In this document: one piece after another, positions 1 through 64,000 of the stretch
Layout: every line of letters begins with the position of its first letter
How positions within the stretch are numbered: the stretch's first letter is position 1
From: Vicinamibacterales bacterium
GTDB taxonomy: Bacteria > Acidobacteriota > Vicinamibacteria > Vicinamibacterales > G965249535
Assembly (NCBI GenBank): GCA_965249535.1
Contig: OZ252241.1
Coordinates: 356,673-420,672 of the forward strand
DNA length: 64,000 nt
Direction: 5' to 3'
Position numbers and translations under genes: made by a program
The notes under the pieces: generated by a model
The model's database searches: none
Seen by the model: the letters and a program-made list of their open reading frames with translations, nothing else
What the model was told of the DNA's origin: nothing

Positions 1-321
1 CGCCAAGCGCCCTGCGGTAGCGAGCGGTTTCCTTCGCTTGCCGAACATATCGACTGTTCCTGTATGGGGGGCCTGTCCATCAATATCATCCTCTGGAAAC
101 TCTTCTAGAAACTTCTGCACAGTCAGTTCAGGATTGAGACCAACCTCCGCTGCATATAACCGCACGAACGCCCGAGTAAAGATTCCACCTGGCAACCTAG
201 AAACATTGTTTGTTTCTAGCGCCTCTAGGATTACCGTCGAAATCTTCGTTACGGTAGCAATCTCTCTCAGAGAGATTGCCCGTTTCTCACGAGCCTGCCG
301 TAATTCAGCTCCAAAGTCCAT
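1..321 (-). CDS. RodZ-like helix-turn-helix (HTH_25/XRE) protein, N-terminal part; 3' end runs off the window
   Basis: Not in the ORF track because there is no stop in the window. Manual minus-strand translation from ATG 321-319 gives MDFGAELRQAREKRAISLREIATVTKISTVILEALETNNVSRLPGGIFTRAFVRLYAAEVGL..., open to position 1. This matches the RodZ-type N-terminal HTH pattern. Confidence 0.6.
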   Translation of the reverse strand, partial: MDFGAELRQAREKRAISLREIATVTKISTVILEALETNNVSRLPGGIFTRAFVRLYAAEVGLNPELTVQKFLEEFPEDDIDGQAPHTGTVDMFGKRRKPLATAGRLA

Positions 322-394
322 ACGGAAATCTCAGCTTATCTAAAAGAGTACAGTCCATGAATTTAAAATGACATGTCATGACGTCGACACAACT

Positions 395-1108
395 TTAGAC
401 GACAGGATCTCTACTGTCAAACGATCGCCTAATGGTTTCTACTACTCTTTTCAATCTGCCTCCAGACGATTTATCAGCCAGTACTAAGCAATCACTAAAA
501 AGTCCAATAGCGGCCACTCCAGCAGCGCCTGTACGAGCCACCATCTCAACGTTCTCAAGCGTTACTCCACCAATAGCCAAGATCGGAACAGAAACCGACC
601 GGACGATCTGGGATAATTGATTCACACCAATCGGTGCCCGACCAGTTTGTGTTGACGCCGAGCAGAAAACACTACCTAAAATCAAATAATCTAGTCCTTC
701 ATTCCGTGCAACAAGCTCAGCTTCCCTTAAATCGTGCACCGAACGGCCCAGAATAAACCCAGGCGGTGTCACCGCTCTCACTCTCAAACTCTGAACTGAA
801 TCAGATCTTAAGTGCACACCAGAAGCTCCAGCCGCCAACGCCACATCCAGACGATCGTTGACGATAATCTTGGTCGACGTTCCCCTAACCACATCAATGC
901 AATGTTTCACTAGCTCCATTAAGGCGTGCCCACAAAGATCACGTTCCCTAATCTGAACTAAGTCTATGTTTGCTTGTCCAGCTTGCCTCACAAGTTCAAC
1001 AATGGATTTCCTTGATTCATAGTAGTTGGTGGGATCAAGTAACCGATGACGGTCTGTTACTAAATATACTAAAGGCCGTCGTCCAAGCTTTGAAAGAACA
1101 CTGTTCAT
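395..1108 (-). CDS. thiE: thiamine-phosphate synthase
   Basis: ORF 395..1159. LVYLVTDR..., GASGVHL and ILAIGGV motifs are typical of ThiE. I chose the start at the internal MNSVLSKLGRRPLVYLVTDR. Confidence 0.8.
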   Translation of the reverse strand: MNSVLSKLGRRPLVYLVTDRHRLLDPTNYYESRKSIVELVRQAGQANIDLVQIRERDLCGHALMELVKHCIDVVRGTSTKIIVNDRLDVALAAGASGVHLRSDSVQSLRVRAVTPPGFILGRSVHDLREAELVARNEGLDYLILGSVFCSASTQTGRAPIGVNQLSQIVRSVSVPILAIGGVTLENVEMVARTGAAGVAAIGLFSDCLVLADKSSGGRLKRVVETIRRSFDSRDPVV

Positions 1109-1211
1109 AGTTCTTAAATAATATCGGCACTCAATATGCAGGTCAGCATAAACCACCAATCATTATCAACTGGTGCTTTATAACAAAATTAGATTGTCCA
1201 GCTTTCTTGAT

Positions 1212-1826
1212 TCAAGAACAAGGACCAAACGAACGTCGATGAACGCCTGAACAACCAAACTTGGCGATCGCATCAAAATGGACGGCTGTTCCGTATCCTT
1301 TATGACGATCAAATCCATACTCGGGATGCCTACCGTGTAGGACTTCCATCTGCCGATCGCGTGTTACTTTTGCAATGATTGAGGCGGCAGCAATGACCGC
1401 ACAACGTTTATCGCCTTTAACTATACCGCGTTGCGGAACTAATAAATCCGGGATGCTAAATGCATCGACCAGTACAAAATCTGGAAGTGCGTGTAGCGAA
1501 ATCACAGCATCACGCATAGCCAGGAGAGAAGCTTTATGAATGTTGAGTCGATCGATCTCGTCTGCCTCAACCGCAACCGTAGCCCACTCTGACGCAGCTA
1601 GAATCTTTTCGTAAAGACGACCGCGCTCTTTTGGAGACAATAGTTTAGAGTCACGGAGTCCTGGAATGTATCTCGTTGGATCAAGAACAACAGCAGCCGC
1701 AACTACTGGGCCAGCGAGACAACCTCGACCGGCTTCATCAACGCCAGCTACACGTGCGTAGCCCATTCTCCTGAGCGAATTCTCAACGGTTCGTAGTGCC
1801 CTGGATCGACCCATCGACCCAATCAC
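1212..1826 (-). CDS. rnhB: ribonuclease HII
   Basis: [17 protein letters not shown] catalytic motif. Conserved position downstream of rplS. Confidence 0.9.
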
Positions 1827-2174
1827 TCAGCCAACTCGTCGCTGTTCGCGCATTCGAGCCGCTTTGCCACTCAATTTTCGCAAAAAATACAGCTTCGAAC
1901 GTCGTACTCTGGCAGCTCGCACTATTTCAATACGATCAACAATAGGTGAATGTAACGGAAAGATTCTCTCAACGCCCTGACCAAAAGACACCTTACGAAC
2001 AGTAAACGACGCACGAGCACCACCACGGTGCATGGCAATCACAATTCCCTCGAATACCTGCAATCGTTCCTTTTCACCTTCACGAACTTTGACATAAACC
2101 CTCACGGTCTCTCCAGGTTTAATCGCAGGTCGCTTTACCAATTGTTGTTTTTCTATAGTCTCGACATCCTTCAT
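1827..2174 (-). CDS. rplS: 50S ribosomal protein L19
   Basis: FxxGxxVxVxxKxxEGxKERxQxFEGxVI signature ([28 protein letters not shown]). Abuts the rnhB start. Confidence 0.95.
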
Positions 2175-2935
2175 AGTCGCGCTCCAGATTCCCGTCCGTC
2201 TTGTAGTTCTCGTAACAATTCACGTTCTTCTTCGTCAAGTGCTGCCGTCGCCAGCAAATCTGGTCGCCGTTCGAGAGTCCGCCGAACCGCCTCACGCTTT
2301 CGCCATCGCCTAATTTCAGCATGATGTCCAGAGAGTAACACAGGAGGCACCTTAAGGGCTTGAAACTCTGCTGGGCGTGTATAGTGTGGATAGTCTAAGA
2401 GGTGACGGACAAATGATTCTTCAACTACTGAGTGCTCGTCACCAACGACACCTGGTATTAAACGTGCCACTGCGTCTAGAATAACGACGGCTGGTAATTC
2501 TCCCCCACTAAGTACGTAGTCACCAATCGAAATCTCTTCCGTAGCCACGCGCTCTCTTACGCGTTCATCGATACCCTCGTACCGGCCACACAATATCACT
2601 AAATGCTTCACACGGCTCAACCGCAACGCTACATCATGAGAAAACCAATGGCCTTGCGGTGAGGTCAAAGCCACTACTCCAGGTTGTCCTCTGTTCTTTT
2701 TTATGAAGTCAACTGCACGCAGGAGTGGCTCCGGTTTGAGCACCATTCCAGGCCCTCCCCCATAAGGCTCATCATCCACCACACGATGTCGATCCTCAGT
2801 AAAATCACGCAGATCGTGCACTTTGACGTCAACCAAACCTCGTTTCAGTGCACGGCCTATTATCCCCTCTCTCAGTAAGGGATCCACCATCTTCGGAAAT
2901 ATTGTCACGATGTCAAATTTCACCGAACCCTCCAT
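2171..2935 (-). CDS. trmD: tRNA (guanine37-N1)-methyltransferase
   Basis: [10 protein letters not shown], [12 protein letters not shown] and [13 protein letters not shown] motifs. 4-nt overlap with rplS. Confidence 0.95.
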
Positions 2936-2943
2936 CAGGCCTC

Positions 2944-3474
2944 CTACCGATTTAGTTCCAATAATCCCTCCGGAGGAGCGATCGTGATTACGCGTGCCAT
3001 GAGATCGATTCGACTACAGATCGCAGCGGTTAGAGGCACCATAATTTCCCCATTTTCACGAATAACCAAATAACTCTTCTCGATTGGTCCTTCCACTTCC
3101 GCAACCGTTCCAATAGTCACACAATCTTCTGTTCGAACTTCACATCCAATAAGTTCATGGCGATAGTACATGTTATCCGGCAACTTAGTGAGAGTCTCAC
3201 TTAGAATTCTTAACTCCGATCCAGCCAATTTATCCGCATCCTCAAAAGTTATGACTCCACGGAATCCAATGATCGGGCGACCTTTCTGAAACCTCACTGC
3301 AGTTATTGTCATCTCCTCAATGCGATCTCCTAACCGTGTGTAAAGAGTATGGCCGACCTGAAACCGCTTTTCCGGAAAATCTGTTTCTGGATTCACTATA
3401 ATCTGTCCACGGTTTCCATGCCGCCTAGCGACTAACCCAACCAGCACCATCTCGTCCCAGTTAGTGCTCGTCAT
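2944..3474 (-). CDS. rimM: 16S rRNA processing protein RimM
   Basis: VGxVxxxHGxxGxxxV N-terminus and PRC-barrel C-terminus. Conserved rpsP-rimM-trmD order. Confidence 0.9.
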
Positions 3475-3728
3475 CGCCTGACCGAAGCCGAATCTATGAA
3501 TTCCACGCTAACTGTTTTACCTTCCTGTTCTCCAACCATCATTGCCAATGCTCGTACAGCGGCTGCCGTTCGTCCATTTCTGCCAATTAGTCGTCCTAAA
3601 TCTGAAGGTGCAGTTCTCAATTCAACGACAGTGCGGCCTCCATACTCTGACTCAGTGACTTTAACCTCTGTTGGCCGACTGGTCAGGGCTTGTGCAATCA
3701 ACTCAACTACGTCTCTAGTACGACTCAT
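3471..3728 (-). CDS. KH-domain RNA-binding protein (YlqC/KhpA-like, UPF0109)
   Basis: 85 aa with LIGRNGRTAxAVRxL, a GxxG KH motif. Lies in the classical slot between rpsP and rimM. Confidence 0.85.
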   Translation of the reverse strand: MSRTRDVVELIAQALTSRPTEVKVTESEYGGRTVVELRTAPSDLGRLIGRNGRTAAAVRALAMMVGEQEGKTVSVEFIDSASVRR

Positions 3729-4012
3729 GATGAAGCAGAACCATCAGCCATGAGAGATAAAGAGTCCTGAGCATCGGCCGTGCGGCGACGAGCCAACAAA
3801 CTACGTACCGTGTCTGACGGACGCGCCCCTCGGTCTAACCAATGGGTCAGGCGTTCCCGATCGACGACCATTGCTTCTGACTCACTTCGTGGATCATAGT
3901 GACCTAGCACCTCAACCGATCGACCATCGCGTGGCGCACGTGAATCGACAACAACCACTCGAAAGAACGGTTTCTTTTTAGACCCCATCCGCCTCATTCG
4001 AATCGCTAACAT
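3725..4012 (-). CDS. rpsP: 30S ribosomal protein S16
   Basis: MLAIRMRRMGSKKKPFFRVVVVDSRAPRDGR is the canonical S16 N-terminus. The upstream extension to 4063 in the track is not S16-like. Confidence 0.9.
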   Translation of the reverse strand: MLAIRMRRMGSKKKPFFRVVVVDSRAPRDGRSVEVLGHYDPRSESEAMVVDRERLTHWLDRGARPSDTVRSLLARRRTADAQDSLSLMADGSASS

Positions 4013-4139
4013 ACTGTCTCCTCCACTTCTACGGATCCAGACTCCAGTTTCCGCATCACACATTTAATCTTAGGCTGCTCTGCAATCTGTCCTCAACTGC
4101 TGGATATTCTTCGCTTTCAGCAATCCCATGTTTGGCTCT

Positions 4140-5513
4140 TCAGCGAACACCAAAATTGGCTCCGAACAACGTCTCCTGATAGCTCAGTTTCTTTCTTTTC
4201 CGACCTGAAACTACCCCACAACCAGCAACCTTTAACATTTTCAACATCTGCACGAATTGCTTTAATAATCTATTAATATCTTCCACTGATGTGCCGCTCC
4301 CCTTGGCGATCCGTCTTCGTCGGCTTCCACTCAGGATTCGGTAGTTGCTACGTTCCTTCGGGGTCATCGAATTAAGTATAGCTTCAACTCGGACAAATTC
4401 TTCCGACACTAACGCACCAGACGCCATCTTCTGCAAGCTGGTAACTCCTTGACTTGGAAGAAGCTCAATAACTTTGTGAAGTGGCCTCATCTTCCTGATC
4501 ATTACCAACTGTTCAAGAAAATCCTCAAGAGTAAACTTTTCAAGCCGGGCCTTACTCTCAAGCCGCTCGGCTGCTTCCTTCTGAACCACCTTTTCCGCTT
4601 TTTCTACAAGCGACAGAATATCTCCCATCCCCAGTATCCGTGACAGCATACGTTCCGGATGAAACGGTCCAAAATCATCAACTCTTTCACCGGTTCCAAT
4701 GAAGATAATTGGAACACCCACAACCGAAACTACCGAAAGCGCAGCGCCGCCTCTAGCATCACCGTCCATCTTTGTCAGAATCACACCTGTTATTCCAACG
4801 TTACGATGGAAGTCACCCGCACTCTTAATCGCATCCTGTCCAGCCATCGCATCAACGACATAAAGTATGTCCAACGGCTCAACCGCCATCTTGATCCGTC
4901 TGAGCTCCGTCATTAACAGATCGTTGTTATGAAAGCTGCCTGCTGTGTCAATCAGCAATATGTCAGAACCTCTATCTTTGGCTTCCCTTAATGCACCTCT
5001 AGCCCTAGTGACAGCGTCAAGTTCTCCGCAGCCCCCACACATCTGAAGGTTAGAATTAGCCGCGAGTGTGGTCAGCTGTGCAAGCGCAGCGGGTCGCCGA
5101 ACATCCGTTGAAACAAGTAAAGGACGGTGGCCTTGTTTCGAAAATAAATGCCCCAACTTTGCAATAGTCGTTGTCTTTCCTGTTCCAGGTAATCCTAGGA
5201 TCAGAACAACTCTCGGTAATCGTCGTGATTGTGTGAGATCTTCGGTTGTTCCACCAAACAACACCAACATTTCATCTCGGACAATCTTTACAACCTGTTG
5301 ACCCGGAGTTAGGCTGTTAAGAACTCGCCGATTCATAGCCCGATCTTTAACCCGGTCGGTGAAAGCTTTGACTACCTTGAAGTTAACGTCCGCCTCCAAA
5401 AGAACCATCCGAATTTTCCTAAGCGCTACCTCAATAGTTTCAGGAGTTAACTGAACCTCACCGCGGAGCGATTTAAACACCTGGTTCAGATGATCACTGA
5501 GAGACTCGAACAT
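4140..5513 (-). CDS. ffh: signal recognition particle protein Ffh
   Basis: N-terminus MFESLSDHLNQVFKSLRG, GLPGTGKTTT P-loop, DTAG, TKMDGDARGGAALS, and a Met-rich M domain. Confidence 0.95.
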   Translation of the reverse strand: MFESLSDHLNQVFKSLRGEVQLTPETIEVALRKIRMVLLEADVNFKVVKAFTDRVKDRAMNRRVLNSLTPGQQVVKIVRDEMLVLFGGTTEDLTQSRRLPRVVLILGLPGTGKTTTIAKLGHLFSKQGHRPLLVSTDVRRPAALAQLTTLAANSNLQMCGGCGELDAVTRARGALREAKDRGSDILLIDTAGSFHNNDLLMTELRRIKMAVEPLDILYVVDAMAGQDAIKSAGDFHRNVGITGVILTKMDGDARGGAALSVVSVVGVPIIFIGTGERVDDFGPFHPERMLSRILGMGDILSLVEKAEKVVQKEAAERLESKARLEKFTLEDFLEQLVMIRKMRPLHKVIELLPSQGVTSLQKMASGALVSEEFVRVEAILNSMTPKERSNYRILSGSRRRRIAKGSGTSVEDINRLLKQFVQMLKMLKVAGCGVVSGRKRKKLSYQETLFGANFGVR

Positions 5514-5520
5514 GATTTCT

Positions 5521-5548
5521 CTTATATAACTCTAATCTTGCTTGTCAA
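5521..5548 (-). promoter_or_regulatory. sigma70-type promoter of ffh (TTGACA-16 nt-TATAAG), only 7 nt from the ATG
   Basis: Minus strand reads TTGACA(5548-5543) agcaagattagagt.. TATAAG(5526-5521) agaaatc ATG(5513). No Shine-Dalgarno in the 7-nt gap. Confidence 0.5.
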
Positions 5549-5746
5549 AAGGAGACGAGCACGACAGTCAACGCTTATTGACGCTCCATCGTCATCGACC
5601 TTTTTCAATTCTTGTTCACGTAGGATGGAAATATCCTGTTAGTCGGGGGAGGTATCAGCTGCCTGAGTTAAACGACTCCAGCATAAGCGGTTACCGTAAC
5701 CCGCTGGTTTAACCGCTGTCAATTCACTCGCCCTGAGATTCAAATC

Positions 5747-7027
5747 CTAAACTGAAGAGAGCTTATGACCAAGCTTCTCCTTCTTAGTCTTGAGATAGTT
5801 CCTCGTCATTTCAGACACGGGTACCTCGAGCGGCACAGATTCCACGACGGACAAGCCATAGCCTTCCAGGCCAATAAATTTTCTTGGGTTATTCGTAAGC
5901 AGTCTCATACTGCGCACGCCAAGATCTCTAAGAATCTGAGCTCCTATGCCATAGTCTCGCTGATCGGGTTTGAATCCCAATCGCTCGTTAGCTTGAACGG
6001 TATCCAATCCTTCATCCTGAAGCTCATAAGCACGAATTTTATTAGCTAACCCAATTCCTCGACCTTCCTGATTCAAATACAACAGCACACCACGGTCCTC
6101 AGCCGCTATACGTTTTATCGCTGCGTCAAGCTGTTGTCCACAGTCGCATCGAGACGAATGAAAAACATCCCCAGTGAGGCACCTTGAATGAACACGTATT
6201 ATGACGTCCAGACCTTCACGCAAATCACCACGAACCAAAGCAATGTGTGTCTCCTTATCGATCACGCTTTGATAAGCGAATACCCTAAAGGGTCCGTTCT
6301 CCGTTGGTAGATCGGCCACAGCTATTCGTTTGACAAGTCGCTCGTGTCGCATTCGGTACTTGATGAGATCTGCGATCGTTATAATTAACATCTTGTGACG
6401 TTGAGCAAACTTAGTAAGATCTGGCACACGAGCCATCGTTCCGTCGTCGTTCATAATTTCGCAAATCACACCCGCCGGATAGAACCCAGCTATCCGCGCC
6501 AGATCAACTGCAGCTTCCGTCTGTCCAGCTCGAACAAGAACCCCTCCAGACCGCGCTCTCAGTGGAAACATATGCCCCGGTCGTGCTAGATCACTAGGAG
6601 TCGATTTCGGATCGATGGCCACTCGAACAGTTGCAGCGCGATCACCGGCCGAAATACCTGTGCTCGTTGCATGCCTTGCCTCGATGGAAACACAGAAAGC
6701 AGTGCTGAATCGCGCCGTGTTTTTATTCACCATCAAAGGAACATCCAACTCCTCAAGCCGCTCGCCCGTCGTCGGCATACAGATCAGTCCGCGCCCGTAG
6801 CGAGCCATGAAATTGATTGCGGCTGGAGTCACCTTCTCTGCAGCTATAGTCAGATCACCTTCATTCTCTCGATCCTCATCATCCACAACGACGATAAGTT
6901 TACCTAGCCGAACTGCCTCCAACGCTTCCTCGATTGAAGCAAATGGACCATTGCGGGCCGGCCGGTCAGCGATCCTTAAAGACGGTAAAGCTCGTCTCTG
7001 ACGATTCTTACGTTTTTGATCAGGCAT
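5747..7027 (-). CDS. ribBA: bifunctional 3,4-dihydroxy-2-butanone-4-phosphate synthase / GTP cyclohydrolase II
   Basis: [11 protein letters not shown] (DHBP synthase domain) followed by VRVHSxCLTGDVFxSxRCDCGxQL (GCH II zinc site). Confidence 0.95.
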
Positions 7028-7038
7028 CGTTTTTTCTA

Positions 7039-7665
7039 TTAGCTTATTACACCTTGCGACGAAGCAACCGCTTTAAAACCTGCCAATTTAACCGCCCCAA
7101 CAACATACTTGCCAATAATGTCACACTCGATATTTACGAGTTCGTCAGGAGAGGCTACCTTCAAATTTGTATTTTCCCACGTGTACGGAACTAACTGAAC
7201 TTTAAAACGGTTATTAGTTATTCCATCAACAGTTAAGCTAATGCCGTCAACTGCGATTGATCCCTTATGTACGATGTAAGGCGTTAGTGATTCTGGGAAC
7301 TCCACCGTTAACCAATGATGCTCTCCTTCCCGCTGAATCCTCTCAATCCTACCCATTCCATCGACATGTCCCTGCACGAAGTGACCGCCCATTAGACCAT
7401 CTGCACGTAACGGTCTTTCAATGTTAACAATTTTACCTTGATTCAATGATCTTAGTGTCGTCAGTCGAGCGGTTTCAGGTGAAACATCAACATACAGCTC
7501 ATTAGTAATGACCGCGCTGACCGTCAGGCACACACCATTTACAGCAACGCTTTCACCAGTCCGTACATCCTGTACAAGACCCGTGCTCAAACCCAATCGG
7601 CATCCAAGATCAATGGGCTTAATCTCCGCTACGGTACCAAGTGTTTCAATTAGTCCTGTAAACAT
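7039..7665 (-). CDS. ribE: riboflavin synthase (alpha chain)
   Basis: MFTGLIExxG N-terminus and duplicated GxSxAVNGxCLTV / SIAVDGISLTV lumazine-binding repeats. Confidence 0.95.
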   Translation of the reverse strand: MFTGLIETLGTVAEIKPIDLGCRLGLSTGLVQDVRTGESVAVNGVCLTVSAVITNELYVDVSPETARLTTLRSLNQGKIVNIERPLRADGLMGGHFVQGHVDGMGRIERIQREGEHHWLTVEFPESLTPYIVHKGSIAVDGISLTVDGITNNRFKVQLVPYTWENTNLKVASPDELVNIECDIIGKYVVGAVKLAGFKAVASSQGVIS

Positions 7666-8731
7666 ACCCCTCTATTAAGACATCTGGCCCAATTACTTCC
7701 ACTCGAAGGTCTTTCAAGCCCGAAAACGAAAACTTCTGACCAGGAAACCAAGGAACGCCCTGTGCACCAAGTTTCGTTGGTGTGATATACATCTGCACAC
7801 GATCAACCACTCCGCCCAGCCACGCGGCCTTATGGAGTTCAGCACCGCCCTCCAACAAAAGTGATGTAATATCCAAAGAAGCAAGCCTTTCCATCGCAGC
7901 CTTAATATCCCGCGCGCTCAGAATCTCTAGTCTAGCCCCAGCCACTCTCAGAGACCGAGCCCGGTTTGGAGCCTTAGAAACACCCTCCTCAGTTGTAACA
8001 ATTATGACCGGTCCCGCTTCAAGCGTCGAGAGCACACGGGCTGATGGCTTCATTTGTAACCTTGTATCAAATACAACTCTCCATAAAGGCCTTGAGCGAT
8101 GCACTCCTCTCACAGTTAGTAGAGGATCGTCAGCTACGATTGTTCCCGATCCAACGCCAATTGCATCAACTTCACTCCTCAATAGATGGACCCGCTGATC
8201 TGATTCCTTAGAGGTAAGTCTGGTCCTCATACCAGGCCTCGCTGCAATTCGTCCATCGAGACTTGAAGCCACCTTCATTGTTACAAAAGGTCGACCCTTC
8301 CCTACGAAGGTAAAGAAGGTTTCGTTCAACCGAGTCGCTTCCAGGCGACAAACACCGATGTCAACATCGATTCCATGTTCTCTCAAATACCGAACGCCTT
8401 TACCGTCTACGCAAGGATTGGGATCTTCAACCCCTATCACAACACGGGAGATTCCGGCAGAAACGATACGCTCAACGCATGGCCCGGTACGACCAGTGTG
8501 GCAACATGGCTCAAGAGTGCAGTAGAGTGTTGCACCTTCTGATTGTTGTCCGGCCTCTCTGAGCACTAAGACTTCCGCGTGATCTAGGCCGGCCCGTTTA
8601 TGGTAGCCAGTTCCAACAACAGTCCCAGATGGTGACACTACAACAGCGCCCACCATCGGGTTGGGATTGGTATCTCCACGCCCAAGAGCGGCTAACCTTA
8701 GTGCCTGATCCATATACTCCCTATCGGACAT
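7646..8731 (-). CDS. ribD: bifunctional diaminohydroxyphosphoribosylaminopyrimidine deaminase / 5-amino-6-(5-phosphoribosylamino)uracil reductase
   Basis: HAEVxxL...TLEPCxHxGRTxPC deaminase zinc motif plus a C-terminal reductase domain. Overlaps ribE by 20 nt. Confidence 0.95.
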   Translation of the reverse strand: MSDREYMDQALRLAALGRGDTNPNPMVGAVVVSPSGTVVGTGYHKRAGLDHAEVLVLREAGQQSEGATLYCTLEPCCHTGRTGPCVERIVSAGISRVVIGVEDPNPCVDGKGVRYLREHGIDVDIGVCRLEATRLNETFFTFVGKGRPFVTMKVASSLDGRIAARPGMRTRLTSKESDQRVHLLRSEVDAIGVGSGTIVADDPLLTVRGVHRSRPLWRVVFDTRLQMKPSARVLSTLEAGPVIIVTTEEGVSKAPNRARSLRVAGARLEILSARDIKAAMERLASLDITSLLLEGGAELHKAAWLGGVVDRVQMYITPTKLGAQGVPWFPGQKFSFSGLKDLRVEVIGPDVLIEGYVYRTN

Positions 8732-8760
8732 AACCTACACACCTTCTGCACTGCTCGACT

Positions 8761-9681
8761 CTAGGAAACTTCAAAGAGGGTGTTGACATAATCTCGCTCA
8801 GAAAAGAGCAGAAGATCGTCTATTCCCTCACCTATACCGACATACCTCACAGGAATCTTCAATTCTGCTGCTATTGCTATGGCTATACCAGCTTTCGCCG
8901 TTCCATCTATTTTCGTCAGTACCACACCGTTAGCACCAACCAGTTTCACAAACTCCCGCGCCTGAATCAAGCCATTCTGACCCACAGTGGCGTCTAGGAC
9001 AAGAAGCACTTCGTGTGGTGCACCATCAACCTGGCGTGATGCCACCCTCCTTATCTTTCCAAGTTCGGTCATGAGGTTAACTCGATTATGCATGCGTCCA
9101 GCCGTATCAATAATGATGACATCCTTCGATTGTGCCTTCCCCGACCGGATAGCATCAAAAACCACAGCTGCCGGATCCGTGCCAACCTGTCCACGTACGA
9201 TGCCCGCACCCGCGCGGTGCGCCCAGATCTCAAGTTGATCACCAGCCGCAGCACGAAACGTATCACCTGCACATATAAGCGAGTTTTTTCCCTCTAGACT
9301 TAGCAGTTTCGCTAGCTTACCGACCGTAGTTGTTTTACCAGTCCCGTTAACTCCAACGACAAGAATAACCCTTGGTGATTTTATTTTCGTCTGACAGTTA
9401 CCGGCCGCCTCGAAGATCCCAATGATCTCTTTCGCAATAAGTTCCCTAAGACTCTTACCATCACCCCATTCATTCCGCACTGCCGCTACGATATGCTCAG
9501 TTGCTGACACCCCAACGTCGGCTGAAATAAGGATCTCTTCTAATGCCTCGATAGTTTCAGGACTGGCAGACCCATTCAGACCATTAGACTGGTCGCCATA
9601 CTCCGAAAACCTATCCAAGCGTGAGACCCACTCTTTCGCTGTACGAAGTGGCCCATCATGGAAGCGACTAAAAACACTCAT
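8761..9681 (-). CDS. ftsY: signal recognition particle receptor FtsY (short form)
   Basis: GVNGTGKTTTVGKLA, DTAGR and TKIDGTAKAG motifs. Confidence 0.95.
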   Translation of the reverse strand: MSVFSRFHDGPLRTAKEWVSRLDRFSEYGDQSNGLNGSASPETIEALEEILISADVGVSATEHIVAAVRNEWGDGKSLRELIAKEIIGIFEAAGNCQTKIKSPRVILVVGVNGTGKTTTVGKLAKLLSLEGKNSLICAGDTFRAAAGDQLEIWAHRAGAGIVRGQVGTDPAAVVFDAIRSGKAQSKDVIIIDTAGRMHNRVNLMTELGKIRRVASRQVDGAPHEVLLVLDATVGQNGLIQAREFVKLVGANGVVLTKIDGTAKAGIAIAIAAELKIPVRYVGIGEGIDDLLLFSERDYVNTLFEVS

Positions 9682-9694
9682 CGTTCAATTCTAG

Positions 9695-10708
9695 TTAGTC
9701 TTTATCAACTTCAGCCCGCTGACGTCTCACCATTAATGTCTCAGCCACAGAACGAACATCTTTTCGACCATCGAAAACTTCAGCCATTTGCTCAGCAATA
9801 GGAAGCTCTATCCCATGCTTGTCAGCGAGCTTTAACGCTGCTCCCGTTGTTTTTATTCCTTCAGCCACCATCTTCATTCCCATTAAGATGTCCTTTAGCG
9901 AACGACCCCTTCCTAACTCAATACCAATATGGCGATTTCGACTTAGCCGGCCGGTGCAAGTCAGAATTAGATCTCCTAATCCGCTAAGTCCGGAAAGAGT
10001 TTCACGTCGTCCCCCCACTGCCCACGTTAATCGTGATATCTCAGCTAGGCCACGTGTAATCACAGCAGCCAGCGCATTGTTGCCTAAGTCCAATGCCTCG
10101 ACTACCCCTGCGGCAATAGCGATAACATTCTTGAGTGCTCCGCCTATCTCTACGCCAATCACATCTTCACTGCCATACAAGCGTAAGTAGTCGGCGCGAA
10201 AATCTCGCTGAACAGCTTCTACAACATCACGATTGCGCCCTGCAACCACCACCGCCGTTGGTTGTTGACGCGCAACCTCTACAGCAAAACTTGGTCCAGA
10301 AAGTACTGCCATAGGTTGTAATTCGCTAATTTCTTGTTGAATAATTTCTGACATTCGAGACAACGTTCCAACCTCAAGACCTTTCGCAGTGCTAACGATT
10401 GTGGATCGTTCTGAGAGGAACGGTTTTAGTTCACGTATTACGTTCCTCATCCCATGAGATGGCACCGCGACGAGTATGTAATCTGTATCCTTCACCGCAA
10501 CATCGAGTGATGCAGTTGGGCTCACCAATTCCGGAAGCAATGTGTCTGATAAGTAAGTCGGATTAATGTGCTCATTGATCATCCTACTGACGAGGATCTG
10601 ATCGCGCCCCCATAACCGAACTTTGTACCCAAGTCGCCCAAAATGGACGGCCAGAGCCGTTCCCCAACTACCAGACCCCAACACTGCTATTTTCTTCATC
10701 GTTAACAC
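9695..10708 (-). CDS. gpsA: NAD(P)H-dependent glycerol-3-phosphate dehydrogenase
   Basis: KIAVLGSGSWGTALA Rossmann motif and GALKNVIAIAAG. The start may be MKKIAVLG at 10696. Confidence 0.9.
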   Translation of the reverse strand: MLTMKKIAVLGSGSWGTALAVHFGRLGYKVRLWGRDQILVSRMINEHINPTYLSDTLLPELVSPTASLDVAVKDTDYILVAVPSHGMRNVIRELKPFLSERSTIVSTAKGLEVGTLSRMSEIIQQEISELQPMAVLSGPSFAVEVARQQPTAVVVAGRNRDVVEAVQRDFRADYLRLYGSEDVIGVEIGGALKNVIAIAAGVVEALDLGNNALAAVITRGLAEISRLTWAVGGRRETLSGLSGLGDLILTCTGRLSRNRHIGIELGRGRSLKDILMGMKMVAEGIKTTGAALKLADKHGIELPIAEQMAEVFDGRKDVRSVAETLMVRRQRAEVDKD

Positions 10709-10728
10709 GACCGTACCGAATGGGTCAA

Positions 10729-11361
10729 TTAGTGCAGTTTATTAGGCCACAATACAGCTAAGTTGAGTGTCCTACTCTTAATATCTTCGTCAGTCTTGTA
10801 CATACCAAAGGTTGGTAAGTCGACCTCCCGTGTAATAGCCTCACTCTCATACAGGGTTATGTGGTCAACCGACCATGGCTCAATGGCAACACTAGCGCTT
10901 ACCAGAAGCTGCCTGATGATCCGCTCAGCCCGACCACTCCTTACCTTAACGCGTCCAAGTGTTAGGTGAGCAGAATATTCATGAGCACCAACGTCAAATC
11001 CTAGCGGCTTAAGTCTACCCCCTATTTCATTGCGCAAGGCGACCAGCTGGGCACTTCCATTACCTACGCCAAGCCAGATTATCCTGGGCAAACCCTTACA
11101 AGGGAAAGCACCTGCCCCGAAAATACTTACTCTAAACTCAGTAGTCGTAAGTGGCTCAGCTAAAGCATGGCTCACGGTAACCGCAAGATCCTCATCCACA
11201 TGGCCAAGAAAACTCATAGTCAGATGGAGATTTTGCGTTGGCACCCACCGAATCCTGTGAGCCCAAGACGTGGATGGTAGCCGGCCTCTAAGCAATCGGA
11301 TAACATCCGCTACGGCTCTACGTACATTATTACTGAGGTCAACTGCAATAAAGAGGCGCAC
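10729..11361 (-). CDS. thpR: RNA 2',3'-cyclic phosphodiesterase (2H family, ThpR/LigT)
   Basis: Two HxT motifs (HLTMSF and HLTLGR) at the spacing typical of 2H phosphoesterases. Confidence 0.8.
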   Translation of the reverse strand: MRLFIAVDLSNNVRRAVADVIRLLRGRLPSTSWAHRIRWVPTQNLHLTMSFLGHVDEDLAVTVSHALAEPLTTTEFRVSIFGAGAFPCKGLPRIIWLGVGNGSAQLVALRNEIGGRLKPLGFDVGAHEYSAHLTLGRVKVRSGRAERIIRQLLVSASVAIEPWSVDHITLYESEAITREVDLPTFGMYKTDEDIKSRTLNLAVLWPNKLH

Positions 11362-11366
11362 AGTTT

Positions 11367-12689
11367 CTAGTCAGACTTCGTAGAACATCTGCTCTGTTCT
11401 AATAGTAAACGGCGGACCACATCCAGCGCCGTCTGCGACGCCTGAAATTTGATCTGCTCCCGCTCGCCAGTGAACCGCGTTGTTCGGACGTCCACCTTGT
11501 CGCTGGGGCTGGGACCAACTACCGCGATCGCTACCGTGCCGATCGGCTTCTCTTTCGTTTCGCCGTCGGGACCGGCGATACCAGTCAATCCAACTCCGAT
11601 CTCGGTCCTCCCAAGACTACGAACACCTTTCGCCATGGCTAATGCAACGGGTTCGCTGACCGCTCCATGCTTTTCAAGCGTTGACTCCGGGATCCCCAGT
11701 AGTTCCACCTTGGCTTCATTGCTGTACGTTACAAGGGCAACCGTCATATAATCTGAACTTCCTGGAACATCCGTAAGCCTCGACGCTAATAGACCTCCTG
11801 TACATGATTCTGCTAGTGCTATCCGATAACCACCAACTCTCAACTGATCGCCAATGACTCTCTCCAGAATTCGACCGTCAGTACTGAATACATCATGCCC
11901 CAATTCGACGGTGATCTCCCGTGTTGCTTCATCAAGAATTGCCGTAGCTTTTTCATTCGAAGCAATCCGTAAAGACAAATGGAGCTCTATTTGGCCCAGC
12001 GCAGACAAGACTGTCGTGGTAATTGGATGCTCACCTGTCTTCCACTTTGAATAAATTGGCTGAACTCTTTCCTCAACGTACGATTCTGTTGAACCTGTAA
12101 TCTTTAACACCCGACGAAAGAACCTCTGAGATCCAGTCCGCGAACGAAGCTTAACTTCCGCAAGGTTCTCGAACATAGGATTTAATTCTCGAGGTGGACC
12201 GGGTAATAATATTAACGTTTTCCGGCCCTCATCAATCCACAACCCTGGTGCAGTGCCGTTCGTATTCTCAAGAACGACTGCACCTTCAGGTACCATCGCC
12301 TGCCGACGGTTGATATCAGGCATTCGCAATCCTCTTGATTTAAACCGTTTTCGAATTCTATCTACAATAGCTTCATCAACTTTAAGAGGTAGTCCAAGAA
12401 CCTCAGCTACCACCTCTCGTGTCACGTCATCATCGGTTGGTCCCAAACCTCCGCATATAACGAGAAAGTCATTTCTTAACAGGGAATGTCGTAGGACCTC
12501 CGATAATTCATTAGGACAGTCACCTACAATCGTTTTAGTCCGCACATCAATCCCGAGCTCATTTAGACGACTTGCCAGAAAAACGGAATTAGTATCGCTT
12601 CGTACCGCTGACAGAAGTTCACTACCAACGGCTATGATTTCAGCCCGACCAAAGGAACGAGTTACGCTAGACAAACCGATCGCCCTATC
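11367..12689 (-). CDS. cinA: CinA-family protein (MoCF-binding domain plus NMN deamidase PncC domain)
   Basis: AEIIAVGSELL...TNS N-domain and a C-terminal ESCTGGLLA...GxTGIAGP domain. I chose the start at MDRAIG; the upstream part of the track ORF overlaps pgpA. Confidence 0.85.
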   Translation of the reverse strand, partial: DRAIGLSSVTRSFGRAEIIAVGSELLSAVRSDTNSVFLASRLNELGIDVRTKTIVGDCPNELSEVLRHSLLRNDFLVICGGLGPTDDDVTREVVAEVLGLPLKVDEAIVDRIRKRFKSRGLRMPDINRRQAMVPEGAVVLENTNGTAPGLWIDEGRKTLILLPGPPRELNPMFENLAEVKLRSRTGSQRFFRRVLKITGSTESYVEERVQPIYSKWKTGEHPITTTVLSALGQIELHLSLRIASNEKATAILDEATREITVELGHDVFSTDGRILERVIGDQLRVGGYRIALAESCTGGLLASRLTDVPGSSDYMTVALVTYSNEAKVELLGIPESTLEKHGAVSEPVALAMAKGVRSLGRTEIGVGLTGIAGPDGETKEKPIGTVAIAVVGPSPSDKVDVRTTRFTGEREQIKFQASQTALDVVRRLLLEQSRCSTKSD

Positions 12690-13162
12690 CATTCCGGTGA
12701 TAACCACAATAAAAACCAAAGGCTGATGTGCGCGTAAATGCCAGCCGCAATGTCATCGGCCATAATACCCCACCCTTCAGGAAGTCGTTCTAAGGAGGAA
12801 ATCGGAAACGGCTTAAATATGTCGAATAGTCTGAAAAATAGAAATCCAACGATCACACCGAGCCATCCAACTGGTAAAAAGATGAGCGTTACGAGCATAC
12901 CTACCACTTCGTCAATGACCACTGGGCTCGGATCAACCGTTTCGAAATACTTTCCAGAAATTGTGCTCGCCCATACGCCGAGCATCCAAAGAGCCAGAAC
13001 GACTGCTAGTTCAATAAACGAACTTCCACTCATCCGGATTAGTGAATAGACAATTAATCCAGCACCCGATCCCACTGTTCCTGGTGCCACTGGAAAACGA
13101 CCACAGTACGCAACAGTTGCGCAGAACACACCTATGCTTTGCATGGTCTGTTTATTTACCAA
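12662..13162 (-). CDS. pgpA: phosphatidylglycerophosphatase A
   Basis: GxFPxAPGTxGS, VIDEVVG, FRxFDIxKPxP and DDxxAGxYA motifs. Confidence 0.85.
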   Translation of the reverse strand: MVNKQTMQSIGVFCATVAYCGRFPVAPGTVGSGAGLIVYSLIRMSGSSFIELAVVLALWMLGVWASTISGKYFETVDPSPVVIDEVVGMLVTLIFLPVGWLGVIVGFLFFRLFDIFKPFPISSLERLPEGWGIMADDIAAGIYAHISLWFLLWLSPEWIGRSVCLA

Positions 13163-13297
13163 TCAATCACCAAGATCAGCATCCATAAGTTTCTCAATTG
13201 AACCGTATATAAACTAAAAGACAAAACTCGCCAGTTGCCGAAGACAAACTATCATCGTCTATTCAATAGTCACGGTGACAGACAGAGAAGATAAAAC

Positions 13298-14125
13298 TTA
13301 GGATAATCTTACAACCCAGGTTTCTGCGAGGCGGTCGTGGAGTGCACGCCCCTCCCGGCTAAATAATCCAACTAGGAAACCTAGCCCGATCGGAAGGGCA
13401 GACACGAAATATGCAACTGTTCGGAGGATCGCGGATCTAGCTGTCACAACATCAGCCTCCTTACCAATAACTCTGATTCCAGTCGCCATCTTCCCAATTG
13501 TTTGGCCTCGTGCTGCGGTAAAAATAACCAGATAACCACAATCAATTAAGGCAAGGAATGTCGCGAGCGGCACTAGTGGAAGCGACCCAAGAGACGCAGC
13601 TGACAATCCACACAATCTCAATGTTAAGTAGATGACCATTACATCAATTACACCAAGGAGACTAACGTCGAGCAGTGCTGCTCCAATTCTCTTCCTGGCA
13701 CCGGCTAACTCTGAAGTCGTCACCCTCTCAGTGGAACAACCCAAGTTCTGTTCTTCGACCCCGGTAGTCGGGGGTGCTTCAAAAGGTAATTTCATTTCTT
13801 TGGGACTAACGTCAGCGATGGCCGATCTTGGTTTCGAGAGTCCGGCTGTTGGTCGCCATACTGAAAGTGGCGACAGACCCAAGGATGGGTCTTCGACACC
13901 CGAGCCGCCGCTTCTATTATGAACCCAGTCAACCTGTCCTTTGTTGGATCCGATATTAACTTTGGAGCCTAGTGACAAATCTTCAAGTTGACGAAATGCC
14001 TTCCGCCTCATCCGAAGTGGTAGATCTCCGACCGAAGAAATAACGACCAGCGAAAAATCATACCCGCAATTGCGACACCGGTCCCCAGAGTCTAATCCTA
14101 TGTACATACACTTTGGGCATCTCAT
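13298..14125 (-). CDS. RDD-family membrane protein with N-terminal zinc ribbon
   Basis: CPKC...CRNCG ribbon at the N-terminus. C-terminal RDD-like domain with three TM segments (...GQTIGKMATGIRV...LHDRLAETWVV). Confidence 0.7.
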   Translation of the reverse strand: MRCPKCMYIGLDSGDRCRNCGYDFSLVVISSVGDLPLRMRRKAFRQLEDLSLGSKVNIGSNKGQVDWVHNRSGGSGVEDPSLGLSPLSVWRPTAGLSKPRSAIADVSPKEMKLPFEAPPTTGVEEQNLGCSTERVTTSELAGARKRIGAALLDVSLLGVIDVMVIYLTLRLCGLSAASLGSLPLVPLATFLALIDCGYLVIFTAARGQTIGKMATGIRVIGKEADVVTARSAILRTVAYFVSALPIGLGFLVGLFSREGRALHDRLAETWVVRLS

Positions 14126-14260
14126 TTAGCAAATGGCCCCCTAATCACCGTCTGATCACATTGATAACTTTTCTTCATTTGGTCTTAGCTACAACATCGG
14201 AACGACGACTAAAATCCTTCTAACACTTACAATCAATACTTACTCCAGTTATAACACTGA

Positions 14261-14929
14261 CTACTCGGCACCAATTATTACATCCGTTCGGGTTTCGTCC
14301 ACATCCACAAGGCGGCGACTCCTCTCGGTTCCACGCCGAATCTCAAGTTCGTATACACCATACGGTACATTAGGGATTACAAAGTGGCCTTCACGATCGG
14401 TCGCCGCAACAAATGATCGGTCCGTAACAATGATTGTAGCCGACATCTCCTGATGTACGTTACAAGCAACCGCGTAATCTCCAGCACGATCAAAAGTGTG
14501 CAGGTACGTTCCCCCCAAGAATGGCATTCCGATATTAAACATTGCAATACCATCCTCGTTTGTTACATTAACGTTGTGCATTTCATTCTCACTGTTTCTA
14601 AAGAGGACGGTTTGACCTTCCCTAATAGCAAGGAGTCGCGGGAAGAAAGCCCGTCCATATTGATCCATCTCAACTGGTTCGTCAGGGACTGGCACATCCC
14701 TGGGAATATGCGGAGACAACGTAATAATCGACAGAGGAAGTCCGGGTCTACCAATAGCATGCCCAACAACCTCACCCCTACCGCCACGCGGTTTTTCCGA
14801 TTCTTCGGGAAATGTCTCCATTCCACCATCCAACTGAGATCCACACCCCCCTAATCCGATCAGGATCACAAAAACGGAACGAGCTGAAACAGCTTGAAAA
14901 ATTTGCCACGAGCGAACTGAAAGTAACAT
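14261..14929 (-). CDS. lipoprotein with a cupredoxin (type-1 copper) domain fused to a carboxypeptidase-regulatory-like beta-sandwich
   Basis: Lipobox LIGLGGC. Candidate copper ligands are His in MHNVNV and C-x2-H-x2-M in ACNVHQEM. C-terminal GHFVIPNVPYGVYELEI is CarboxypepD_reg-like. Confidence 0.6.
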   Translation of the reverse strand: MLLSVRSWQIFQAVSARSVFVILIGLGGCGSQLDGGMETFPEESEKPRGGRGEVVGHAIGRPGLPLSIITLSPHIPRDVPVPDEPVEMDQYGRAFFPRLLAIREGQTVLFRNSENEMHNVNVTNEDGIAMFNIGMPFLGGTYLHTFDRAGDYAVACNVHQEMSATIIVTDRSFVAATDREGHFVIPNVPYGVYELEIRRGTERSRRLVDVDETRTDVIIGAE

Positions 14930-15189
14930 CTCTTAGAGTCGTTAACCGAGCAGTAGGCACGGATCATATTGAAGGATAACAATTAAGCATTGAAGATACT
15001 CTTTTCTATATTTCATAGAAACGCCCTGTCGGCAGGTCGACTATTGTCTTCACACCTAAATAACATGGCATAAGTAATTTCCCATTCTTAATGACACTCA
15101 CATTTCCAAGCATCTGGATACTCGAAAACTCAATGCCAGCCGAGACAATCCGTAATTGTGACACATCAATCCCCAAGTGAATCAACCAG

Positions 15190-15648
15190 TCACTCCTTCA
15201 CATCAAGAAGGCCTTTCAGTTCATCCATAAACTCACTGATATCTCTAAAATGTCTATAGACTGACGCGAAGCGGATGTAGGCGACTTTATCCAACTGTTT
15301 CAACTCTTGCATAACAAACGCTCCAACCTCAGAAGTGGGAAGTTCCTTTTCTTGGCGATCCTGAACTGCCGTCTCCACACGATTCGCAACTAGTTCTATT
15401 GCAGCCACACTCACCGGACGCTTTTCACATGCCTTAAGCATTCCAGTGATTACCTTCTGTCGCTCAAAACGTTCACGAGAACCATCTCTTTTCACAACCA
15501 TGTACAAAATTTCGTCAATCCGCTCATAACTTGTGAAGCGACGACCACATTCTAGACATTCTCTGCGGCGGCGGATTACTCCACCATCTTTACCTTCTCG
15601 TGAATCAACTACCTTGTCATGCAAATGACCACAAAAGGGACACTTCAA
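15190..15648 (-). CDS. nrdR: transcriptional repressor NrdR
   Basis: MKCPFCGH...RRRxCxxCxxRFTTYE zinc ribbon followed by an ATP-cone. Confidence 0.95.
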
Positions 15649-15774
15649 TCGATTTCTCCCGTGTTTTCTTCACATAACGAAAAGTGGAAATCCTTAGAAA
15701 ATCCGTTCTCCACACGAAACCTCTCAACTTCGTTGCTCATCGTAATCCACAAACTCAGATATGTGCTCCTCAAC

Positions 15775-16827
15775 CTAGGATTTCAATGTAAGTTTCCGCA
15801 CTCGAGCCAAGTTCAACCCTTCGCGCGCCATAAAAAATACCCCAAGCAGAGTAACCGGCATGAATGAGACTGCATGGAGCAGAACCGCAGCACCCACAGC
15901 TTGATCGTTTGGCACGGCGTAAAACGTTGTGGTCCCGAGTTGATAAGCAGCATGGAATCCACCGATACCTCCTGGTGTGGGTACTGCAATCCCAACAGCC
16001 AATAACATCATCAACAGGAAAGATCCTGTATAGGGAAGCTCGATATTAAAAGCTCGTGTCGCCAACCAGATCGCAGACGCTATTAATAGCCACAGTGGGA
16101 CCGACAAAACGAGTGCCACTAACAGCCGCATCGGCTGCCGTATCACAGCAAGGCCTTCAGCAAATCTTCCAACAAAGGCGAGAACAAAATGTCCAACTCT
16201 TTCAGGCACCAGTTGATTGAAATAATCGACCACACGAGCAAGTCTTTGGGGATCTCCTGCGAGTCCAAAAACCATACCCAGAACCAGCAGTGCACCGACG
16301 GCCGACACAGTGCCTCCAACCTTGATCGCCTGAAATACTGAAGAATCGACACCTCCCATTCCTGGATCGAAAAATAGGAGAAAAGATGCGAAAAGACAAA
16401 GCACCATCGTCACGTCCAACAACCTTTCCAGTACAACGGTTGCAAACGTAGCCGTCGCGCTGAGCCCCTGCTGTCTGGCAAGTAAGAGAGGTCGGACTAT
16501 TTCTCCGGCTCTCGCTGGGAGCAGAGAGGTCACTGCAACCCCAATAACAGTCGTTCGGAAGACCATCAAAAAGGGAACCCGACCTACAGGCAACAGTAAG
16601 TATTGCCAACGAACAGCGCGTACCACGTAGGTTCCACACTGCATAATCGTGGCGGCGATCACAAGATTCAGTTGCGCCCGTCTTATCTCTAGCCATACCT
16701 GTCCCAGATCGACGTTCCATAAGAAAAACGCCAATAGACCCAGCGTCAGGATCAAAATCAAAACTGTTCGCAGGTTGAGCCACATGAACTTTCGGCGAGT
16801 CCACAAGATACTGTATACGGTTTGCAA
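15775..16827 (-). CDS. UPF0104 / lysylphosphatidylglycerol-synthase-TM-like integral membrane protein
   Basis: Polytopic membrane protein with the RAVRWQYLL motif after TM2, typical of the TIGR00374/LPG_synthase_TM family. The start is uncertain (16827 or 16785). Confidence 0.6.
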   Translation of the reverse strand: MQTVYSILWTRRKFMWLNLRTVLILILTLGLLAFFLWNVDLGQVWLEIRRAQLNLVIAATIMQCGTYVVRAVRWQYLLLPVGRVPFLMVFRTTVIGVAVTSLLPARAGEIVRPLLLARQQGLSATATFATVVLERLLDVTMVLCLFASFLLFFDPGMGGVDSSVFQAIKVGGTVSAVGALLVLGMVFGLAGDPQRLARVVDYFNQLVPERVGHFVLAFVGRFAEGLAVIRQPMRLLVALVLSVPLWLLIASAIWLATRAFNIELPYTGSFLLMMLLAVGIAVPTPGGIGGFHAAYQLGTTTFYAVPNDQAVGAAVLLHAVSFMPVTLLGVFFMAREGLNLARVRKLTLKS

Positions 16828-17175
16828 CGTACTACAAGAGTGTTTCCAAGTCTATGGTTATATGGATACTTAGCTTTCGCGTATTCAAGTAAAAGCGCCA
16901 TTCTCTTTGGTCCAATCTGAAATACCAGTTATCCATAATCCCAATCACAGATAAGGTTACGGGACAGTGCGAAGGCAAATTTCTTCTATCCGAAGGTCAT
17001 GCTGAACCACCTGATCACCTTTCACAAGAGATCACTCAATCTAACCTGACGATACATACTCAGTTAGATCCATTCACGATCTCCTAATAATAAAATTTCA
17101 ACTTTTGTATTTCTTTCTTGCCGACGACCCATCTGACCTTGTAAGCTAGGGGAAATTTGACTTCTGAGATATCCT

Positions 17176-18099
17176 GTGTCGTCCTCTCAACCGATCTTCG
17201 AAACCGCGCTCCCAGGCATGAAGCCTCATCGTCACGGAAAAGTACGGGACCTCTATGAGACCGGCGAATATCTACTTATAGTTGCAACCGATCGAATTTC
17301 AGCGTTTGATTTAGTTCTTGGATCAGTTATACCTGAAAAAGGAAAAGTCCTAACACACCTCTCGGCCTTTTGGTTCGAGCGTACCCGGAGCCTTGTGCAG
17401 AATCACATGCTTTCAACACGTCCAGAAGAGTACCCTGGCTCTCTTTCAGATCACGCTAGCCTTCTCAGGGGCCGCTCAATGCTCGTCAGACGTACCAAAC
17501 CTCTACCCATCGAATGCGTCGCACGTGGCTACCTCTCTGGTTCGGGTTGGAAGGAATATAGAGAAACCGGCCAAGTTTGCGGTATAACTCTTCCACAAGG
17601 ATTAAGGGAATCCGACCAGCTCAAGACACCCATTTTCACACCAGCAACCAAGGCACAAACAGGGCACGATACCAATATCAATGAAGAAGAGGCCGGGAAA
17701 CTGATCGGTCACACACTGCTGAAACGTCTACGTGAACTTACCTTGGCTTTATATTCGCACGGTGCTGCTTACGCTGAATCCAGGGGAATTATTCTTGCTG
17801 ACACCAAGTTTGAGTTCGGCCTCATTGAAACTGGAACAAAGCCAGAGATCGTTTTGATCGATGAAGCCCTCACTCCAGATTCCTCACGGTTTTGGCCAAA
17901 ATCTCTATACCGACCAGGAACACCTCAGCCAAGCTTCGATAAGCAGTACGTCCGTGACTACCTCGACGACATCAGGTGGAACCGTCAACCACCAGCACCA
18001 GGGCTTCCGGATGAGGTTATTACACGTACACGTGACAAATATCTCGAGGCGTTTCGCCAACTAACCGGGAAGGAATTAGAGGAGGTTATCTCGTCCTAA
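17176..18099 (+). CDS. purC: phosphoribosylaminoimidazole-succinocarboxamide synthase (long form)
   Basis: GKVRDLY...LLIVATDRISAFD and LADTKFEFG motifs. GTG start. Confidence 0.9.
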   Translation: MSSSQPIFETALPGMKPHRHGKVRDLYETGEYLLIVATDRISAFDLVLGSVIPEKGKVLTHLSAFWFERTRSLVQNHMLSTRPEEYPGSLSDHASLLRGRSMLVRRTKPLPIECVARGYLSGSGWKEYRETGQVCGITLPQGLRESDQLKTPIFTPATKAQTGHDTNINEEEAGKLIGHTLLKRLRELTLALYSHGAAYAESRGIILADTKFEFGLIETGTKPEIVLIDEALTPDSSRFWPKSLYRPGTPQPSFDKQYVRDYLDDIRWNRQPPAPGLPDEVITRTRDKYLEAFRQLTGKELEEVISS

Positions 18100-18224
18100 T
18101 ACTCTCTGGTAAACAGATGACCTGTACCTACAATACCTGCAGTGAGTCTTCTCCTCCCAAAACGACCAACGAGAGGTGAAGTACGTTGCTAAAGGAACAG
18201 ACATGCAAATGAGGATAATGCCGG

Positions 18225-18434
18225 GTGCGAGAACAACTCGATAGACTCGTCGAGGAGATGTTGACCAAGGGTCTCTTGTACGAAGACGCGCGTCAAGAGT
18301 TTGAGCGAAAGTTCATCAAACATGCGCTAGCTAAGTCGAAGGGTAATGTTGGACGCGCCGCCGGTCTTTTAGGTATCCACCGAAACACGTTAAGCCGAAA
18401 ATTGATTGAGCACCGTCTCAAGAAAACCGGCTAA
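18225..18434 (+). CDS. small stand-alone Fis-type HTH DNA-binding protein
   Basis: 69 aa. C-terminal GNVGRAAGLLGIHRNTLSRKL is the Fis/NtrC-C HTH signature. Confidence 0.7.
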   Translation: MREQLDRLVEEMLTKGLLYEDARQEFERKFIKHALAKSKGNVGRAAGLLGIHRNTLSRKLIEHRLKKTG

Positions 18435-18472
18435 TCTCTAAGGCCGCTTAAAACCTCTTGGAAGCCCTAGAC

Positions 18473-18501
18473 TTGCACAGCTACTCTCGTCGAACTATAA
18501 T
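18473..18501 (+). promoter_or_regulatory. sigma70-type promoter upstream of groES (TTGCAC-17 nt-TATAAT)
   Basis: TTGCAC at 18473-18478, a 17-nt spacer, then a perfect TATAAT at 18496-18501, about 80 nt upstream of the groES ATG. Confidence 0.6.
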
Positions 18502-18502
18502 T

Positions 18503-18528
18503 AGTAGCTGACAGCCGTGACTGCTACT
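18503..18528 (+). promoter_or_regulatory. inverted repeat in the groES leader (AGTAGCTG-N10-CTGCTACT)
   Basis: 7 of 8 positions pair. It starts 2 nt after the -10 box. This is operator or leader-hairpin placement, but the sequence is not the CIRCE consensus. Confidence 0.4.
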
Positions 18529-18579
18529 TACGCGGGTCATACTCAGGGTTTTTCATCACTTCAGGGGAGTTTGGAGTTC

Positions 18580-18897
18580 ATGCCTATTAAAGTCAGACCG
18601 TTGCACGACCGTATTATCGTTGAACGTATTTCCGAGGAATCTGAACAAAGAGTTGGCGGAATAATCATTCCTGACACTGCCAAGGAAAAACCTCAGCAAG
18701 GCAGGGTGGTCGCCGCCGGCACGGGGAAGGTAAAAGATGACGGGAAGGTTCTTCCGCTGGATGTGAGACCCGGCGATTTAATCCTCTTCGGTAAGTACTC
18801 CGGCCAAGAAATTAAACTTGACGGGAACGACTACTTAATTATGCGCGAAGACGAAGTACTTGGCGTCATTGACAACAAGGCGACCAAGAAGAAGTAA
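18580..18897 (+). CDS. groES: co-chaperonin GroES
   Basis: [17 protein letters not shown]...[31 protein letters not shown] lies upstream. The track ORF extends spuriously to 18517. Confidence 0.95.
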
Positions 18898-18951
18898 CCA
18901 CGATACCTTGAACAGTCTCATTAGCCTCTATTAAGCCTGGAGCACAACGAC

Positions 18952-20583
18952 ATGGCAGCAAAGCAGATTTTGTTTGGCAGTGAATCACGACAGAAGATCA
19001 TCAGCGGAATTGACCAACTTGCTAACGCCGTAAAGGTCACGCTTGGCCCCAAGGGTCGCAACGTCATCCTCGATAAGAAATTTGGTTCGCCCACGATAAC
19101 CAAGGATGGCGTAACTGTTGCAAGAGAAATCGAACTCAAGGATGCAATGGAAAACATGGGCGCGCAAATGCTACGCGAGGTAGCAAGTAAAACCTCAGAC
19201 GTGGCTGGCGACGGCACAACAACCGCCACCGTACTTGCACAAGCAGTTTACCGCGAGGGTGCTAAAAATGTGGTTGCTGGTGCTAATCCTATGGAGATCA
19301 AGCGTGGAATCGAAAAAGCGGTTCAGGCCGTAGTCGGTTCACTACGTAAGCAGTCAAAACCAGTAACCGGTGCAATGATTGCTCAAGTTGGAACGATTTC
19401 CGCCAACCAGGACAGCACGATTGGTTACATCATTGCTGACGCGATGGAAAAGGTTGGTAAGGATGGAGTGATTACAGTCGAGGAATCAAAGACCCTCGAA
19501 ACCTCTCTCGAGGTAGTTGAAGGTATGCAATTCGACAGAGGCTATCTCTCCCCCTACTTCGTAACCGATTCAGAACGCATGGAAGTAGTGTTGGAAAATC
19601 CGGTCATTTTGATACACGAGAAAAAAATAAGCTCGATGAAGGATCTCCTTCCACTACTAGAACAAGTAGCTCGCCTTTCACGCCCACTCGTAATTGTCGC
19701 GGAGGACGTCGAAGGAGAAGCCCTTGCAACTCTAGTTGTCAATAAACTGCGCGGGACTCTTAATGCTGTCGCGGTTAAGGCTCCTGGATTTGGAGATCGC
19801 CGAAAGGCTATGCTAGAAGATATCGCTACACTGACTGGTGGTAAAGCCATCACTGAAGACCTTGGACTTAAACTCGAAAATATTAGAGTGGAAGACCTTG
19901 GTAAGGCCAAAAAAGTCACGATCGATAAAGATAACACCACGATTGTTGAAGGTGGCGGCGCAAAGAAAGAAATTGAAGGTCGGGTCAAACAGATAAGAGC
20001 GCAGATTGAGGATACAACCTCAGATTACGACCAAGAAAAATTACAGGAACGGTTGGCTAAACTTGTCGGTGGCGTCGCAGTAATCAAAGTTGGGGCAGCT
20101 ACTGAAACTGAAATGAAGGAAAAAAAGGCGAGAGTCGAAGATGCGATGCACGCAACTAAAGCTGCTGTTGAAGAGGGGTTCGTAGTGGGTGGTGGAGTTG
20201 CGTTGATTCGTGGACAAAAGGCGCTCAACAACCTTACTGCCAATGGTGACCAACAAATTGGTATCAACATAATCAAACGCGCCCTTGAGGAACCTCTTCG
20301 CTGGATCGCGGGTAATGCTGGCCAAGAAGGGTCTATCGTTGTTCAAAAGGTTAGGGAATCAAAAGATAACTCTGGATTCAACGCACAAACGGAAGTGTAT
20401 CAAGACCTGGTTAAAGCCGGTGTCATCGATCCGACAAAGGTCGTTCGTACCGCATTACAAAATGCAGGCTCTATAGCATCGCTTCTTTTAACGACTGAGG
20501 CACTCATATCCGAAATTCCAGAAGAAAAGAAGGAACCAGCGATGCCACCTGGTGGACCGGGTGGAATGGGTGGTATGTACTGA
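18952..20583 (+). CDS. groEL: chaperonin GroEL
   Basis: MAAKQILFG..., [12 protein letters not shown], and a C-terminal GGMGGMY tail. Confidence 0.97.
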
Positions 20584-20690
20584 CGATCAGAGTCCAACTA
20601 CAGTGATTCGGACGAAGTAAGGTAAGGGAGCTGGGGTCTTTTTGGTGTAGTCACCAGGCGGACTTTCGCTCCCTTATCTCGTGTTGTCCT

Positions 20691-21635
20691 CTATCGCAGC
20701 GTAAATGCTAACTCAATGGTGACAAGAACGGATACTGGTTCACCGAACCTCGTACCCGGAATAAAGCGCCATCGCCTAGCTGCTTTAATAGCCTCTTCAT
20801 CCAGTCCAAATACCGGATCCAGTGACTTTACAATCTGAACGTCGCCAACGGTTCCATCCAGAAGCACAACAGCGTCAAGCCAAACAACACCCTGTACCTT
20901 TGCCCGCATTGCTTCAGCCGTGTACTTAGGCGTAACTTCATCGATTACGCGGGGATTCTCAACGTCCACACCAGGACGGTAAATTCCACCACCAACACCC
21001 CCGCCTTCCCCTTCACCAAGTCCTTCTCCCTGACCAGCACCAATCCCAGTTCCTTCACCAGTTCCCGCTCCATTCAACAATCCTGGACCCTGCGATTCCA
21101 TCGATAGCGTACTTAATCCTTCCAAAATACCTGGAAGCGATTCCTCAGCTGCTGACATAGGAATTGCAGATATATTCAATCTTTGTTCCAGTGGGGAGTC
21201 TTCTTCTTCCAAAGGTTCGTCAAGACTCAGTTCTTCCTCTAGATTGAGTTCTTCCACTACTGGCACACTTAACTCATCACTCCCTGGCAATTCAACTTCA
21301 CGTGGCATTTGAAGAGATTCATTCCCACCACCACCACCGCCGCCGCCAAGTCCATCTTGAGGAATCCAAACTAGACTGTAGTTTCTTCGGTTCGGTTCAA
21401 ATTGACTAACTCTGTCTTCTTCTATTGATCCAAGTAAAACTAGAAACACAAGAAACGCGACAATATGAGATGCAAAGGATAATCCAAGTGCACCACCTAT
21501 CCGCTTCTGGCTTGACCCGAGTAAGAACCTAAATTCACTCGAATGTAAATGGTTTGGGGTAACCGACAGTGACTCAACTGCCACGGTGTCACGATCCGTT
21601 GTTCGGCTAGAACTACGCGAAGTTAACTTCGTCAT
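20691..21635 (-). CDS. TonB-family energy-transducer protein
   Basis: One N-terminal TM segment, a Gly/Glu-rich linker, and a C-terminal TonB_C domain (VQGVVWLDAVVLLDGTVGDVQIVKS...AARRWRFIPG). Confidence 0.75.
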   Translation of the reverse strand: MTKLTSRSSSRTTDRDTVAVESLSVTPNHLHSSEFRFLLGSSQKRIGGALGLSFASHIVAFLVFLVLLGSIEEDRVSQFEPNRRNYSLVWIPQDGLGGGGGGGGNESLQMPREVELPGSDELSVPVVEELNLEEELSLDEPLEEEDSPLEQRLNISAIPMSAAEESLPGILEGLSTLSMESQGPGLLNGAGTGEGTGIGAGQGEGLGEGEGGGVGGGIYRPGVDVENPRVIDEVTPKYTAEAMRAKVQGVVWLDAVVLLDGTVGDVQIVKSLDPVFGLDEEAIKAARRWRFIPGTRFGEPVSVLVTIELAFTLR

Positions 21636-21854
21636 AGGTGCACCTGAATCGTGAAACTACTTTCTCTTTTAATTCCGATTCTCGACATCAGAGGTTGGTA
21701 CTCGTAATCCTACCTAATCACTACTACAGACTCGAGACACGTGCTCGCAGGTCCAAGGCAAGAATCTTATTATATCTACTCAGGCATCAAAAAGTTTTCA
21801 GTATCCTAAATTTTAATTCAATTAGATTACCTAACAACTATATGACCCTTTCCT

Positions 21855-22334
21855 TCAGACACGTCCTTTCCAGGCTCCTATAGCAGCATTTCCACCTCCG
21901 TAAGAATGCAATACCGACAAAGCATCGGCCGCACGTGCCTCCGTGTGAATTGCTACTAGCACACCACCCTTCGCTGTCAGGTTTTCAAAGATAAAACCAT
22001 CATGAGCCTGGAATCCCGCTCGGCCTATCGAACGTGCCACACCAATTCGTTCAAGTCCCTCTTCATCGCCCTGCAACTTCTCAATCAAAGTCCCATGAGC
22101 AACTACCGTTCCTATTCCACGAACGTCGAAACTCCTGCCTTCTGTTCCGAACGTTTTTTTGATGAGTTCTATCGCAGTCTGGCTTTCTTTAGCCATTACG
22201 GTGATTGCCTCAGCCGGAAAACCGTGACGAGCAAGCGCCTCTAGTCCACGGTCAGCCCACTCAACGTCTTGAAAAACACCCACCGTATACCCGACATCAT
22301 CAAGTTTGCTCATAGGCGAAACATCTGGACGCAC
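21855..22334 (-). CDS. hypothetical protein (weak resemblance to YflT/general-stress-type domains)
   Basis: 159-aa ORF. GTG start is preceded by AAGGGGGA 6 nt upstream. I recognise no firm family signature. Confidence 0.4.
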   Translation of the reverse strand: MRPDVSPMSKLDDVGYTVGVFQDVEWADRGLEALARHGFPAEAITVMAKESQTAIELIKKTFGTEGRSFDVRGIGTVVAHGTLIEKLQGDEEGLERIGVARSIGRAGFQAHDGFIFENLTAKGGVLVAIHTEARAADALSVLHSYGGGNAAIGAWKGRV

Positions 22335-22627
22335 GGGCGGTCCCCCTTTCAGTAATCATCGTTGATATACACGCTTACTTCTTCATGTTCTCCGTCTCTA
22401 TCGCTCCAATCATTAGACGGCTTTCAGTTTACCGGCTCCGGACGTCCATTTGCAAAGGAAGCTCCTTTAGAACCTAAGACACAAATTGCAAAAGATCCGA
22501 CTGTTATCGCACCAGAGCCAATGTTGATGCTCGGGTTAACTCCCCTCTTAGAAATGGGTTATGAGATCAACAAAGGTACACTTACTCTCCTGTGCACGAT
22601 TGGTAATCCGACCGACACAGATTATCT

Positions 22628-24595
22628 CTAGATCACCACACGAACGTCTCCAATTCGACGTGTGACCCGCTCCCGATCAAGGTATTCGAGCAGTGGAATA
22701 GCAAATTTCCTAGTTAGTCCATGGCGCTCTTTGAATGAAGCCACGTCGATTGCAACCTTGTCGTCACAGACATCCTTCAAGGCCACAACGTCATTCTTTA
22801 AGCGTTGCAGAACGTCCGAATGAAAAAGCAAAGCCTCAATCCGAACTAATACTTTCTGACGAATCAGCAATTGTACCATTCGATCTGTTACTCGTGGTTC
22901 AAGGCCAGTTACGGCCGCTAGGCTGGTCGGAACAGGTGGCCTAAGACCTTTTGATCTTATTACTTGCTCGATCGTCGACCGAGCATATGTCTCAGTCTCA
23001 GACAACGAAAACTTGTGCGTCGCTAGACTCAGTGTACCGCGCCCAAAAACATGACCTTTCTCTACAAGATCCTGTAAGACTCGATCAAACACTTCAGAAT
23101 GTACGCGACCGAATAGCTGTTCTCTCGCATGCTCTCGTGGTACACCGCCAATTAAAGGGTTTTCTTTATGATAATCCTCGATCACTTTAAGTAATCGTTC
23201 TTTTAATACTTCTAGAATTTTCACAGCCACTAATACATCCCCGGCACGCACAGCTAACCCTTGGTCAATCAATCGTTCAACTAATTCCCTCGTCATTTTC
23301 TTTGTAACACCAGCACGACTCGGAAGAATCTCTAGGGGTAAACCTAAGGATCCCCGTGCATTAATCATAGCCGCGATCGTTTGTTCCAGTCGTACTGATC
23401 CTCTTCCCTCATAATCCAGGCGTTCAAATCGTTCTCGAGCAGCCTTTGAACTGATCCGACCCTTCACGGGTTGTGGATCAAGAATGTACCCACCACCAAT
23501 CGTCGTCGATGGAGAATATGCACGAACGATGTACCTATCCCCACGTGTAAGCACAGCCAGTTTTTCTAATCGAATTCGAACGTATGACAGGCTGCTAGGA
23601 TTTACAACCGTCGATACTCTAGCGCCATCTTCTTTGTTCGTCTTATCCCCTTGGATACTTGAGAGTGAAACTGAACCTGCGATCGAAACTCGTCCAAGCA
23701 CTTCACTAGTTCCCTGATGAATCCGAATACGTACTCCATGCCGAAGTGGTCGAACGTTTGGTAACAACTCTAGCACCGCATCAAACTGGCGCGTTGCTCG
23801 AATGCATCCGACAGTCGCCAAAGTATCACCTCGTCCTATTTCAGCCACATTAATGCCAGCAAGATTTACTGCAACACGTTGACCTGCACCAGCGAACATT
23901 CGACGTTCTCCATGTACTTGAACACCTCGGATCTTCACCTTGCGATTAGATGGAAGTAGTAGCAACTCGCTATCCGAGTTTATTCGACCGGAAACTTGTG
24001 TTCCAGTAACTACGGTACCAAACCCTTTGATCGAAAAGACACGATCGATCGGCAAGCGAACCGAATCAGATTCAGATCTAGTTACAACACCATCAGCGGC
24101 TTCCGCGAGAACCGAACGTAACTCCGTTAACCCTTCCTCTGTCTTGACGGAAACTGGCACTATTGGCGCATTTTCAAGAAACGACCCAGTAATTAGCTCA
24201 CGCGTCTCAAGCCGCACTAGTTCAATTGTCTCGGCGTCCACTAAATCAATCTTCGTCAGAGCCACCACTCCACCTGGGATCTGAAGTAGTCGGCAGATAT
24301 CAAAATGCTCTCGCGTTTGTGGCATTATCGATTCATCAGCCGCAATCACCAGCATTACAAAGTCTATCCCACTCGCTCCGGCGAGCATGTTCTTAATAAA
24401 ACGTTCATGGCCAGGCACATCCACAAATGACAACTTGGTTTGCCCTACCGTACAATGAGCAAATCCCAACTCGATCGTAATTCCTCGAATCTTTTCTGCT
24501 ATTAAACGATCAGGATCCGTTCCTGTCAGTGCCTTTACTAGCGTACTCTTACCATGATCGATATGACCCGAAGTACCGATTATGACTTGCTTCAT
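22628..24595 (-). CDS. selB: selenocysteine-specific translation elongation factor SelB
   Basis: [29 protein letters not shown] and TKIDL GTPase motifs. A long C-terminal extension of about 300 aa has winged-helix-like repeats, as in SelB. Confidence 0.9.
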
Positions 24596-24686
24596 TGCAG
24601 TTAGCCGACATTAGGTGCTGACAAAACTCTGACGTTAACTCAGATTTACCGGCATTGGGTACTCGTATGAATTGTAGTACAGATGA

Positions 24687-26972
24687 TCATTGCCGTCGTT
24701 TTCTCGCGTGATGCCTAAAACGATCATTAGACTTCAGATTCTTCCCCTTTGAACGTACACTGCTTCTTCCATATTCCCCGACCCGTTCAGATGTCCGTAG
24801 ACGGGCAAGAACATCGACTAGCCCTAGTTCCAGTTGCGGAGGTCCCTCTTCGACACGGATCACCTGGACACGAACTGGATCACCCAATCGGTAGATTTTC
24901 TTTGTAGTCTCTCCCATTAGCAACTGTTCCCTTGAGAAAAACTGATAGTAATCATCCGCCATAGTTGTCACATGTACAAGCCCTTCAACGAAGTGCTCGA
25001 TCAATTCAACGAATAGACCAAATCGCGTTACCCCGGTCACGTGTCCAGTGAACTCATCTCCCACTTTATCAGCCATGAAACGAACCTTTTTCCATTCTAT
25101 AAGCTCTCTTTCCGCTTCTTCTGCGCGACGCTCTCTCTCCGAGGCATGACCCGCAGTTTCTGGTAATTGTTCTTTCAATTCCTGCCGTCGAGTCTCATCC
25201 ATAAAGCCCATGCGGCACTCACGAAGGATTCTGTGAACAAGAAGGTCAGGATATCGACGAATGGGAGACGTGAAATGCGTGTAACTCGCCGACGCCAACC
25301 CAAAATGACCCAAGTTGGTTGCCGCGTATCGGGCTTTCTGCATGGTTCGCAATATCAATAAAGCAACAGTCTTCTCTTCTGGCTTTCCTTGTAATCGCTT
25401 CAGAAGCTGTCTGAAGTCCATGGGTTTAGGTGAATTACCAGAAGTAGTCAATCTATAACCGAGCGCCGACAGAAACTCTTCAAGTTCAATAACCTTAGAC
25501 GGATCTGGGTCTTCGTGAACTCGATACAGTGATGGAACGCCGAGTTTCTCAAGATGACATGCTACGGTCTCATTTGCCACCAGCATAAATTCCTCAACTA
25601 TCTGATGAGCGAGAGTTCGTTTGACACCCACGATCTGCTCAACACATCCCGATTCACTAATTATTATTTCTGCCTCCTTAAAATCAAAGTCGATGGCACC
25701 ACGACGAGATCGGCGCTCATTCAAAACGTAAAATAACTTCTCGCTTAAATCCAACAAAGGCACAAGGGTCTCGTATCTGTCGCACGTTTCTGGCTCATGA
25801 TTTACAAGAATTTGTTCAACTTCTGCATACGTCATTCTTGCGTCGCTCCGAATCACACCTTCATGTATTTCGTAACGTACAACGATTCCCTCCTGAGTGA
25901 TTTCCATCAAACAAGACTGCACGAGTCGATCTACATTAGGATTTAAACTACATAATCCGGTCGCGAAAGCCTCCGGAAACATATGAACGGCTTGATCAGG
26001 AAAGTACACGGACGTACCACGAGCATAGGCTTCCGCATCAAGTGCCCCCCCCTCCTTAACGTAGTGCGACACGTCAGCAATGTGCACACCAAGCCAATAA
26101 TTCCCAGTCCTTAAACGTTCAACGGTGATAGCGTCATCAAAATCTCTTGAATTGTCACCGTCGATTGTAATTGTTTGCAACGATCGGAAATCTGTTCGGC
26201 CACATAAGTCCTTGCTGCCAACGATGTTGCCAAGCTCACGCACTTCATCAGCGGCTCTAGAACTGTGAGCCATTGCAATCTTGTGCTTTCGTATAATCAA
26301 TTGAGTATCGACACCTGCTGCGTTGATGTCCCCTATAACCTCTATGATACGTCCTGCTGCCTTGCGACTCTCTGTTGGCCCTCCTATTAACTCCACATCA
26401 ACCATCTGACCAGATCTGGCTCCACCCCTGCCTCCATGTAAAATCTCTACAGTCACATCAAATCTGCGATCAAAAGGTATGACAAAAGCATTGTCATTTT
26501 CGTCAGTATCATAGCGACCAACTAACGTAGTCACAGCTCTCTGCAAAAGACGCATAACTCGCCCTTTTGTCCGATCGCTACTCGATCGTTCGACAGAAAC
26601 AACAACTCGGTCTCCGTGCATCGCATCCTTAAGGTTAATACCAGACACGTAAATATCAGGTCCTCTCTTTTCCATCGGACCATCTTGAATCACAAACCCG
26701 AACCCACGAGAATTGACTTCGACACGCCCAGTAACCTGTTTCGTCTCATTTGGAAGACAATACCGATTACCACGTGTTTTAATCAGAGCACCCTTTTCAA
26801 TCAGTTTCGAAATACGACGCATGAAAGTCTGTCGCCGTGCTCGCGGTACTTTAAGAATTTGAAATAACTCAGAAACAGAGGCGGGCTGATCTATCTTCTC
26901 TCGAATTAATCTGAGGACCTGCTCTTCACCTAGTTTCTTTTTACGGGATAAATGCGTTACTTCTCTCACCAC
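24687..26972 (-). CDS. rnr: ribonuclease R
   Basis: Cold-shock-like N-domains, an RNB catalytic domain (TIDGxxSRDFDDA...HxALxxxxYTHFTSPIRRYPDLxVHR), an S1 domain, and a basic tail. Confidence 0.95.
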   Translation of the reverse strand: MVREVTHLSRKKKLGEEQVLRLIREKIDQPASVSELFQILKVPRARRQTFMRRISKLIEKGALIKTRGNRYCLPNETKQVTGRVEVNSRGFGFVIQDGPMEKRGPDIYVSGINLKDAMHGDRVVVSVERSSSDRTKGRVMRLLQRAVTTLVGRYDTDENDNAFVIPFDRRFDVTVEILHGGRGGARSGQMVDVELIGGPTESRKAAGRIIEVIGDINAAGVDTQLIIRKHKIAMAHSSRAADEVRELGNIVGSKDLCGRTDFRSLQTITIDGDNSRDFDDAITVERLRTGNYWLGVHIADVSHYVKEGGALDAEAYARGTSVYFPDQAVHMFPEAFATGLCSLNPNVDRLVQSCLMEITQEGIVVRYEIHEGVIRSDARMTYAEVEQILVNHEPETCDRYETLVPLLDLSEKLFYVLNERRSRRGAIDFDFKEAEIIISESGCVEQIVGVKRTLAHQIVEEFMLVANETVACHLEKLGVPSLYRVHEDPDPSKVIELEEFLSALGYRLTTSGNSPKPMDFRQLLKRLQGKPEEKTVALLILRTMQKARYAATNLGHFGLASASYTHFTSPIRRYPDLLVHRILRECRMGFMDETRRQELKEQLPETAGHASERERRAEEAERELIEWKKVRFMADKVGDEFTGHVTGVTRFGLFVELIEHFVEGLVHVTTMADDYYQFFSREQLLMGETTKKIYRLGDPVRVQVIRVEEGPPQLELGLVDVLARLRTSERVGEYGRSSVRSKGKNLKSNDRFRHHARKRRQ

Positions 26973-26982
26973 TCTCTCACTT

Positions 26983-28236
26983 CTAGTCAGAAACTAACGC
27001 TATCTGAACATCTCCAACGTTTGTATTCGTTGGACCAATCTTTAGCAGATCTCCAAGGAGTTCAAAATAAGCGTACGAATTATTCTCAATGAGGTACGAT
27101 TCAGGGTCGCCAATATTTCGTTCAAATGCTCGTTCAAAAGTCCTACTATCCACAATAGCCCCAGCCGCATCAGTCGGCCCGTCCACTCCATCTGTGCCAA
27201 AGCTTGCCAGAACTGCTCTCTCTCCAAGCCGCCCGATGTTTCGTACGGTCGCGAGAGCTAGTTCCTGATTCCGACCACCACGTCCCTTGCCAACAACTTT
27301 CACCGTTGTTTCACCAGACGACAGTAAACACACAGGACGTCGTCCTAGCTCATGGACTGTTTCAATAAGGCGAGCCAGGTGATTACGTCCCGCCACCTGG
27401 GCCTCTCCGACAACTGGACGCTCAAACGTAGCCACTCTATAGCCGAGCGAAGCCGCTGTTCTCTTAGCTCCATCTATCGCTTGTTGTCGACTTCCGATCA
27501 CGTGTAGAGTGGAACGATCGAGACGTGGATCGTCAGGCTTCGGTGTTTCTGGTAAGTCCGACCTAATACCTCTTTCGAGCACACGCCTCGCGGCTTTTGG
27601 AAATTCTTGATTCAAGTCAGCCATCTCTACTATGTGGAGTGCCTGCTCAAACGTACTAGGATCGGCCACAGTAAGTCCTGATCCTATCACCGTCGGGTCA
27701 TCTTCAATCGGCCCAACAACGTCTGAAATAGCCAACGTCATGACCGGACACCGTGCTACCGCCGCCAGTCGGCCTCCCTTTATGCTCGACAAGTGCTTCC
27801 TTACACAGTTGAGTTTATTAATTTCAACTCCTGCTGATAGCATTACTTGCGTTGCGGTTACCTTCTCATTAAAATTCAGTCCCTCAACAGGCACAGACAA
27901 GAGAGATGACGCACCACCACTCAAGAGAACCACCATTTGACTATCAGTAGAGATCTCACGAGCAAGTTTAAGTGCTTTTTTCCCTGCGGATAAACTTTGA
28001 CTATTCGGCAATGGATGACCAGCCACCTGCCACTCAAGTTGTTTTGGTAGTTGTTCCGATCCATGGGGACCCACAACAATACCGCGTATGAGTTCTCCTT
28101 CGAATAAGTCGCTAAATGTAATGGCCATCGGTGCTGCCGCCTTTCCAGCAGCAACCACTGTCACAGGCCTACCTGAAAACCATGACCGGATAGATTGATT
28201 TTTCAGGGCCTGCTCAACTAGGCGGGGCGCTGCCAC
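26983..28236 (-). CDS. glycerate 2-kinase / hydroxypyruvate-reductase-like protein (DUF4147 + MOFRL)
   Basis: VVAAGKAAxxMA, LLSGGASSLL and SGGETTVxVxGxGxGGRNQE motifs. The track start is a GTG, but family-like sequence continues upstream (see findings). Confidence 0.8.
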   Translation of the reverse strand: MAAPRLVEQALKNQSIRSWFSGRPVTVVAAGKAAAPMAITFSDLFEGELIRGIVVGPHGSEQLPKQLEWQVAGHPLPNSQSLSAGKKALKLAREISTDSQMVVLLSGGASSLLSVPVEGLNFNEKVTATQVMLSAGVEINKLNCVRKHLSSIKGGRLAAVARCPVMTLAISDVVGPIEDDPTVIGSGLTVADPSTFEQALHIVEMADLNQEFPKAARRVLERGIRSDLPETPKPDDPRLDRSTLHVIGSRQQAIDGAKRTAASLGYRVATFERPVVGEAQVAGRNHLARLIETVHELGRRPVCLLSSGETTVKVVGKGRGGRNQELALATVRNIGRLGERAVLASFGTDGVDGPTDAAGAIVDSRTFERAFERNIGDPESYLIENNSYAYFELLGDLLKIGPTNTNVGDVQIALVSD

Positions 28237-28702
28237 TGTGTCTATCGCGGCTCGCGCAATCTTTAAAAGATCCTGGCGTAGTTCCTTAAGAGGGCGTATC
28301 AGTGAATTTTCTTCGTGTCCGTCTACTCGGACATTTATGTCAAGATGTCAAACTTTCTTAAGCAACTAGCTCCGAACTTATCCGACTTCGCTTCTTAGAA
28401 AGACTTATTCATACCAGAGCACAATGCCGCTAAGTGTAGGTTGCTATCTGTAGCGACACCCCCGGAGCAACACATCTGAAAACACTTAATTCATCTTATA
28501 TATTCTAAAAAGTCCTTTCGCCCTAATTATTTCTTTAACGGCTCTAAACAGTCAATCATGAGTTAAACGAGCCCACACATAATATGCAGCCCAACTCATT
28601 GCTAAGCCTCAAAATCTGCGTCTGTCAACGACTGACACATCATCGCCTGTAGTCTACTTCTAAGAGACTCGCATCCATCACCCTGACGAACTACATGTAG
28701 CT

Positions 28703-30163
28703 TCACTCTAAAGTCTGATCATGAAGGAGACGTCTTAGGAGATTATTTACAAGCTTTGGATTGGCGGTACCTCCGGTAGCTTTCATGACTTGACCTACAA
28801 GAAACCCTAGCGTCGTCGTTTTACCAGCTCGATACTGCTCAGCCGCTTTCAGATTACACCTGATAGTTTCTATTACGATTCGCTCAAGCTCTACTTCATC
28901 ATCGATCTGTCCGAGGCCTTCTTCCTGAACAATCGATTCAGCGGATCTCCCTGATGCGTACAGTTTATCAAAAACCACTTTAGCTATTGGTATTGTGATA
29001 GTTCCTGCATCAACAAGTTTAATCAAACCAGCTAGGTCATAAGGTGAAAGACTTGACTCGGCTACACTTATTCCTTGCTCGTTCAGTTTTCTCATCAACT
29101 CACCCATGATCCAGTTACTTGACGCCTTGGCATTCTTTGTTACAGTGGCTGTGAGTTCAAAAAAGTCTGCAAGCTCACGGGATTGTGTGAGAAGAAGCGC
29201 ATCATTTTCCGGTAACCCGTAATCTTCAACAAATCGTTTCCGTCGAACTTCAGGTAACTCCGGAAGAGTAGCTCTAATTTCCTCAATCCATTCCGAAGAA
29301 ATCCTCAACGGTGGAAGGTCAGGCTCAGGGAAATAGCGATAATCGTGGGCCTCTTCCTTTGTTCTCATTGAGTAGGTTCGGCCATCCTCCGCATCCCACA
29401 GCCGCGTCTCCTGAAGAATCACTCCTCCTCCTTGAAGAACGATGATCTGACGTTCAAACTCATATTCTAGCGCGCGCTGTAGGAACCGAAACGAATTGAT
29501 GTTCTTGATCTCAACCTTGACGCCAAGTGCTTGTTCACCAACTCGCCTCACTGAGATATTCGCGTCACATCGTAGACTTCCCTCTTCCATGTTTCCATCA
29601 TTCACACCAACTGCCATTAGTACGGACCGTAGCCGCTCGAAACAGCGTGCTGCATCAGCAGCTGAATTCATCTCTGGTTCCGTAACAATCTCGACTAGAG
29701 GTACACCGCTTCGGTTGAAATCGAGGTAAGTCTTTCGATCTGAATCTGGGAAACCTGAATGGAGGGACTTTCCAGCATCTTCTTCAAGATGTACTCGTAC
29801 GATACCTATTCTACGCTGAACAGCCCCAAAACCATACTCCAGTAGCCCTTTACTCGCAACTGGTTGTTCATATTGCGATATCTGATATCCCTTTGGAAGG
29901 TCTGGATAAAAATAATTCTTACGCGCAAAAATAGACGTTTGATTGATCGTACAACCAAAGGCAAGGGAAGCCTTGATCGCATGTTCAACGGCACGCTTAT
30001 TCAGTGCCGGTAGGGCTCCAGGCAACCCCATACACACTGGACACACGTGGCTGTTAGCTGGAGCCCCGAATGTCGCGCTGCATCCACAAAAAATCTTCGT
30101 CTGAGTAAAAAGCCGCGCGTGGATTTCGAGGCCAATAACAGGTTCGAAATCCATGAGACTCAA
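28703..30163 (-). CDS. gatB: Asp-tRNA(Asn)/Glu-tRNA(Gln) amidotransferase subunit B
   Basis: EPVIGLEIHxxL...KIFCxC and NSFR motifs, with a YqeY-like C-terminus. Confidence 0.95.
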   Translation of the reverse strand: MSLMDFEPVIGLEIHARLFTQTKIFCGCSATFGAPANSHVCPVCMGLPGALPALNKRAVEHAIKASLAFGCTINQTSIFARKNYFYPDLPKGYQISQYEQPVASKGLLEYGFGAVQRRIGIVRVHLEEDAGKSLHSGFPDSDRKTYLDFNRSGVPLVEIVTEPEMNSAADAARCFERLRSVLMAVGVNDGNMEEGSLRCDANISVRRVGEQALGVKVEIKNINSFRFLQRALEYEFERQIIVLQGGGVILQETRLWDAEDGRTYSMRTKEEAHDYRYFPEPDLPPLRISSEWIEEIRATLPELPEVRRKRFVEDYGLPENDALLLTQSRELADFFELTATVTKNAKASSNWIMGELMRKLNEQGISVAESSLSPYDLAGLIKLVDAGTITIPIAKVVFDKLYASGRSAESIVQEEGLGQIDDEVELERIVIETIRCNLKAAEQYRAGKTTTLGFLVGQVMKATGGTANPKLVNNLLRRLLHDQTLE

Positions 30164-30217
30164 CGTTTACCTATTTGTTCCAATTACTAAGTCCTTAATT
30201 CTTTATTTTTTCTAAAC

Positions 30218-31816
30218 TCAGGTCTTTGGTCCAGCTGCCTTAATCTCAGGTTCTGTCATTTCTTCAAAGGCCAAAAAGTTTAACGAGAACATCTCGGCCA
30301 ACCTAACAGCCTGCGCATCGTAATCGGTAGCATGAGGCCATGTCCCACGCGGCCGAAGGGTTTGTGCCGACACACCTGGACAACTCAAAGGGACCTCTAT
30401 ATTGAACACACGATCAGCTTCGTATTGTACGTCATCCAACGTTCCAGATAGCGCGGCTTTAATCATTGCGCGTGTTTGTGAAATCTTCATCCTACGTCCC
30501 ACCCCATACGGGCCCCCGGTCCACCCCGTGTTCACTAACCACACTTTTGTATCATTCGCAGCAACTCTCTTCCCCAGAAGTTTTGCGTACACACTTGGGT
30601 GCCAAACCATAAACGGTGCACCAAAACACGTGCTAAATGTTGCCTTCGGTTCCGTAACACCCTTTTCAGTACCAGCAACCTTAGCTGTATAGCCTGATAA
30701 AAAGTGATACGTTGCAGCAGCGGGTGTCAACCGTGCTATAGGCGGAAGAACTCCAAAGGCATCGGCCGTCAACATCACAATATTGAGGGGGGCTGGTCCC
30801 TGTCCAGAAGGAATCGAACCTTCAATAAACGAAATCGGGTACGCGCCACGAGTATTCTCAGTCAACGACTCGTCATTTAGATCAAGCTTACGGGTTATTG
30901 GATCCATAGCAACATTCTCAAGTATCGTTCCAAATTTTTGACTTGTTGCAAAAATCTGAGGCTCAGCCTCGGCCGACAAGTTGATCATTTTCGCGTAGCA
31001 ACCACCTTCAAAATTAAAGATTCCCCGATCACTCCACCCATGTTCATCATCTCCAATTAGCTGACGCTCAGGATCGCTCGACAATGTTGTTTTGCCCGTT
31101 CCCGACAATCCAAAAAAGAGTGCTGAATCATTGTCTGTTCCTACGTTAGCAGAACAATGCATTGGCATCACTTTACGAAGTGGTAAAAGATAGTTCATTA
31201 CGGTAAAGATTGACTTCTTAATTTCTCCCGCATAGCTTGTTCCACCGATCAGAACCAGGCGCTTCGCAAAGTTAAGTACAATAAATACTTCAGAATTTGT
31301 GCCGTGTACTAAGGGATCAGCATCACAACTCGGCACGTTGATTACAGTGAATTCTGGTTGATAATTTCCCGGCCTATCTATCACTTCCCCAGGAATAAAC
31401 ATGTGTCGAGCAAACAGGTTATGCCAAGCAGTTTCAGTAATGACCCTAATCGGGAATCGATGATCAGGATCTGCTCCAGCGAAACAGTCTCTTACAAAAA
31501 GTGCTCTCCCTTGTAAATGACTTAAGACTTTTCTATTAAGTGCTTCAAATTTTTCTACTTCCAGCGGGCGATTAATTGCACCCCAAGACACATGTTGTTC
31601 ACTCGACGGTTCTCTAACAATAAACTTATCATTTGGTGACCTTCCCGTATGTTGGCCGGTCAGACATACGAGCGATCCCCCCTCAGCAATAATGCCTTCC
31701 CCCCTATTCACTGCCTGTTCATACAGTGCTGCCACACTGAGATTCCAAAAAACTGGGCCTGGATTTAGGATGCCGTGAATATCGAGGCCCGAACTCTCCT
31801 TAAATATCTTGTTCAT
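30218..31816 (-). CDS. pckA: phosphoenolpyruvate carboxykinase (ATP)
   Basis: GRSPNDKF and FFGLSGTGKTTLS (kinase-1a) motifs are diagnostic of ATP-type PEPCK. Confidence 0.95.
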   Translation of the reverse strand: MNKIFKESSGLDIHGILNPGPVFWNLSVAALYEQAVNRGEGIIAEGGSLVCLTGQHTGRSPNDKFIVREPSSEQHVSWGAINRPLEVEKFEALNRKVLSHLQGRALFVRDCFAGADPDHRFPIRVITETAWHNLFARHMFIPGEVIDRPGNYQPEFTVINVPSCDADPLVHGTNSEVFIVLNFAKRLVLIGGTSYAGEIKKSIFTVMNYLLPLRKVMPMHCSANVGTDNDSALFFGLSGTGKTTLSSDPERQLIGDDEHGWSDRGIFNFEGGCYAKMINLSAEAEPQIFATSQKFGTILENVAMDPITRKLDLNDESLTENTRGAYPISFIEGSIPSGQGPAPLNIVMLTADAFGVLPPIARLTPAAATYHFLSGYTAKVAGTEKGVTEPKATFSTCFGAPFMVWHPSVYAKLLGKRVAANDTKVWLVNTGWTGGPYGVGRRMKISQTRAMIKAALSGTLDDVQYEADRVFNIEVPLSCPGVSAQTLRPRGTWPHATDYDAQAVRLAEMFSLNFLAFEEMTEPEIKAAGPKT

Positions 31817-32084
31817 TATTCTCCCTGGTAACGACTCATCATCTCACAATATTGCCTAATGGGGTTTCGACTTTCCTTTCACAATTCAAGAACTGGACTA
31901 TTACAGAAATCAGTTAACACGAAACTGTCTGAGCATATCCACAGCTAAACATTGGCGGCTATTCTCAGACCTCCAATGAGAACAACGGACTACAAACAAC
32001 AAAATCAAACAACATTTTAATGGACTCGTTGGGTAATCACTGGGGTGTTGCAACGAATGCTAGAATGGTACCCGTCGACGATCG

Positions 32085-33179
32085 GTGAAGTCAAGACGAG
32101 TGCGGCTTAGCACCTTCACTCAGGCCCCTCATGCGCGCTGGCCTGACATTGACAATTACACAGTGAGGACTTTTATTCGATTCTTGAAATCACGGCGCAT
32201 CTTTATTGATCGTATATTTATACTTGCCTTCACGATGTCAAGTGGCATCACAGGTTGCATATCACCTCCACCACTACCGCCCGCAAGATCTGGATTCACA
32301 AAGCCAACTAGCTACACTATCCGGATTCAGATTGTTAACAGGACGAATGCAAGAATAGCTCGAATTCCCCTGGAAGATTATGTTGCTGGCTCCATTCTGG
32401 CTGAACTTTCTCTAGGAAGTCTGGATCCACCTGTCGCCGAACGAATGGCCAAAGTTCAAGCCATCGTCTCTCGGACTTACACAATTGCGAACCTTGGTAG
32501 GCATGCTAAAGACGGATTTGATCTTTGCGCAACCACACATTGCCAGCTCTTCCACTTTGCGAAATCGTGGCCAACTGAAATTTCACTAATAGCTAAAAGA
32601 GCGGCCGCGGCAACAGCTGGACTTCTCATAATGTACGAACACGAGCCTATTCAAGCACTCTTCCATTCGAACTGTGGAGGACACACCAGTCCGGCAGGTA
32701 GTGTGTGGGGGGGGACGACTCCACCTTATCTGCAGGCGGTGCCAGACGACTTTTGTTCAACTAGTGAACTGAACCCTTGGCGCTTTGACGTGGCAACGGA
32801 CCGTTTACTTAACTCACTTAATCAAAATACGAGAACAAGTGTCGGCTCACATCTTAATCGCATTACCGTTGTTGAGCGCGACAAGGGCGGGCGAGCTGCC
32901 CGCATCATTCTAGACGGAGAACGTTCACTCATGGTACGAGGTGAGGAATTCCGCGCAGCTCTGACTACCACTTTTGGTATCAGATCGATCAGGAGCACTC
33001 GATTTACTGTAAGTCACGAAGCAGAGCAATTTGTGTTCGAAGGATCCGGCTTTGGCCACGGAGTGGGCCTCTGCCAGGCAGGAGCCATCGCTCGCGCTCG
33101 TGCGTCACATTCTCCCCAACAGATCATCCAACATTATTATCCCGGGACTAGATCAGACTACATCAAGCCAAACTCTTAA
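32085..33179 (+). CDS. SpoIID/LytB-domain protein (amidase-enhancer-like), probable lipoprotein
   Basis: LEDYVAGSILAE, FHSNCGGHT and GHGVGLCQxGA motifs. Possible lipobox ITGC. The start codon is uncertain. Confidence 0.75.
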   Translation: MKSRRVRLSTFTQAPHARWPDIDNYTVRTFIRFLKSRRIFIDRIFILAFTMSSGITGCISPPPLPPARSGFTKPTSYTIRIQIVNRTNARIARIPLEDYVAGSILAELSLGSLDPPVAERMAKVQAIVSRTYTIANLGRHAKDGFDLCATTHCQLFHFAKSWPTEISLIAKRAAAATAGLLIMYEHEPIQALFHSNCGGHTSPAGSVWGGTTPPYLQAVPDDFCSTSELNPWRFDVATDRLLNSLNQNTRTSVGSHLNRITVVERDKGGRAARIILDGERSLMVRGEEFRAALTTTFGIRSIRSTRFTVSHEAEQFVFEGSGFGHGVGLCQAGAIARARASHSPQQIIQHYYPGTRSDYIKPNS

Positions 33180-33278
33180 GATCTTCTTACACATCGTTGA
33201 TGCGTGGTTCCGTTCAATAAGATCGAAGCTCTGGGTCCTCATCCGTTAATCGCGTATAATTAAGGAGACCTTCGTTCT

Positions 33279-34523
33279 ATGGTTAATATGAGGGAGAAGA
33301 TCTACGTGCCTCCAGTTATTTTTCGTAAAGGACTCGACCTCAAACAAGCCGTTGCCGTTGACCTCGCAACTGACTATCACAGTTCTCTCGTCGAACAAAG
33401 TATCAATGCAGACTACCGCTACAATGTTGGTCGATTAACAGTACAACTTGCCAACGTATTCGGATTTTGTTACGGTGTTGATCGCGCCGTTGATTATGCT
33501 TACCAGGCCCGCTTAAAGTTCGTCGATCGACCTGTGTATTTGACAGGTGAAATAATTCATAATCCCTACGTTAACGAAAAACTAAGAACCGCTGGGGTCC
33601 GCTTTCTAACTGACCCGGATGAGAGTCCAGATTTACTGGGACCAGAAGCGGTTGTGATTCTTCCAGCATTCGGTGTTACGGTGGCGGATCTTGAGCGATA
33701 CGAACGCCAAGGATGTACTCTTGTTGACACGACTTGTGGTTCGGTTCTTAACGTTTGGAAGAATGTCAGACAATACGCTAAAGCTGGATTCACTGCCATA
33801 ATTCATGGAAAAGCCCACCACGAAGAAACCCAAGCAACGGCGTCACAGGCGCTAGCCTTTCCAAATGGAACTTATCTTGTTGTATTGGACCGAGACCAAG
33901 CAGCCATAGTTTGCGATTACATACGAAATGGGAATAGTCGAAAAGAATTCCTCGATCGCTTCAAAAGCGCTGTCTCAGAAAACTTTGATCCAGACGAAGA
34001 CTTACAGCGTGTCGGGCTAGCAAACCAAACAACCATGCTTATGTCTGAATCCCTTGAGATCGGTGAAATGTTTCGGCAAGCAATGATCGATCGATATGGT
34101 GAGTCCGATCTTGCCAACAGATGTCGCTCCTTTGACACGATCTGTAGCGCAACTCAAGATCGCCAGGATGCAGTGACCAAACTCCTCGATAACCACCGAC
34201 TAGACTTGATGGTGGTAGTCGGTGGTTATAACAGCAGCAACACTCGAAATCTTGCCAGAATGTGCGTTAATCGGGTGCCGACCTACCATATCAATCAACC
34301 AGACTGCATCCTGTCGACTACAGAATTACGGCATCGACCCGTCAAGACAAACCAGACCACGCGCAATGTCCACCAAACTCTTGATGAAGAGATCATTGCT
34401 GGCAATTGGCTTCCGCCTACCGGGCCTATAACTATCGGTCTCACTGCCGGTGCGTCTACACCCAACAACATCATCGGCCAAGCCATGAAAAAGCTCGAGC
34501 AGTGCTCAAATAAGAACTCGTGA
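33279..34523 (+). CDS. ispH: 4-hydroxy-3-methylbut-2-enyl diphosphate reductase, long (cyanobacterial/plant-like) form
   Basis: FGFCYGVDRAV, TGEIIHNPxVN, DTTCGSV and ANQTT motifs. At about 410 aa it is longer than the roughly 310-aa E. coli type. Confidence 0.85.
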   Translation: MVNMREKIYVPPVIFRKGLDLKQAVAVDLATDYHSSLVEQSINADYRYNVGRLTVQLANVFGFCYGVDRAVDYAYQARLKFVDRPVYLTGEIIHNPYVNEKLRTAGVRFLTDPDESPDLLGPEAVVILPAFGVTVADLERYERQGCTLVDTTCGSVLNVWKNVRQYAKAGFTAIIHGKAHHEETQATASQALAFPNGTYLVVLDRDQAAIVCDYIRNGNSRKEFLDRFKSAVSENFDPDEDLQRVGLANQTTMLMSESLEIGEMFRQAMIDRYGESDLANRCRSFDTICSATQDRQDAVTKLLDNHRLDLMVVVGGYNSSNTRNLARMCVNRVPTYHINQPDCILSTTELRHRPVKTNQTTRNVHQTLDEEIIAGNWLPPTGPITIGLTAGASTPNNIIGQAMKKLEQCSNKNS

Positions 34524-34609
34524 GCACTCAAAATCTTCCATTGATTCTGGAACACTTCCTATCTTTTAAGTTGGCGAAACGTCTGAAATAAGACTTTGCA
34601 AGTAAACGA

Positions 34610-35083
34610 TCATGTTTCATCGACCTTCAGTAAAAGCTCTCTAATCGTCAATCCAGTCATTGGGTCTACCATATTCGGCGCAATTTCTGCTAGCGGTCGT
34701 AAAACGAAAGCACGTTCGCGGAAGCGAGGATGAGGAAGTTCAATCTCTAAATTTGAAACAATCAGGTCACCCACAAGGATAAGGTCGAGGTCGAGTGTTC
34801 TTGGGGCTCTGTGAAACGGTCTGTCCCTTCCTCGCTCTTGCTCTATGCTCAGGAGATTAGTAAGTAGATCCACTGGTTGAGCCGCTGACAAACCCACAGC
34901 GGCTGCGTTCAGAAACATTCGCTGCGAGCCCATGTCTACGGGCTCCGTTTCAATAAAGCGCGAAACGACAACATCAAGTAGTAAAGATCTTAATCTCTGT
35001 ACGGCGTAGCTTAGGTGATCTTCACGTGCACCCTGATTACTACCGAGTGCAACAGCGATGCGACGAGTCGGGTTCTGCTCCAT
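34610..35083 (-). CDS. folK: 2-amino-4-hydroxy-6-hydroxymethyldihydropteridine pyrophosphokinase
   Basis: IAVALGSNxG, RTLDLDLIL and HPRxxERAFVLxPL motifs. I chose the start at MEQNP; its ATG overlaps the upstream TGA by 1 nt (TGATG). Confidence 0.85.
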   Translation of the reverse strand: MEQNPTRRIAVALGSNQGAREDHLSYAVQRLRSLLLDVVVSRFIETEPVDMGSQRMFLNAAAVGLSAAQPVDLLTNLLSIEQERGRDRPFHRAPRTLDLDLILVGDLIVSNLEIELPHPRFRERAFVLRPLAEIAPNMVDPMTGLTIRELLLKVDET

Positions 35084-35412
35084 CACACACTTTGTTTCTC
35101 CTTGCATGTGATGCAAACACGTGTCCAGGGAATAGCACTAAGTCGAGACGGTGCGATGGGCTCTCCACAATCGAGACATACTCCATACAAACCTTCGTCG
35201 ATACGTCCGAGGGCATCTTCAATCGCTTGAAGAATCTTTGCATCGGTTTGCTTCAATTTAAGTTGAACATGGACATCGTTATTTCCACTTGATTGATCAG
35301 CCAAATCACCCTGGCGTGTGCTCGAGGCCATTGATACTTGCAGAGGCTTCATTCCTTCAATGGACAAAACCTCATTTCTCTTCCTTAGCAGGGCTGCCTT
35401 GTAACCTGACAT
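35083..35412 (-). CDS. DksA/TraR-family C4 zinc-finger protein
   Basis: CLDCGEPIAPSRLSAIPWTRVCITC is CxxC-N17-CxxC, the DksA/TraR finger. The in-frame ATG is at 35412; the track start is a GTG at 35418 inside the tandem repeat. Confidence 0.75.
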   Translation of the reverse strand: MSGYKAALLRKRNEVLSIEGMKPLQVSMASSTRQGDLADQSSGNNDVHVQLKLKQTDAKILQAIEDALGRIDEGLYGVCLDCGEPIAPSRLSAIPWTRVCITCKEKQSV

Positions 35413-35443
35413 ATTCACCTGACATATTCACCTGACATATTCA
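35405..35443. repeat. perfect 13-bp tandem repeat x3 (CCTGACATATTCA) covering the start codon of the DksA-like gene
   Basis: Read directly from the sequence: copies at 35405-35417, 35418-35430 and 35431-35443 are identical. Confidence 0.95.
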
Positions 35444-35530
35444 TTAGTGCTCCTTAGAACACTACCTCCCGATAGCAAGCCTGCGATTATATCATGATGC
35501 CCACAAAACCCATATAATCTAGCCATAACT

Positions 35531-38080
35531 CTACTCAGTGCGCAGCGTTGCCAAAGGTCTATCCATTAGTACATCGAAATTTGCTAGAACACCGACGAGA
35601 CCAACTACCATAACGGTTAGAATAATGCCAGCCAGTATCTGCAGTGACTCGATGTACCACCGAATCTCGAACACGTATGTGCTCAATACCCACGAAAGGA
35701 TTAACGCACCAACCGCGCCAATAATTCCTGCGAGTGTTCCTAGTAGGCCATACTCGATTACTAGCACCTTCATAATCATTCTTGTCGTTGCTCCAAGAGT
35801 CTTCAGAATTGCAACCTCATAGAGACGCTTGAACTTAGTAACTGCAATCGAGCCCACAAGAATTAAAACACCACTCAATAACGCAACAATGCCAACTATT
35901 GAGATAGCCAACGCAACGTAGTCAATGACCCTCTTCACTGTTTTTAGAATGCTCAGCCCATCGATCACAGAAACATTAGGAAAACTTTCCACAAGGGCGC
36001 GCTGAAGACTAGCACGCTCATCAAGTTCACTCGGTCCCTTCAACAATCCAACGAATGTGTGTGGGGCATCATTAAAAACTCCTGGTCGAAACAGGAACAT
36101 GAATCCACCACTTCGTGAATCATCCCAATCGACTTCTCTTATGCTCGTGACCTTGGCGGTCACAATCCTTCCGAGCACATCGAACCGCATTGTGTCTCCA
36201 ACATGAATGCCGAACCGTCGTTCCAGACTCGCCTCAACTGACACCTCTGGTGATGCCGCTGAACTCTCCCCCCAAAACTCACCATCTATTATCCGTTCGT
36301 TCGCCTCTAGTCGATCTCGATATGTTATTGTGTACTCGCGAGCGAGTGAACCTAAGCGGCGAACTTCTTCGAACCCGTCAACGCTGAGTTCACGGCCTCT
36401 AACACCAACTACTCTTGCTCGAAGTATTGGAATAAACTTTGGCACTTTGTTTTGACTTTGTGCCGATATCGTCTCGCGCACTCCAACCACTTGATCTCCC
36501 TGAACGTCAATGAGAAACATATCTGGTGAATCCTCACGTACCTCCAATGCCAACTCCTGTAAAAGATTCACTTGAACCGCTCGTATACCGATTATAGAAA
36601 ACGAACCAAGCCCAACTACAAGGAGGACCATTCGAGTCTGACTCTGTGGTCCGCATAGGTTCTTGACCGCCTGACGTAATGGAAACCAACTCATCAAACT
36701 AAGTGGCCTGAGTGAGCGACTCACTCCAACAGCTGCAAGATGCAGGGCCATAGTGATACCAACGAACCCAGAACAAACGTAAAATCCAACTTCAAGTGAA
36801 GCGGCTTGCCAACTTGCCAACGCCACTAACATAAAGGCGACTAACACCGTGACTCCCAAACGTGTCCAATCAAGCCCAGATCGCGAAGAAATCAAGTCCC
36901 AGCGTAACAGAAGAAAAGGTTTGATTTGACGTACTTCAAAAAGTGGAACAACTGAGAACAAAACCGAAACCATGACTCCAACAGCGATGCCTTGCATCAC
37001 AGCGGAAGTAGTAAGTCCAAGAGAGACCTCTCCGAGACCCGTCGCGAGTGCAACTTCGTGAGTCAATCTTTCGGGAATGGCGACCAAGGTTCCGGCCGCC
37101 ATAATTACACCAAGCAGACTACCACCTAACCCAAGTACCGTAACCTGCATCAAATAGGTCGCTAGGATCTGTTTTGTTGTTGCTCCCAGACACTTCAAAA
37201 TAGCGATACTTTTGATCTTCTGATGAACAAAAACGCGCGTAACACTCCAAACACCGATACCACCAAGGATCACAACGACAAACCCTACAAGACTGAGATA
37301 ATTCTCAGCCTTTAATAGGGTTTCCGTAACACGATCTTCAGCGGTACGATACGAACGAACATTTACATACTCATTCCTTAGGTTCCGCTTCAACTGTTGC
37401 ATTAACGTAGCAATCTTTTCTTCTGGAATCTTAAGAGCAATCTCACGTCTCGCTCGACTAGCCATACTCACGAGACCTGTTTCATTCAGCTCCTTGTAAC
37501 CAATTAACACTCGTGGACCTAAACTAAAGGCGCCTAACCGACTGCCAGGTTCGCTTAGAATGACACCGCGTATGGTGAACTTAGTAGCACCAATGATAAT
37601 TTTATCGCCGACATCAATACCCAGATGTGTTAACAACTCCGGCCTCACAAGGGCTCCTGATTCGTTGAGCATCCCGTGGAAATATACTTGTCCTGATTCA
37701 AGAACAACGTCACCATGAATAGGAAATCCTGACTGAACACCACGAAGCTCCACCACTGTCGTCAACGTCTTCCATTCGTCGGCCGACCTGACCATAGTGG
37801 TCAGGTCAATGGATTCCATTTTCTCTAATATCCCAACACCTTCGAGTGTTTGCTCGATGATCTTTCGTCCCTCAGCTGTCCATGGTTGCTGTGTCTGAAT
37901 CAGCACATCAGCACCAGTCAAAGTTTTCGCCTCAGCCGTAAGCGATGTCCGAACACTTTGGATAAGCGAACGGAGAACCACTATCGAAGAGACACCTACT
38001 GCGATACAAAAGAAGAAAAAGATGAAACGCCTCCAGGACGTTCGCATTTCACGGAAAACCATTCGGAAGATGAAACCCAT
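35531..38080 (-). CDS. ABC transporter permease, YbbP-like (two FtsX domains, about 10 TM)
   Basis: 849 aa with two FtsX-type 4-TM modules separated by large periplasmic domains. Lies 4 nt downstream of the ATPase gene. Confidence 0.8.
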   Translation of the reverse strand: MGFIFRMVFREMRTSWRRFIFFFFCIAVGVSSIVVLRSLIQSVRTSLTAEAKTLTGADVLIQTQQPWTAEGRKIIEQTLEGVGILEKMESIDLTTMVRSADEWKTLTTVVELRGVQSGFPIHGDVVLESGQVYFHGMLNESGALVRPELLTHLGIDVGDKIIIGATKFTIRGVILSEPGSRLGAFSLGPRVLIGYKELNETGLVSMASRARREIALKIPEEKIATLMQQLKRNLRNEYVNVRSYRTAEDRVTETLLKAENYLSLVGFVVVILGGIGVWSVTRVFVHQKIKSIAILKCLGATTKQILATYLMQVTVLGLGGSLLGVIMAAGTLVAIPERLTHEVALATGLGEVSLGLTTSAVMQGIAVGVMVSVLFSVVPLFEVRQIKPFLLLRWDLISSRSGLDWTRLGVTVLVAFMLVALASWQAASLEVGFYVCSGFVGITMALHLAAVGVSRSLRPLSLMSWFPLRQAVKNLCGPQSQTRMVLLVVGLGSFSIIGIRAVQVNLLQELALEVREDSPDMFLIDVQGDQVVGVRETISAQSQNKVPKFIPILRARVVGVRGRELSVDGFEEVRRLGSLAREYTITYRDRLEANERIIDGEFWGESSAASPEVSVEASLERRFGIHVGDTMRFDVLGRIVTAKVTSIREVDWDDSRSGGFMFLFRPGVFNDAPHTFVGLLKGPSELDERASLQRALVESFPNVSVIDGLSILKTVKRVIDYVALAISIVGIVALLSGVLILVGSIAVTKFKRLYEVAILKTLGATTRMIMKVLVIEYGLLGTLAGIIGAVGALILSWVLSTYVFEIRWYIESLQILAGIILTVMVVGLVGVLANFDVLMDRPLATLRTE

Positions 38081-38084
38081 GTGG

Positions 38085-38807
38085 TTAATAGCTAGGTTGG
38101 CCTTCTTTTTGCTTTACCTCTTTCCAAAACCCCGTCTCATCACCCTGAATTCGAGCGATCTTACCGTCTCGCATCGAAAGTGTAGCGTCTGCATGATCCG
38201 TCAACGATCTATCGTGAGTAACCAAAACGATCGTCGTGCCGCGAATTCGATTAGCCTTAGAAAGCAGTTCCACAACGTGCTGGCTGTTAGCGCTGTCCAG
38301 ATTTCCTGTCGGTTCATCCGCCAGAAGAATAGGCGGATCGTTCGCCATGGCCCGAGCGATCGCCACCCTCTGTTGCTCACCACCCGATAGCTGCCATGGA
38401 TAGTGATTCTCGCGATCATTAAGCCCAACCTCAGCAAGCAGAGCCCTTGCCCTAGAAGTACCATCATCCACACCAGAAATCTCTAAGGGAATCAAAATAT
38501 TTTCTAGAGCTGTCAGCGATGGCATCAGGTGAAAAAATTGAAACACAAAGCCAATCTTGATTCCACGTAGCTTGGCAAGAGCATCCTCACTCAGAACGGT
38601 TATATCAACATCATCGATAATTATTTGTCCGGTTGATGGACTGTCTAATCCAGCTATTAGACCGAGCAGTGTAGATTTACCACTACCCGATGGTCCTACC
38701 AAGGCTAGATACTGACCGGAAGGAATTGTAAGATCCAGACTATGAAGAATAGTCAACTGCTCATTACCACTCGGAACTGTTTTCGACACTCCTCTCAATT
38801 CGATCAT
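38085..38807 (-). CDS. ABC transporter ATP-binding protein, YbbA/LolD-like
   Basis: Walker A GPSGSGKST, signature LSGGEQQR, Walker B ILLADEPT. Confidence 0.9.
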   Translation of the reverse strand: MIELRGVSKTVPSGNEQLTILHSLDLTIPSGQYLALVGPSGSGKSTLLGLIAGLDSPSTGQIIIDDVDITVLSEDALAKLRGIKIGFVFQFFHLMPSLTALENILIPLEISGVDDGTSRARALLAEVGLNDRENHYPWQLSGGEQQRVAIARAMANDPPILLADEPTGNLDSANSQHVVELLSKANRIRGTTIVLVTHDRSLTDHADATLSMRDGKIARIQGDETGFWKEVKQKEGQPSY

Positions 38808-38905
38808 AATCCATCCGCAACTAGCTCAGAGGTGACGTAACACCATAACCACACGGACGCTGACCTGAATTCGACCAATTCATCCGGATAGATCCATTTC
38901 TCAAA

Positions 38906-39619
38906 TTAGTAACCTTCGTTTATCCTGTTTGCCTCTAACATTGGTTGAAGAGTCTGCCAGAGATATTCGGCAATCACCTCGGCACCCTCGGTATTTGGAT
39001 GAATACCATCGGACTGGTTCAGATCAGGATTCCCGGCGACATCAGTTAACAGAAATGGTGCAAAGGCAATATCGTACTCGTCAGCAAGTCCGCTGAATAC
39101 TTCTCGAAATTGTTCCGTATACAGCGTTCCAAAGTTCGGCGGAGCCTCCATACCAGCTAATAGAACAGCTACTCCACTTTCCATTGCACGTTCTATAACC
39201 TTTGAAAGGTTCTCCCTCATCTGCATGACTGGCAAACCGCGCAGCCCATCATTCGCGCCAAGCGCCACGATCAAGAACCTTACGTCACCTGCTAATGCCC
39301 ATCCCAGTCGTCTCAAACCGCCGGCAGACGTATCTCCGGACACCCCAGCACTAATCACATCGAGTTCATAACCAGCTTCGGTTACAAGTTTCTGCAATAT
39401 TGATGGATAAGCTTCATCGTTACGAAGACCTAGGCCAACAGTAAGACTGTCACCAAGTGCTACGATACGTGGCCGGCTGACCCCAAATTCAGTGCTGTTG
39501 GTTTTTGCTTCAGAAGCTGATATCGATTCCGGTGTCCCCTCCTTGCAGGATACCAGTAGGATTATAGTAATCGCCAAACTGAAAAGAGATTGAAAATGGT
39601 TCTGTCGAGTCACAGCCAT
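38906..39619 (-). CDS. SGNH/GDSL arylesterase-thioesterase (TesA-like), probable lipoprotein
   Basis: VALGDSLTVG (block I Ser), GANDG (block III) and DGIHPN (block V). Signal with LVSC. The tesA/ybbA/ybbP association is known from E. coli. Confidence 0.8.
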   Translation of the reverse strand: MAVTRQNHFQSLFSLAITIILLVSCKEGTPESISASEAKTNSTEFGVSRPRIVALGDSLTVGLGLRNDEAYPSILQKLVTEAGYELDVISAGVSGDTSAGGLRRLGWALAGDVRFLIVALGANDGLRGLPVMQMRENLSKVIERAMESGVAVLLAGMEAPPNFGTLYTEQFREVFSGLADEYDIAFAPFLLTDVAGNPDLNQSDGIHPNTEGAEVIAEYLWQTLQPMLEANRINEGY

Positions 39620-39685
39620 AGTATCTTCATTATCCTACAGATAGACCTTTGCACACTAAGACCTAACCGTTACACACTAACGATT

Positions 39686-40081
39686 TCACAATATTCGACC
39701 CCTAGTGAGGTTCTCTCTCAACACATACGAATAGATAAACACATTAATCAATAGCAATAGAACACCCAGAACTATCTGCGTATCGCGTGTTAGATTGTCC
39801 GGATAAAGTATGGATATCGCATACTGTTGGAGAAAATCGCCTTTATAATCATTTTCACTACTCGCTGCGCGAAACCAATTCTCTAACGGTGTCAGTGGGC
39901 AGATCACATCTAACCATTCAACAGAAACACCCCAGATTACGGCCGGGAGATGTACCCAAGTCAGACGCTTCCACTTAAGCACAAATAATCCACCTGCAAT
40001 TACGAAGAGGACAAAAGTCAGATGGAGCACTACGACCGCGTCCGCCAGTAGTCTGTACAGCACTATGATGCCCCTTGCCAA
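39686..40081 (-). CDS. DUF2784-type small membrane protein
   Basis: 131 aa with four hydrophobic segments and a CPLTPLENWxR motif. Confidence 0.6.
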   Translation of the reverse strand: MARGIIVLYRLLADAVVVLHLTFVLFVIAGGLFVLKWKRLTWVHLPAVIWGVSVEWLDVICPLTPLENWFRAASSENDYKGDFLQQYAISILYPDNLTRDTQIVLGVLLLLINVFIYSYVLRENLTRGRIL

Positions 40082-40183
40082 GGTAGAAATCCGTTCAAGA
40101 TTTGGCTGATATTTTACAAGCGATATAACTAAGAGACTACACTAACAACTGATAGGATCTCAGAGTGTGGCTTAAAATTGTCG

Positions 40184-40191
40184 AACTTGTC
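40184..40191. repeat. target-site duplication, left copy (AACTTGTC)
   Basis: Identical octamer at 42505-42512. Each copy is immediately outside an IR. Confidence 0.8.
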
Positions 40192-40208
40192 GGTAGTGGT
40201 CAAGTTTG
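40192..40208. repeat. terminal inverted repeat, transposase-stop end (GGTAGTGGTCAAGTTTG)
   Basis: The reverse complement of 42488-42504 is GGCAGTGGTCAAGTTTG, a 16/17 match. The GGT.GTG start resembles the IS1 IR. Confidence 0.85.
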
Positions 40209-40210
40209 AA

Positions 40211-41053
40211 TTAGGCGGCGACTTCTGATTTGGCGTCGAGCAGGCTCACGATATCGGCAATCTCCCACAGCCGATCCGTGACGCCAGCTGCCTGCGCGGG
40301 CGTCGTGCGGAGTGTCTTATGAATTCGGACGAAGTTGTAAAACATATAATGAAGTGCGACCGCGTGCATGTGATTCTCGATCTTCTTACTGAACCCGTTC
40401 GAGAGGCGCGCGAACCGCTTCATGCTCATCCGCATGGTGAGGTTCTGCCGCTCGACGTAGGACGTGCTCACGTGCTTCGGGTCAGGATGCCCGCTGATGG
40501 TTTTCACGTTGATCCCGAGGCACGGCGCGGGACTGTAGGTGCGCTCGGGATCGCTGGACCCGTAGATCTTGTGCAGCATGGCGTAGTCGATGCCGGTGCA
40601 GAAGGCGCTCTCCACAGCTTCCAGGTAGACGCGATACCCGTCCGTGGTCAACTGGACGCGGGTGGTCAGCCGGTCGGCCAGGTCGTGCATGAACGTGTAG
40701 GCCGAGCCGAGGTCGCGGCCACCGACGAGCCACGACGGGACAAGCTTCGTGTCGGCATCAAGCGCGACCCAGGTCCACACGTCGCCAGCCACGTCGGGGG
40801 CGTTCTTCGCGGTCGGCACGTTCTTCTGCTTGGCATAGCAGAACTGCCAGATCTCGTCGCACTGAATACGGCGGCTCGCCAGGTTCCGCAGCGTGCGGTC
40901 CTGATAGGCCGTACACGCCGTCCCGAGATCGGCCAGGAGCTTGAGGATCGTCGGCTTCGAGACGCCCGTCATGCGGGCTGTGGCGTTGATGCCGTTCCCT
41001 TCGACCAGGGCCGCCACGACGCGCACGCGACGGTCAATTGAGAGCCTGTTCAT
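40211..41053 (-). CDS. IS1-family transposase (HTH + DDE, single ORF)
   Basis: MNRLSIDRRVRVVAALVEGNGINATARMTGVSKPTILKLL..., CDEIWQFCYAKQKN, DVWTWVALDADTKL and YVERQNLTMRMSMKRFARLSNGFSKKIENH are hallmarks of this transposase group. Confidence 0.85.
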   Translation of the reverse strand: MNRLSIDRRVRVVAALVEGNGINATARMTGVSKPTILKLLADLGTACTAYQDRTLRNLASRRIQCDEIWQFCYAKQKNVPTAKNAPDVAGDVWTWVALDADTKLVPSWLVGGRDLGSAYTFMHDLADRLTTRVQLTTDGYRVYLEAVESAFCTGIDYAMLHKIYGSSDPERTYSPAPCLGINVKTISGHPDPKHVSTSYVERQNLTMRMSMKRFARLSNGFSKKIENHMHAVALHYMFYNFVRIHKTLRTTPAQAAGVTDRLWEIADIVSLLDAKSEVAA

Positions 41054-41067
41054 AAGGGTATTGTATC

Positions 41068-41616
41068 TTGAACGCTCAAGCATTACAAGAGCTTTCAGAC
41101 TACGGGCGTGGGAGATGTGCGGCAGCTATTGAGGCTGTAGGCCGTCGTAATAAGCCTATTGCCGAGGTCTGCGAAACCAGCGTTCCGGTGCAAACCATCA
41201 AGAAGATTCTCGGAGAACTACTGAACGAATATCGCCAGGGCAACGTCGATCTTCCCTGCGATGTTCGAGGGTTTATTTTTGAGATGAAGTCCGGTCGTTC
41301 AACATACGGTTTCTTTCGAGAATCGTGGGCCCTGCGAGCCTATAGCGTCGTTCGCGGTGAATGGGCGTTTACTTTGCAGGACAGGGAGTGGATTCAGGGG
41401 CTTCTATTCGGATACACGCCTCACGTTATTCAGCGTTTCGTTGATGCAGCGACCGCCGCAGGACGCTTTACCGAGTCGCCCTTACCAAAGTCCAAGTCAC
41501 AGCGCTTCCATGTCCTGAGCATGGAGGAAAACGCTCGCCTTTGCTCAAGGCGATTTCGTATATGCAACATCCGGTCGTCTCGTATATCCCCGACTGACTG
41601 CTCGTCTGTCCGGTAG
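41068..41616 (+). CDS. hypothetical protein (IS cargo), divergent from the transposase
   Basis: 182-aa ORF with a TTG start. I recognise no family. Coding status is inferred only from length and plausible composition. Confidence 0.35.
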   Translation: MNAQALQELSDYGRGRCAAAIEAVGRRNKPIAEVCETSVPVQTIKKILGELLNEYRQGNVDLPCDVRGFIFEMKSGRSTYGFFRESWALRAYSVVRGEWAFTLQDREWIQGLLFGYTPHVIQRFVDAATAAGRFTESPLPKSKSQRFHVLSMEENARLCSRRFRICNIRSSRISPTDCSSVR

Positions 41617-41804
41617 TAGGCATTTGGCCACCTGTTGAATAATTCAAAGCACTGGATTGTGCTTGACCGCTCTATGCTGCTACAGTTCTCCCCGTCCCGC
41701 AAACCGGCGCGACCCGACATCGGGCCACTCGCCGAATACAACACCCCTCCTAGGGGAATAGGCGGGAACCTGCATCTACGCGTGCGGTTTGTGTGACGAC
41801 TGAC

Positions 41805-41828
41805 CCGGTGACCATTTCCGGTCACCGG
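41805..41828 (+). promoter_or_regulatory. perfect 9-bp inverted repeat CCGGTGACC-atttcc-GGTCACCGG, 15 nt upstream of the next ATG
   Basis: Read directly from the sequence. No U-tract follows it. It could be an operator or an RNA hairpin. Confidence 0.4.
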
Positions 41829-41843
41829 CGAAGGGATATCGCC

Positions 41844-42212
41844 ATGCAGAAAACGCTCGTTATCGTTTTGGCGCTGGTAGCCCTCAGCGTACCGATCGTT
41901 GCGCAAACACTGGAGGAACGGCGAGAGCTATTCAATACATTAATTACGGATGAAGACAGCCTGCGTGAGAATATTCAGGCAAAATGCGAGGATGAATGGC
42001 CCATCGACTTTCGAATGCAGAAGTACTGTCAAGACCAGCAGCTAGAAGGGTATACCAACCTTGCAAAGATTTGGAAAGACGCCGTAACGAACATCAAGGC
42101 GACCGCCGTCCAATGCGTCCTTGACTGGCCAGAAGATTTATTGTTCGATTGGACCATGATTCACTACTGCACGAATGATCAGATCACGGCCTGGAAAGCC
42201 TTGCAACACTGA
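41844..42212 (+). CDS. small secreted four-Cys protein with an internal duplication (IS cargo)
   Basis: Signal peptide MQKTLVIVLALVALSVPIVAQ. The motif is repeated: KCEDEWPIDFRMQKYCQDQQ and QCVLDWPEDLLFDWTMIHYCTNDQ. Confidence 0.55.
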   Translation: MQKTLVIVLALVALSVPIVAQTLEERRELFNTLITDEDSLRENIQAKCEDEWPIDFRMQKYCQDQQLEGYTNLAKIWKDAVTNIKATAVQCVLDWPEDLLFDWTMIHYCTNDQITAWKALQH

Positions 42213-42229
42213 CAGGGTTGCTGAGACGG

Positions 42230-42436
42230 CTAGCCCTTCCTGGCATTCCATCGTGCCCGAGCCCCTTTTTTCGCAATGGCGGATCGCTTCTTTGCAGACA
42301 GCTTCTCCGCACGGGCCTTGCCGCCCTTGAGGCGCCCGAGCGCGACGGCGGCGGGGTTCCTCTTCCCCTCCGACTGCTCGATGAGGGCCTGGACGCCTCT
42401 GAACGCCGCCTCGTTCGGATCGTCGGTGATGCTTGT
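42230..42436 (-). pseudogene. start-less remnant encoding a Lys/Arg-rich tail (...NPAAVALGRLKGGKARAEKLSAKKRSAIAKKGARARWNARKG*)
   Basis: Manual translation. The frame opens after a TGA and contains no ATG, GTG or TTG. The tail resembles the GGKAR...RW C-termini of many small proteobacterial proteins. The track ORF 42138..42506 is in a different frame. Confidence 0.4.
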
Positions 42437-42487
42437 TCAGTGTGGCATGCGCGTAGAGTACCATATCGGCCACGGGTGACAACAATC

Positions 42488-42504
42488 CAAACTTGACCAC
42501 TGCC
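42488..42504. repeat. terminal inverted repeat, distal end (CAAACTTGACCACTGCC)
   Basis: Partner of 40192-40208. Confidence 0.85.
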
Positions 42505-42512
42505 AACTTGTC
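42505..42512. repeat. target-site duplication, right copy (AACTTGTC)
   Basis: Identical to 40184-40191. Confidence 0.8.
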
Positions 42513-42582
42513 GAACTCAAAACTGGCTAACCGTTTTTCGAGTACGATCAGTCTATATAACCATCAATCGTAACTCACTCTG

Positions 42583-43548
42583 ATGATGAAACACCTCACA
42601 GGTCCGCTTGTGATTATCGCTTGGGGGTTAATGATGGAGGCAGGAGCCACTCAACGTTTCGAAGAAGCGCACGGGCTGACAACAGTTCCTGGAATTAAGG
42701 TAGGACACTACACACTAAGCGAACGTTTAACGGGATGTACGGTCGTACTGGCTGAAAACGTGGCTGTGGCTGGTGTCGACGTCCGAGGAGCGGCACCTGG
42801 TACCAGAGAAACAGACCTTCTCGATCCTAAGAATACCGTTCAGAAAGTTCACGCGATCGTCCAATCTGGCGGTAGCGCCTTCGGTCTAAATACGGCGGCT
42901 GGTGTCATGCGTTACCTCGAAGAACGAAATATCGGTTTCGAGACCCGGGTTGCGAGAATACCTATCGTGCCTGCAGCTATCCTTTACGATCTCTCCGTTG
43001 GTGAGAATCCAAGAACCCGCCCAACAGGCGAATGTGGTTATCGAGCCGCGCTGACTGCTAGTACCGGACCTGTTGCCCAGGGTAACGTGGGTGCTGGAGC
43101 TGGAGCAACTATCGGTAAACTTAGAGGCCAAGATCGTGCCATGAAAGCCGGTATCGGAAGTATCTCACTAAGACATTCGAACGGGTTGATTGTGGCAGCA
43201 CTTGTGGCAGTTAATTCGATCGGAGACATCATCGATCCTTCTACCGGTAATGTTGTAGCAGGCGTTCGAACACCAGATGGACGAAAGCTCGCCGACGCCC
43301 GTCTACTTCTACGGTCGGGAACCTCTGGCGAAGCACAACCACTCGAAAACACAACATTAGGAGTTGTAGCGACTAACGCACACCTAACCAAAGTCCAAGT
43401 CAGCCAAATGGCCCATGACGGCTATGCGCGCGCTATCACGCCCGTGCACACCCCACACGATGGTGACACTATCTTCTCACTTGCGACTGGTACTTGGTCA
43501 GGTTCGGTCGACATGCTAACAATCGGGGCACTCGCGGCTGATGCCGTA
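42583..43548 (+). pseudogene. S58/DmpA-type (P1 family) peptidase, 5' 96 % of the gene, interrupted near its 3' end
   Basis: Signal peptide, then GIKVGHYT, GCTVVL, DVRGAAPGTRETDLL, GGSAFGL, NTTLGVVATNA (self-processing Thr region) and HTPHDGDTIFSLATG. After ...IGALAADAV the ORF reads in frame into transposase sequence. Confidence 0.75.
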
Positions 43549-44392
43549 CACGAATCCTGCATCGCGCACCTCGAATCTCTCCGTTGGGGCACGGACCCAG
43601 GCTGCCCGCACTGCGGGTCGATGGGTGTGGCCCGAAAAGCGGACGGGACACGGATCGGCCGCTGGAATTGCCACGATTGTAAATCGAGTTTCAACGTCCT
43701 GCACGGTACGATCTTCCAAAAGACGAAGATCCCGTTGCAGAAGTGGTTTCTAGCCATCGGCATCATCTTCAACGCGAAGAAGGGCGTCTCGAGCTACCAA
43801 CTCGCACGCGACCTCTCCATCAACCAGAAGTCAGCGTGGTATCTCGGGATGCGCATTCGGGTCGCGCTGAAAACAGACACCACGGGGCTATTGAGTGGCA
43901 TCGTCGAAGCCGATGAGTGTTACGTGGGGGGCGAAGCCTAGGTGGAACGCGCACGACCCGTTACAGCGCTCTCCACGCGGTCGAGGCACCAGGAAGCTCC
44001 CGATTGTCGGGGTGGTTGAACGTGGGGGCCGTGTGGTGGCGATACCAGCCGCGAAGCGTGAACTCACCGCCAATGGCTTGAAGCGGTTCATTATGAACCA
44101 CGTGAACCCGACCGGCACGGTGCTCATGACCGACGAGTATCCAGGCTACCGACAGATCGCGACGGTCATGCAGCATGCCGTCATCAAGCACACGCGGCAT
44201 TATGTGGACGGCGACATTCACACCAACACGATTGAGGGGTTCTGGTCGCTGGTGAAACGTGCGTGGTTTGGCTCGCACCACCACTACCGGAGCACCTATG
44301 CCCCGCTCTACATCGCCGAAACATGCGCCAGCTACAACAACCGACACGTGGCGGATCGATTTGAGCCGTTCCTCCGGTCGGTGCTGGCATGA
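43549..44392 (+). pseudogene. IS1595-family (ISXO2-like) transposase, lacking its own start and frameshifted in a G6 run
   Basis: N-terminal Zn-ribbon region: ESCIAHLESLRWGTDPGCPHCGS...RWNCHDCKSSFNVLHGTIFQKTKIPLQKWFLAI...GVSSYQLARDLSINQKSAWYLGMRIR. DECYVG then breaks at GGGGGG (43926-43931). The DDE part continues in ORF 43895..44392: IVGVVERGGRVVA...MTDEYPGY...HTNTIEGFWSLVKR. Confidence 0.75.
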
Positions 44393-46059
44393 ACACGCTC
44401 TCGTACGGCGACTGCCTGACGGTTATTCAGGGCATGAAGGCGCAAAGCGTCGATCTGATTTACCTCGACCCACCGTTTAACTCCAACAAGAACTACCACA
44501 ACATCTACAAAGACGAAACCGGGCGACCACTTCCTGACCAAGTAGAAGCGTTCTGTGACATGTGGACGCTCGACGAGGAACGAGAGCGCGCATTACGTCA
44601 CATGCCTGTGCTGATGCGCAAGCAGGGAATCGATGATGACACGGTAGAATTCTGGCGAATCTGGATGAACGCGCTTCGTAAGACGAACCCGGCCCTGCTC
44701 GCCTACCTCTCGTACATGGTCGAGCGGATCGTGCACCTGCGCGTCCTGTTGCGTTCTACAGGTTCGCTCTACCTACACTGTGACCCGACCGCGAGCCACT
44801 ACATTAAAGTCATGCTGGATGGCGTCTTTGGGCACCAGAATTTCAGAAACGAGATCGTGTGGAAGCGCACATACGCACACGGCGGGGTTGAACGTTGGGG
44901 TAGCGTTCACGACACGCTTTTGATGTACTCAAAGTCAGATGCCTGTCGTTGGACTGGAATGACGCAAGACTATGCCCCTGAATATCTAGACGAACGGTAC
45001 GACAAGCGCGACGATCGCGGCCGTTATCAGGAGATCGTGATGACAGGCCCAGGTGTGTCTGGTGGCGCTTCTGGTCAACCGTGGAAAGGCTATGACCCTA
45101 CAGCGGCCGGAAGGCATTGGGGTGTGCCTCGCGCTGCATTGAAAGCACTTGAGAAAGAAGGCGTAGATATTCCACCAGGGCTACATGATCGCCTTGACCT
45201 ATTACACCACCACGGGTTTGTCTACATTCCAAGAAAACCCGGCGGCGTGCCACGATTTAAGCGCCATATTGATGGTGCTAGCGGTTTACCGGTCCAAGAC
45301 ATAATTTCAGACATTCCTCCGATCAACTCACAGGCAAAAGAGCGCATGGGTTACGCAACTCAGAAGCCACTTGCCTTGCTTGAGCGCATCATTAAGGCCA
45401 GCACAAACAAAGGCGACGTGGTGCTTGATCCATTCTGCGGGTGTGCGACCACACTGGAAGCGGCGAACAGGCTTGATCGTAAGTGGATCGGTATCGACAT
45501 AGCCATTCACGCGATCAAGCGCGTGGCTAGACTCCGACTGACGGATAGATGTGGGCTCGTGGAAGGTACCGACTACGAGATTAAGGGAGTCCCGCGTGAC
45601 ATCGAAGGCGCGAAGGATCTGTGGACCCGCGATAAATATCACTTCCAGAAGTGGGCCGTTGAACAGGTGGAAGGGTTTGTCACAACGAAGAGAACGGCTG
45701 ACGGCGATATCGACGGGCGACTCTACTTCGCGGTGCCAGACATACGCGATCTTCAGAGCATGGTCATTGAGGTCAAGGGCGGTGCGAACGTGTCTATAGC
45801 CGACGTGCGGGCACTCGGGAACGTCCTCGACCGCAACACGGCACTGCTGGCCGGGCTGATTGTCATGGAGGGCCTCGGGCCGGTGAAAACGCGCAACTTC
45901 AAGCGGCTCATGGCGGAAGCGGGACACCTGAAAATCCTAGGCGTTAAGTATCCGCGGATGCAGATGTTGACGGTTGATCAGATCTTCGCCGGGGATCGCT
46001 TTATCACAGCGAGTGTCGCGGCGCGACGGGCGGTAAAGCCGAAACTCCCGCTCGGATAA
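44389..46059 (+). CDS. beta-class (motif IV before motif I) N6-adenine/N4-cytosine DNA methyltransferase fused to a C-terminal Mrr-like PD-(D/E)XK domain
   Basis: SVDLIYLDPPFNS (motif IV) at the N-terminus and VLDPFCGCATTLEAA (motif I, AdoMet binding) at about aa 345. The C-terminus reads YEIKGVPRD...KYHFQKWAVEQV...DGDIDGRLYF...MVIEVKGG...LLAGLIVME, like a restriction-endonuclease (Mrr_cat) core. The ATG overlaps the transposase TGA (ATGA at 44389-44392). Confidence 0.8.
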   Translation: MNTLSYGDCLTVIQGMKAQSVDLIYLDPPFNSNKNYHNIYKDETGRPLPDQVEAFCDMWTLDEERERALRHMPVLMRKQGIDDDTVEFWRIWMNALRKTNPALLAYLSYMVERIVHLRVLLRSTGSLYLHCDPTASHYIKVMLDGVFGHQNFRNEIVWKRTYAHGGVERWGSVHDTLLMYSKSDACRWTGMTQDYAPEYLDERYDKRDDRGRYQEIVMTGPGVSGGASGQPWKGYDPTAAGRHWGVPRAALKALEKEGVDIPPGLHDRLDLLHHHGFVYIPRKPGGVPRFKRHIDGASGLPVQDIISDIPPINSQAKERMGYATQKPLALLERIIKASTNKGDVVLDPFCGCATTLEAANRLDRKWIGIDIAIHAIKRVARLRLTDRCGLVEGTDYEIKGVPRDIEGAKDLWTRDKYHFQKWAVEQVEGFVTTKRTADGDIDGRLYFAVPDIRDLQSMVIEVKGGANVSIADVRALGNVLDRNTALLAGLIVMEGLGPVKTRNFKRLMAEAGHLKILGVKYPRMQMLTVDQIFAGDRFITASVAARRAVKPKLPLG

Positions 46060-46061
46060 AC

Positions 46062-46127
46062 ATTGACAAGCCCATAACTACCGATTGCCTTCAAGATTAT
46101 CCAGCTGCCCGTGATCTCGTCCCCTAA
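46062..46127 (+). pseudogene. 3' remnant of the S58/DmpA-type peptidase gene
   Basis: Manual translation gives IDKPITTDCLQDYPAARDLVP*. As far as I recall, a ...YPAxRDL C-terminus is typical of this family. Confidence 0.45.
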
Positions 46128-46177
46128 ACGTTACCAAAGAACTTAGTCTTTAACTGCGGTTCTGGAGCCTCCGACTA

Positions 46178-47693
46178 GTGAACTTGCATCTCACAATACT
46201 TTTAACGTACTCGACCCTATTAGTTGTTGTGGGTCTCTACGCCGGTCGACGTGTACAAAACGCAAGGGATTTCTTCGTTGCTGGTCGTAATCTCGGACCG
46301 GTGTTGCTGTTTTCGACACTTCTGGCAGCAAATCTTGGAGCTGGTTCGACTGTCGGCATAGCCGGTCTTTGGCACAACGACGGAATGAGAGCGTGGTAGT
46401 GGATAGGTTCAGCTGGAATCGGTTCACTATTTCTGGCCTTTTGCGTCGGTCAGAAGATTTGGCAGTATGCTGCCCATTACGATTTACGAACAATAGAAGA
46501 CTTCCTAGAACATCGTTATTGCCATCAGGTTAAAATATTAGTCGCAGTACTCTTATGGTTCGGGACCCTTGCGATTTTGGCCGCACAACTCATAGCCATC
46601 GGCTTTGTCTTGAACGTCGTAGCTGACATTCCACAACCTTACGGATGCCTCATTGGTGGCTTGGTGATAATCATCTACTTCACAGCAGGGGGATTAGTGT
46701 CAACTGCCTGGGTAAATCTCGTCCAACTCATCGTCTTACTGGTCGGTATCCTCGTGGCACTCCCTCTGACCCTCAACATGGCAGGAGGTTGGTCAAATGT
46801 CGTTACAACATTGCAGGTAAGCAACAAGTTCTGGAGTTTTTTGGGATCAGCTGACTCAGGCTGGCCATACCTTATAATGCTCGGCCCAGCATTCATTGTC
46901 TCTCCAGGTCTGTTACAGAAAATATATGGCGCACGTGAGACGCATACAGATACGACTCGGTGTCGGTGCCAACGCCTTCGCCTTGCTACTATTTGCTGCG
47001 GTGCCAGTCTTACTCGGCATTATTGCGAGGGCCCAGTTTCCTGACCTAGAAAATCAACAACTCGCTTTACCAACATTGCTCCGATATGGAATGCCGCCTT
47101 TAATCGGTGGCCTTGGTTTAGCAGCACTGTTTTCGGCTGAACTTAGCTCAGCCGACGCTATTCTATTCATGCTTGCAACATCGCTTTCACAGGATCTTTA
47201 CAGACGTTTCGTCCATCCAAAAGCCAGCGACCAACATGTGCTGTGGTTCGCACGTGGAACCGCCGTTGTAGCCAGAATACTGGGAATCCTGCTTGCTATC
47301 GCTGCTAAATCTATCATTGCAGTAATAACTGTTTTCTATACCCTCCTAACCGTTAGCCTCTTTGTTCCCGTTATTGGGGGATTATACATTCGACGATTGG
47401 GAACACCTGAAGCGTTGGCATCCATCGCGGCAGGGGTTGGACTCATGATTGTTCTAGAGCTCTCGGAGGGAAAGGTACATCTGACTGGTTCAAAGCTAAC
47501 ATCGATCGGCTTAGGCGCAGCAATACTTACATCCATTATTGCTATGGTTCTACGAAACACGTCAGCGTGGCTAAGGCGATCACGTGGTGAAATGTCTCAA
47601 CTCCACGATTTGCCTTCCGAAACCTTTATTGTGAACTTAGAACTCCCGTTTGTACGTCGAGACTATGCTAAGCTGTCTGGAGAATTGAGGTAG
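46178..47693 (+). pseudogene. sodium:solute symporter (SSS family), disrupted by an in-frame TAG and a frameshift
   Basis: N-terminus ...DFFVAGRNLGPVLLFSTLLAANLGAGSTVG is the SSS signature. TGG-TAG-TGG lies at 46394-46402, and ORFs 46178 and 46577 are in the same frame. The frame changes between about 46934 and 46955, from ...LLQKIYGAR to RRIQIRLGVGANAFALLLFA.... Confidence 0.75.
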
Positions 47694-47730
47694 TGGAATT
47701 CGGCAATTGGTCGGGAAACGGTAACGTTCC

Positions 47731-49410
47731 ATGAGTGCAGTACTTCTCCTAGTAATTGGCCTGGCAGCTCTTCTCGTTGGTTACAAGTTCTACTCCAAAT
47801 TCATCGCAGAAAAAATCTATCAGCTCGATCCGGATTTCGAAACACCATCTCATACCATGAGAGACGATGTCGACTACATTCCAACACACCGCGTCGTGTT
47901 ATGGGGGCACCATTTCACAACTGTAGCCGGTGCTGCGCCAATCATAGGGCCTGGGATTGCCGTGATCTGGGGATGGTTGCCAGCCTTCATCTGGGTCGTC
48001 GTGGGAACGATGTTCTTTGCTGGTGTTCATGATTTTGGATCAATTTGGGCTAGTGTGCGCAACAGGGCACGTTCGATCGGAGCTCTTACCGAGGATGTCG
48101 TAAGTCAACGCGCTCGGACCCTTTTCATGATCGTGATCTTCTTGTTACTCCTTATGGTCAATGCCGTTTTTGGAGTCGTGATTTCAGAAAGTCTGCAGGC
48201 TACTCCGAGTAGCGTTATCCCAACTTGGAGTGCTATAGCAGTGGCCTTGGTTATAGGCGTCTCGATTTATAGGTTGCACCTTCCTCTCTTCTGGCCGACC
48301 GCAATTGGCACCTTAACTCTCTATCTCTTCATCTACATTGGAGAGATTATGCCAATCGAACTTCCGCAACGAGTCCTTGGACTTCAACCAGGAGCTCAGT
48401 GGATCATTATCCTCTTCGGCTATGCAGCCGTAGCTTCATTGCTACCTGTATGGCTGCTTCTCCAACCTCGTGATTACATCAATGGTATTCAACTCTTCAT
48501 TGGTCTTGGCCTCCTTTATGGAACTGTTCTTATCGCGAGCCCAACGATCGTTGCTCCTGCACTCAACCTAAATGTACCGGTAGGTACTCCTCCGTTAGTC
48601 CCTCTATTGTTCGTCACCATCGCTTGTGGTGCGATCTCTGGTTTCCATGGACTCGTGGGTTCTGGGACAACGTCCAAACAACTCAACAAAGAACCCGATG
48701 CGCGCTTCGTGGGTTACTTAGGATCGCTTGGAGAAGGGTGCCTCGCCCTAGTATCAATCATTGTGGCCTGCGCTGGTTTTGCATCGTTGGCCGACTGGGA
48801 AGCGATGTATAGCCAGTTTGGCAATGGTGGAATGCTCGCTTTCGTTCAAGGTGGTGCAACCATTGTAACTGCTGGCTCAGGTCTGTCATTCGGTTTCGCA
48901 ACGACCCTATTGACTGTGATGGCTGTTCTCTTCGCGGCAACCACTATGGACTCAGGCGTCCGGCTACAGCGATATATCATTCAAGAATGGGGTGGAATCT
49001 ACGGGATTCCCGTTCTGCAAAATGGGTACGTCGCAACCGGCCTGGCTGTGGCCACCTGCCTAACTCTCGCTTTTGGAGTTGGAGGTGCTGATGGAAGCGG
49101 TGGTATGCTCATCTGGCCTCTATTTGGTACCACCAATCAACTGCTAGCCGGTCTGACTTTGCTAGTAATCAGTCTGATGTTAGTCAAGCTCGGCCGGCCC
49201 GCACGATACACTCTGATACCGATGGCCTTTGTGACCACGATGGCTTTTCTATCCGCTCTCTATCAGCTTTGGAATCTTTATTCAAATGCGCAATATTTGC
49301 TCTTGTCACTGGATATTCTCATCCTTATTGCAGCGGTCTTTGTAATACTAGAAACAGGTTCTGCGATCGTGAGAGAACGACACTCTCGTCAACAGCCGGT
49401 AACCACATAA
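47731..49410 (+). CDS. cstA: carbon starvation protein A family transporter (CstA)
   Basis: HRVVLWGHHFTTVAGAAPIIGPGIAVIWGWLPAFIWVVVGTMFFAGVHDF is the CstA N-domain signature. 559 aa, polytopic. Confidence 0.9.
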   Translation: MSAVLLLVIGLAALLVGYKFYSKFIAEKIYQLDPDFETPSHTMRDDVDYIPTHRVVLWGHHFTTVAGAAPIIGPGIAVIWGWLPAFIWVVVGTMFFAGVHDFGSIWASVRNRARSIGALTEDVVSQRARTLFMIVIFLLLLMVNAVFGVVISESLQATPSSVIPTWSAIAVALVIGVSIYRLHLPLFWPTAIGTLTLYLFIYIGEIMPIELPQRVLGLQPGAQWIIILFGYAAVASLLPVWLLLQPRDYINGIQLFIGLGLLYGTVLIASPTIVAPALNLNVPVGTPPLVPLLFVTIACGAISGFHGLVGSGTTSKQLNKEPDARFVGYLGSLGEGCLALVSIIVACAGFASLADWEAMYSQFGNGGMLAFVQGGATIVTAGSGLSFGFATTLLTVMAVLFAATTMDSGVRLQRYIIQEWGGIYGIPVLQNGYVATGLAVATCLTLAFGVGGADGSGGMLIWPLFGTTNQLLAGLTLLVISLMLVKLGRPARYTLIPMAFVTTMAFLSALYQLWNLYSNAQYLLLSLDILILIAAVFVILETGSAIVRERHSRQQPVTT

Positions 49411-49411
49411 A

Positions 49412-49723
49412 GTGGATGACAAGAATCTACGATCCTCCAAACGGTACTTGATGGACTTTCCAAATTTCCGGAACAAGCTAAGACTGGCTCTCGACCTGCT
49501 GACTGAGTTCTACCACGCACCTTATCGTGGTGCCATCGCCAGAGCAAAACGTGACGAAGATGATCTTTTCATGCTCTTCGTCTTTTCAGAGATGCTTGGA
49601 GTTTCGAATCCCGTCATTTATTACACGCTCGAACTACAACCAATCCTGATGAACAAGTTCCACGATTGGCATACACGAATGGGAATGAAGCAGTCTCCTC
49701 TCGACAGCTTCAGGTGCTGCTAA
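49412..49723 (+). CDS. small conserved protein ending in Cys-Cys-stop (CstA/ArsA-associated; probably the family PGAP labels cory-CC-star)
   Basis: 103-aa ORF starting 1 nt after the cstA stop (GTG; alternative ATG at 49451) and ending ...SPLDSFRCC* directly before the next gene's start. The family name is from memory and needs an HMM check. Confidence 0.6.
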   Translation: MDDKNLRSSKRYLMDFPNFRNKLRLALDLLTEFYHAPYRGAIARAKRDEDDLFMLFVFSEMLGVSNPVIYYTLELQPILMNKFHDWHTRMGMKQSPLDSFRCC

Positions 49724-50716
49724 TTGTTAGACCTCCTCGATCGTCGCATCATCTTCGTCGGTGGCAAAGGTGGCGTTGGCAAAACCACGACCGCTGCCGC
49801 ACTCGCAGTTTCAACCTCTGAACACGGCCGTAAATGTCTGATAGTTTCAACGGATCCAGCTCATTCCCTAGGTGATATCTTCGGTCAGTCGATTGGTGAT
49901 CGCCAGACACAAGTTACCCATAACCTGTGGGCCCTTGAGATCAACCCAGATACGGAAGCTGCACGTCACACTGCCACTATCAAAGAAACAATGAAGCACC
50001 TTGTTCATCCACGAATGTACGGAGAAATCGATCGACAGCTCGATCTTGTTGCTTATGCACCGGGGGTATCTGAGGCCGCCCTTCTCGAACGAGTGGCAGA
50101 ACTAATGATCGAAGCTGGCACTGGATTCAATCAAGTGATATTTGATACTGCACCAACTGGTCATACCCTGCGCCTTCTTTCACTACCAGAAATGATGACT
50201 GCGTGGACTGAAGGTCTCCTCAGGAACCAGAAACGCTCGAGACGATTCAGTGCAATGTTGAAACACTTGGGTGGTGGGCAGATAAAAGGTGACGAACTTT
50301 CTCTTCTTGATAATGTCGAAGACTATCCTGAGAATGGCCAAGATGCGAAGATTTATAAGATCCTAATGGCCCGCCGGCGAAAGTTTACTCAGGCACGGGA
50401 ACTCTTCTTAGACACTGACGCGACTGCGTTTCTTCTGGTGCTTAATCAAGACAAATTATCAATTCTCGAGAGCAAAAAGGCGATCGGACTGCTTGAACGT
50501 TACAGGGTTCCGATTACGGCGATCGTTGTTAACAGGACCCTACCTCGAGATGTCGACGGAGAATTTATGAAACAACGTCGGCTATTGGAAGAGAAATACA
50601 GAGACGAAATAGATTATGAATTTTCGACGCTCCCTCGCGTCTTCGTACCATTATTCCCACACGATGTGCACGGCACAAAAGTGTTACTGCAGATCGGAAA
50701 GCTTTTGGTTATTTAA
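49724..50716 (+). CDS. ArsA/Get3-family ATPase (single-domain)
   Basis: FVGGKGGVGKTTTAAALA deviant Walker A, STDPAHSLGD, and DTAPTGHTLRLLSLP switch II. The TTG start immediately follows the upstream TAA. Confidence 0.85.
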   Translation: MLDLLDRRIIFVGGKGGVGKTTTAAALAVSTSEHGRKCLIVSTDPAHSLGDIFGQSIGDRQTQVTHNLWALEINPDTEAARHTATIKETMKHLVHPRMYGEIDRQLDLVAYAPGVSEAALLERVAELMIEAGTGFNQVIFDTAPTGHTLRLLSLPEMMTAWTEGLLRNQKRSRRFSAMLKHLGGGQIKGDELSLLDNVEDYPENGQDAKIYKILMARRRKFTQARELFLDTDATAFLLVLNQDKLSILESKKAIGLLERYRVPITAIVVNRTLPRDVDGEFMKQRRLLEEKYRDEIDYEFSTLPRVFVPLFPHDVHGTKVLLQIGKLLVI

Positions 50717-51227
50717 CAACCGATTACTTGTTTGAAATACCATTTAACACTCTCGAATTCTTTTAGGACCAAATGATGAACCTTCTATTCGTCACCATGC
50801 TTTGCTTCGATGCGTACATCCTCGCGTAGCGTTTTACTCTCATTCCCTAACTCCACACTTTTTCGAACTGAGTCTAATGTGAGTACCGCCGGCACACCGT
50901 ATCCGAATCTTAAGAACCTAACTAGTCAGTACTGATTGACAGTCTCCAGGACACCTGTTTCTAGAATCAAAATAGGCCTATAAAAATCGAAGACCTCTGC
51001 TTAGTGAAATCAAACTATCGGTCATTCTTACTCAAAAATTTCTTCCGAAGTACGCAAAAGAACAATGTTGCAACACTAATCCTCGAAGTGTACCTAAAAT
51101 CAACATAGCGACGCGAGAGAACTGAAATAAGTCGCAATTGGCTCAATACAATATCCACAAATTGAGACAAACTGTACTCGTAAGGGGACTTTATAGGTCA
51201 AGGAAGCGCCAATTTCTTGTTCTCCAG

Positions 51228-51255
51228 TTGGCACGAAACATGCATTCTCTATAAT
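51228..51255 (+). promoter_or_regulatory. sigma70-type promoter (TTGGCA-16 nt-TATAAT) upstream of the OMP gene
   Basis: TTGGCA at 51228-51233 and TATAAT at 51250-51255. The ATG is at 51280 and is preceded by AAGGTG. Confidence 0.5.
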
Positions 51256-51279
51256 AGAACAACTTTATAAGGTGTCAGA

Positions 51280-52098
51280 ATGCATTACTATTGTTCGGAT
51301 TGGGGTCCATCAATCGTTAAATACTTTATAGGCACGTTGGTAATCCTCCAATGTGTCCAAACAGTAGGTGCGTCCCCTGGTGATGACAAGTCGGCCGCAA
51401 CTGCTGCCACTAGACAGGCGGTTACCGAACGTGATCCAGACTTTCTCTTCGGTTCACCAAAAGGTTGGATCGGCATTCGCGGAGGACGGTTCTTTTCACG
51501 AGAGGACAGTCAGATCTTTGACTTTACCAGGGACTTGCTAACAGTTGATAAGGGCGATTTCGATTGGCCTATTGTCGGATTCGATTTAGGTCTTACCCTC
51601 AATCCTCAAACCGATGCACTATTTGCCATCGAACTCGGCAAAACTTCGATTGGCTCTGAGTTCCGTGAATTCGTCGACGAATACGATATTGGGATCACGC
51701 AGGTGTCAAGACTGGCTGACATAGAACTCAGTGGAAGTCTCAAACGTTACCTGACGTCTCGTGGGCGTAAGGTGAGCCAGTATGCCTGGATCCCAAGTAC
51801 TCTTATCCCTTACGTGGGAGCCGGTGGTGGATTACTTTGGTACAAATTCAGCCAATCTGGTGATTTTGTCGACTTTAGTGATCTATCGATCTTTACTGAT
51901 GACTTCCAATCGAGTGGGTGGACATTTGGCGCTCATGTCTTTGGTGGTGTTGACATCAAACTCAGTAGAAAGGTATTTCTGACAACACAAGTTCGATACC
52001 GTTGGGCTGCTACCCAGCTTAACCGTGACTTCGTCGGTTTTGATTCTATCGATCTTGATGGAGTCAAGATCACGGCTGGTGTACTTCTATTATTTTAG
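51280..52098 (+). CDS. outer-membrane beta-barrel protein
   Basis: N-terminal signal-like segment, alternating amphipathic beta-strand pattern, and a C-terminal ...GVKITAGVLLLF ending in Phe (OMP sorting signature). Confidence 0.6.
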   Translation: MHYYCSDWGPSIVKYFIGTLVILQCVQTVGASPGDDKSAATAATRQAVTERDPDFLFGSPKGWIGIRGGRFFSREDSQIFDFTRDLLTVDKGDFDWPIVGFDLGLTLNPQTDALFAIELGKTSIGSEFREFVDEYDIGITQVSRLADIELSGSLKRYLTSRGRKVSQYAWIPSTLIPYVGAGGGLLWYKFSQSGDFVDFSDLSIFTDDFQSSGWTFGAHVFGGVDIKLSRKVFLTTQVRYRWAATQLNRDFVGFDSIDLDGVKITAGVLLLF

Positions 52099-52265
52099 GT
52101 ACGTTACGGAAGTGACGTAACCAGACTCAGAACCTGACTGGGTAGAACTCTCTGAGTTGATGCAAGAAGCAACATCGGACAGGTTCGTCGAGCACGAATT
52201 CGTGGTCAGGATAATATAACGACGGTTAATCACTAAGAAAGCCTAAAATCAGAGAGGATGAGCTC

Positions 52266-53642
52266 ATGAAGATTAACTGGAGGTCAAACAACTTCAATTT
52301 TGTGATTTTGTTTAGCTTTATTGTAAGTCTGCTAATTGCTAGGCCTCTGGAAGCATACGAGCACCAAATTGTTCCATCAGTGATCGATAATAGGCAAGAA
52401 ACCGCTGACGCGCGTTGGGTGCCTTGGCTTGGATGTTGGCAGTCTCTTGATGACCAGTTTGGCGCGCTCAAAGCTTCTCGAGAAAATCAACCAGAGCCCA
52501 ACACTGCGGTGGCCAATGGCGTCAAAGACGGGTCCCTTGTTTGTCTTAGTCCTGCCAAACACAATGAAGGGATCGAACTCGAAATCTTGGTGGGCAACCG
52601 AAGCTTCCTCAAGAAAACAATTCGTGCCGATGGACTGCGTCATCGGATAGAGGAATCCGATTGCAGCGGCTGGCAATCCAGCGAATGGTCGAGAAATGGT
52701 TATCGATTCTTTACTAAATCTGAACTTGATTGTGAGGATCTATCTCATCGATCGGTCTCTGGAATTAGTTTCATGAAAAGTCCTAGCATCTGGGTCGACG
52801 TCCAGGTTGTCGAAACGGGTGGCCATCAAGCGCTCACTGTGCATCGGTATCGCCCTGTCTCTAAACAGGGAACAACGGATAGCAGTACGTCGCTCCCTAG
52901 TTCAGGCAACATTCATAGGCTCTACGCGTCCCGTACTGCAATTGCAACTCCATTCACGGTGCCTGAGATACTGGAGGCAAGTGAAAAACTTCCTACGGAG
53001 GGCTTAAAAACTGCCTTAATTGAAACAAATACTACTTTCGATCTTAACAGCAAGACTCTCGTTGAACTCGACGAAGCAGGCGTACCAGAGAGCATCATCG
53101 ATCTCATGGTCGCCACTTCGTTTCCAAACGCATTCGTTGTAGACCACTACCAAGTCTCTAATGATGTACCCTTTAGAACCAGAAGCGACAGATACTTCGG
53201 GGCGTACGGATACCTTCCTTACGATATTTGGTACCCCCACTACTTGGCCCCTTTCGGCTATTCCTATTGGTGGGGTCCCTACCATCCTTTATACGTTGGC
53301 TGGGGTCATAATAGTCATCTTTTTTGGCACAACAACCGTGTCGGGCGCTTGCCCAATCGATACGTAAGGGGTCGTGGCTATCTCCAACGGCAACACGTCA
53401 AAAGTGCTAACTCGACCAGTCGCGTCATTAACGGTAAGGGCTACATGAGCATACGTCGACGCGGTGCCACTTCAGCGGTCGGAGGCACAATCAAACGACG
53501 AGGAACCTCTTCTCCAAACGTGCCAACTGTCAGACCTCGATCCAACTCAACTGGCCGTTCTTCAGGAGCTGGTATGGCTGGCCGAGGTTATTCAAAGGGG
53601 GGGACGGCTTCTGGAAGAGGTGCCAAAGCCCGGAGGCGATAA
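52266..53642 (+). CDS. secreted hypothetical protein with an aromatic/Pro-rich segment and an Arg/Gly/Ser-rich basic tail
   Basis: Signal peptide FNFVILFSFIVSLLIARPLEA. Region YGYLPYDIWYPHYLAPFGYSYWWGPYHPLYVGWGH. The last roughly 90 aa are RG/RS-rich. I recognise no family. Confidence 0.5.
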   Translation: MKINWRSNNFNFVILFSFIVSLLIARPLEAYEHQIVPSVIDNRQETADARWVPWLGCWQSLDDQFGALKASRENQPEPNTAVANGVKDGSLVCLSPAKHNEGIELEILVGNRSFLKKTIRADGLRHRIEESDCSGWQSSEWSRNGYRFFTKSELDCEDLSHRSVSGISFMKSPSIWVDVQVVETGGHQALTVHRYRPVSKQGTTDSSTSLPSSGNIHRLYASRTAIATPFTVPEILEASEKLPTEGLKTALIETNTTFDLNSKTLVELDEAGVPESIIDLMVATSFPNAFVVDHYQVSNDVPFRTRSDRYFGAYGYLPYDIWYPHYLAPFGYSYWWGPYHPLYVGWGHNSHLFWHNNRVGRLPNRYVRGRGYLQRQHVKSANSTSRVINGKGYMSIRRRGATSAVGGTIKRRGTSSPNVPTVRPRSNSTGRSSGAGMAGRGYSKGGTASGRGAKARRR

Positions 53643-53899
53643 TGACGTAATCCGCCTGTTTCCATCTCGCTTATCTTGACCTTGGAGCAACGGCTGACTG
53701 ACGAATTCAACGCCAGTCAGTCGTCGCTTCGACTCTGAATAGGAAAGCGACTGAAAAGCCCAAACACAATGGTGAACTCTTACCTATCGAACTTGCCCTA
53801 GCCGGCATTCTTTAAGACCAATAAGGATATAATACGCGTTAAAGAAGGTCGCCCCTAAAGAGTTGCCGAAGGAAAATACCACCCTATTCTTAGGATTTA

Positions 53900-55171
53900 A
53901 TGCTAGTTAAACTCGCATATGGTCGAAAAGGTCTGACCGTCGATTTTCCAGCCGGACGCACGACGGTAATCGAACCCACTTACACTGTCGGTATCTCCAA
54001 TCAAATGGGAGCCGTTCAGGAATCCATTCGGAACCCTATTGGCACATCTCCTCTCCGATCACTAGTTCGTCCAGACCAGAAAGTTGCGATATCTGTCTGT
54101 GACATAACCAGACCTATGCCTCAACGAGTTGTCCTTCCAGTTCTTTTACAAGAGCTGTCACACATACCAACAGAAAACATTACCTTATTGATTGCAACCG
54201 GTACTCATCGAGGTAACAGCACCGATGAACGACTAGCCATGTTCGGCCGTGAAATTGTGGAACATTACCAGATAGTCAACCATGATGCTTTTGACCGATC
54301 TGGATTAACTTACCTTGGTGAATCTGTTAACGTTCCCGTATGGATAAATAGTCGATGGATCGAGAGTGATGTCCGTATTACGACTGGCTTTGTTGAGCCT
54401 CATTTTTTCGCTGGGTTTAGTGGAGGACCCAAGATGGTTGCACCAGGGCTTGCAGGTTTCGATACGACAATGCATCTTCACAACGCAAAAATGATTGCCC
54501 ATCCGAATGCCACATGGGCCGTAACCGAAGGAAACCCCATCCACGATGCCGTACGACGGATCGCTGAACTAAGCCGCATCGATTTCAGTGTTGACGTTAC
54601 CATCAACCGTGATCATGAATTGACAGGTGTGTTCGCCGGCGAGTTATTCTCAACTCACAGAAGAGCGTGCGCAACCGTGAAGAACTTATCAATGAAGGTC
54701 GTTGATCATCCATTCGACATCGTCGTCACCACCAACAGCGGGTATCCACTAGATCAAAATCTCTACCAAACAGTCAAAGGTATGTCAGCAGCTGCGCAAA
54801 TCGTTAAGGAGGGTGGCGCCATCCTGTGTGCATCCGAATGTTCGGACGGAATTCCTTCTCATGGCGGTTACGAGAGGGTCCTCATGGAAGGCCGTGACCC
54901 GCGGGAACTTTTGAATTTGATCTGTGCTCCCGGCCACAATATCCAAGATCAATGGGAAGTTCAGATCCAGGCACAGATTCAACTGAAGGCAGATGTATGC
55001 CTCAAATCGGACGGCCTAACCCCTGAACAGATTCACGCAGCTCATCTAAGATCAATTAGCGACATCGGCCAGGCAACGAAAGACTATATCGGCAAGTTCG
55101 GTCCAAATGCCAGCGTTTGCGTGCTCCCTCAAGGACCACTCACAATTCCTTATCTCAGCACAACACCCTGA
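53900..55171 (+). CDS. LarA-like (nickel-pincer-dependent lactate racemase family, DUF2088) protein
   Basis: CDITRPMP, ATGTHR, GFVEPHFFAGFSGGPK (equivalent of the NPN-binding Lys region) and TNSGYPLDQNLYQTVKGM closely parallel L. plantarum LarA motifs. Confidence 0.8.
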   Translation: MLVKLAYGRKGLTVDFPAGRTTVIEPTYTVGISNQMGAVQESIRNPIGTSPLRSLVRPDQKVAISVCDITRPMPQRVVLPVLLQELSHIPTENITLLIATGTHRGNSTDERLAMFGREIVEHYQIVNHDAFDRSGLTYLGESVNVPVWINSRWIESDVRITTGFVEPHFFAGFSGGPKMVAPGLAGFDTTMHLHNAKMIAHPNATWAVTEGNPIHDAVRRIAELSRIDFSVDVTINRDHELTGVFAGELFSTHRRACATVKNLSMKVVDHPFDIVVTTNSGYPLDQNLYQTVKGMSAAAQIVKEGGAILCASECSDGIPSHGGYERVLMEGRDPRELLNLICAPGHNIQDQWEVQIQAQIQLKADVCLKSDGLTPEQIHAAHLRSISDIGQATKDYIGKFGPNASVCVLPQGPLTIPYLSTTP

Positions 55172-55208
55172 TGGTTACTTTTCACAGCTTGGCAACCAAG
55201 AATCTCTC

Positions 55209-56927
55209 CTAGTGCTCTTCAGCGTTGATATCTCTGTCATAAACGATCTCACCACCAACGATAGTGTAGACAACTTCCGCAGTGAGGATCTCCTCTTCCG
55301 GCACAGTCATGATGTCCTTAGACAAGACGATGATATCAGCTAGTTTCCCAGGAGTTAACGAACCCTTCATATCTTCTTCAAATGCTGCATAGGCAGCGCT
55401 CAATGTATAAGATCTCAACGCCTCCATTCGACTCATGCGCTGTTTAGGATTAAAAATACTTCCGTCTTTCAGTTTTCGCGTAACACTTGCATAGAAGCTC
55501 GTGATGGGATCGACATCTTCCACTGGAGCGTCAGTGCCATTGATTACTATAGCCCCGGATTGCATTAGTTTCTGCCATACGTATGCACCTTCCAGCGACC
55601 GCTCCGCACCTAATCGATCAGTTACCCACGGACCGTCCGACGTGGCATGACTAGCCTGAATCGAAGCAATCACACCCAACTCTCCGAAGCGTGGAACATC
55701 CTGAGGATGAAGGTGCTGGGCATGCTCGACGCGCCATCGGACGTCACTCTTATCAAGATTTTTAGAAAATACTTCTTCAAAAACATTAAGCACCTCTCTG
55801 TTACCCTTATCACCAATGGCGTGAACACAGAGCTGAAAATTGTGCTCCATTGCTAAGCGGGCCGTTTCAAAAATCTCATCAACAGATGTCGTTGATAATC
55901 CACTACTCTGCGGCAGATCAGTATAAGGTGCCAAAAGCCACGCTCCGTGAGTGCCTAAGGCTCCATCAATTGAACGTTTTATGGCACGCACCGTTAACCG
56001 ATTGTCCCCAAAATTGATGATCCGGTAGTTAGACAACTTCTCAGCTAAGTGTTCGTTTGACTCGCGAAGCATGACCCATAGTCGTACGACAAGACTGCCG
56101 TCTTCAGCCATTCTCTTAAAAAGATCTACCGTAGCAAACGAAGATCCTGCGTCCTGAAAACTCGTTATCCCCTTAGACAGGACTTCTTCAACGGCTAGTT
56201 CTGCCTGTCTTCGGCTATCTGTTGGAATCTCGTCACGTATCGCCTTGACCAGCAGGTCTTCTGCCGTTTCCCGGAACATACCAATCGGGTCCCCGCTGGA
56301 GTCCTTGACAATTTCACCGCCAAACGGGTTCGTTGTTTGGCTATTGATCTTAGCGAGCTCCATTGCCCTCGCATTTGCGAACACAGCATGACCGCTTGCG
56401 TGTTGGAGTATGACCGGGTTATTGGGCGACACCTCGCTAAGAGCTTCGTGTACCGGAAGACCTAGAACGTTTGGACTTGGAATACGATCCCACTTGTTCT
56501 GATGCCAACCTCGTCCCAAAATTAGCGTGTCTGGATTTGCGTCCTTTACTGCTTCTTGAACCATGGCCACGATTTCATTCCAGCTTTGTACGTCCGCTAA
56601 GTTGAGCTGCAGTTTGGCATCACCGATCCCCAAAAAATGTCCGTGCCCCTCGATGAATCCTGGAATGGTCAACCTACCCTCTAGATCCACAACTCTAGTT
56701 TCGGACCCGATATACATATCAATTTCATCGTTAGTCCCAACAGCAACGATACGATCACTCAGAATTGCCATTGCTTGACCTTCAGGATTTAACTCATCAA
56801 CAGTCACAAGTCTGCCGTTCTGAAGCACGAGATCTGCAGGCTCAACAATTGGAGCGCATGCAACCACACAACAAAGCGTGAAGCACCCGAGACATAAAAC
56901 AACTGACCGAAGCTCATCAACTCTCAT
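55209..56927 (-). CDS. Amidohydro_3 / YtcJ-like metal-dependent amidohydrolase, probable lipoprotein
   Basis: Lipobox VVAC. PGFIEGHGHF metal-binding motif, plus HAIGD and EHAQ motifs. Confidence 0.8.
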   Translation of the reverse strand: MRVDELRSVVLCLGCFTLCCVVACAPIVEPADLVLQNGRLVTVDELNPEGQAMAILSDRIVAVGTNDEIDMYIGSETRVVDLEGRLTIPGFIEGHGHFLGIGDAKLQLNLADVQSWNEIVAMVQEAVKDANPDTLILGRGWHQNKWDRIPSPNVLGLPVHEALSEVSPNNPVILQHASGHAVFANARAMELAKINSQTTNPFGGEIVKDSSGDPIGMFRETAEDLLVKAIRDEIPTDSRRQAELAVEEVLSKGITSFQDAGSSFATVDLFKRMAEDGSLVVRLWVMLRESNEHLAEKLSNYRIINFGDNRLTVRAIKRSIDGALGTHGAWLLAPYTDLPQSSGLSTTSVDEIFETARLAMEHNFQLCVHAIGDKGNREVLNVFEEVFSKNLDKSDVRWRVEHAQHLHPQDVPRFGELGVIASIQASHATSDGPWVTDRLGAERSLEGAYVWQKLMQSGAIVINGTDAPVEDVDPITSFYASVTRKLKDGSIFNPKQRMSRMEALRSYTLSAAYAAFEEDMKGSLTPGKLADIIVLSKDIMTVPEEEILTAEVVYTIVGGEIVYDRDINAEEH

Positions 56928-57085
56928 TGCATATGCCTTTTAGCACGCTTGACTATTTCAAACCAAAGAACAACTTAGTCCTCTAACAAAAACAGCCGAT
57001 CAGAATTATCCTCAGACTCTATCAGCTATACGAAATAAAGTTTTCTCTTGGATGTCCGCATCTGATCCGTATTAGACTGAATCCT

Positions 57086-58994
57086 CTATGGTTTCGGAAT
57101 GAGCGGTAACGTAATGTGTGACGCATGGTTTTGATCATGATGAACCGTATTAGTAGCCACAATAAGACGACGATGCTGATTAAGAGGTTCGCCAGTATTC
57201 GGGTTTACATCAAACCTCGGAAAATTGCTGCTTGAAATATCGACTCGAATTCGATGTCCCTTCTTAAAAATATTCGACGTGGGATACAAACGAATTGTGA
57301 ACTCATAAATTTCATCAGGGGTCATCAGTTGTTCTTCACTTAGTGACTCTCTGAACCGTGCTCGAACAATCCCATCTCCAAGATTCAAATCGAATCCTCC
57401 TGGAAAATATTTATTCGGTGGATAGATATCAAGAAGCTTCGCCGTGAAATCTGTATCTAGAGCCGAAGATGAAGCCCATAGCCTTACTTCCATCTCGCCG
57501 GTTACTTCAGTGTCCTCCATTAGAGGCTCAGTTTGAAATACTAGAACGTCACGCCACGCAGAAACTGGAATAGGAAGCGTCCAGTTCCAAATGTGATCGC
57601 CTCCGCGCTGGTCCCAGGCACCCTGCAACATAATGCCCTGGCCAGAGGAAATGTTACCGCCAATAGTTGGAACAGGATCACTTGGATCAAACGTGTAAGC
57701 GGTTGACGCTGCATCCTCAGCGGGTAACTCTGTCGAAAGAATACCGCCAGCCTGCAGATAGTAATTCCTGTGCTGCGTCCTAGCCAGCGGCCACTCTTGC
57801 TCATCGCGCCAATAACCGCCATGATTTAGGAGACCCCCATCCGTCTTTTTTTTCCATCGCCCGTACCCATAACGAAGATACGTACTGGACTTGCGAAAGG
57901 GGGCCTTTTCCAACGGAGTTGTCGATATCCTTCAACCAGTGGTCGTACCACTCAAGACGCCAGGCCAGCGGATCGGCTATAGCCGCATCGACACCAAAAC
58001 TTACCTGTCCGTGAGTCGATTCGTTCTGACGTCCATGAATCCAAGGGCCCATTATGAGATAAACAGGTCCGGTAATGAACTTGGTCAGTTCCTTGTAATT
58101 CGTGCTTGTATTGCCGGCCCAGGAGTCATACCAACCACCAACGAGATAGACAGGAATATCCTTATAGGAACTTGCGTTGCCACGTATATTGTTCTGGCTC
58201 CAATGATCGTCATCAACTCCATGTTCCATCACTGAGACGAGCCAACTCTCATACTCTGGTGCAAACCTGAGCGGCGTAGTATTTCGGCGCGTTGGTAAAT
58301 TAAGTAGGTAGTATTTCCTATTCTCGGCCATCTGTTCGAGTCTTGCACGACTAGATGGTTCACGAGCTTGCCTGCTGCCATCAGCCGCACGAGTAAAGAT
58401 CCAGTTCCAGAAACGTAATTCGAAGGCCCCTACGTTGCGTAAACTCTGGTACCCTAGATTCGACATTGCATCCACAGGAATCACAGTCGAAAGTTCAGGA
58501 GCTTTCTCCATCGCAATAGCATGCTGAGTGCCTCCAACGTACGAGGTTCCAATCATCCCAATGTGGCCGTTCGACCATAACTGCTGACCGATCCACGCGC
58601 ACGTATCAACTCCGTCTTCCCCATCATCAGTCAACATGTGCCAGACCCCATCAGACTTGTAGCGACCTCGTGTATCCTGAGCGATGAATACATAACCTCT
58701 CGAGGCGAAGTAGAAAGCCGACTCTTCATATCCGTTCTTGCTGTACGGCGTACGAGTAAGAATACTTGGCAGGCGATCACTTATTGGGTTACCGTTGAGC
58801 CCAGCAGGGAAATAGATATCGGTTGAGAGTTCAATGCCATCACGCATCGGCACTTTAACATCCTTAAGAACTGTGACAATGTACTGAGGGGTATCTGAGG
58901 CCTCCACTAAAGAGACGGAAACCAATAGGAGTAACACAACGAAAAATCGTGAGGCACTGAAACAACATTTCTCTCGTACTTTAAGCACTATCAT
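57086..58994 (-). pseudogene. CocE/NonD-family (S15, X-Pro dipeptidyl-peptidase-like) hydrolase, broken by two 1-nt frameshifts in homopolymers
   Basis: N-part: ORF 57801..58994 (RTPYSK, GYVFIAQDTRG, GMIGTSYVGGTQ nucleophile elbow). C-part: ORF 57086..57913 (HGGYWRDEQEWPLA). The bridging peptide PPFASPVRIFVMGTGDGKK is readable only in the third frame, between the C5/A4 run (57899-57909) and the A8 run (57846-57853). Confidence 0.8.
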
Positions 58995-59104
58995 TGCCCC
59001 TCCTTACACAATAAAGTGACCTGAGATACTCACTCGGATCTCAGCTCTAAACTCTTGTATATAAAGCACCGGTTCAAAAATAGTCTGCACAACGTCTAGA
59101 ACGT

Positions 59105-59725
59105 TCATAATGTTGCGCGAATAGAAAAGTTGATCTCAAGTTCATTCTTGACCTTGACTGTACCACCAGCAGCACGAATTGGATCTATCTCAAAATCTGT
59201 TTGGTTGATTTTCATTCTACCCATCGCAGTAAGTCCGTCCGACCCAAATTCAACCAACGATCTCACTCTCTGTAATCGTGTCACTCCGTGTATGGTGAGA
59301 TCGCCAACCACCACGAGCTCTAAACTTCCTGTACTTGCTCTAATAATCTCAATTCCTCGTGATACGAAAGTGATCGTCGGAAATTTCTCAACGTCGAGCA
59401 CGTCCTCACTATGCATAACACGTTGAACCTCCGCCACGTCTCCAGCAGGTTCTCCACGTCCTGTCACAGTGAGCGAGGAGGTGTCAATTTCGAGATGGAC
59501 GTTAGATCTGGCGGGATTTTCGCGATTCAAATTAAGAGAACCACGAATTCTACTTGCAGCGACCTCATGTGTGTGGCCTGCAAAACGAAAAAAACCAGCC
59601 TTGCCAACATGGATCATTACTTCACTGCCCACAGAATCGATCGTTAAGATCTTCGGAGACTCCTCCATTTTCGAAAGGTTTAACAGTCCTACAAAAAGAA
59701 GGGTTACTAGAGACAAAGCTTTCAC
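59105..59725 (-). CDS. YceI-family (polyisoprenoid-binding-like) periplasmic protein
   Basis: Signal peptide. The HTHEV... and LTIHGVT motifs are characteristic of YceI-like lipocalin folds. Confidence 0.7.
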   Translation of the reverse strand: MKALSLVTLLFVGLLNLSKMEESPKILTIDSVGSEVMIHVGKAGFFRFAGHTHEVAASRIRGSLNLNRENPARSNVHLEIDTSSLTVTGRGEPAGDVAEVQRVMHSEDVLDVEKFPTITFVSRGIEIIRASTGSLELVVVGDLTIHGVTRLQRVRSLVEFGSDGLTAMGRMKINQTDFEIDPIRAAGGTVKVKNELEINFSIRATL

Positions 59726-60021
59726 AGAGCGGAACCTCTTGAGCGGACCAAATCGTATGAGACAAGAGTCTCGAGATTATACCGTTTTACACTGATAGCC
59801 CGTAGTCCCGAACCGTGAGAACACTTGAGGAACATTACGTTAAACCCTTCCAAATAAAGCATTATTTCGCAGCCACAATTGACCTTTGCTTCTATCACCT
59901 ACGGGTTTGACCTAAAAACGCAAGCGCATGACTAAGCATCTTACTCATGCTATGCTTAACTCGTGGGATGTAGATAAAATGTCCGGGTCGGACATCCTTA
60001 AAGATCACAAGGAGGTATCCG

Positions 60022-61050
60022 ATGAGAAATCAACTCGCTAGTGCCATGTTGATCGTGCTCGTTGTGGCGGGTGGTATAGGTTCACTCGCGCCAAACTGGG
60101 TCAGCGGTCAGACTCAAGAACCGGCGGAAGAGACTTGGACTGTAGGACGTACGGTAGACGGTCAGCCTGATCTCCAAGGTATTTGGTCAAATAATAACGC
60201 CACTCCGCTCGAACGACCGGAAGTGCTTGGGGAAAGAGAATACTTGACTGAAAAAGAAGTGGCCTTAATGCAAGAAAGAGCTGATCAAATCTTTGCTAAC
60301 AGCTCTGGTGATGCTTCTTTCGGCGATGAAGTCTTTCAGGCCTTATTAACAGACCAAGCTGATTTTTCATCCAGTGACACAGCAACAGGAAACTACAACC
60401 AGTTTTGGGTTGTCGAGAGAGACTTCGATAATCGAACATCATTGGTTACCGACCCACCGAATGGAAGGCTACCTTCGTTAACCCCTGAGGCTGAGGAAAG
60501 AATCGCCACGCGCAAAATCGTTCAGGAACGCGCCTATGGCCCTGAAGATCGCTCTTTAGGTGATCGCTGCATTACCTTCAGCGTCCCGTCGCTTGTTGCT
60601 GGTTACAATAGCTACTATCAAATCCTTCAGGTTCCTGGGTACGTCGTACTTCTAATGGAAATGATCCATGATGTTCGTATCATTCCCTTGGATGGGCGCC
60701 CTCACATAGGGAATGGAATCAGGCAATGGCATGGTGACTCGCGTGCCCATTGGGAAGGCGACACGCTAGTCATTGATACCACCAACTATTCTCCTAAAAG
60801 CTACTTCAAAGGATCGCAGGACAACCTGCACGTCACTGAGCGTTTCACGCGTGTAGGACCAAACAGTATAAATTATGAGTTCACTGTCGAGGATCAAACT
60901 ACGTGGACGGACTCTTGGACAGCCATGATCCCATTAAAGAAAACAGACGATACAATTTTCGAATATGCCTGCCACGAAGGTAATTACGGTATGGAAGGTA
61001 TTCTCGCTGGAGCTCGGGCACTTGAGAAAGCTCCCCAAGGCGGCCAGTAA
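60022..61050 (+). CDS. secreted protein of an uncharacterised family, paralogue 1 (intact)
   Basis: Signal peptide, then GQPDLQGIWSNNNATPLERP ... NYNQFWVVERDF ... GPEDRSLGDRCIT ... HDVRIIPLDGRPH ... FEYACHEGNYGM. RBS AAGGAGG. Confidence 0.7.
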   Translation: MRNQLASAMLIVLVVAGGIGSLAPNWVSGQTQEPAEETWTVGRTVDGQPDLQGIWSNNNATPLERPEVLGEREYLTEKEVALMQERADQIFANSSGDASFGDEVFQALLTDQADFSSSDTATGNYNQFWVVERDFDNRTSLVTDPPNGRLPSLTPEAEERIATRKIVQERAYGPEDRSLGDRCITFSVPSLVAGYNSYYQILQVPGYVVLLMEMIHDVRIIPLDGRPHIGNGIRQWHGDSRAHWEGDTLVIDTTNYSPKSYFKGSQDNLHVTERFTRVGPNSINYEFTVEDQTTWTDSWTAMIPLKKTDDTIFEYACHEGNYGMEGILAGARALEKAPQGGQ

Positions 61051-61091
61051 CTCCATTGCAAGGGTTTTAGAAAACTGAAAATATACATACT

Positions 61092-61122
61092 GACCGACCA
61101 GATCGCGCCGATCTGGTCGGTC
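61092..61122 (+). terminator. perfect 13-bp stem hairpin after paralogue 1 (GACCGACCAGATC-gcgcc-GATCTGGTCGGTC)
   Basis: Read directly from the sequence. GC-rich stem 42 nt after the stop. No clear U-tract follows, so a terminator function is inferred. Confidence 0.45.
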
Positions 61123-61250
61123 GTCGTGGATGCCCTCTTCTTCACACTACAAACTGTCTCTTTCGAACGTCTGTCGTCTGTACATGCAAACGCTACCAGC
61201 GCTTCACGATGAATAGTTCGACGGGTTCCTAACACGCAAGGAGATATCCA

Positions 61251-62286
61251 ATGAAAGCTTTGAACTTGTACTCCCCGTGTGTGATAGTGATCATACTGAA
61301 TGCAATATTTTCAATCCCAACGATCGCTTCAGATCAGGACTCGTTCGACGACAGTACGTGGACCGTCTCCCGTACGCCTAACGGTCAACCTGATCTGCAA
61401 GGTCTGGGAGAATAACAACGCAACGCCATTGGAACGACCGGTAGAGCCCGAAGATAGAGAATTTCTTAACGATGAAGAAGTGATTGAATTAAAAGAACGG
61501 GCCGATACACTCTTCGCTAATAACGCTGGAGATGCGGCTTTTGGCGATCAAGTGTTCTCAGCTCTCATAACTGGTACTACAAAGTATGAAACGGCCGGAG
61601 TAGACCACGAGACCGGCAACTATAATCAGTTCTGGGTAGTCGAGAGGGACTTCGAAAACGACAATCGGACATCGTTAATTACCGAACCCTCTGACGGAAG
61701 ACTTCCACCGATAACTTTGAAAGCACGGGAAAGATTAACCCTAGGTAAAATACTTAGAGAACGTCCTGCACATGGTCCAGAAGATCGAAGTTTAGGTGAG
61801 CGCTGTATAACATTTTTCCCAAGAATTAACGCTGGCTACAACAGCTACTTCCACATTCTACAAACATCTGGATACGTGGTAATTCTCATGGAGATGGGTC
61901 ATGACGCAAGGATCATCCCACTGGACGGGCGCCCACACATCAAGGACAAGATTAGACAGTGGAACGGAGACTCGCGTGGTTACTGGGACGGTGACACATT
62001 GGTCGTTGACACAACAAATTACTCTAACAAGAGCAACTTCAAAGGGGCTGGCGAGAACCTGAACCTAGTAGAAAGGTTTACTCGGACAGGACCCGACCGG
62101 TTGCAATATGAAATAACCGTCAGCGATCCAACAACCTGGGCAAGTTCCTGGACAGCCATGATTCCTCTAAAGAAAACCGACGATGCCATTTTCGAATACG
62201 CATGTCACGAGGGAATTTATGGAATGTTTAATCTCCTCTCTGGTGCGCGAGCTGAAGAGCAATCTTCTACACGGAACGAGCACTAA
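61251..62286 (+). pseudogene. paralogue 2 of the same family, frame-disrupted at the PDLQG-W motif
   Basis: ATG 61251 (RBS AAGGAGA) encodes MKALNLYSPCVIVIILNAIFSIPTIASDQDSFDDSTWTVSRTPNGQPDLQG, then stops at 61413. The body (track ORF 61300..62286) is in the +1 frame. A single c at 61404 stands where paralogues 1 and 3 have an Ile codon. Confidence 0.7.
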
Positions 62287-62435
62287 AACGAAAAGTTTTG
62301 ATCAGTTCTCGCTCTGACCCTAGTATTCCAGTTACTCGTAAACGAAAATTCTGTACTATCGGTAGACGAGAAGTGTTCTAAACTCTCTACTGCCAACCAC
62401 CTCTTAAAAGGGATGAAGACCAACGGCTAGTTCAC

Positions 62436-63596
62436 ATGTACATACTGATAATCTTTCTTTGCTTATGGCTTTCATGCATTGAATCGATCACGGCGCAGCC
62501 GAGGCTTCCACTTGATTGGTCAGCCATAGCAAACCGTATTGCCCAATCTCTAGCGCTCGAACCAAATGAAAAAGTATTAATTGTCTCGTATCCTGGGATC
62601 TTCGAAGACCTCATCCCTCATCTTCGTTACACCTTCATAGGAGTAGGAGCTATAGATCTAGGTGTCATCGACGTACTCAGAAAACCCTATCCAAATAATT
62701 GGCCAGATACAATGCTTAAAAGAGCTATTAAGAATTCACGTGTTTCTTACCGAACAATGCTCAGAGATTTTGATGCAGCGGTAATTTTACCTGGCACCAC
62801 ACCTACAGCTCCTGTTTACGCAGCTATCCAAGACTTACTGAGAACAGGACGTAGTCGGACAATTCACTTTCACTGGTTAGAAAACGGTAGCGCACTCCCA
62901 TTACCAGGCCAACCTCTTCCACCTCCACATGCCATTGATTCGACATACCAGTGGGCATTACTCAAATCCGATTGCTCTGCTATCGGTCTAATCCAACGAC
63001 GATTCGAGGCAGCCATGCGTAAGTCTGAAGTGAGAGTGACCTCTTCACTGGGTACTGACCTTCGCTTTGAGATCGGCAAGAGACCGGTGAACTTACAAGA
63101 TGGCGATGCGTCAGTAGAGCGTACGAGCAAAGCAGAAATTCTCGTTGACCGAGAAATCGAGTTACCATGCGGAGCTATTCGGGTCTCACCAGAGGAAGAT
63201 ACTGTTCAGGGAACGATCGCATTCCCAACTTCTCAGTGGAATGGTCGGCCGGTTAAGGGTCTTAAGTTTTTTGTTGAAAACGGACGTATTATCGACATTA
63301 CCGCAACTTCTGGAATAAAGTCGGCCGAAGCCGAACTAGCTGAAGCGCCGAAGACTAGTCACAGATTTAGAGAATTTGCATTGGGGTTCAATCCAGAACT
63401 TTCGGTACCAGAGCTTTCGCCCTGGATTCCATACTATGGATATGGCGCTGGTGTCGTACGCTTGTCATTTGGAAATAGCTCCGAACTTGGAGGAGCTGTT
63501 GACGGAGACTACGTGCGCTGGAATTTCTTCACAGACACAAGCGTTACAGTCGGCGATCAAGTATGGGTGCGAGATGGACAATTAATAGAACATTGA
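62436..63596 (+). CDS. M29-like (aminopeptidase T/PepS-type) aminopeptidase, secreted
   Basis: Signal peptide. ...GTDLRFEIG..., EIELPCGAIRVSPEEDTVQGTIAF and REFALGFNP parallel the M29 pattern (GTDL.f / N.PsGEv...P.e.s.nG.i / igE.aiG.N). Confidence 0.6.
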   Translation: MYILIIFLCLWLSCIESITAQPRLPLDWSAIANRIAQSLALEPNEKVLIVSYPGIFEDLIPHLRYTFIGVGAIDLGVIDVLRKPYPNNWPDTMLKRAIKNSRVSYRTMLRDFDAAVILPGTTPTAPVYAAIQDLLRTGRSRTIHFHWLENGSALPLPGQPLPPPHAIDSTYQWALLKSDCSAIGLIQRRFEAAMRKSEVRVTSSLGTDLRFEIGKRPVNLQDGDASVERTSKAEILVDREIELPCGAIRVSPEEDTVQGTIAFPTSQWNGRPVKGLKFFVENGRIIDITATSGIKSAEAELAEAPKTSHRFREFALGFNPELSVPELSPWIPYYGYGAGVVRLSFGNSSELGGAVDGDYVRWNFFTDTSVTVGDQVWVRDGQLIEH

Positions 63597-63671
63597 GAAG
63601 ACTTTTGCTGTTCTAGGAAAAAGCAGATAACAAAAATTTGCTTTTGAACTTTCCCGAAGTGGAGGCACGCC

Positions 63672-64000
63672 GTGACGAAGTTTCAAGAAAGGAACATACG
63701 TGCGTGGCTGATCGTAACCGTGATTATATTCCTGACGTCATGGTCATTTTTCGCTCAGACTTCACACTCACCTCTTGTACAGAATAGGATACCAAATCAC
63801 GCTGAGACGAGTGAGTCAAAAACCGAAGAATGGAGCCCCCCACACCATGGGGACAGCCCGACCTACAGGGGATCTGGGACAGTCGCACTATCACACCTTT
63901 GGAACGCCCCTCTGAGTTTACAGAACAAGAGTTTCTGACAGACGCTCAGGTCGTTGAACTTGAACAAAAAGCGGTCCGAAGTCCTGATGGCCGTCCACCA
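63672..64000 (+). pseudogene. paralogue 3 of the same family (5' part; continues beyond the window), frameshifted in a C6 run
   Basis: GTG 63672 (RBS GGAGG) gives signal peptide IRAWLIVTVIIFLTSWSFFAQT...KTEEWSPP. After CCCCCC (63836-63841) the family sequence TPWGQPDLQGIWDSRTITPLERPSEFTEQEFL... is in the -1 frame. One extra C would restore it. Confidence 0.65.

Follow-up and report, generated by a model that had tools for sequence, protein, structure and literature searches.

A perfect 13-nt triplication over the start codon of a dksA/traR-family gene in a Vicinamibacterales bacterium: probably a private slippage expansion that keeps an in-frame start

The DksA/TraR proteins are a family of RNA-polymerase secondary-channel regulators. 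Short tandem duplications and deletions that arise by slippage between direct repeats are a general class of bacterial mutation (e.g. Lovett and colleagues). In licA (lic1) of Haemophilus influenzae, the copy number of a 5'-CAAT-3' repeat picks among start codons in different frames; every strain carries the tract, which has 6–33 units and is highly polymorphic; one of the frames has no start and is a true OFF state, with switching at about 1e-2 to 1e-3 per generation (PMC2212159). Translation of one reading frame can also depend on the end of another: that ribosomes can reinitiate where a stop lies close by is established for E. coli, and the M13 geneV-geneVII pair and the coat-lysis pair of the RNA phage GA are examples of such termination-reinitiation (PMC2268962, PMC9955659).

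We analysed a 64,000-nt stretch of contig OZ252241.1 from a Vicinamibacterales bacterium (hereafter the window), in which a 13-bp unit is repeated over the start codon of a gene of the DksA/TraR family. The initial annotation of this DNA had placed a perfect 13-bp x3 repeat here and had stated that it duplicates the start codon; every coordinate agrees on re-reading, and an ATG is present in each copy. The features to which we refer are as follows, in window coordinates.

35405–35443, minus strand: three perfect tandem copies of TGAATATGTCAGG (35443–35431, 35430–35418 and 35417–35405)
35450–35455, minus strand: native Shine-Dalgarno (SD) element AAGGAG, 5 nt ahead of ATG 35444 and the same in 13 conspecific contigs
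35428–35433, minus strand: SD-like AGGTGA at the junction of copies 1 and 2, placed to serve the out-of-frame ATG 35425 and 9 nt before GTG 35418
35415–35420, minus strand: SD-like AGGTGA at the junction of copies 2 and 3, 2 nt ahead of the in-frame ATG 35412 and holding the stop of the leader ORF
35415–35444, minus strand: 9-codon leader ORF (MNMSGEYVR), from ATG 35444–35442, the ancestral dksA start, to TGA 35417–35415
35372–35425, minus strand: out-of-frame 17-codon ORF (MSGEYVRLQGSPAKEEK, then a stop), from ATG 35425 in copy 2, in the third frame
35083–35418, minus strand: dksA/traR-family gene, reading MNMSGYK... (111 aa) from GTG 35418 or MSGYK... (109 aa) from ATG 35412
34610–35083, minus strand: folK (HPPK; PF01288), its ATG overlapping the dksA TGA as TGATG (35085–35081)
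35486–35494, minus strand: extended -10-like candidate TGATATAAT in the FtsX–dksA intergenic region, a reading by eye

The locus resembles licA in that a repeat whose unit is not a multiple of three lies at the 5' end of an ORF, with start codons in different frames, and in that slipped-strand mispairing would be the mutational mechanism. In licA, however, the starts lie upstream of a long tract, whereas here the start and a junction-born SD lie inside the unit and the last copy is always in frame; moreover, the dksA locus has only three copies, is without the repeat in the other strains examined and encodes a cytoplasmic regulator. With the termination-reinitiation pairs it shares a short, well-initiated ORF whose stop lies near a downstream start (UGA-AU-AUG, and GUGA overlapping the GTG), as well as onward coupling, in this case to folK through UGAUG. 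Unlike the M13 and GA pairs, the arrangement at dksA is accidental, the product of a duplication, and is conserved in no relative; and, again unlike those pairs, the dksA start has an SD-like element of its own, so that dependence on the upstream ORF is not required. The closest likeness in kind is to slippage mutations as a class, from which nothing essential differs: the copies are perfect and strain-private, the unit borders show a 1-nt microhomology, and further small tandem differences are found (a 9-mer near position 43404 of the window, and a twofold 13-mer in the related locus L078). What is unusual is that the segment falls exactly on the start codon and that the joining of two copies restores an SD together with a start.

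Read directly, the minus strand runs AAGGAG-cacta-A(TGAATATGTCAGG)x3-TTACAAG, in the wider context ...GGGAGGTAGTGTTCTAAGGAGcactaA(TGAATATGTCAGG)x3TTACAAGGCAGCC..., and the 13-nt periodicity continues 1 nt beyond the third copy, to T35404. Tandem Repeats Finder reports 35404–35443 with period 13, 3.1 copies, 100% matches and a score of 80, by far the strongest tandem array of the 64-kb window, and TGAATATGTCAGG has no further match in the window, also when one mismatch is allowed. Three matches of the 13-mer were seen in 0 of 100 shuffles of the sequence, and by chance about 1e-11 perfect 13x3 arrays would be expected in a stretch of 64 kb. The array measures 39 nt in total, 26 nt more than a one-copy state.

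As the initial annotation had described, the SD-proximal ATG opens a 9-codon uORF, MNMSGEYVR, with which our translation agrees, and the TGA of this uORF lies 2 nt ahead of the in-frame ATG 35412. That TGA also overlaps GTG 35418–35416, and the zinc-finger ORF ending at 35083 shares its frame with both the GTG and ATG 35412; the GTG, itself born at the junction, would give back the full MNMSGYK N-terminus. The ATG of the middle copy (35425), absent from the earlier description, opens the 17-codon ORF, which runs 39 nt into dksA and thus covers its first 13 codons counted from ATG 35412. We considered a function of its own for the leader peptide and rejected it, as the peptide is just the first five dksA codons followed by four frame-shifted codons and is absent from all relatives.

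At each copy junction, ...CAGG is joined to TGAA..., which gives AGGTGA, the complement of UCACCU in the conserved 16S tail. The 3' tail of the 16S rRNA was assumed to be the conserved bacterial 5'-GAUCACCUCCUUA-3' (UCACCUCC pairing), the window itself being without rRNA, and the predicted duplex with this tail is -8.4 kcal/mol for the junction AGGTGA versus -8.3 kcal/mol for the native AAGGAG. The aligned spacing is 5 nt from AGGTGA to ATG 35412 and 4 nt for the native SD. The optimum in E. coli is about 5 nt, as reportedly found by Chen et al. in 1994. The initial annotation had held that expression now needs reinitiation or an SD-independent start, a claim that we do not uphold, since by energy and spacing the junction AGGTGA is predicted to be a near-native SD. 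SD use in the window is moderate, with 27% of first ATGs preceded by an SD against a background of 13%, and SD-led genes do occur, for example taaggaggggcaATG. In folding predictions AGGTGA 35420–35415 is mostly unpaired (P=0.77) and ATG 35412 is partly paired in a local structure (P(unpaired)=0.31); the leaders with one, two and three copies form weak structures only, with little power to discriminate between them. A predicted 8-bp hairpin, UAGUGUUC-UAAG-GAGCACUA, at 35445–35464 of the minus strand half-sequesters the native AAGGAG (P unpaired 0.50); it is found in all conspecific leaders, and its sequence is not kept in the sister species.

We enumerated the reading frames that one to four copies would produce. 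The last unit always supplies an in-frame ATG, and with at least two copies it gains the GTG and an AGGTGA SD as well. With two copies, the native ATG opens an out-of-frame ORF of 19 codons that spans the true start; with at least three, the ORF from the native ATG always ends at the TGA of copy 3. No OFF state arose at any of the copy numbers enumerated (1–4), and, since an in-frame start exists at every one of them, copy number alters the upstream decoy ORFs and not the presence of a dksA start. These results bear on the proposal, made in the initial annotation, of a contingency or translation-tuning switch, in which slipped-strand gain and loss of 13-nt units would reversibly set the level of DksA (and with it FolK) in subpopulations. 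Such a switch would be in keeping with a unit that is not a multiple of three and a tract that sits exactly on the initiation region, with the three distinct decoy-ORF arrangements at one, two and at least three copies, with slippage being mechanistically possible once there are at least two copies, and with the precedent of licA, where repeat number can select the start codon (PMC2212159). On the other hand, gain or loss of a unit does not act as a frame switch, because the last copy keeps an in-frame ATG with its own SD, and there is consequently no OFF phase; the three copies are far below typical contingency tracts (6–33 CAAT units in licA; PMC2212159), the 64 kb is otherwise without strong tandem arrays, and the gene is a housekeeping regulator, neither a surface nor a restriction-modification gene. 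Of the features of contingency loci, the non-multiple-of-three tract over the initiation region is present; both a standing polymorphic tract and an ON/OFF frame logic are absent.

The state of the locus in relatives bears further on this proposal. Exact-protein look-ups yielded 13 conspecific contigs with DNA, three of them Mb-scale and each with its own ENA or Logan sample or assembly accession, some of the 13 probably being re-assemblies of the same data. All 13 carry exactly one copy of the 13-mer in a leader that is otherwise identical, as seen both in alignments and in a regular-expression count, and all read MNMSGYK from the AAGGAG-proximal ATG, which is what had been predicted for a single copy. 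The sister species (88% aa identity; three contigs) has one diverged copy, TGAAAATGTCAGT, with no repeat in 3/3. A scan of GTDB genomes added at least 80 loci at no more than 78% aa identity (the species itself is not among the matches listed), and none of the 80 more distant loci among those matches has a repeat over the start codon. In these 80 listed loci the N-terminus M[DN]xxxYK[DE]ALL[RK] is conserved, and in most of them a GGAG-type SD stands ahead of the ATG. The relatives are thus uniformly one-copy or without repeat, which indicates that the one-copy state is ancestral and prevalent and the three-copy state derived; as far as public data show, the three-copy allele is unique to contig OZ252241.1.

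Alleles with two or four copies were likewise not found among the conspecific contigs, the sister-species contigs, the 80 listed loci or the JGI metagenomes. The 5' boundary 23-mer of the leader had no matches in the JGI metagenomes; two JGI matches to the junction 21-mer were discarded as unrelated GC-rich DNA with a chance imperfect repeat at another locus. Counting copies in related strains and MAGs, a check put forward with the initial annotation, therefore gave one copy in every other conspecific contig and no further length variation, and the description of the site as a contingency locus did not survive it, there being no other copy-number variation at the locus and a common allele without the repeat. 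Without a repeat over the start, the usual allele cannot slip. One Vicinamibacterales MAG with a twofold 13-nt duplication at the ribosome-binding site of the same gene would speak for the switch; that no repeat spans the start in 13/13 other conspecific contigs, 3/3 sister-species contigs and 80/80 listed distant loci speaks against it, and we consider a switch of this kind very improbable.

The duplication in that MAG (SMAG_U4498, DASYQZ010000195.1; our locus L078, 2973–2999), which is among the 80 listed loci, is an independent, perfect 13-nt x2.1 array, TCCCAGAGGGTCA, which lies directly upstream of the orthologous dksA ATG and doubles an SD-like GAGGG. The region may therefore be somewhat prone to duplication. 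The G+C content of the window is 48.4%, and most related Vicinamibacterales loci, leader and coding sequence alike, look much GC-richer; the lineage may be a low-GC branch of the Vicinamibacterales group.

Over the longer conspecific contigs (4–6.3 kb aligned) we counted 12–33 substitutions against the window, and over about 6.3 kb most contigs show no indel besides the 26-nt insertion, while two have one additional 1-nt indel. Over about 20 kb against three strains, the other differences are few 1–2-nt indels, one 9-nt tandem copy difference and one private 2312-bp insertion, which to judge from the sequences is normal strain-level structural variation. The 9-nt difference lies near 43404, where the 9-mer GCCATTTGG occurs twice in conspecific contig L105 and once in the window, indicating that small tandem copy changes are part of the normal variation among strains. 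The 2312-bp segment (40193–42504), present in the window and absent from conspecific contigs L104–L106, is flanked by a 9-bp direct repeat, AACTTGTCG (40184–40192 and 42505–42513), and has 24-nt imperfect terminal inverted repeats; a 290-aa ORF inside it (40211–41083, minus strand) gives weak matches to IS1/IS240-type DDE transposases. From these sequence features the segment looks like a strain-private IS insertion.

An expansion seen in one contig only could also be an assembly or consensus artefact in an organism that truly has one copy, the more so as assemblers can miscount tandem copies. The array, however, consists of perfect copies and has a length of 39 nt, which any read would exceed, and the remaining 15–20 kb show only few 1–2-nt indels against the best-covered contigs. 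The same contig carries the clean private IS with its 9-bp target duplication, which suggests a genuinely distinct strain, and a contig of 2.84 Mb was most likely built from long reads spanning the site. We judge an artefact to be very unlikely.

The gene affected was identified in the initial annotation as a DksA/TraR-type gene linked to folK, and the PF01258 and PF01288 matches together with the TGATG overlap corroborate this. The 109-aa form is identical to the database protein P0002, and the public gene call for the three-copy allele accordingly starts at ATG 35412. The zf-dksA_traR domain (PF01258) matches residues 76–109 with 50.1 bits against a cut-off of 24.9, and a C4 zinc finger of the dksA/traR type (CxxC-N17-CxxC) is present, readable as CLDC...CITC. 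DksA_N (PF21157) gives a weak match that stays under its cut-off (20.6 bits, with 27 required); for close homologues a PF21157 match has been precomputed. Residues 7–109 align to the DksA/TraR-family structure 4ijj, and 2kq9, 6ptg and 1tjl were also aligned. The DksA equivalog level of the NCBIfam models was not reached (TIGR02420, 70.3 versus 115.5; NF033459, 64.6 versus 105). At the level of sequence, then, the protein is a member of the DksA/TraR family and not demonstrably a DksA equivalog.

Compared with described members, it shares the C4 zinc finger (PF01258), and it has a putative coiled-coil N-terminal part that aligns with 4ijj, 2kq9 and 1tjl and a candidate acidic tip of the form DxxDx[A/S]; it differs in length, stopping just past the zinc finger at 111 aa against the 151 aa of E. 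coli DksA. The tip motif itself, at 35300–35317 (DksA residues 38–43), is DLADQS in the window species versus DxxDQA in relatives. This form, which keeps both aspartates and replaces Ala by Ser, occurs in 6 of 122 proteins, those of the species and its closest relatives; 114 of the 122 homologues have D[LM]ADQA, which is the canonical DxxDxA. Homology searching returned 3674 matches, the named ones being MAGs of Acidobacteriota/Vicinamibacterales. Gene callers disagree on the same DNA: an 82-aa product starting from M30 is called in two Mb-scale contigs (L014/L015, 3001–3249), and other calls are of 109 aa (the window allele), of 111 aa elsewhere and of a spurious 42-aa ORF across promoter and leader (L002/L003, 2919–3047). 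We looked at the 82-aa call (P0121) as a possible sign of a disrupted 5' end and dismissed it; because the underlying DNA is intact, with one copy, the call reflects the choice of the gene caller.

Upstream of dksA, on the same strand, lies a gene for an 849-aa MacB/FtsX-type permease, followed on the opposite strand by ispH and a SpoIID-domain gene. Many relatives have elements similar to the -10-like candidate, of the form TGnTAnnAT, 35–50 nt ahead of the orthologous ATG, while a simple scan of the intergenic region for -35/-10 pairs gave none. Rfam, run over the window, returned no family at gathering score and hence no known leader RNA or riboswitch. Among the matches listed, 76 of 80 related loci have folK on the strand of dksA and downstream of it. 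In most of the 80 listed Vicinamibacterales-type loci it starts about 810–930 nt past the dksA start, which leaves room for one gene; it adjoins dksA directly in the window and likewise in 11 of the 80. In the window an AAGGAG stands 15 nt ahead of the folK ATG and is not well placed as an SD, so that folK may be dependent on dksA translation.

This possible dependence matters for a different reading of the allele, as a knock-down or null, in which the strong native SD/ATG and the out-of-frame middle module capture ribosomes and both DksA and folK are depressed; the expansion would then be a mutation, harmful or tolerated under certain conditions, that happens to have been sampled in one MAG. 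Such an effect could follow from three start modules within 32 nt sharing one 30S footprint, from the 17-aa frame-B ORF overlapping the first 13 dksA codons and from the predicted partial pairing of ATG 35412, and would agree with the finding of three copies in only 1 of 14 conspecific contigs and with the lack of a suitably spaced SD at folK. Since de novo folate synthesis normally requires folK, a strong polar block on it would be costly, yet the three-copy state is the consensus of a 2.84-Mb contig. Apart from a single K75E difference the ORF is intact, the SD of the in-frame module is predicted to be of native strength and spacing, and a leader stop 2 nt from the start is a geometry that favours reinitiation (PMC2268962). 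We regard a knock-down or null allele as unlikely, though less so than a switch or an artefact.

The explanation that we prefer, and hold to be probable when taken as a whole, is a private and recent slippage expansion that has turned the native start into a leader ORF while dksA is still made. Replication slippage, in one event or two, would have expanded a 13-nt segment bounded by a 1-nt (T...T) microhomology from one copy to three. The ancestral AAGGAG-N5-ATG module would now drive the 9-codon leader ORF; its SD and ATG, conserved in all conspecific contigs, make this ORF competent, at the level of sequence, for initiation of its own. Every copy junction creates a new module, AGGTGA-AT-ATG plus the GTG, of which the last lies in the dksA frame. 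DksA synthesis would begin at ATG 35412 or GTG 35418, which ribosomes would reach directly through the junction-born SD and, as an additional route, through termination-reinitiation after the leader ORF. folK would stay coupled to dksA via TGATG. DksA and FolK are thus probably still made, on the evidence of the start signals, and likely at an altered level; the level of DksA is probably lowered or altered because three start sites lie close together and compete, the middle one leading into dksA in the wrong frame. The three-copy allele should be revertible by slippage, from three copies to two to one, and faster than by point mutation. In all, the allele looks like an ordinary structural polymorphism with no evolved switch, possibly slightly deleterious or neutral.

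The locus has one practical consequence for annotation, since products of 109, 111 and 82 aa are called for what is essentially one gene. Were copy number heterogeneous in reads, it would represent an unusual repeat-mediated tuning of a stringent-response-type regulator outside host-associated pathogens. That the tract serves, in an uncultured soil acidobacterium, as a working device to tune the translation of a global regulator strikes us as scarcely probable; if it did, slippage among one, two and at least three copies would move three self-contained SD-AUG modules from frame to frame, with native expression at one copy, an overlapping out-of-frame decoy at two and a 9-codon leader with coupled reinitiation at three or more, and would produce heritable, reversible and graded levels of DksA and of the coupled FolK within a population. 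On the preferred reading of a private expansion, the locus is a clear-cut case of slippage altering a translation start and otherwise matters little. It shows that a duplicated start region can repair itself, the junction happening to recreate both an SD and a start codon, and the one-copy and three-copy forms make up a natural allele series for comparing reinitiation after a leader ORF with direct initiation.

Follow-up and report, generated by a model that had tools for sequence, protein, structure and literature searches.

The question raised by this locus is whether the DNA between two matching repeats at positions 40192-42504, a span of 2,313 bp when the coordinates are re-read, moved as one transposable element together with the passenger genes that it encloses. 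We examined it within the 64-kb stretch analysed here (the window), beginning with its ends. The repeat adjoining the transposase stop (IRR) and the one distal to the transposase gene (IRL) formed the top-ranked inverted repeat of the region in a repeat search. The IRR core GGTAGTGGTCAAGTTTG is identical at 16/17 positions to the reverse complement of 42488-42504 (GGCAGTGGTCAAGTTTG), and the extended repeats agree at 19/21 (40192-40212 versus 42484-42504). At up to three mismatches the 17-mer occurs at just these two places in the window, against 0.19 expected from shuffled sequences, and its two tips (GGTAGTG and GGCAGTG) fit the IS1-type pattern GGnnnTG. The 8-mer AACTTGTC alone is not rare (4 copies in the window versus 2.6 expected); its weight comes from copies that directly abut both repeat tips, not from rarity. 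With the coordinates re-read, this inverted repeat ranked first and the 17-mer confined to the two ends, the original prediction of a complete element with terminal repeats and an 8-bp target-site duplication was borne out.

Table 1. Positions of the features of the element and its target site in the window.
Feature	Coordinates	Strand	Basis or detail
Target-site duplication, left copy, AACTTGTC	40184..40191	+	Direct reading; one copy only at empty sites
IRR, terminal inverted repeat adjoining the transposase stop	40192..40212	+	Core GGTAGTGGTCAAGTTTG at 40192-40208
Transposase gene, single ORF of 280 aa, N-terminal HTH, D66/D138/E201	40211..41053	-	Pfam, NCBIfam, homologs
Candidate transposase promoter (TTGTAA, 17-nt spacer, TACAAT)	41060..41088	-	Consensus scan
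Cargo gene 1, 182-aa protein of an unnamed family	41068..41616	+	Divergent from the transposase gene; homologs
Conserved non-coding block, ~105 nt	41652..41760		Alignment; common to closest relatives only
Cargo gene 2 (orfC), 122-aa Cys-rich protein with signal peptide	41844..42212	+	Homologs
orfA pseudogene	42230..42448	-	TGA at codon 4 (42437-42439)
IRL, terminal inverted repeat distal to the transposase gene	42484..42504	-	Core GGCAGTGGTCAAGTTTG, minus strand 42504 to 42488
Target-site duplication, right copy, AACTTGTC	42505..42512	+	Direct reading; empty sites

We located two empty sites by exact-protein cluster look-up, on contigs (L177 and L180) whose sequences match the flanks at 99.2% identity but lack both 40192-42504 and one copy of the duplication. 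The L180 sequence, ...GGCTTAAAATTGTCGAACTTGTCGAACTCAAAACTGG..., is the exact predicted join with a single AACTTGTC (L180 6892-6899; L177 6618-6625). Relatives this close that carry one AACTTGTC at that exact point prove the boundaries of the element and show that it inserted recently, in keeping with the recent acquisition proposed at the outset. A scan of metagenomes with the S58 peptidase protein yielded no empty site, the best homologs reaching at most 71% identity and showing a different synteny, with an M20 peptidase between the DUF2784 and S58 genes. A search for other copies of the 2.3-kb unit recovered one (L165) that is 96.3% identical over 2,324 bp and lies in different flanks; together with empty sites that lack the entire unit, this copy confirms that the 2.3-kb unit is mobilised in its entirety. 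As predicted, the insertion splits the intergenic region between the divergent DUF2784 and S58 genes, which is 180 bp long; the DUF2784 start lies 102 nt from the insertion and the S58 start 70 nt. It cut the S58 peptidase gene off from most of its upstream region. The copy entered this gap after the split from the two 99.2%-identical relatives, and it marks a very recent gene transfer by which the host genome gained two foreign genes.

Base composition gave a less uniform picture. The element has 57% GC and its transposase gene about 65%, against a window baseline of 46-50%, but the right-hand flank (the S58 gene, an IS1595 remnant and a methylase gene) is also GC-richer, at 0.55-0.56, so the contrast is clear for the transposase gene only; the claim that the interior as a whole is clearly GC-richer than its surroundings is qualified to that extent. 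We searched the right flank for terminal repeats of a possible IS1595-plus-methylase unit and found none. The GC content points to a GC-rich donor lineage, and the closest relative of the transposase (97% identity) is found in a Vicinamibacterales (Acidobacteriota) metagenome-assembled genome (MAG).

The transposase ORF is intact, including D66, D138 and E201, which are invariant across 114 homologs. These homologs also conserve the motifs DE.W, TTDG..Y and ERQNL..R, which we take to be similar to motifs of IS1 InsB. The protein scored 25.6 bits with the Pfam model DDE_Tnp_IS1 (PF03400), 1.5 bits above the gathering threshold of 24.1, and 59.3 bits (E 4.8e-16) with the NCBIfam IS1 model (NF033558), below its equivalog cutoff of 100. 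JGI and NCBI name its more than 8,000 homologs 'IS1 family transposase'. The expectation of an IS1-like transposase is upheld, but the match to the curated IS1 models is weak; the protein is a distant member, and 'IS1 family' here denotes a distant subgroup. Upstream of the gene, the candidate promoter places its predicted -10 hexamer 7 nt from the transposase ATG, and six relatives that differ in cargo share conserved sequence starting exactly at the predicted -35 hexamer; the putative transcript would be leaderless.

The same terminal repeats bound elements of 2.0-5.1 kb in 63/80 related loci from several phyla, with the repeat consensus GGTAGTGG(N)TCAGTTTG and the same tips as in the window copy. 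Their duplications are mostly exact 8-bp repeats (55 elements), with three of 9 bp and one of 7 bp. Four relatives (L001-L004) share the architecture, as do elements on plasmids of Mesorhizobium loti and of Acidiphilium multivorum and elements in MAGs of Actinobacteria and Hydrogenedentes to which orfA homologs led; every copy has an 8-bp duplication of its own. In these 63 relatives with identifiable ends, the distance from the far repeat to the transposase start is 632-4,193 bp (median, 1,488), compared with about 1.45 kb to the transposase gene in the window copy. The yardstick of 0.8-1.2 kb for IS1 elements, by which the window copy had seemed exceptional, is therefore inapplicable to this subgroup, and the long arm, present in all 63 relatives, is an ancestral architecture rather than a one-off capture. 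Of 62 independent insertions, 20 have the exact pentamer GTCAA at a distance of 7 nt outside the duplication.

The cargo is exchangeable and varies among elements whose transposases are 84-97% identical. Across the family it includes secreted proteins, ClpP-like and proteasome-like proteases, XRE-IrrE regulators, SecB and tRNA genes. In the window copy, the 182-aa and the secreted 122-aa proteins belong to real protein families that carry no transposition-related domains, and neither these two nor the orfB and orfD genes of relatives had a match in Pfam or NCBIfam. Cargo gene 1, whose start codon lies inside the promoter-like block, has 64 representative homologs at E<=1e-3; one of them (P0149, 67% identical) occupies the same slot beside an 86%-identical transposase in two elements (L169 and L170), while in L001 and L003 the slot holds a different gene of 105-111 aa with the first 7 codons alone in common. 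For orfC there are seven homologs at 57-95% identity, and the two with examined context (P0142 in L165 and P0145 in L166) both lie inside related elements; its product is also 29% identical to the C-terminal repeat of a 249-aa cargo protein of L003. In the non-coding block between the two cargo genes, substitutions lack codon-position bias, which argues against coding. As a structured RNA the block was rejected for want of compensatory pairs and of excess stability (folding z-score, -0.65), and so was a similarity to sRNA-Xcc1 (RF02221), at 27.9 bits versus a gathering threshold of 53 and with no match in four related loci.

At the far end stands orfA, the subgroup's conserved gene for a small basic protein. 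An orfA HMM matched 62/71 elements, on the other strand in 14 of them, and homolog clusters numbered at least 4,700 for orfA compared with more than 8,000 for the transposase. No Pfam family covers the protein; its AlphaFold model has four helices at a pLDDT of 67, too weak for a fold search, and its only PDB profile matches, to designed HEAT-like alphaRep proteins through an AAVALG.GG motif, were taken as chance. In the window copy, tblastn aligned orfA to the intact orfA of L001 at 90% identity with an in-frame stop (MPH*TSITDD...), and comparison with L165 revealed a 9-bp deletion. The two interior ORFs and the gene remnant named in the original prediction are all present, but the remnant is orfA and not decayed cargo. 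Likewise, the roughly 1.4 kb described as passenger DNA was indeed mobilised with the element, but the orfA part is conserved and only about 1.1 kb is variable cargo.

Several other readings of the locus were considered. The repeats and duplication could be a chance pattern with nothing mobile between them, to which the four occurrences of the 8-mer in the window lend something, but this is contradicted by the empty sites, by the second copy and by the dozens of relatives that have duplications of their own, and we consider its probability negligible. The element might instead be a normal-sized IS, some 0.9 kb long, that once mobilised neighbouring DNA by means of a surrogate distal repeat, its true end lying near 41060-41130, where GCGTTCAAGAT just upstream of the ATG loosely resembles the GTGGTCAAGTT stretch of the repeat. 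The best match to the repeat there in the window copy is 10/17, however, and across 66 elements the best 17-mer upstream of the transposase scored 8.74/17, no better than the background of 8.71 +/- 0.95; in the 63 relatives with mapped ends no repeat comes closer than 632 bp to the transposase start, and the module of far repeat plus orfA is conserved across phyla. We regard the short element as very improbable, and the cargo reading, which an internal repeat above background would have undermined, survives. Membership in the IS6/IS26 family rather than IS1 has somewhat more in its favour and is still improbable. IS6 elements, 0.7-0.9 kb long, are marked by an 8-bp duplication and by GG-initiated repeats such as GGCACTG; the element shares the 8-bp duplication, a transposase encoded in one ORF and bearing an N-terminal HTH, and repeats opening with GG, those of some relatives opening with GGCACTGG, and its transposase scored 23.4 bits with DDE_Tnp_IS240 (PF13610) and 33.3 bits with NCBIfam IS6 (NF033587). 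Both scores nevertheless fall under their thresholds (27 and 125 bits, respectively) and under those of the IS1 models, NCBI and JGI assign the homologs to the IS1 family, and the repeat tip fits the IS1 pattern. In addition, IS6 elements almost never carry passenger genes; PMC7986276 notes a single case.

A different doubt concerns not what the element is but whether it still functions: the copy could be a dead relic that transposed in and is no longer autonomous, with orfA inactivated and the sequence ahead of the transposase gene replaced. If orfA is required for movement, its inactivation makes the copy non-autonomous, and the early stop and deletion contrast with the intact orfA of the 96%-identical L165, while the presence of an orfA-like gene in 62/71 elements suggests selection. 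Against this, the copy retains an intact transposase ORF with its DDE residues as well as an intact promoter-like block, the terminal repeats mismatch at just one of 17 positions, orfA may be dispensable (nine of the 71 elements lack an HMM match and the 14 matches noted above lie on the other strand), and the codon-4 stop could be a sequencing error. We therefore hold a dead relic to be possible though rather unlikely, and whether this copy can still move is, like any role of orfA, a matter of inference.

Taking the element as a complete cargo carrier, a plausible mechanism is that the single-ORF DDE transposase recognises both terminal repeats of about 20 bp (GGTAGTGGTCAAGTTTG), binding DNA through its N-terminal HTH and catalysing through D66/D138/E201. 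The target would be cut with a stagger of 8 bp to receive all DNA between the repeats, and repair of the stagger would yield the AACTTGTC duplication. The layout comprises two conserved end modules, one made up of the far repeat and orfA and the other of the transposase gene flanked by the promoter-like block and the near repeat, with a variable cargo bay between them that here holds the genes for the secreted Cys-rich and 182-aa proteins. More speculatively, and with a probability that we put low, the elements may form a very large cross-phylum IS1-like subgroup, not described as such, its size suggested by the cluster numbers of transposase and orfA, in which conserved end modules flank a freely exchangeable cargo bay, orfA is a new element-encoded accessory factor and GTCAA guides target choice. 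Widespread elements of soil bacteria recorded as 'IS1 family transposase' are cargo carriers of 2-5 kb with defined ends, whose cargo is replaced at a higher rate than their transposases diverge, and annotation by transposase alone misses both cargo and boundaries. Both the conservation of orfA and the GTCAA signal at the target offer testable leads on how these elements are regulated and targeted.

Compared with known systems, the element resembles IS1 of Escherichia coli in its DDE transposase, which matches the IS1 profiles weakly, its GGnnnTG tips and its 8-bp duplication. IS1 itself is 768 bp long, with an insA/insB frameshift transposase and a zinc finger in InsA, and the classical IS1 group has overlapping insA and insB genes joined by -1 frameshifting in elements of 0.74-1.2 kb; repeat tips across the family follow GGnnnTG, and IS1 duplications are 8 bp, occasionally 9 bp. 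The window element, in contrast, has a single 280-aa ORF with no InsA/InsB frameshift and no zinc finger, extends over 2,313 bp with about 1.45 kb separating the gene from the far repeat, and does not reach the NCBIfam IS1 cutoff. Its single ORF and length exclude the classical IS1 group but leave single-ORF or long IS1 subgroups as candidates, such as the long 'ISMhu11' subgroup of IS1 in ISfinder, of which our literature search gave no mention. As in Tn3-type unit transposons, the repeats enclose a transposase and accessory genes that all move as one, but a resolvase, a res site, a Tn3-type transposase and a 5-bp duplication are all lacking, and the size and transposase are IS-like.

The closest parallel is the transporter IS (tIS), and we conclude that positions 40192-42504 are very probably one complete tIS copy of a large IS1-related subgroup; the element is a well-documented case of a known kind, not a new kind. 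Such copies, carrying passenger genes, are described from the IS1595 and IS1 families in the work of Siguier, Gagnevin and Chandler (2009), as cited in PMC3129680, PMC7986276 and PMC9330008. Like them, the window element holds genes unrelated to transposition inside its repeats, which move along with it, as the second copy and the empty sites demonstrate. It differs from them in that the cargo form is the rule in its subgroup (63/63 mapped elements) and in having at its far end a conserved gene besides that of the transposase, orfA.

Direct re-reading of the window sequence reproduced the coordinates originally predicted for the element, including the 16/17 match between its terminal repeats, which extends to 19/21 with longer arms. 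In a repeat search no inverted repeat of the region ranked above this pair, and besides the two ends no further copies of the 17-mer with three or fewer mismatches occur in the 64-kb window (chance expectation, 0.19 matches). The abutting 8-mer is not rare by itself (4 copies in the window versus 2.6 expected), and its evidential weight comes from its position at the element ends. The element entered a naturally occurring tandem repeat, (A)AACTTGTCG AACTTGTCG AACT (window 40175-40191 and 42505-42517; also in the L177 and L180 empty sites), and the duplicated 8-mer is similar at 7/8 positions to AACTTGAC, a stretch within the terminal repeat of the element.

An exact-sequence look-up placed the window proteins on a 2.84-Mb contig and close relatives of them on contigs of 3.06, 2.19 and 1.94 Mb; two of the latter contigs, L177 and L180, were compared with the window. 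Both share 99.2% identity with window 34000-40192 and 98.5-99.3% identity from 42505 onward, and between these flanks both lack all element sequence and keep a single AACTTGTC, the join expected of an unoccupied site. L180 reads ...GGCTTAAAATTGTCGAACTTGTCGAACTCAAAACTGG..., exactly the predicted empty site (8-mer at 6892-6899), and L177 (6618-6625) differs only by two nearby SNPs. Because the element is absent and the 8-mer single in these relatives, the element arrived recently in the window lineage and generated the 8-bp duplication. A second copy of the unit lies in L165, with 96.3% identity across 2,324 bp and different flanks; the 2.3 kb moves as a single unit. At L165 2340-2375 the near repeat lacks its outer 9-10 bp beside an intact IS1595-family transposase gene, and the L165 transposase gene carries three single-base indels that may be errors of a long-read assembly at 5x coverage.

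Coordinates of the element and adjoining features in the window
Feature	Position	Strand	Remarks
8-bp target duplication AACTTGTC	40184-40191 and 42505-42512		abuts both element ends; direct reading
Near repeat core GGTAGTGGTCAAGTTTG	40192-40208		by transposase stop; direct reading
Far repeat core GGCAGTGGTCAAGTTTG	42488-42504	reverse complement	direct reading
Transposase ORF	40211-41053	minus	280 aa
Promoter-like TTGTAA-17-TACAAT	41088-41060		7 nt ahead of transposase ATG
182-aa ORF	41068-41616		real but unnamed family, 64 representatives
Non-coding block, ~105 nt	41652-41760		conservation 73-94%, closest relatives only
orfC	41844-42212		122-aa Cys-rich protein, signal peptide
orfA	42230-42448	minus (transposase strand)	adjoins far repeat; TGA at codon 4
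S58-IS1595 fusion ORF	42583-43941		452 aa
N6/N4 DNA methyltransferase gene	44389-46059		directly after IS1595 transposase gene, overlapping its stop

The same architecture recurs among relatives. In the four loci with the closest transposases (L001-L004; 93-97% identical), 1.4-1.8 kb separates the far repeat from the transposase gene downstream of it and the near repeat lies directly past the stop of that gene; each copy is flanked by a separate 8-bp duplication (GCCAAGAC, GTCCTTAC, CATTTTTC and GAAAATCG). A wider survey covered 80 reference-genome loci with transposases 57-97% identical, mostly from Acidobacteriota but also from Planctomycetota, Nitrospira, Proteobacteria and Actinobacteria. 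Family-type repeat pairs, with the consensus GGTAGTGG(N)TCAGTTTG, were present in 63 of the 80, and target duplications were exactly 8 bp in 55 cases, 9 bp in three and 7 bp in one. Elements measured 2,055-5,078 bp (median, 2,937), the far repeat lying 632-4,193 bp (median, 1,488) from the transposase ATG and the tip of the near repeat 12-1,481 bp from the stop. Two annotated examples come from plasmids of cultured bacteria: a 3,370-bp element in Mesorhizobium loti (duplication CGCTGGTG; orfA annotated as 'histone H1') and a 2,634-bp element in Acidiphilium multivorum. An internal repeat near 41060-41130 would place the upstream genes outside the IS proper; upstream of the transposase gene even the highest-scoring matches are at background level, which excludes a hidden repeat there, and no relative with mapped ends has one directly upstream of that gene. 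The cargo reading therefore stands.

The 1.45-kb arm between the far repeat and the transposase gene contains the two ORFs originally predicted, orfC (122 aa) and the 182-aa ORF. Seven orfC homologs were found, and both of those with examined context sit within elements of this family. The 182-aa protein has a 67%-identical homolog in the equivalent slot of two related loci (L169 and L170), and in L001 and L003, among the closest relatives, this slot holds another gene sharing only the first seven codons. The ~105-nt block is kept in the closest relatives although the genes to either side differ, and it does not encode a protein and gave no RNA-structure signal. Among elements with different cargo, conservation restarts exactly at TTGTAA-17-TACAAT, a putative promoter. 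Cargo types that recur in the family include a ClpP-like SDH-type serine protease in 10 elements, a proteasome-subunit-like protein in 6 and an XRE-IrrE/M78 regulator in 4, along with SecB, P63C and DUF1508 (for example, L076, L068, L083, L172, L173, L003 and L166). Some members carry tRNA genes as cargo, since these lie within the repeat boundaries of L008 (3924-3996, minus) and L021 (5949-6020, plus).

What had been taken for a gene remnant in the arm is indeed broken, by the early TGA, but belongs to orfA, a conserved gene of the subgroup. Its ~75-aa product has the motif KNPAAVALGRLGGLKGGKARAEKLS...IAKKAA.ARW and at least 4,709 homologs, for which no Pfam family was found. Of 71 elements, 62 match an orfA HMM; 48 of these have the match on the strand of the transposase gene, where it mostly adjoins the far repeat and starts a median of 72 nt from the repeat tip. 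Two MAGs, one of Actinobacteria and one of Hydrogenedentes, have orfA homologs inside same-type elements with 57%-identical transposases, and orfA is intact in the 96%-identical L165 copy. orfA may have a role in the element, and because the gene is inactivated in the window copy, that copy may be non-autonomous.

The original assignment to the IS1 family held in part: the transposase narrowly passes the Pfam IS1 model (25.6 bits versus 24.1), and its homologs form more than 8,000 clusters, the named ones being 'IS1 family transposase', but the NCBIfam IS1 cutoff was not reached (E 5e-16). IS6 membership is unsupported, with IS6 models scoring below both IS1 and their own thresholds. D66 (DE.W), D138 (QLTTD) and E201 (ERQNLTMRM) are invariant in 114 homologs and intact here; the transposase has no zinc finger, and the element has no frameshifted insA/insB pair.

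Flanks of 62 independent insertions (L005-L083, L002-L004, L166-L168, L172 and L173) revealed a target-site signal: in 20 of them a perfect match to GTCAA in the left flank, or to TTGAC in the right flank, lies precisely 7 nt outside the duplication, always on one side per insertion. Counts at the remaining offsets from 0 to 29 were 0-1 (chance expectation, ~0.1). The window-type repeat has GTCAA at its own positions 8-12, and the signal is absent from the window's own target.

As predicted, the insertion lies between the DUF2784 and S58 genes, 102 nt and 70 nt from their respective starts. A promoter-like site directed at S58 (40149-40178) is now separated from it by 2.3 kb, and S58 expression could be influenced. 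GC content is 65% in the transposase gene versus a host baseline of 46-50%, and 0.55-0.56 across the 40-46 kb stretch versus 0.46-0.50 elsewhere; the nearest transposase relative (97% identity) is from a Vicinamibacterales MAG. A window-specific 139-bp deletion at 43548/43549 (L177 reverse strand, 11144-11282) has created an in-frame fusion of the S58 peptidase with the zinc ribbon of the IS1595 transposase; both 99%-identical relatives retain the S58 3' end and stop, the left end of IS1595 and the initial 11 codons of its transposase gene, all of which the window has lost. The IS1595-family transposase gene (region 43549-46059) has a frameshift near 43895-43941. Its pairing with the methyltransferase gene, common to all three related genomes, might represent a transporter IS of the IS1595 family that carries the methylase as its passenger; a search for terminal repeats around this unit found none. 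In seven distant host-locus relatives (L085, L090, L092, L093, L098, L099 and L106; S58 64-68% identical), a gene for an M20-family peptidase separates DUF2784 from S58; this gene is absent from the window and its close relatives.

Standard DDE transposition of all DNA between the repeats is the most likely way for the element to move, and the transposase would cut the target with an 8-bp stagger. Transposases can be 84-97% identical, yet the cargo differs between their elements, which indicates fast cargo turnover. Exchange appears to be located between conserved modules, and recombination between related elements could be its route. In the literature searched, no description of the conserved orfA, the two-module layout or the target signal was found. 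ISfinder lists long IS1-family members. For this reason, and because passenger-carrying ISs, or transporter insertion sequences (tIS), form an established category according to PMC3129680, PMC7986276 and PMC9330008, we assign the element to this already known kind.
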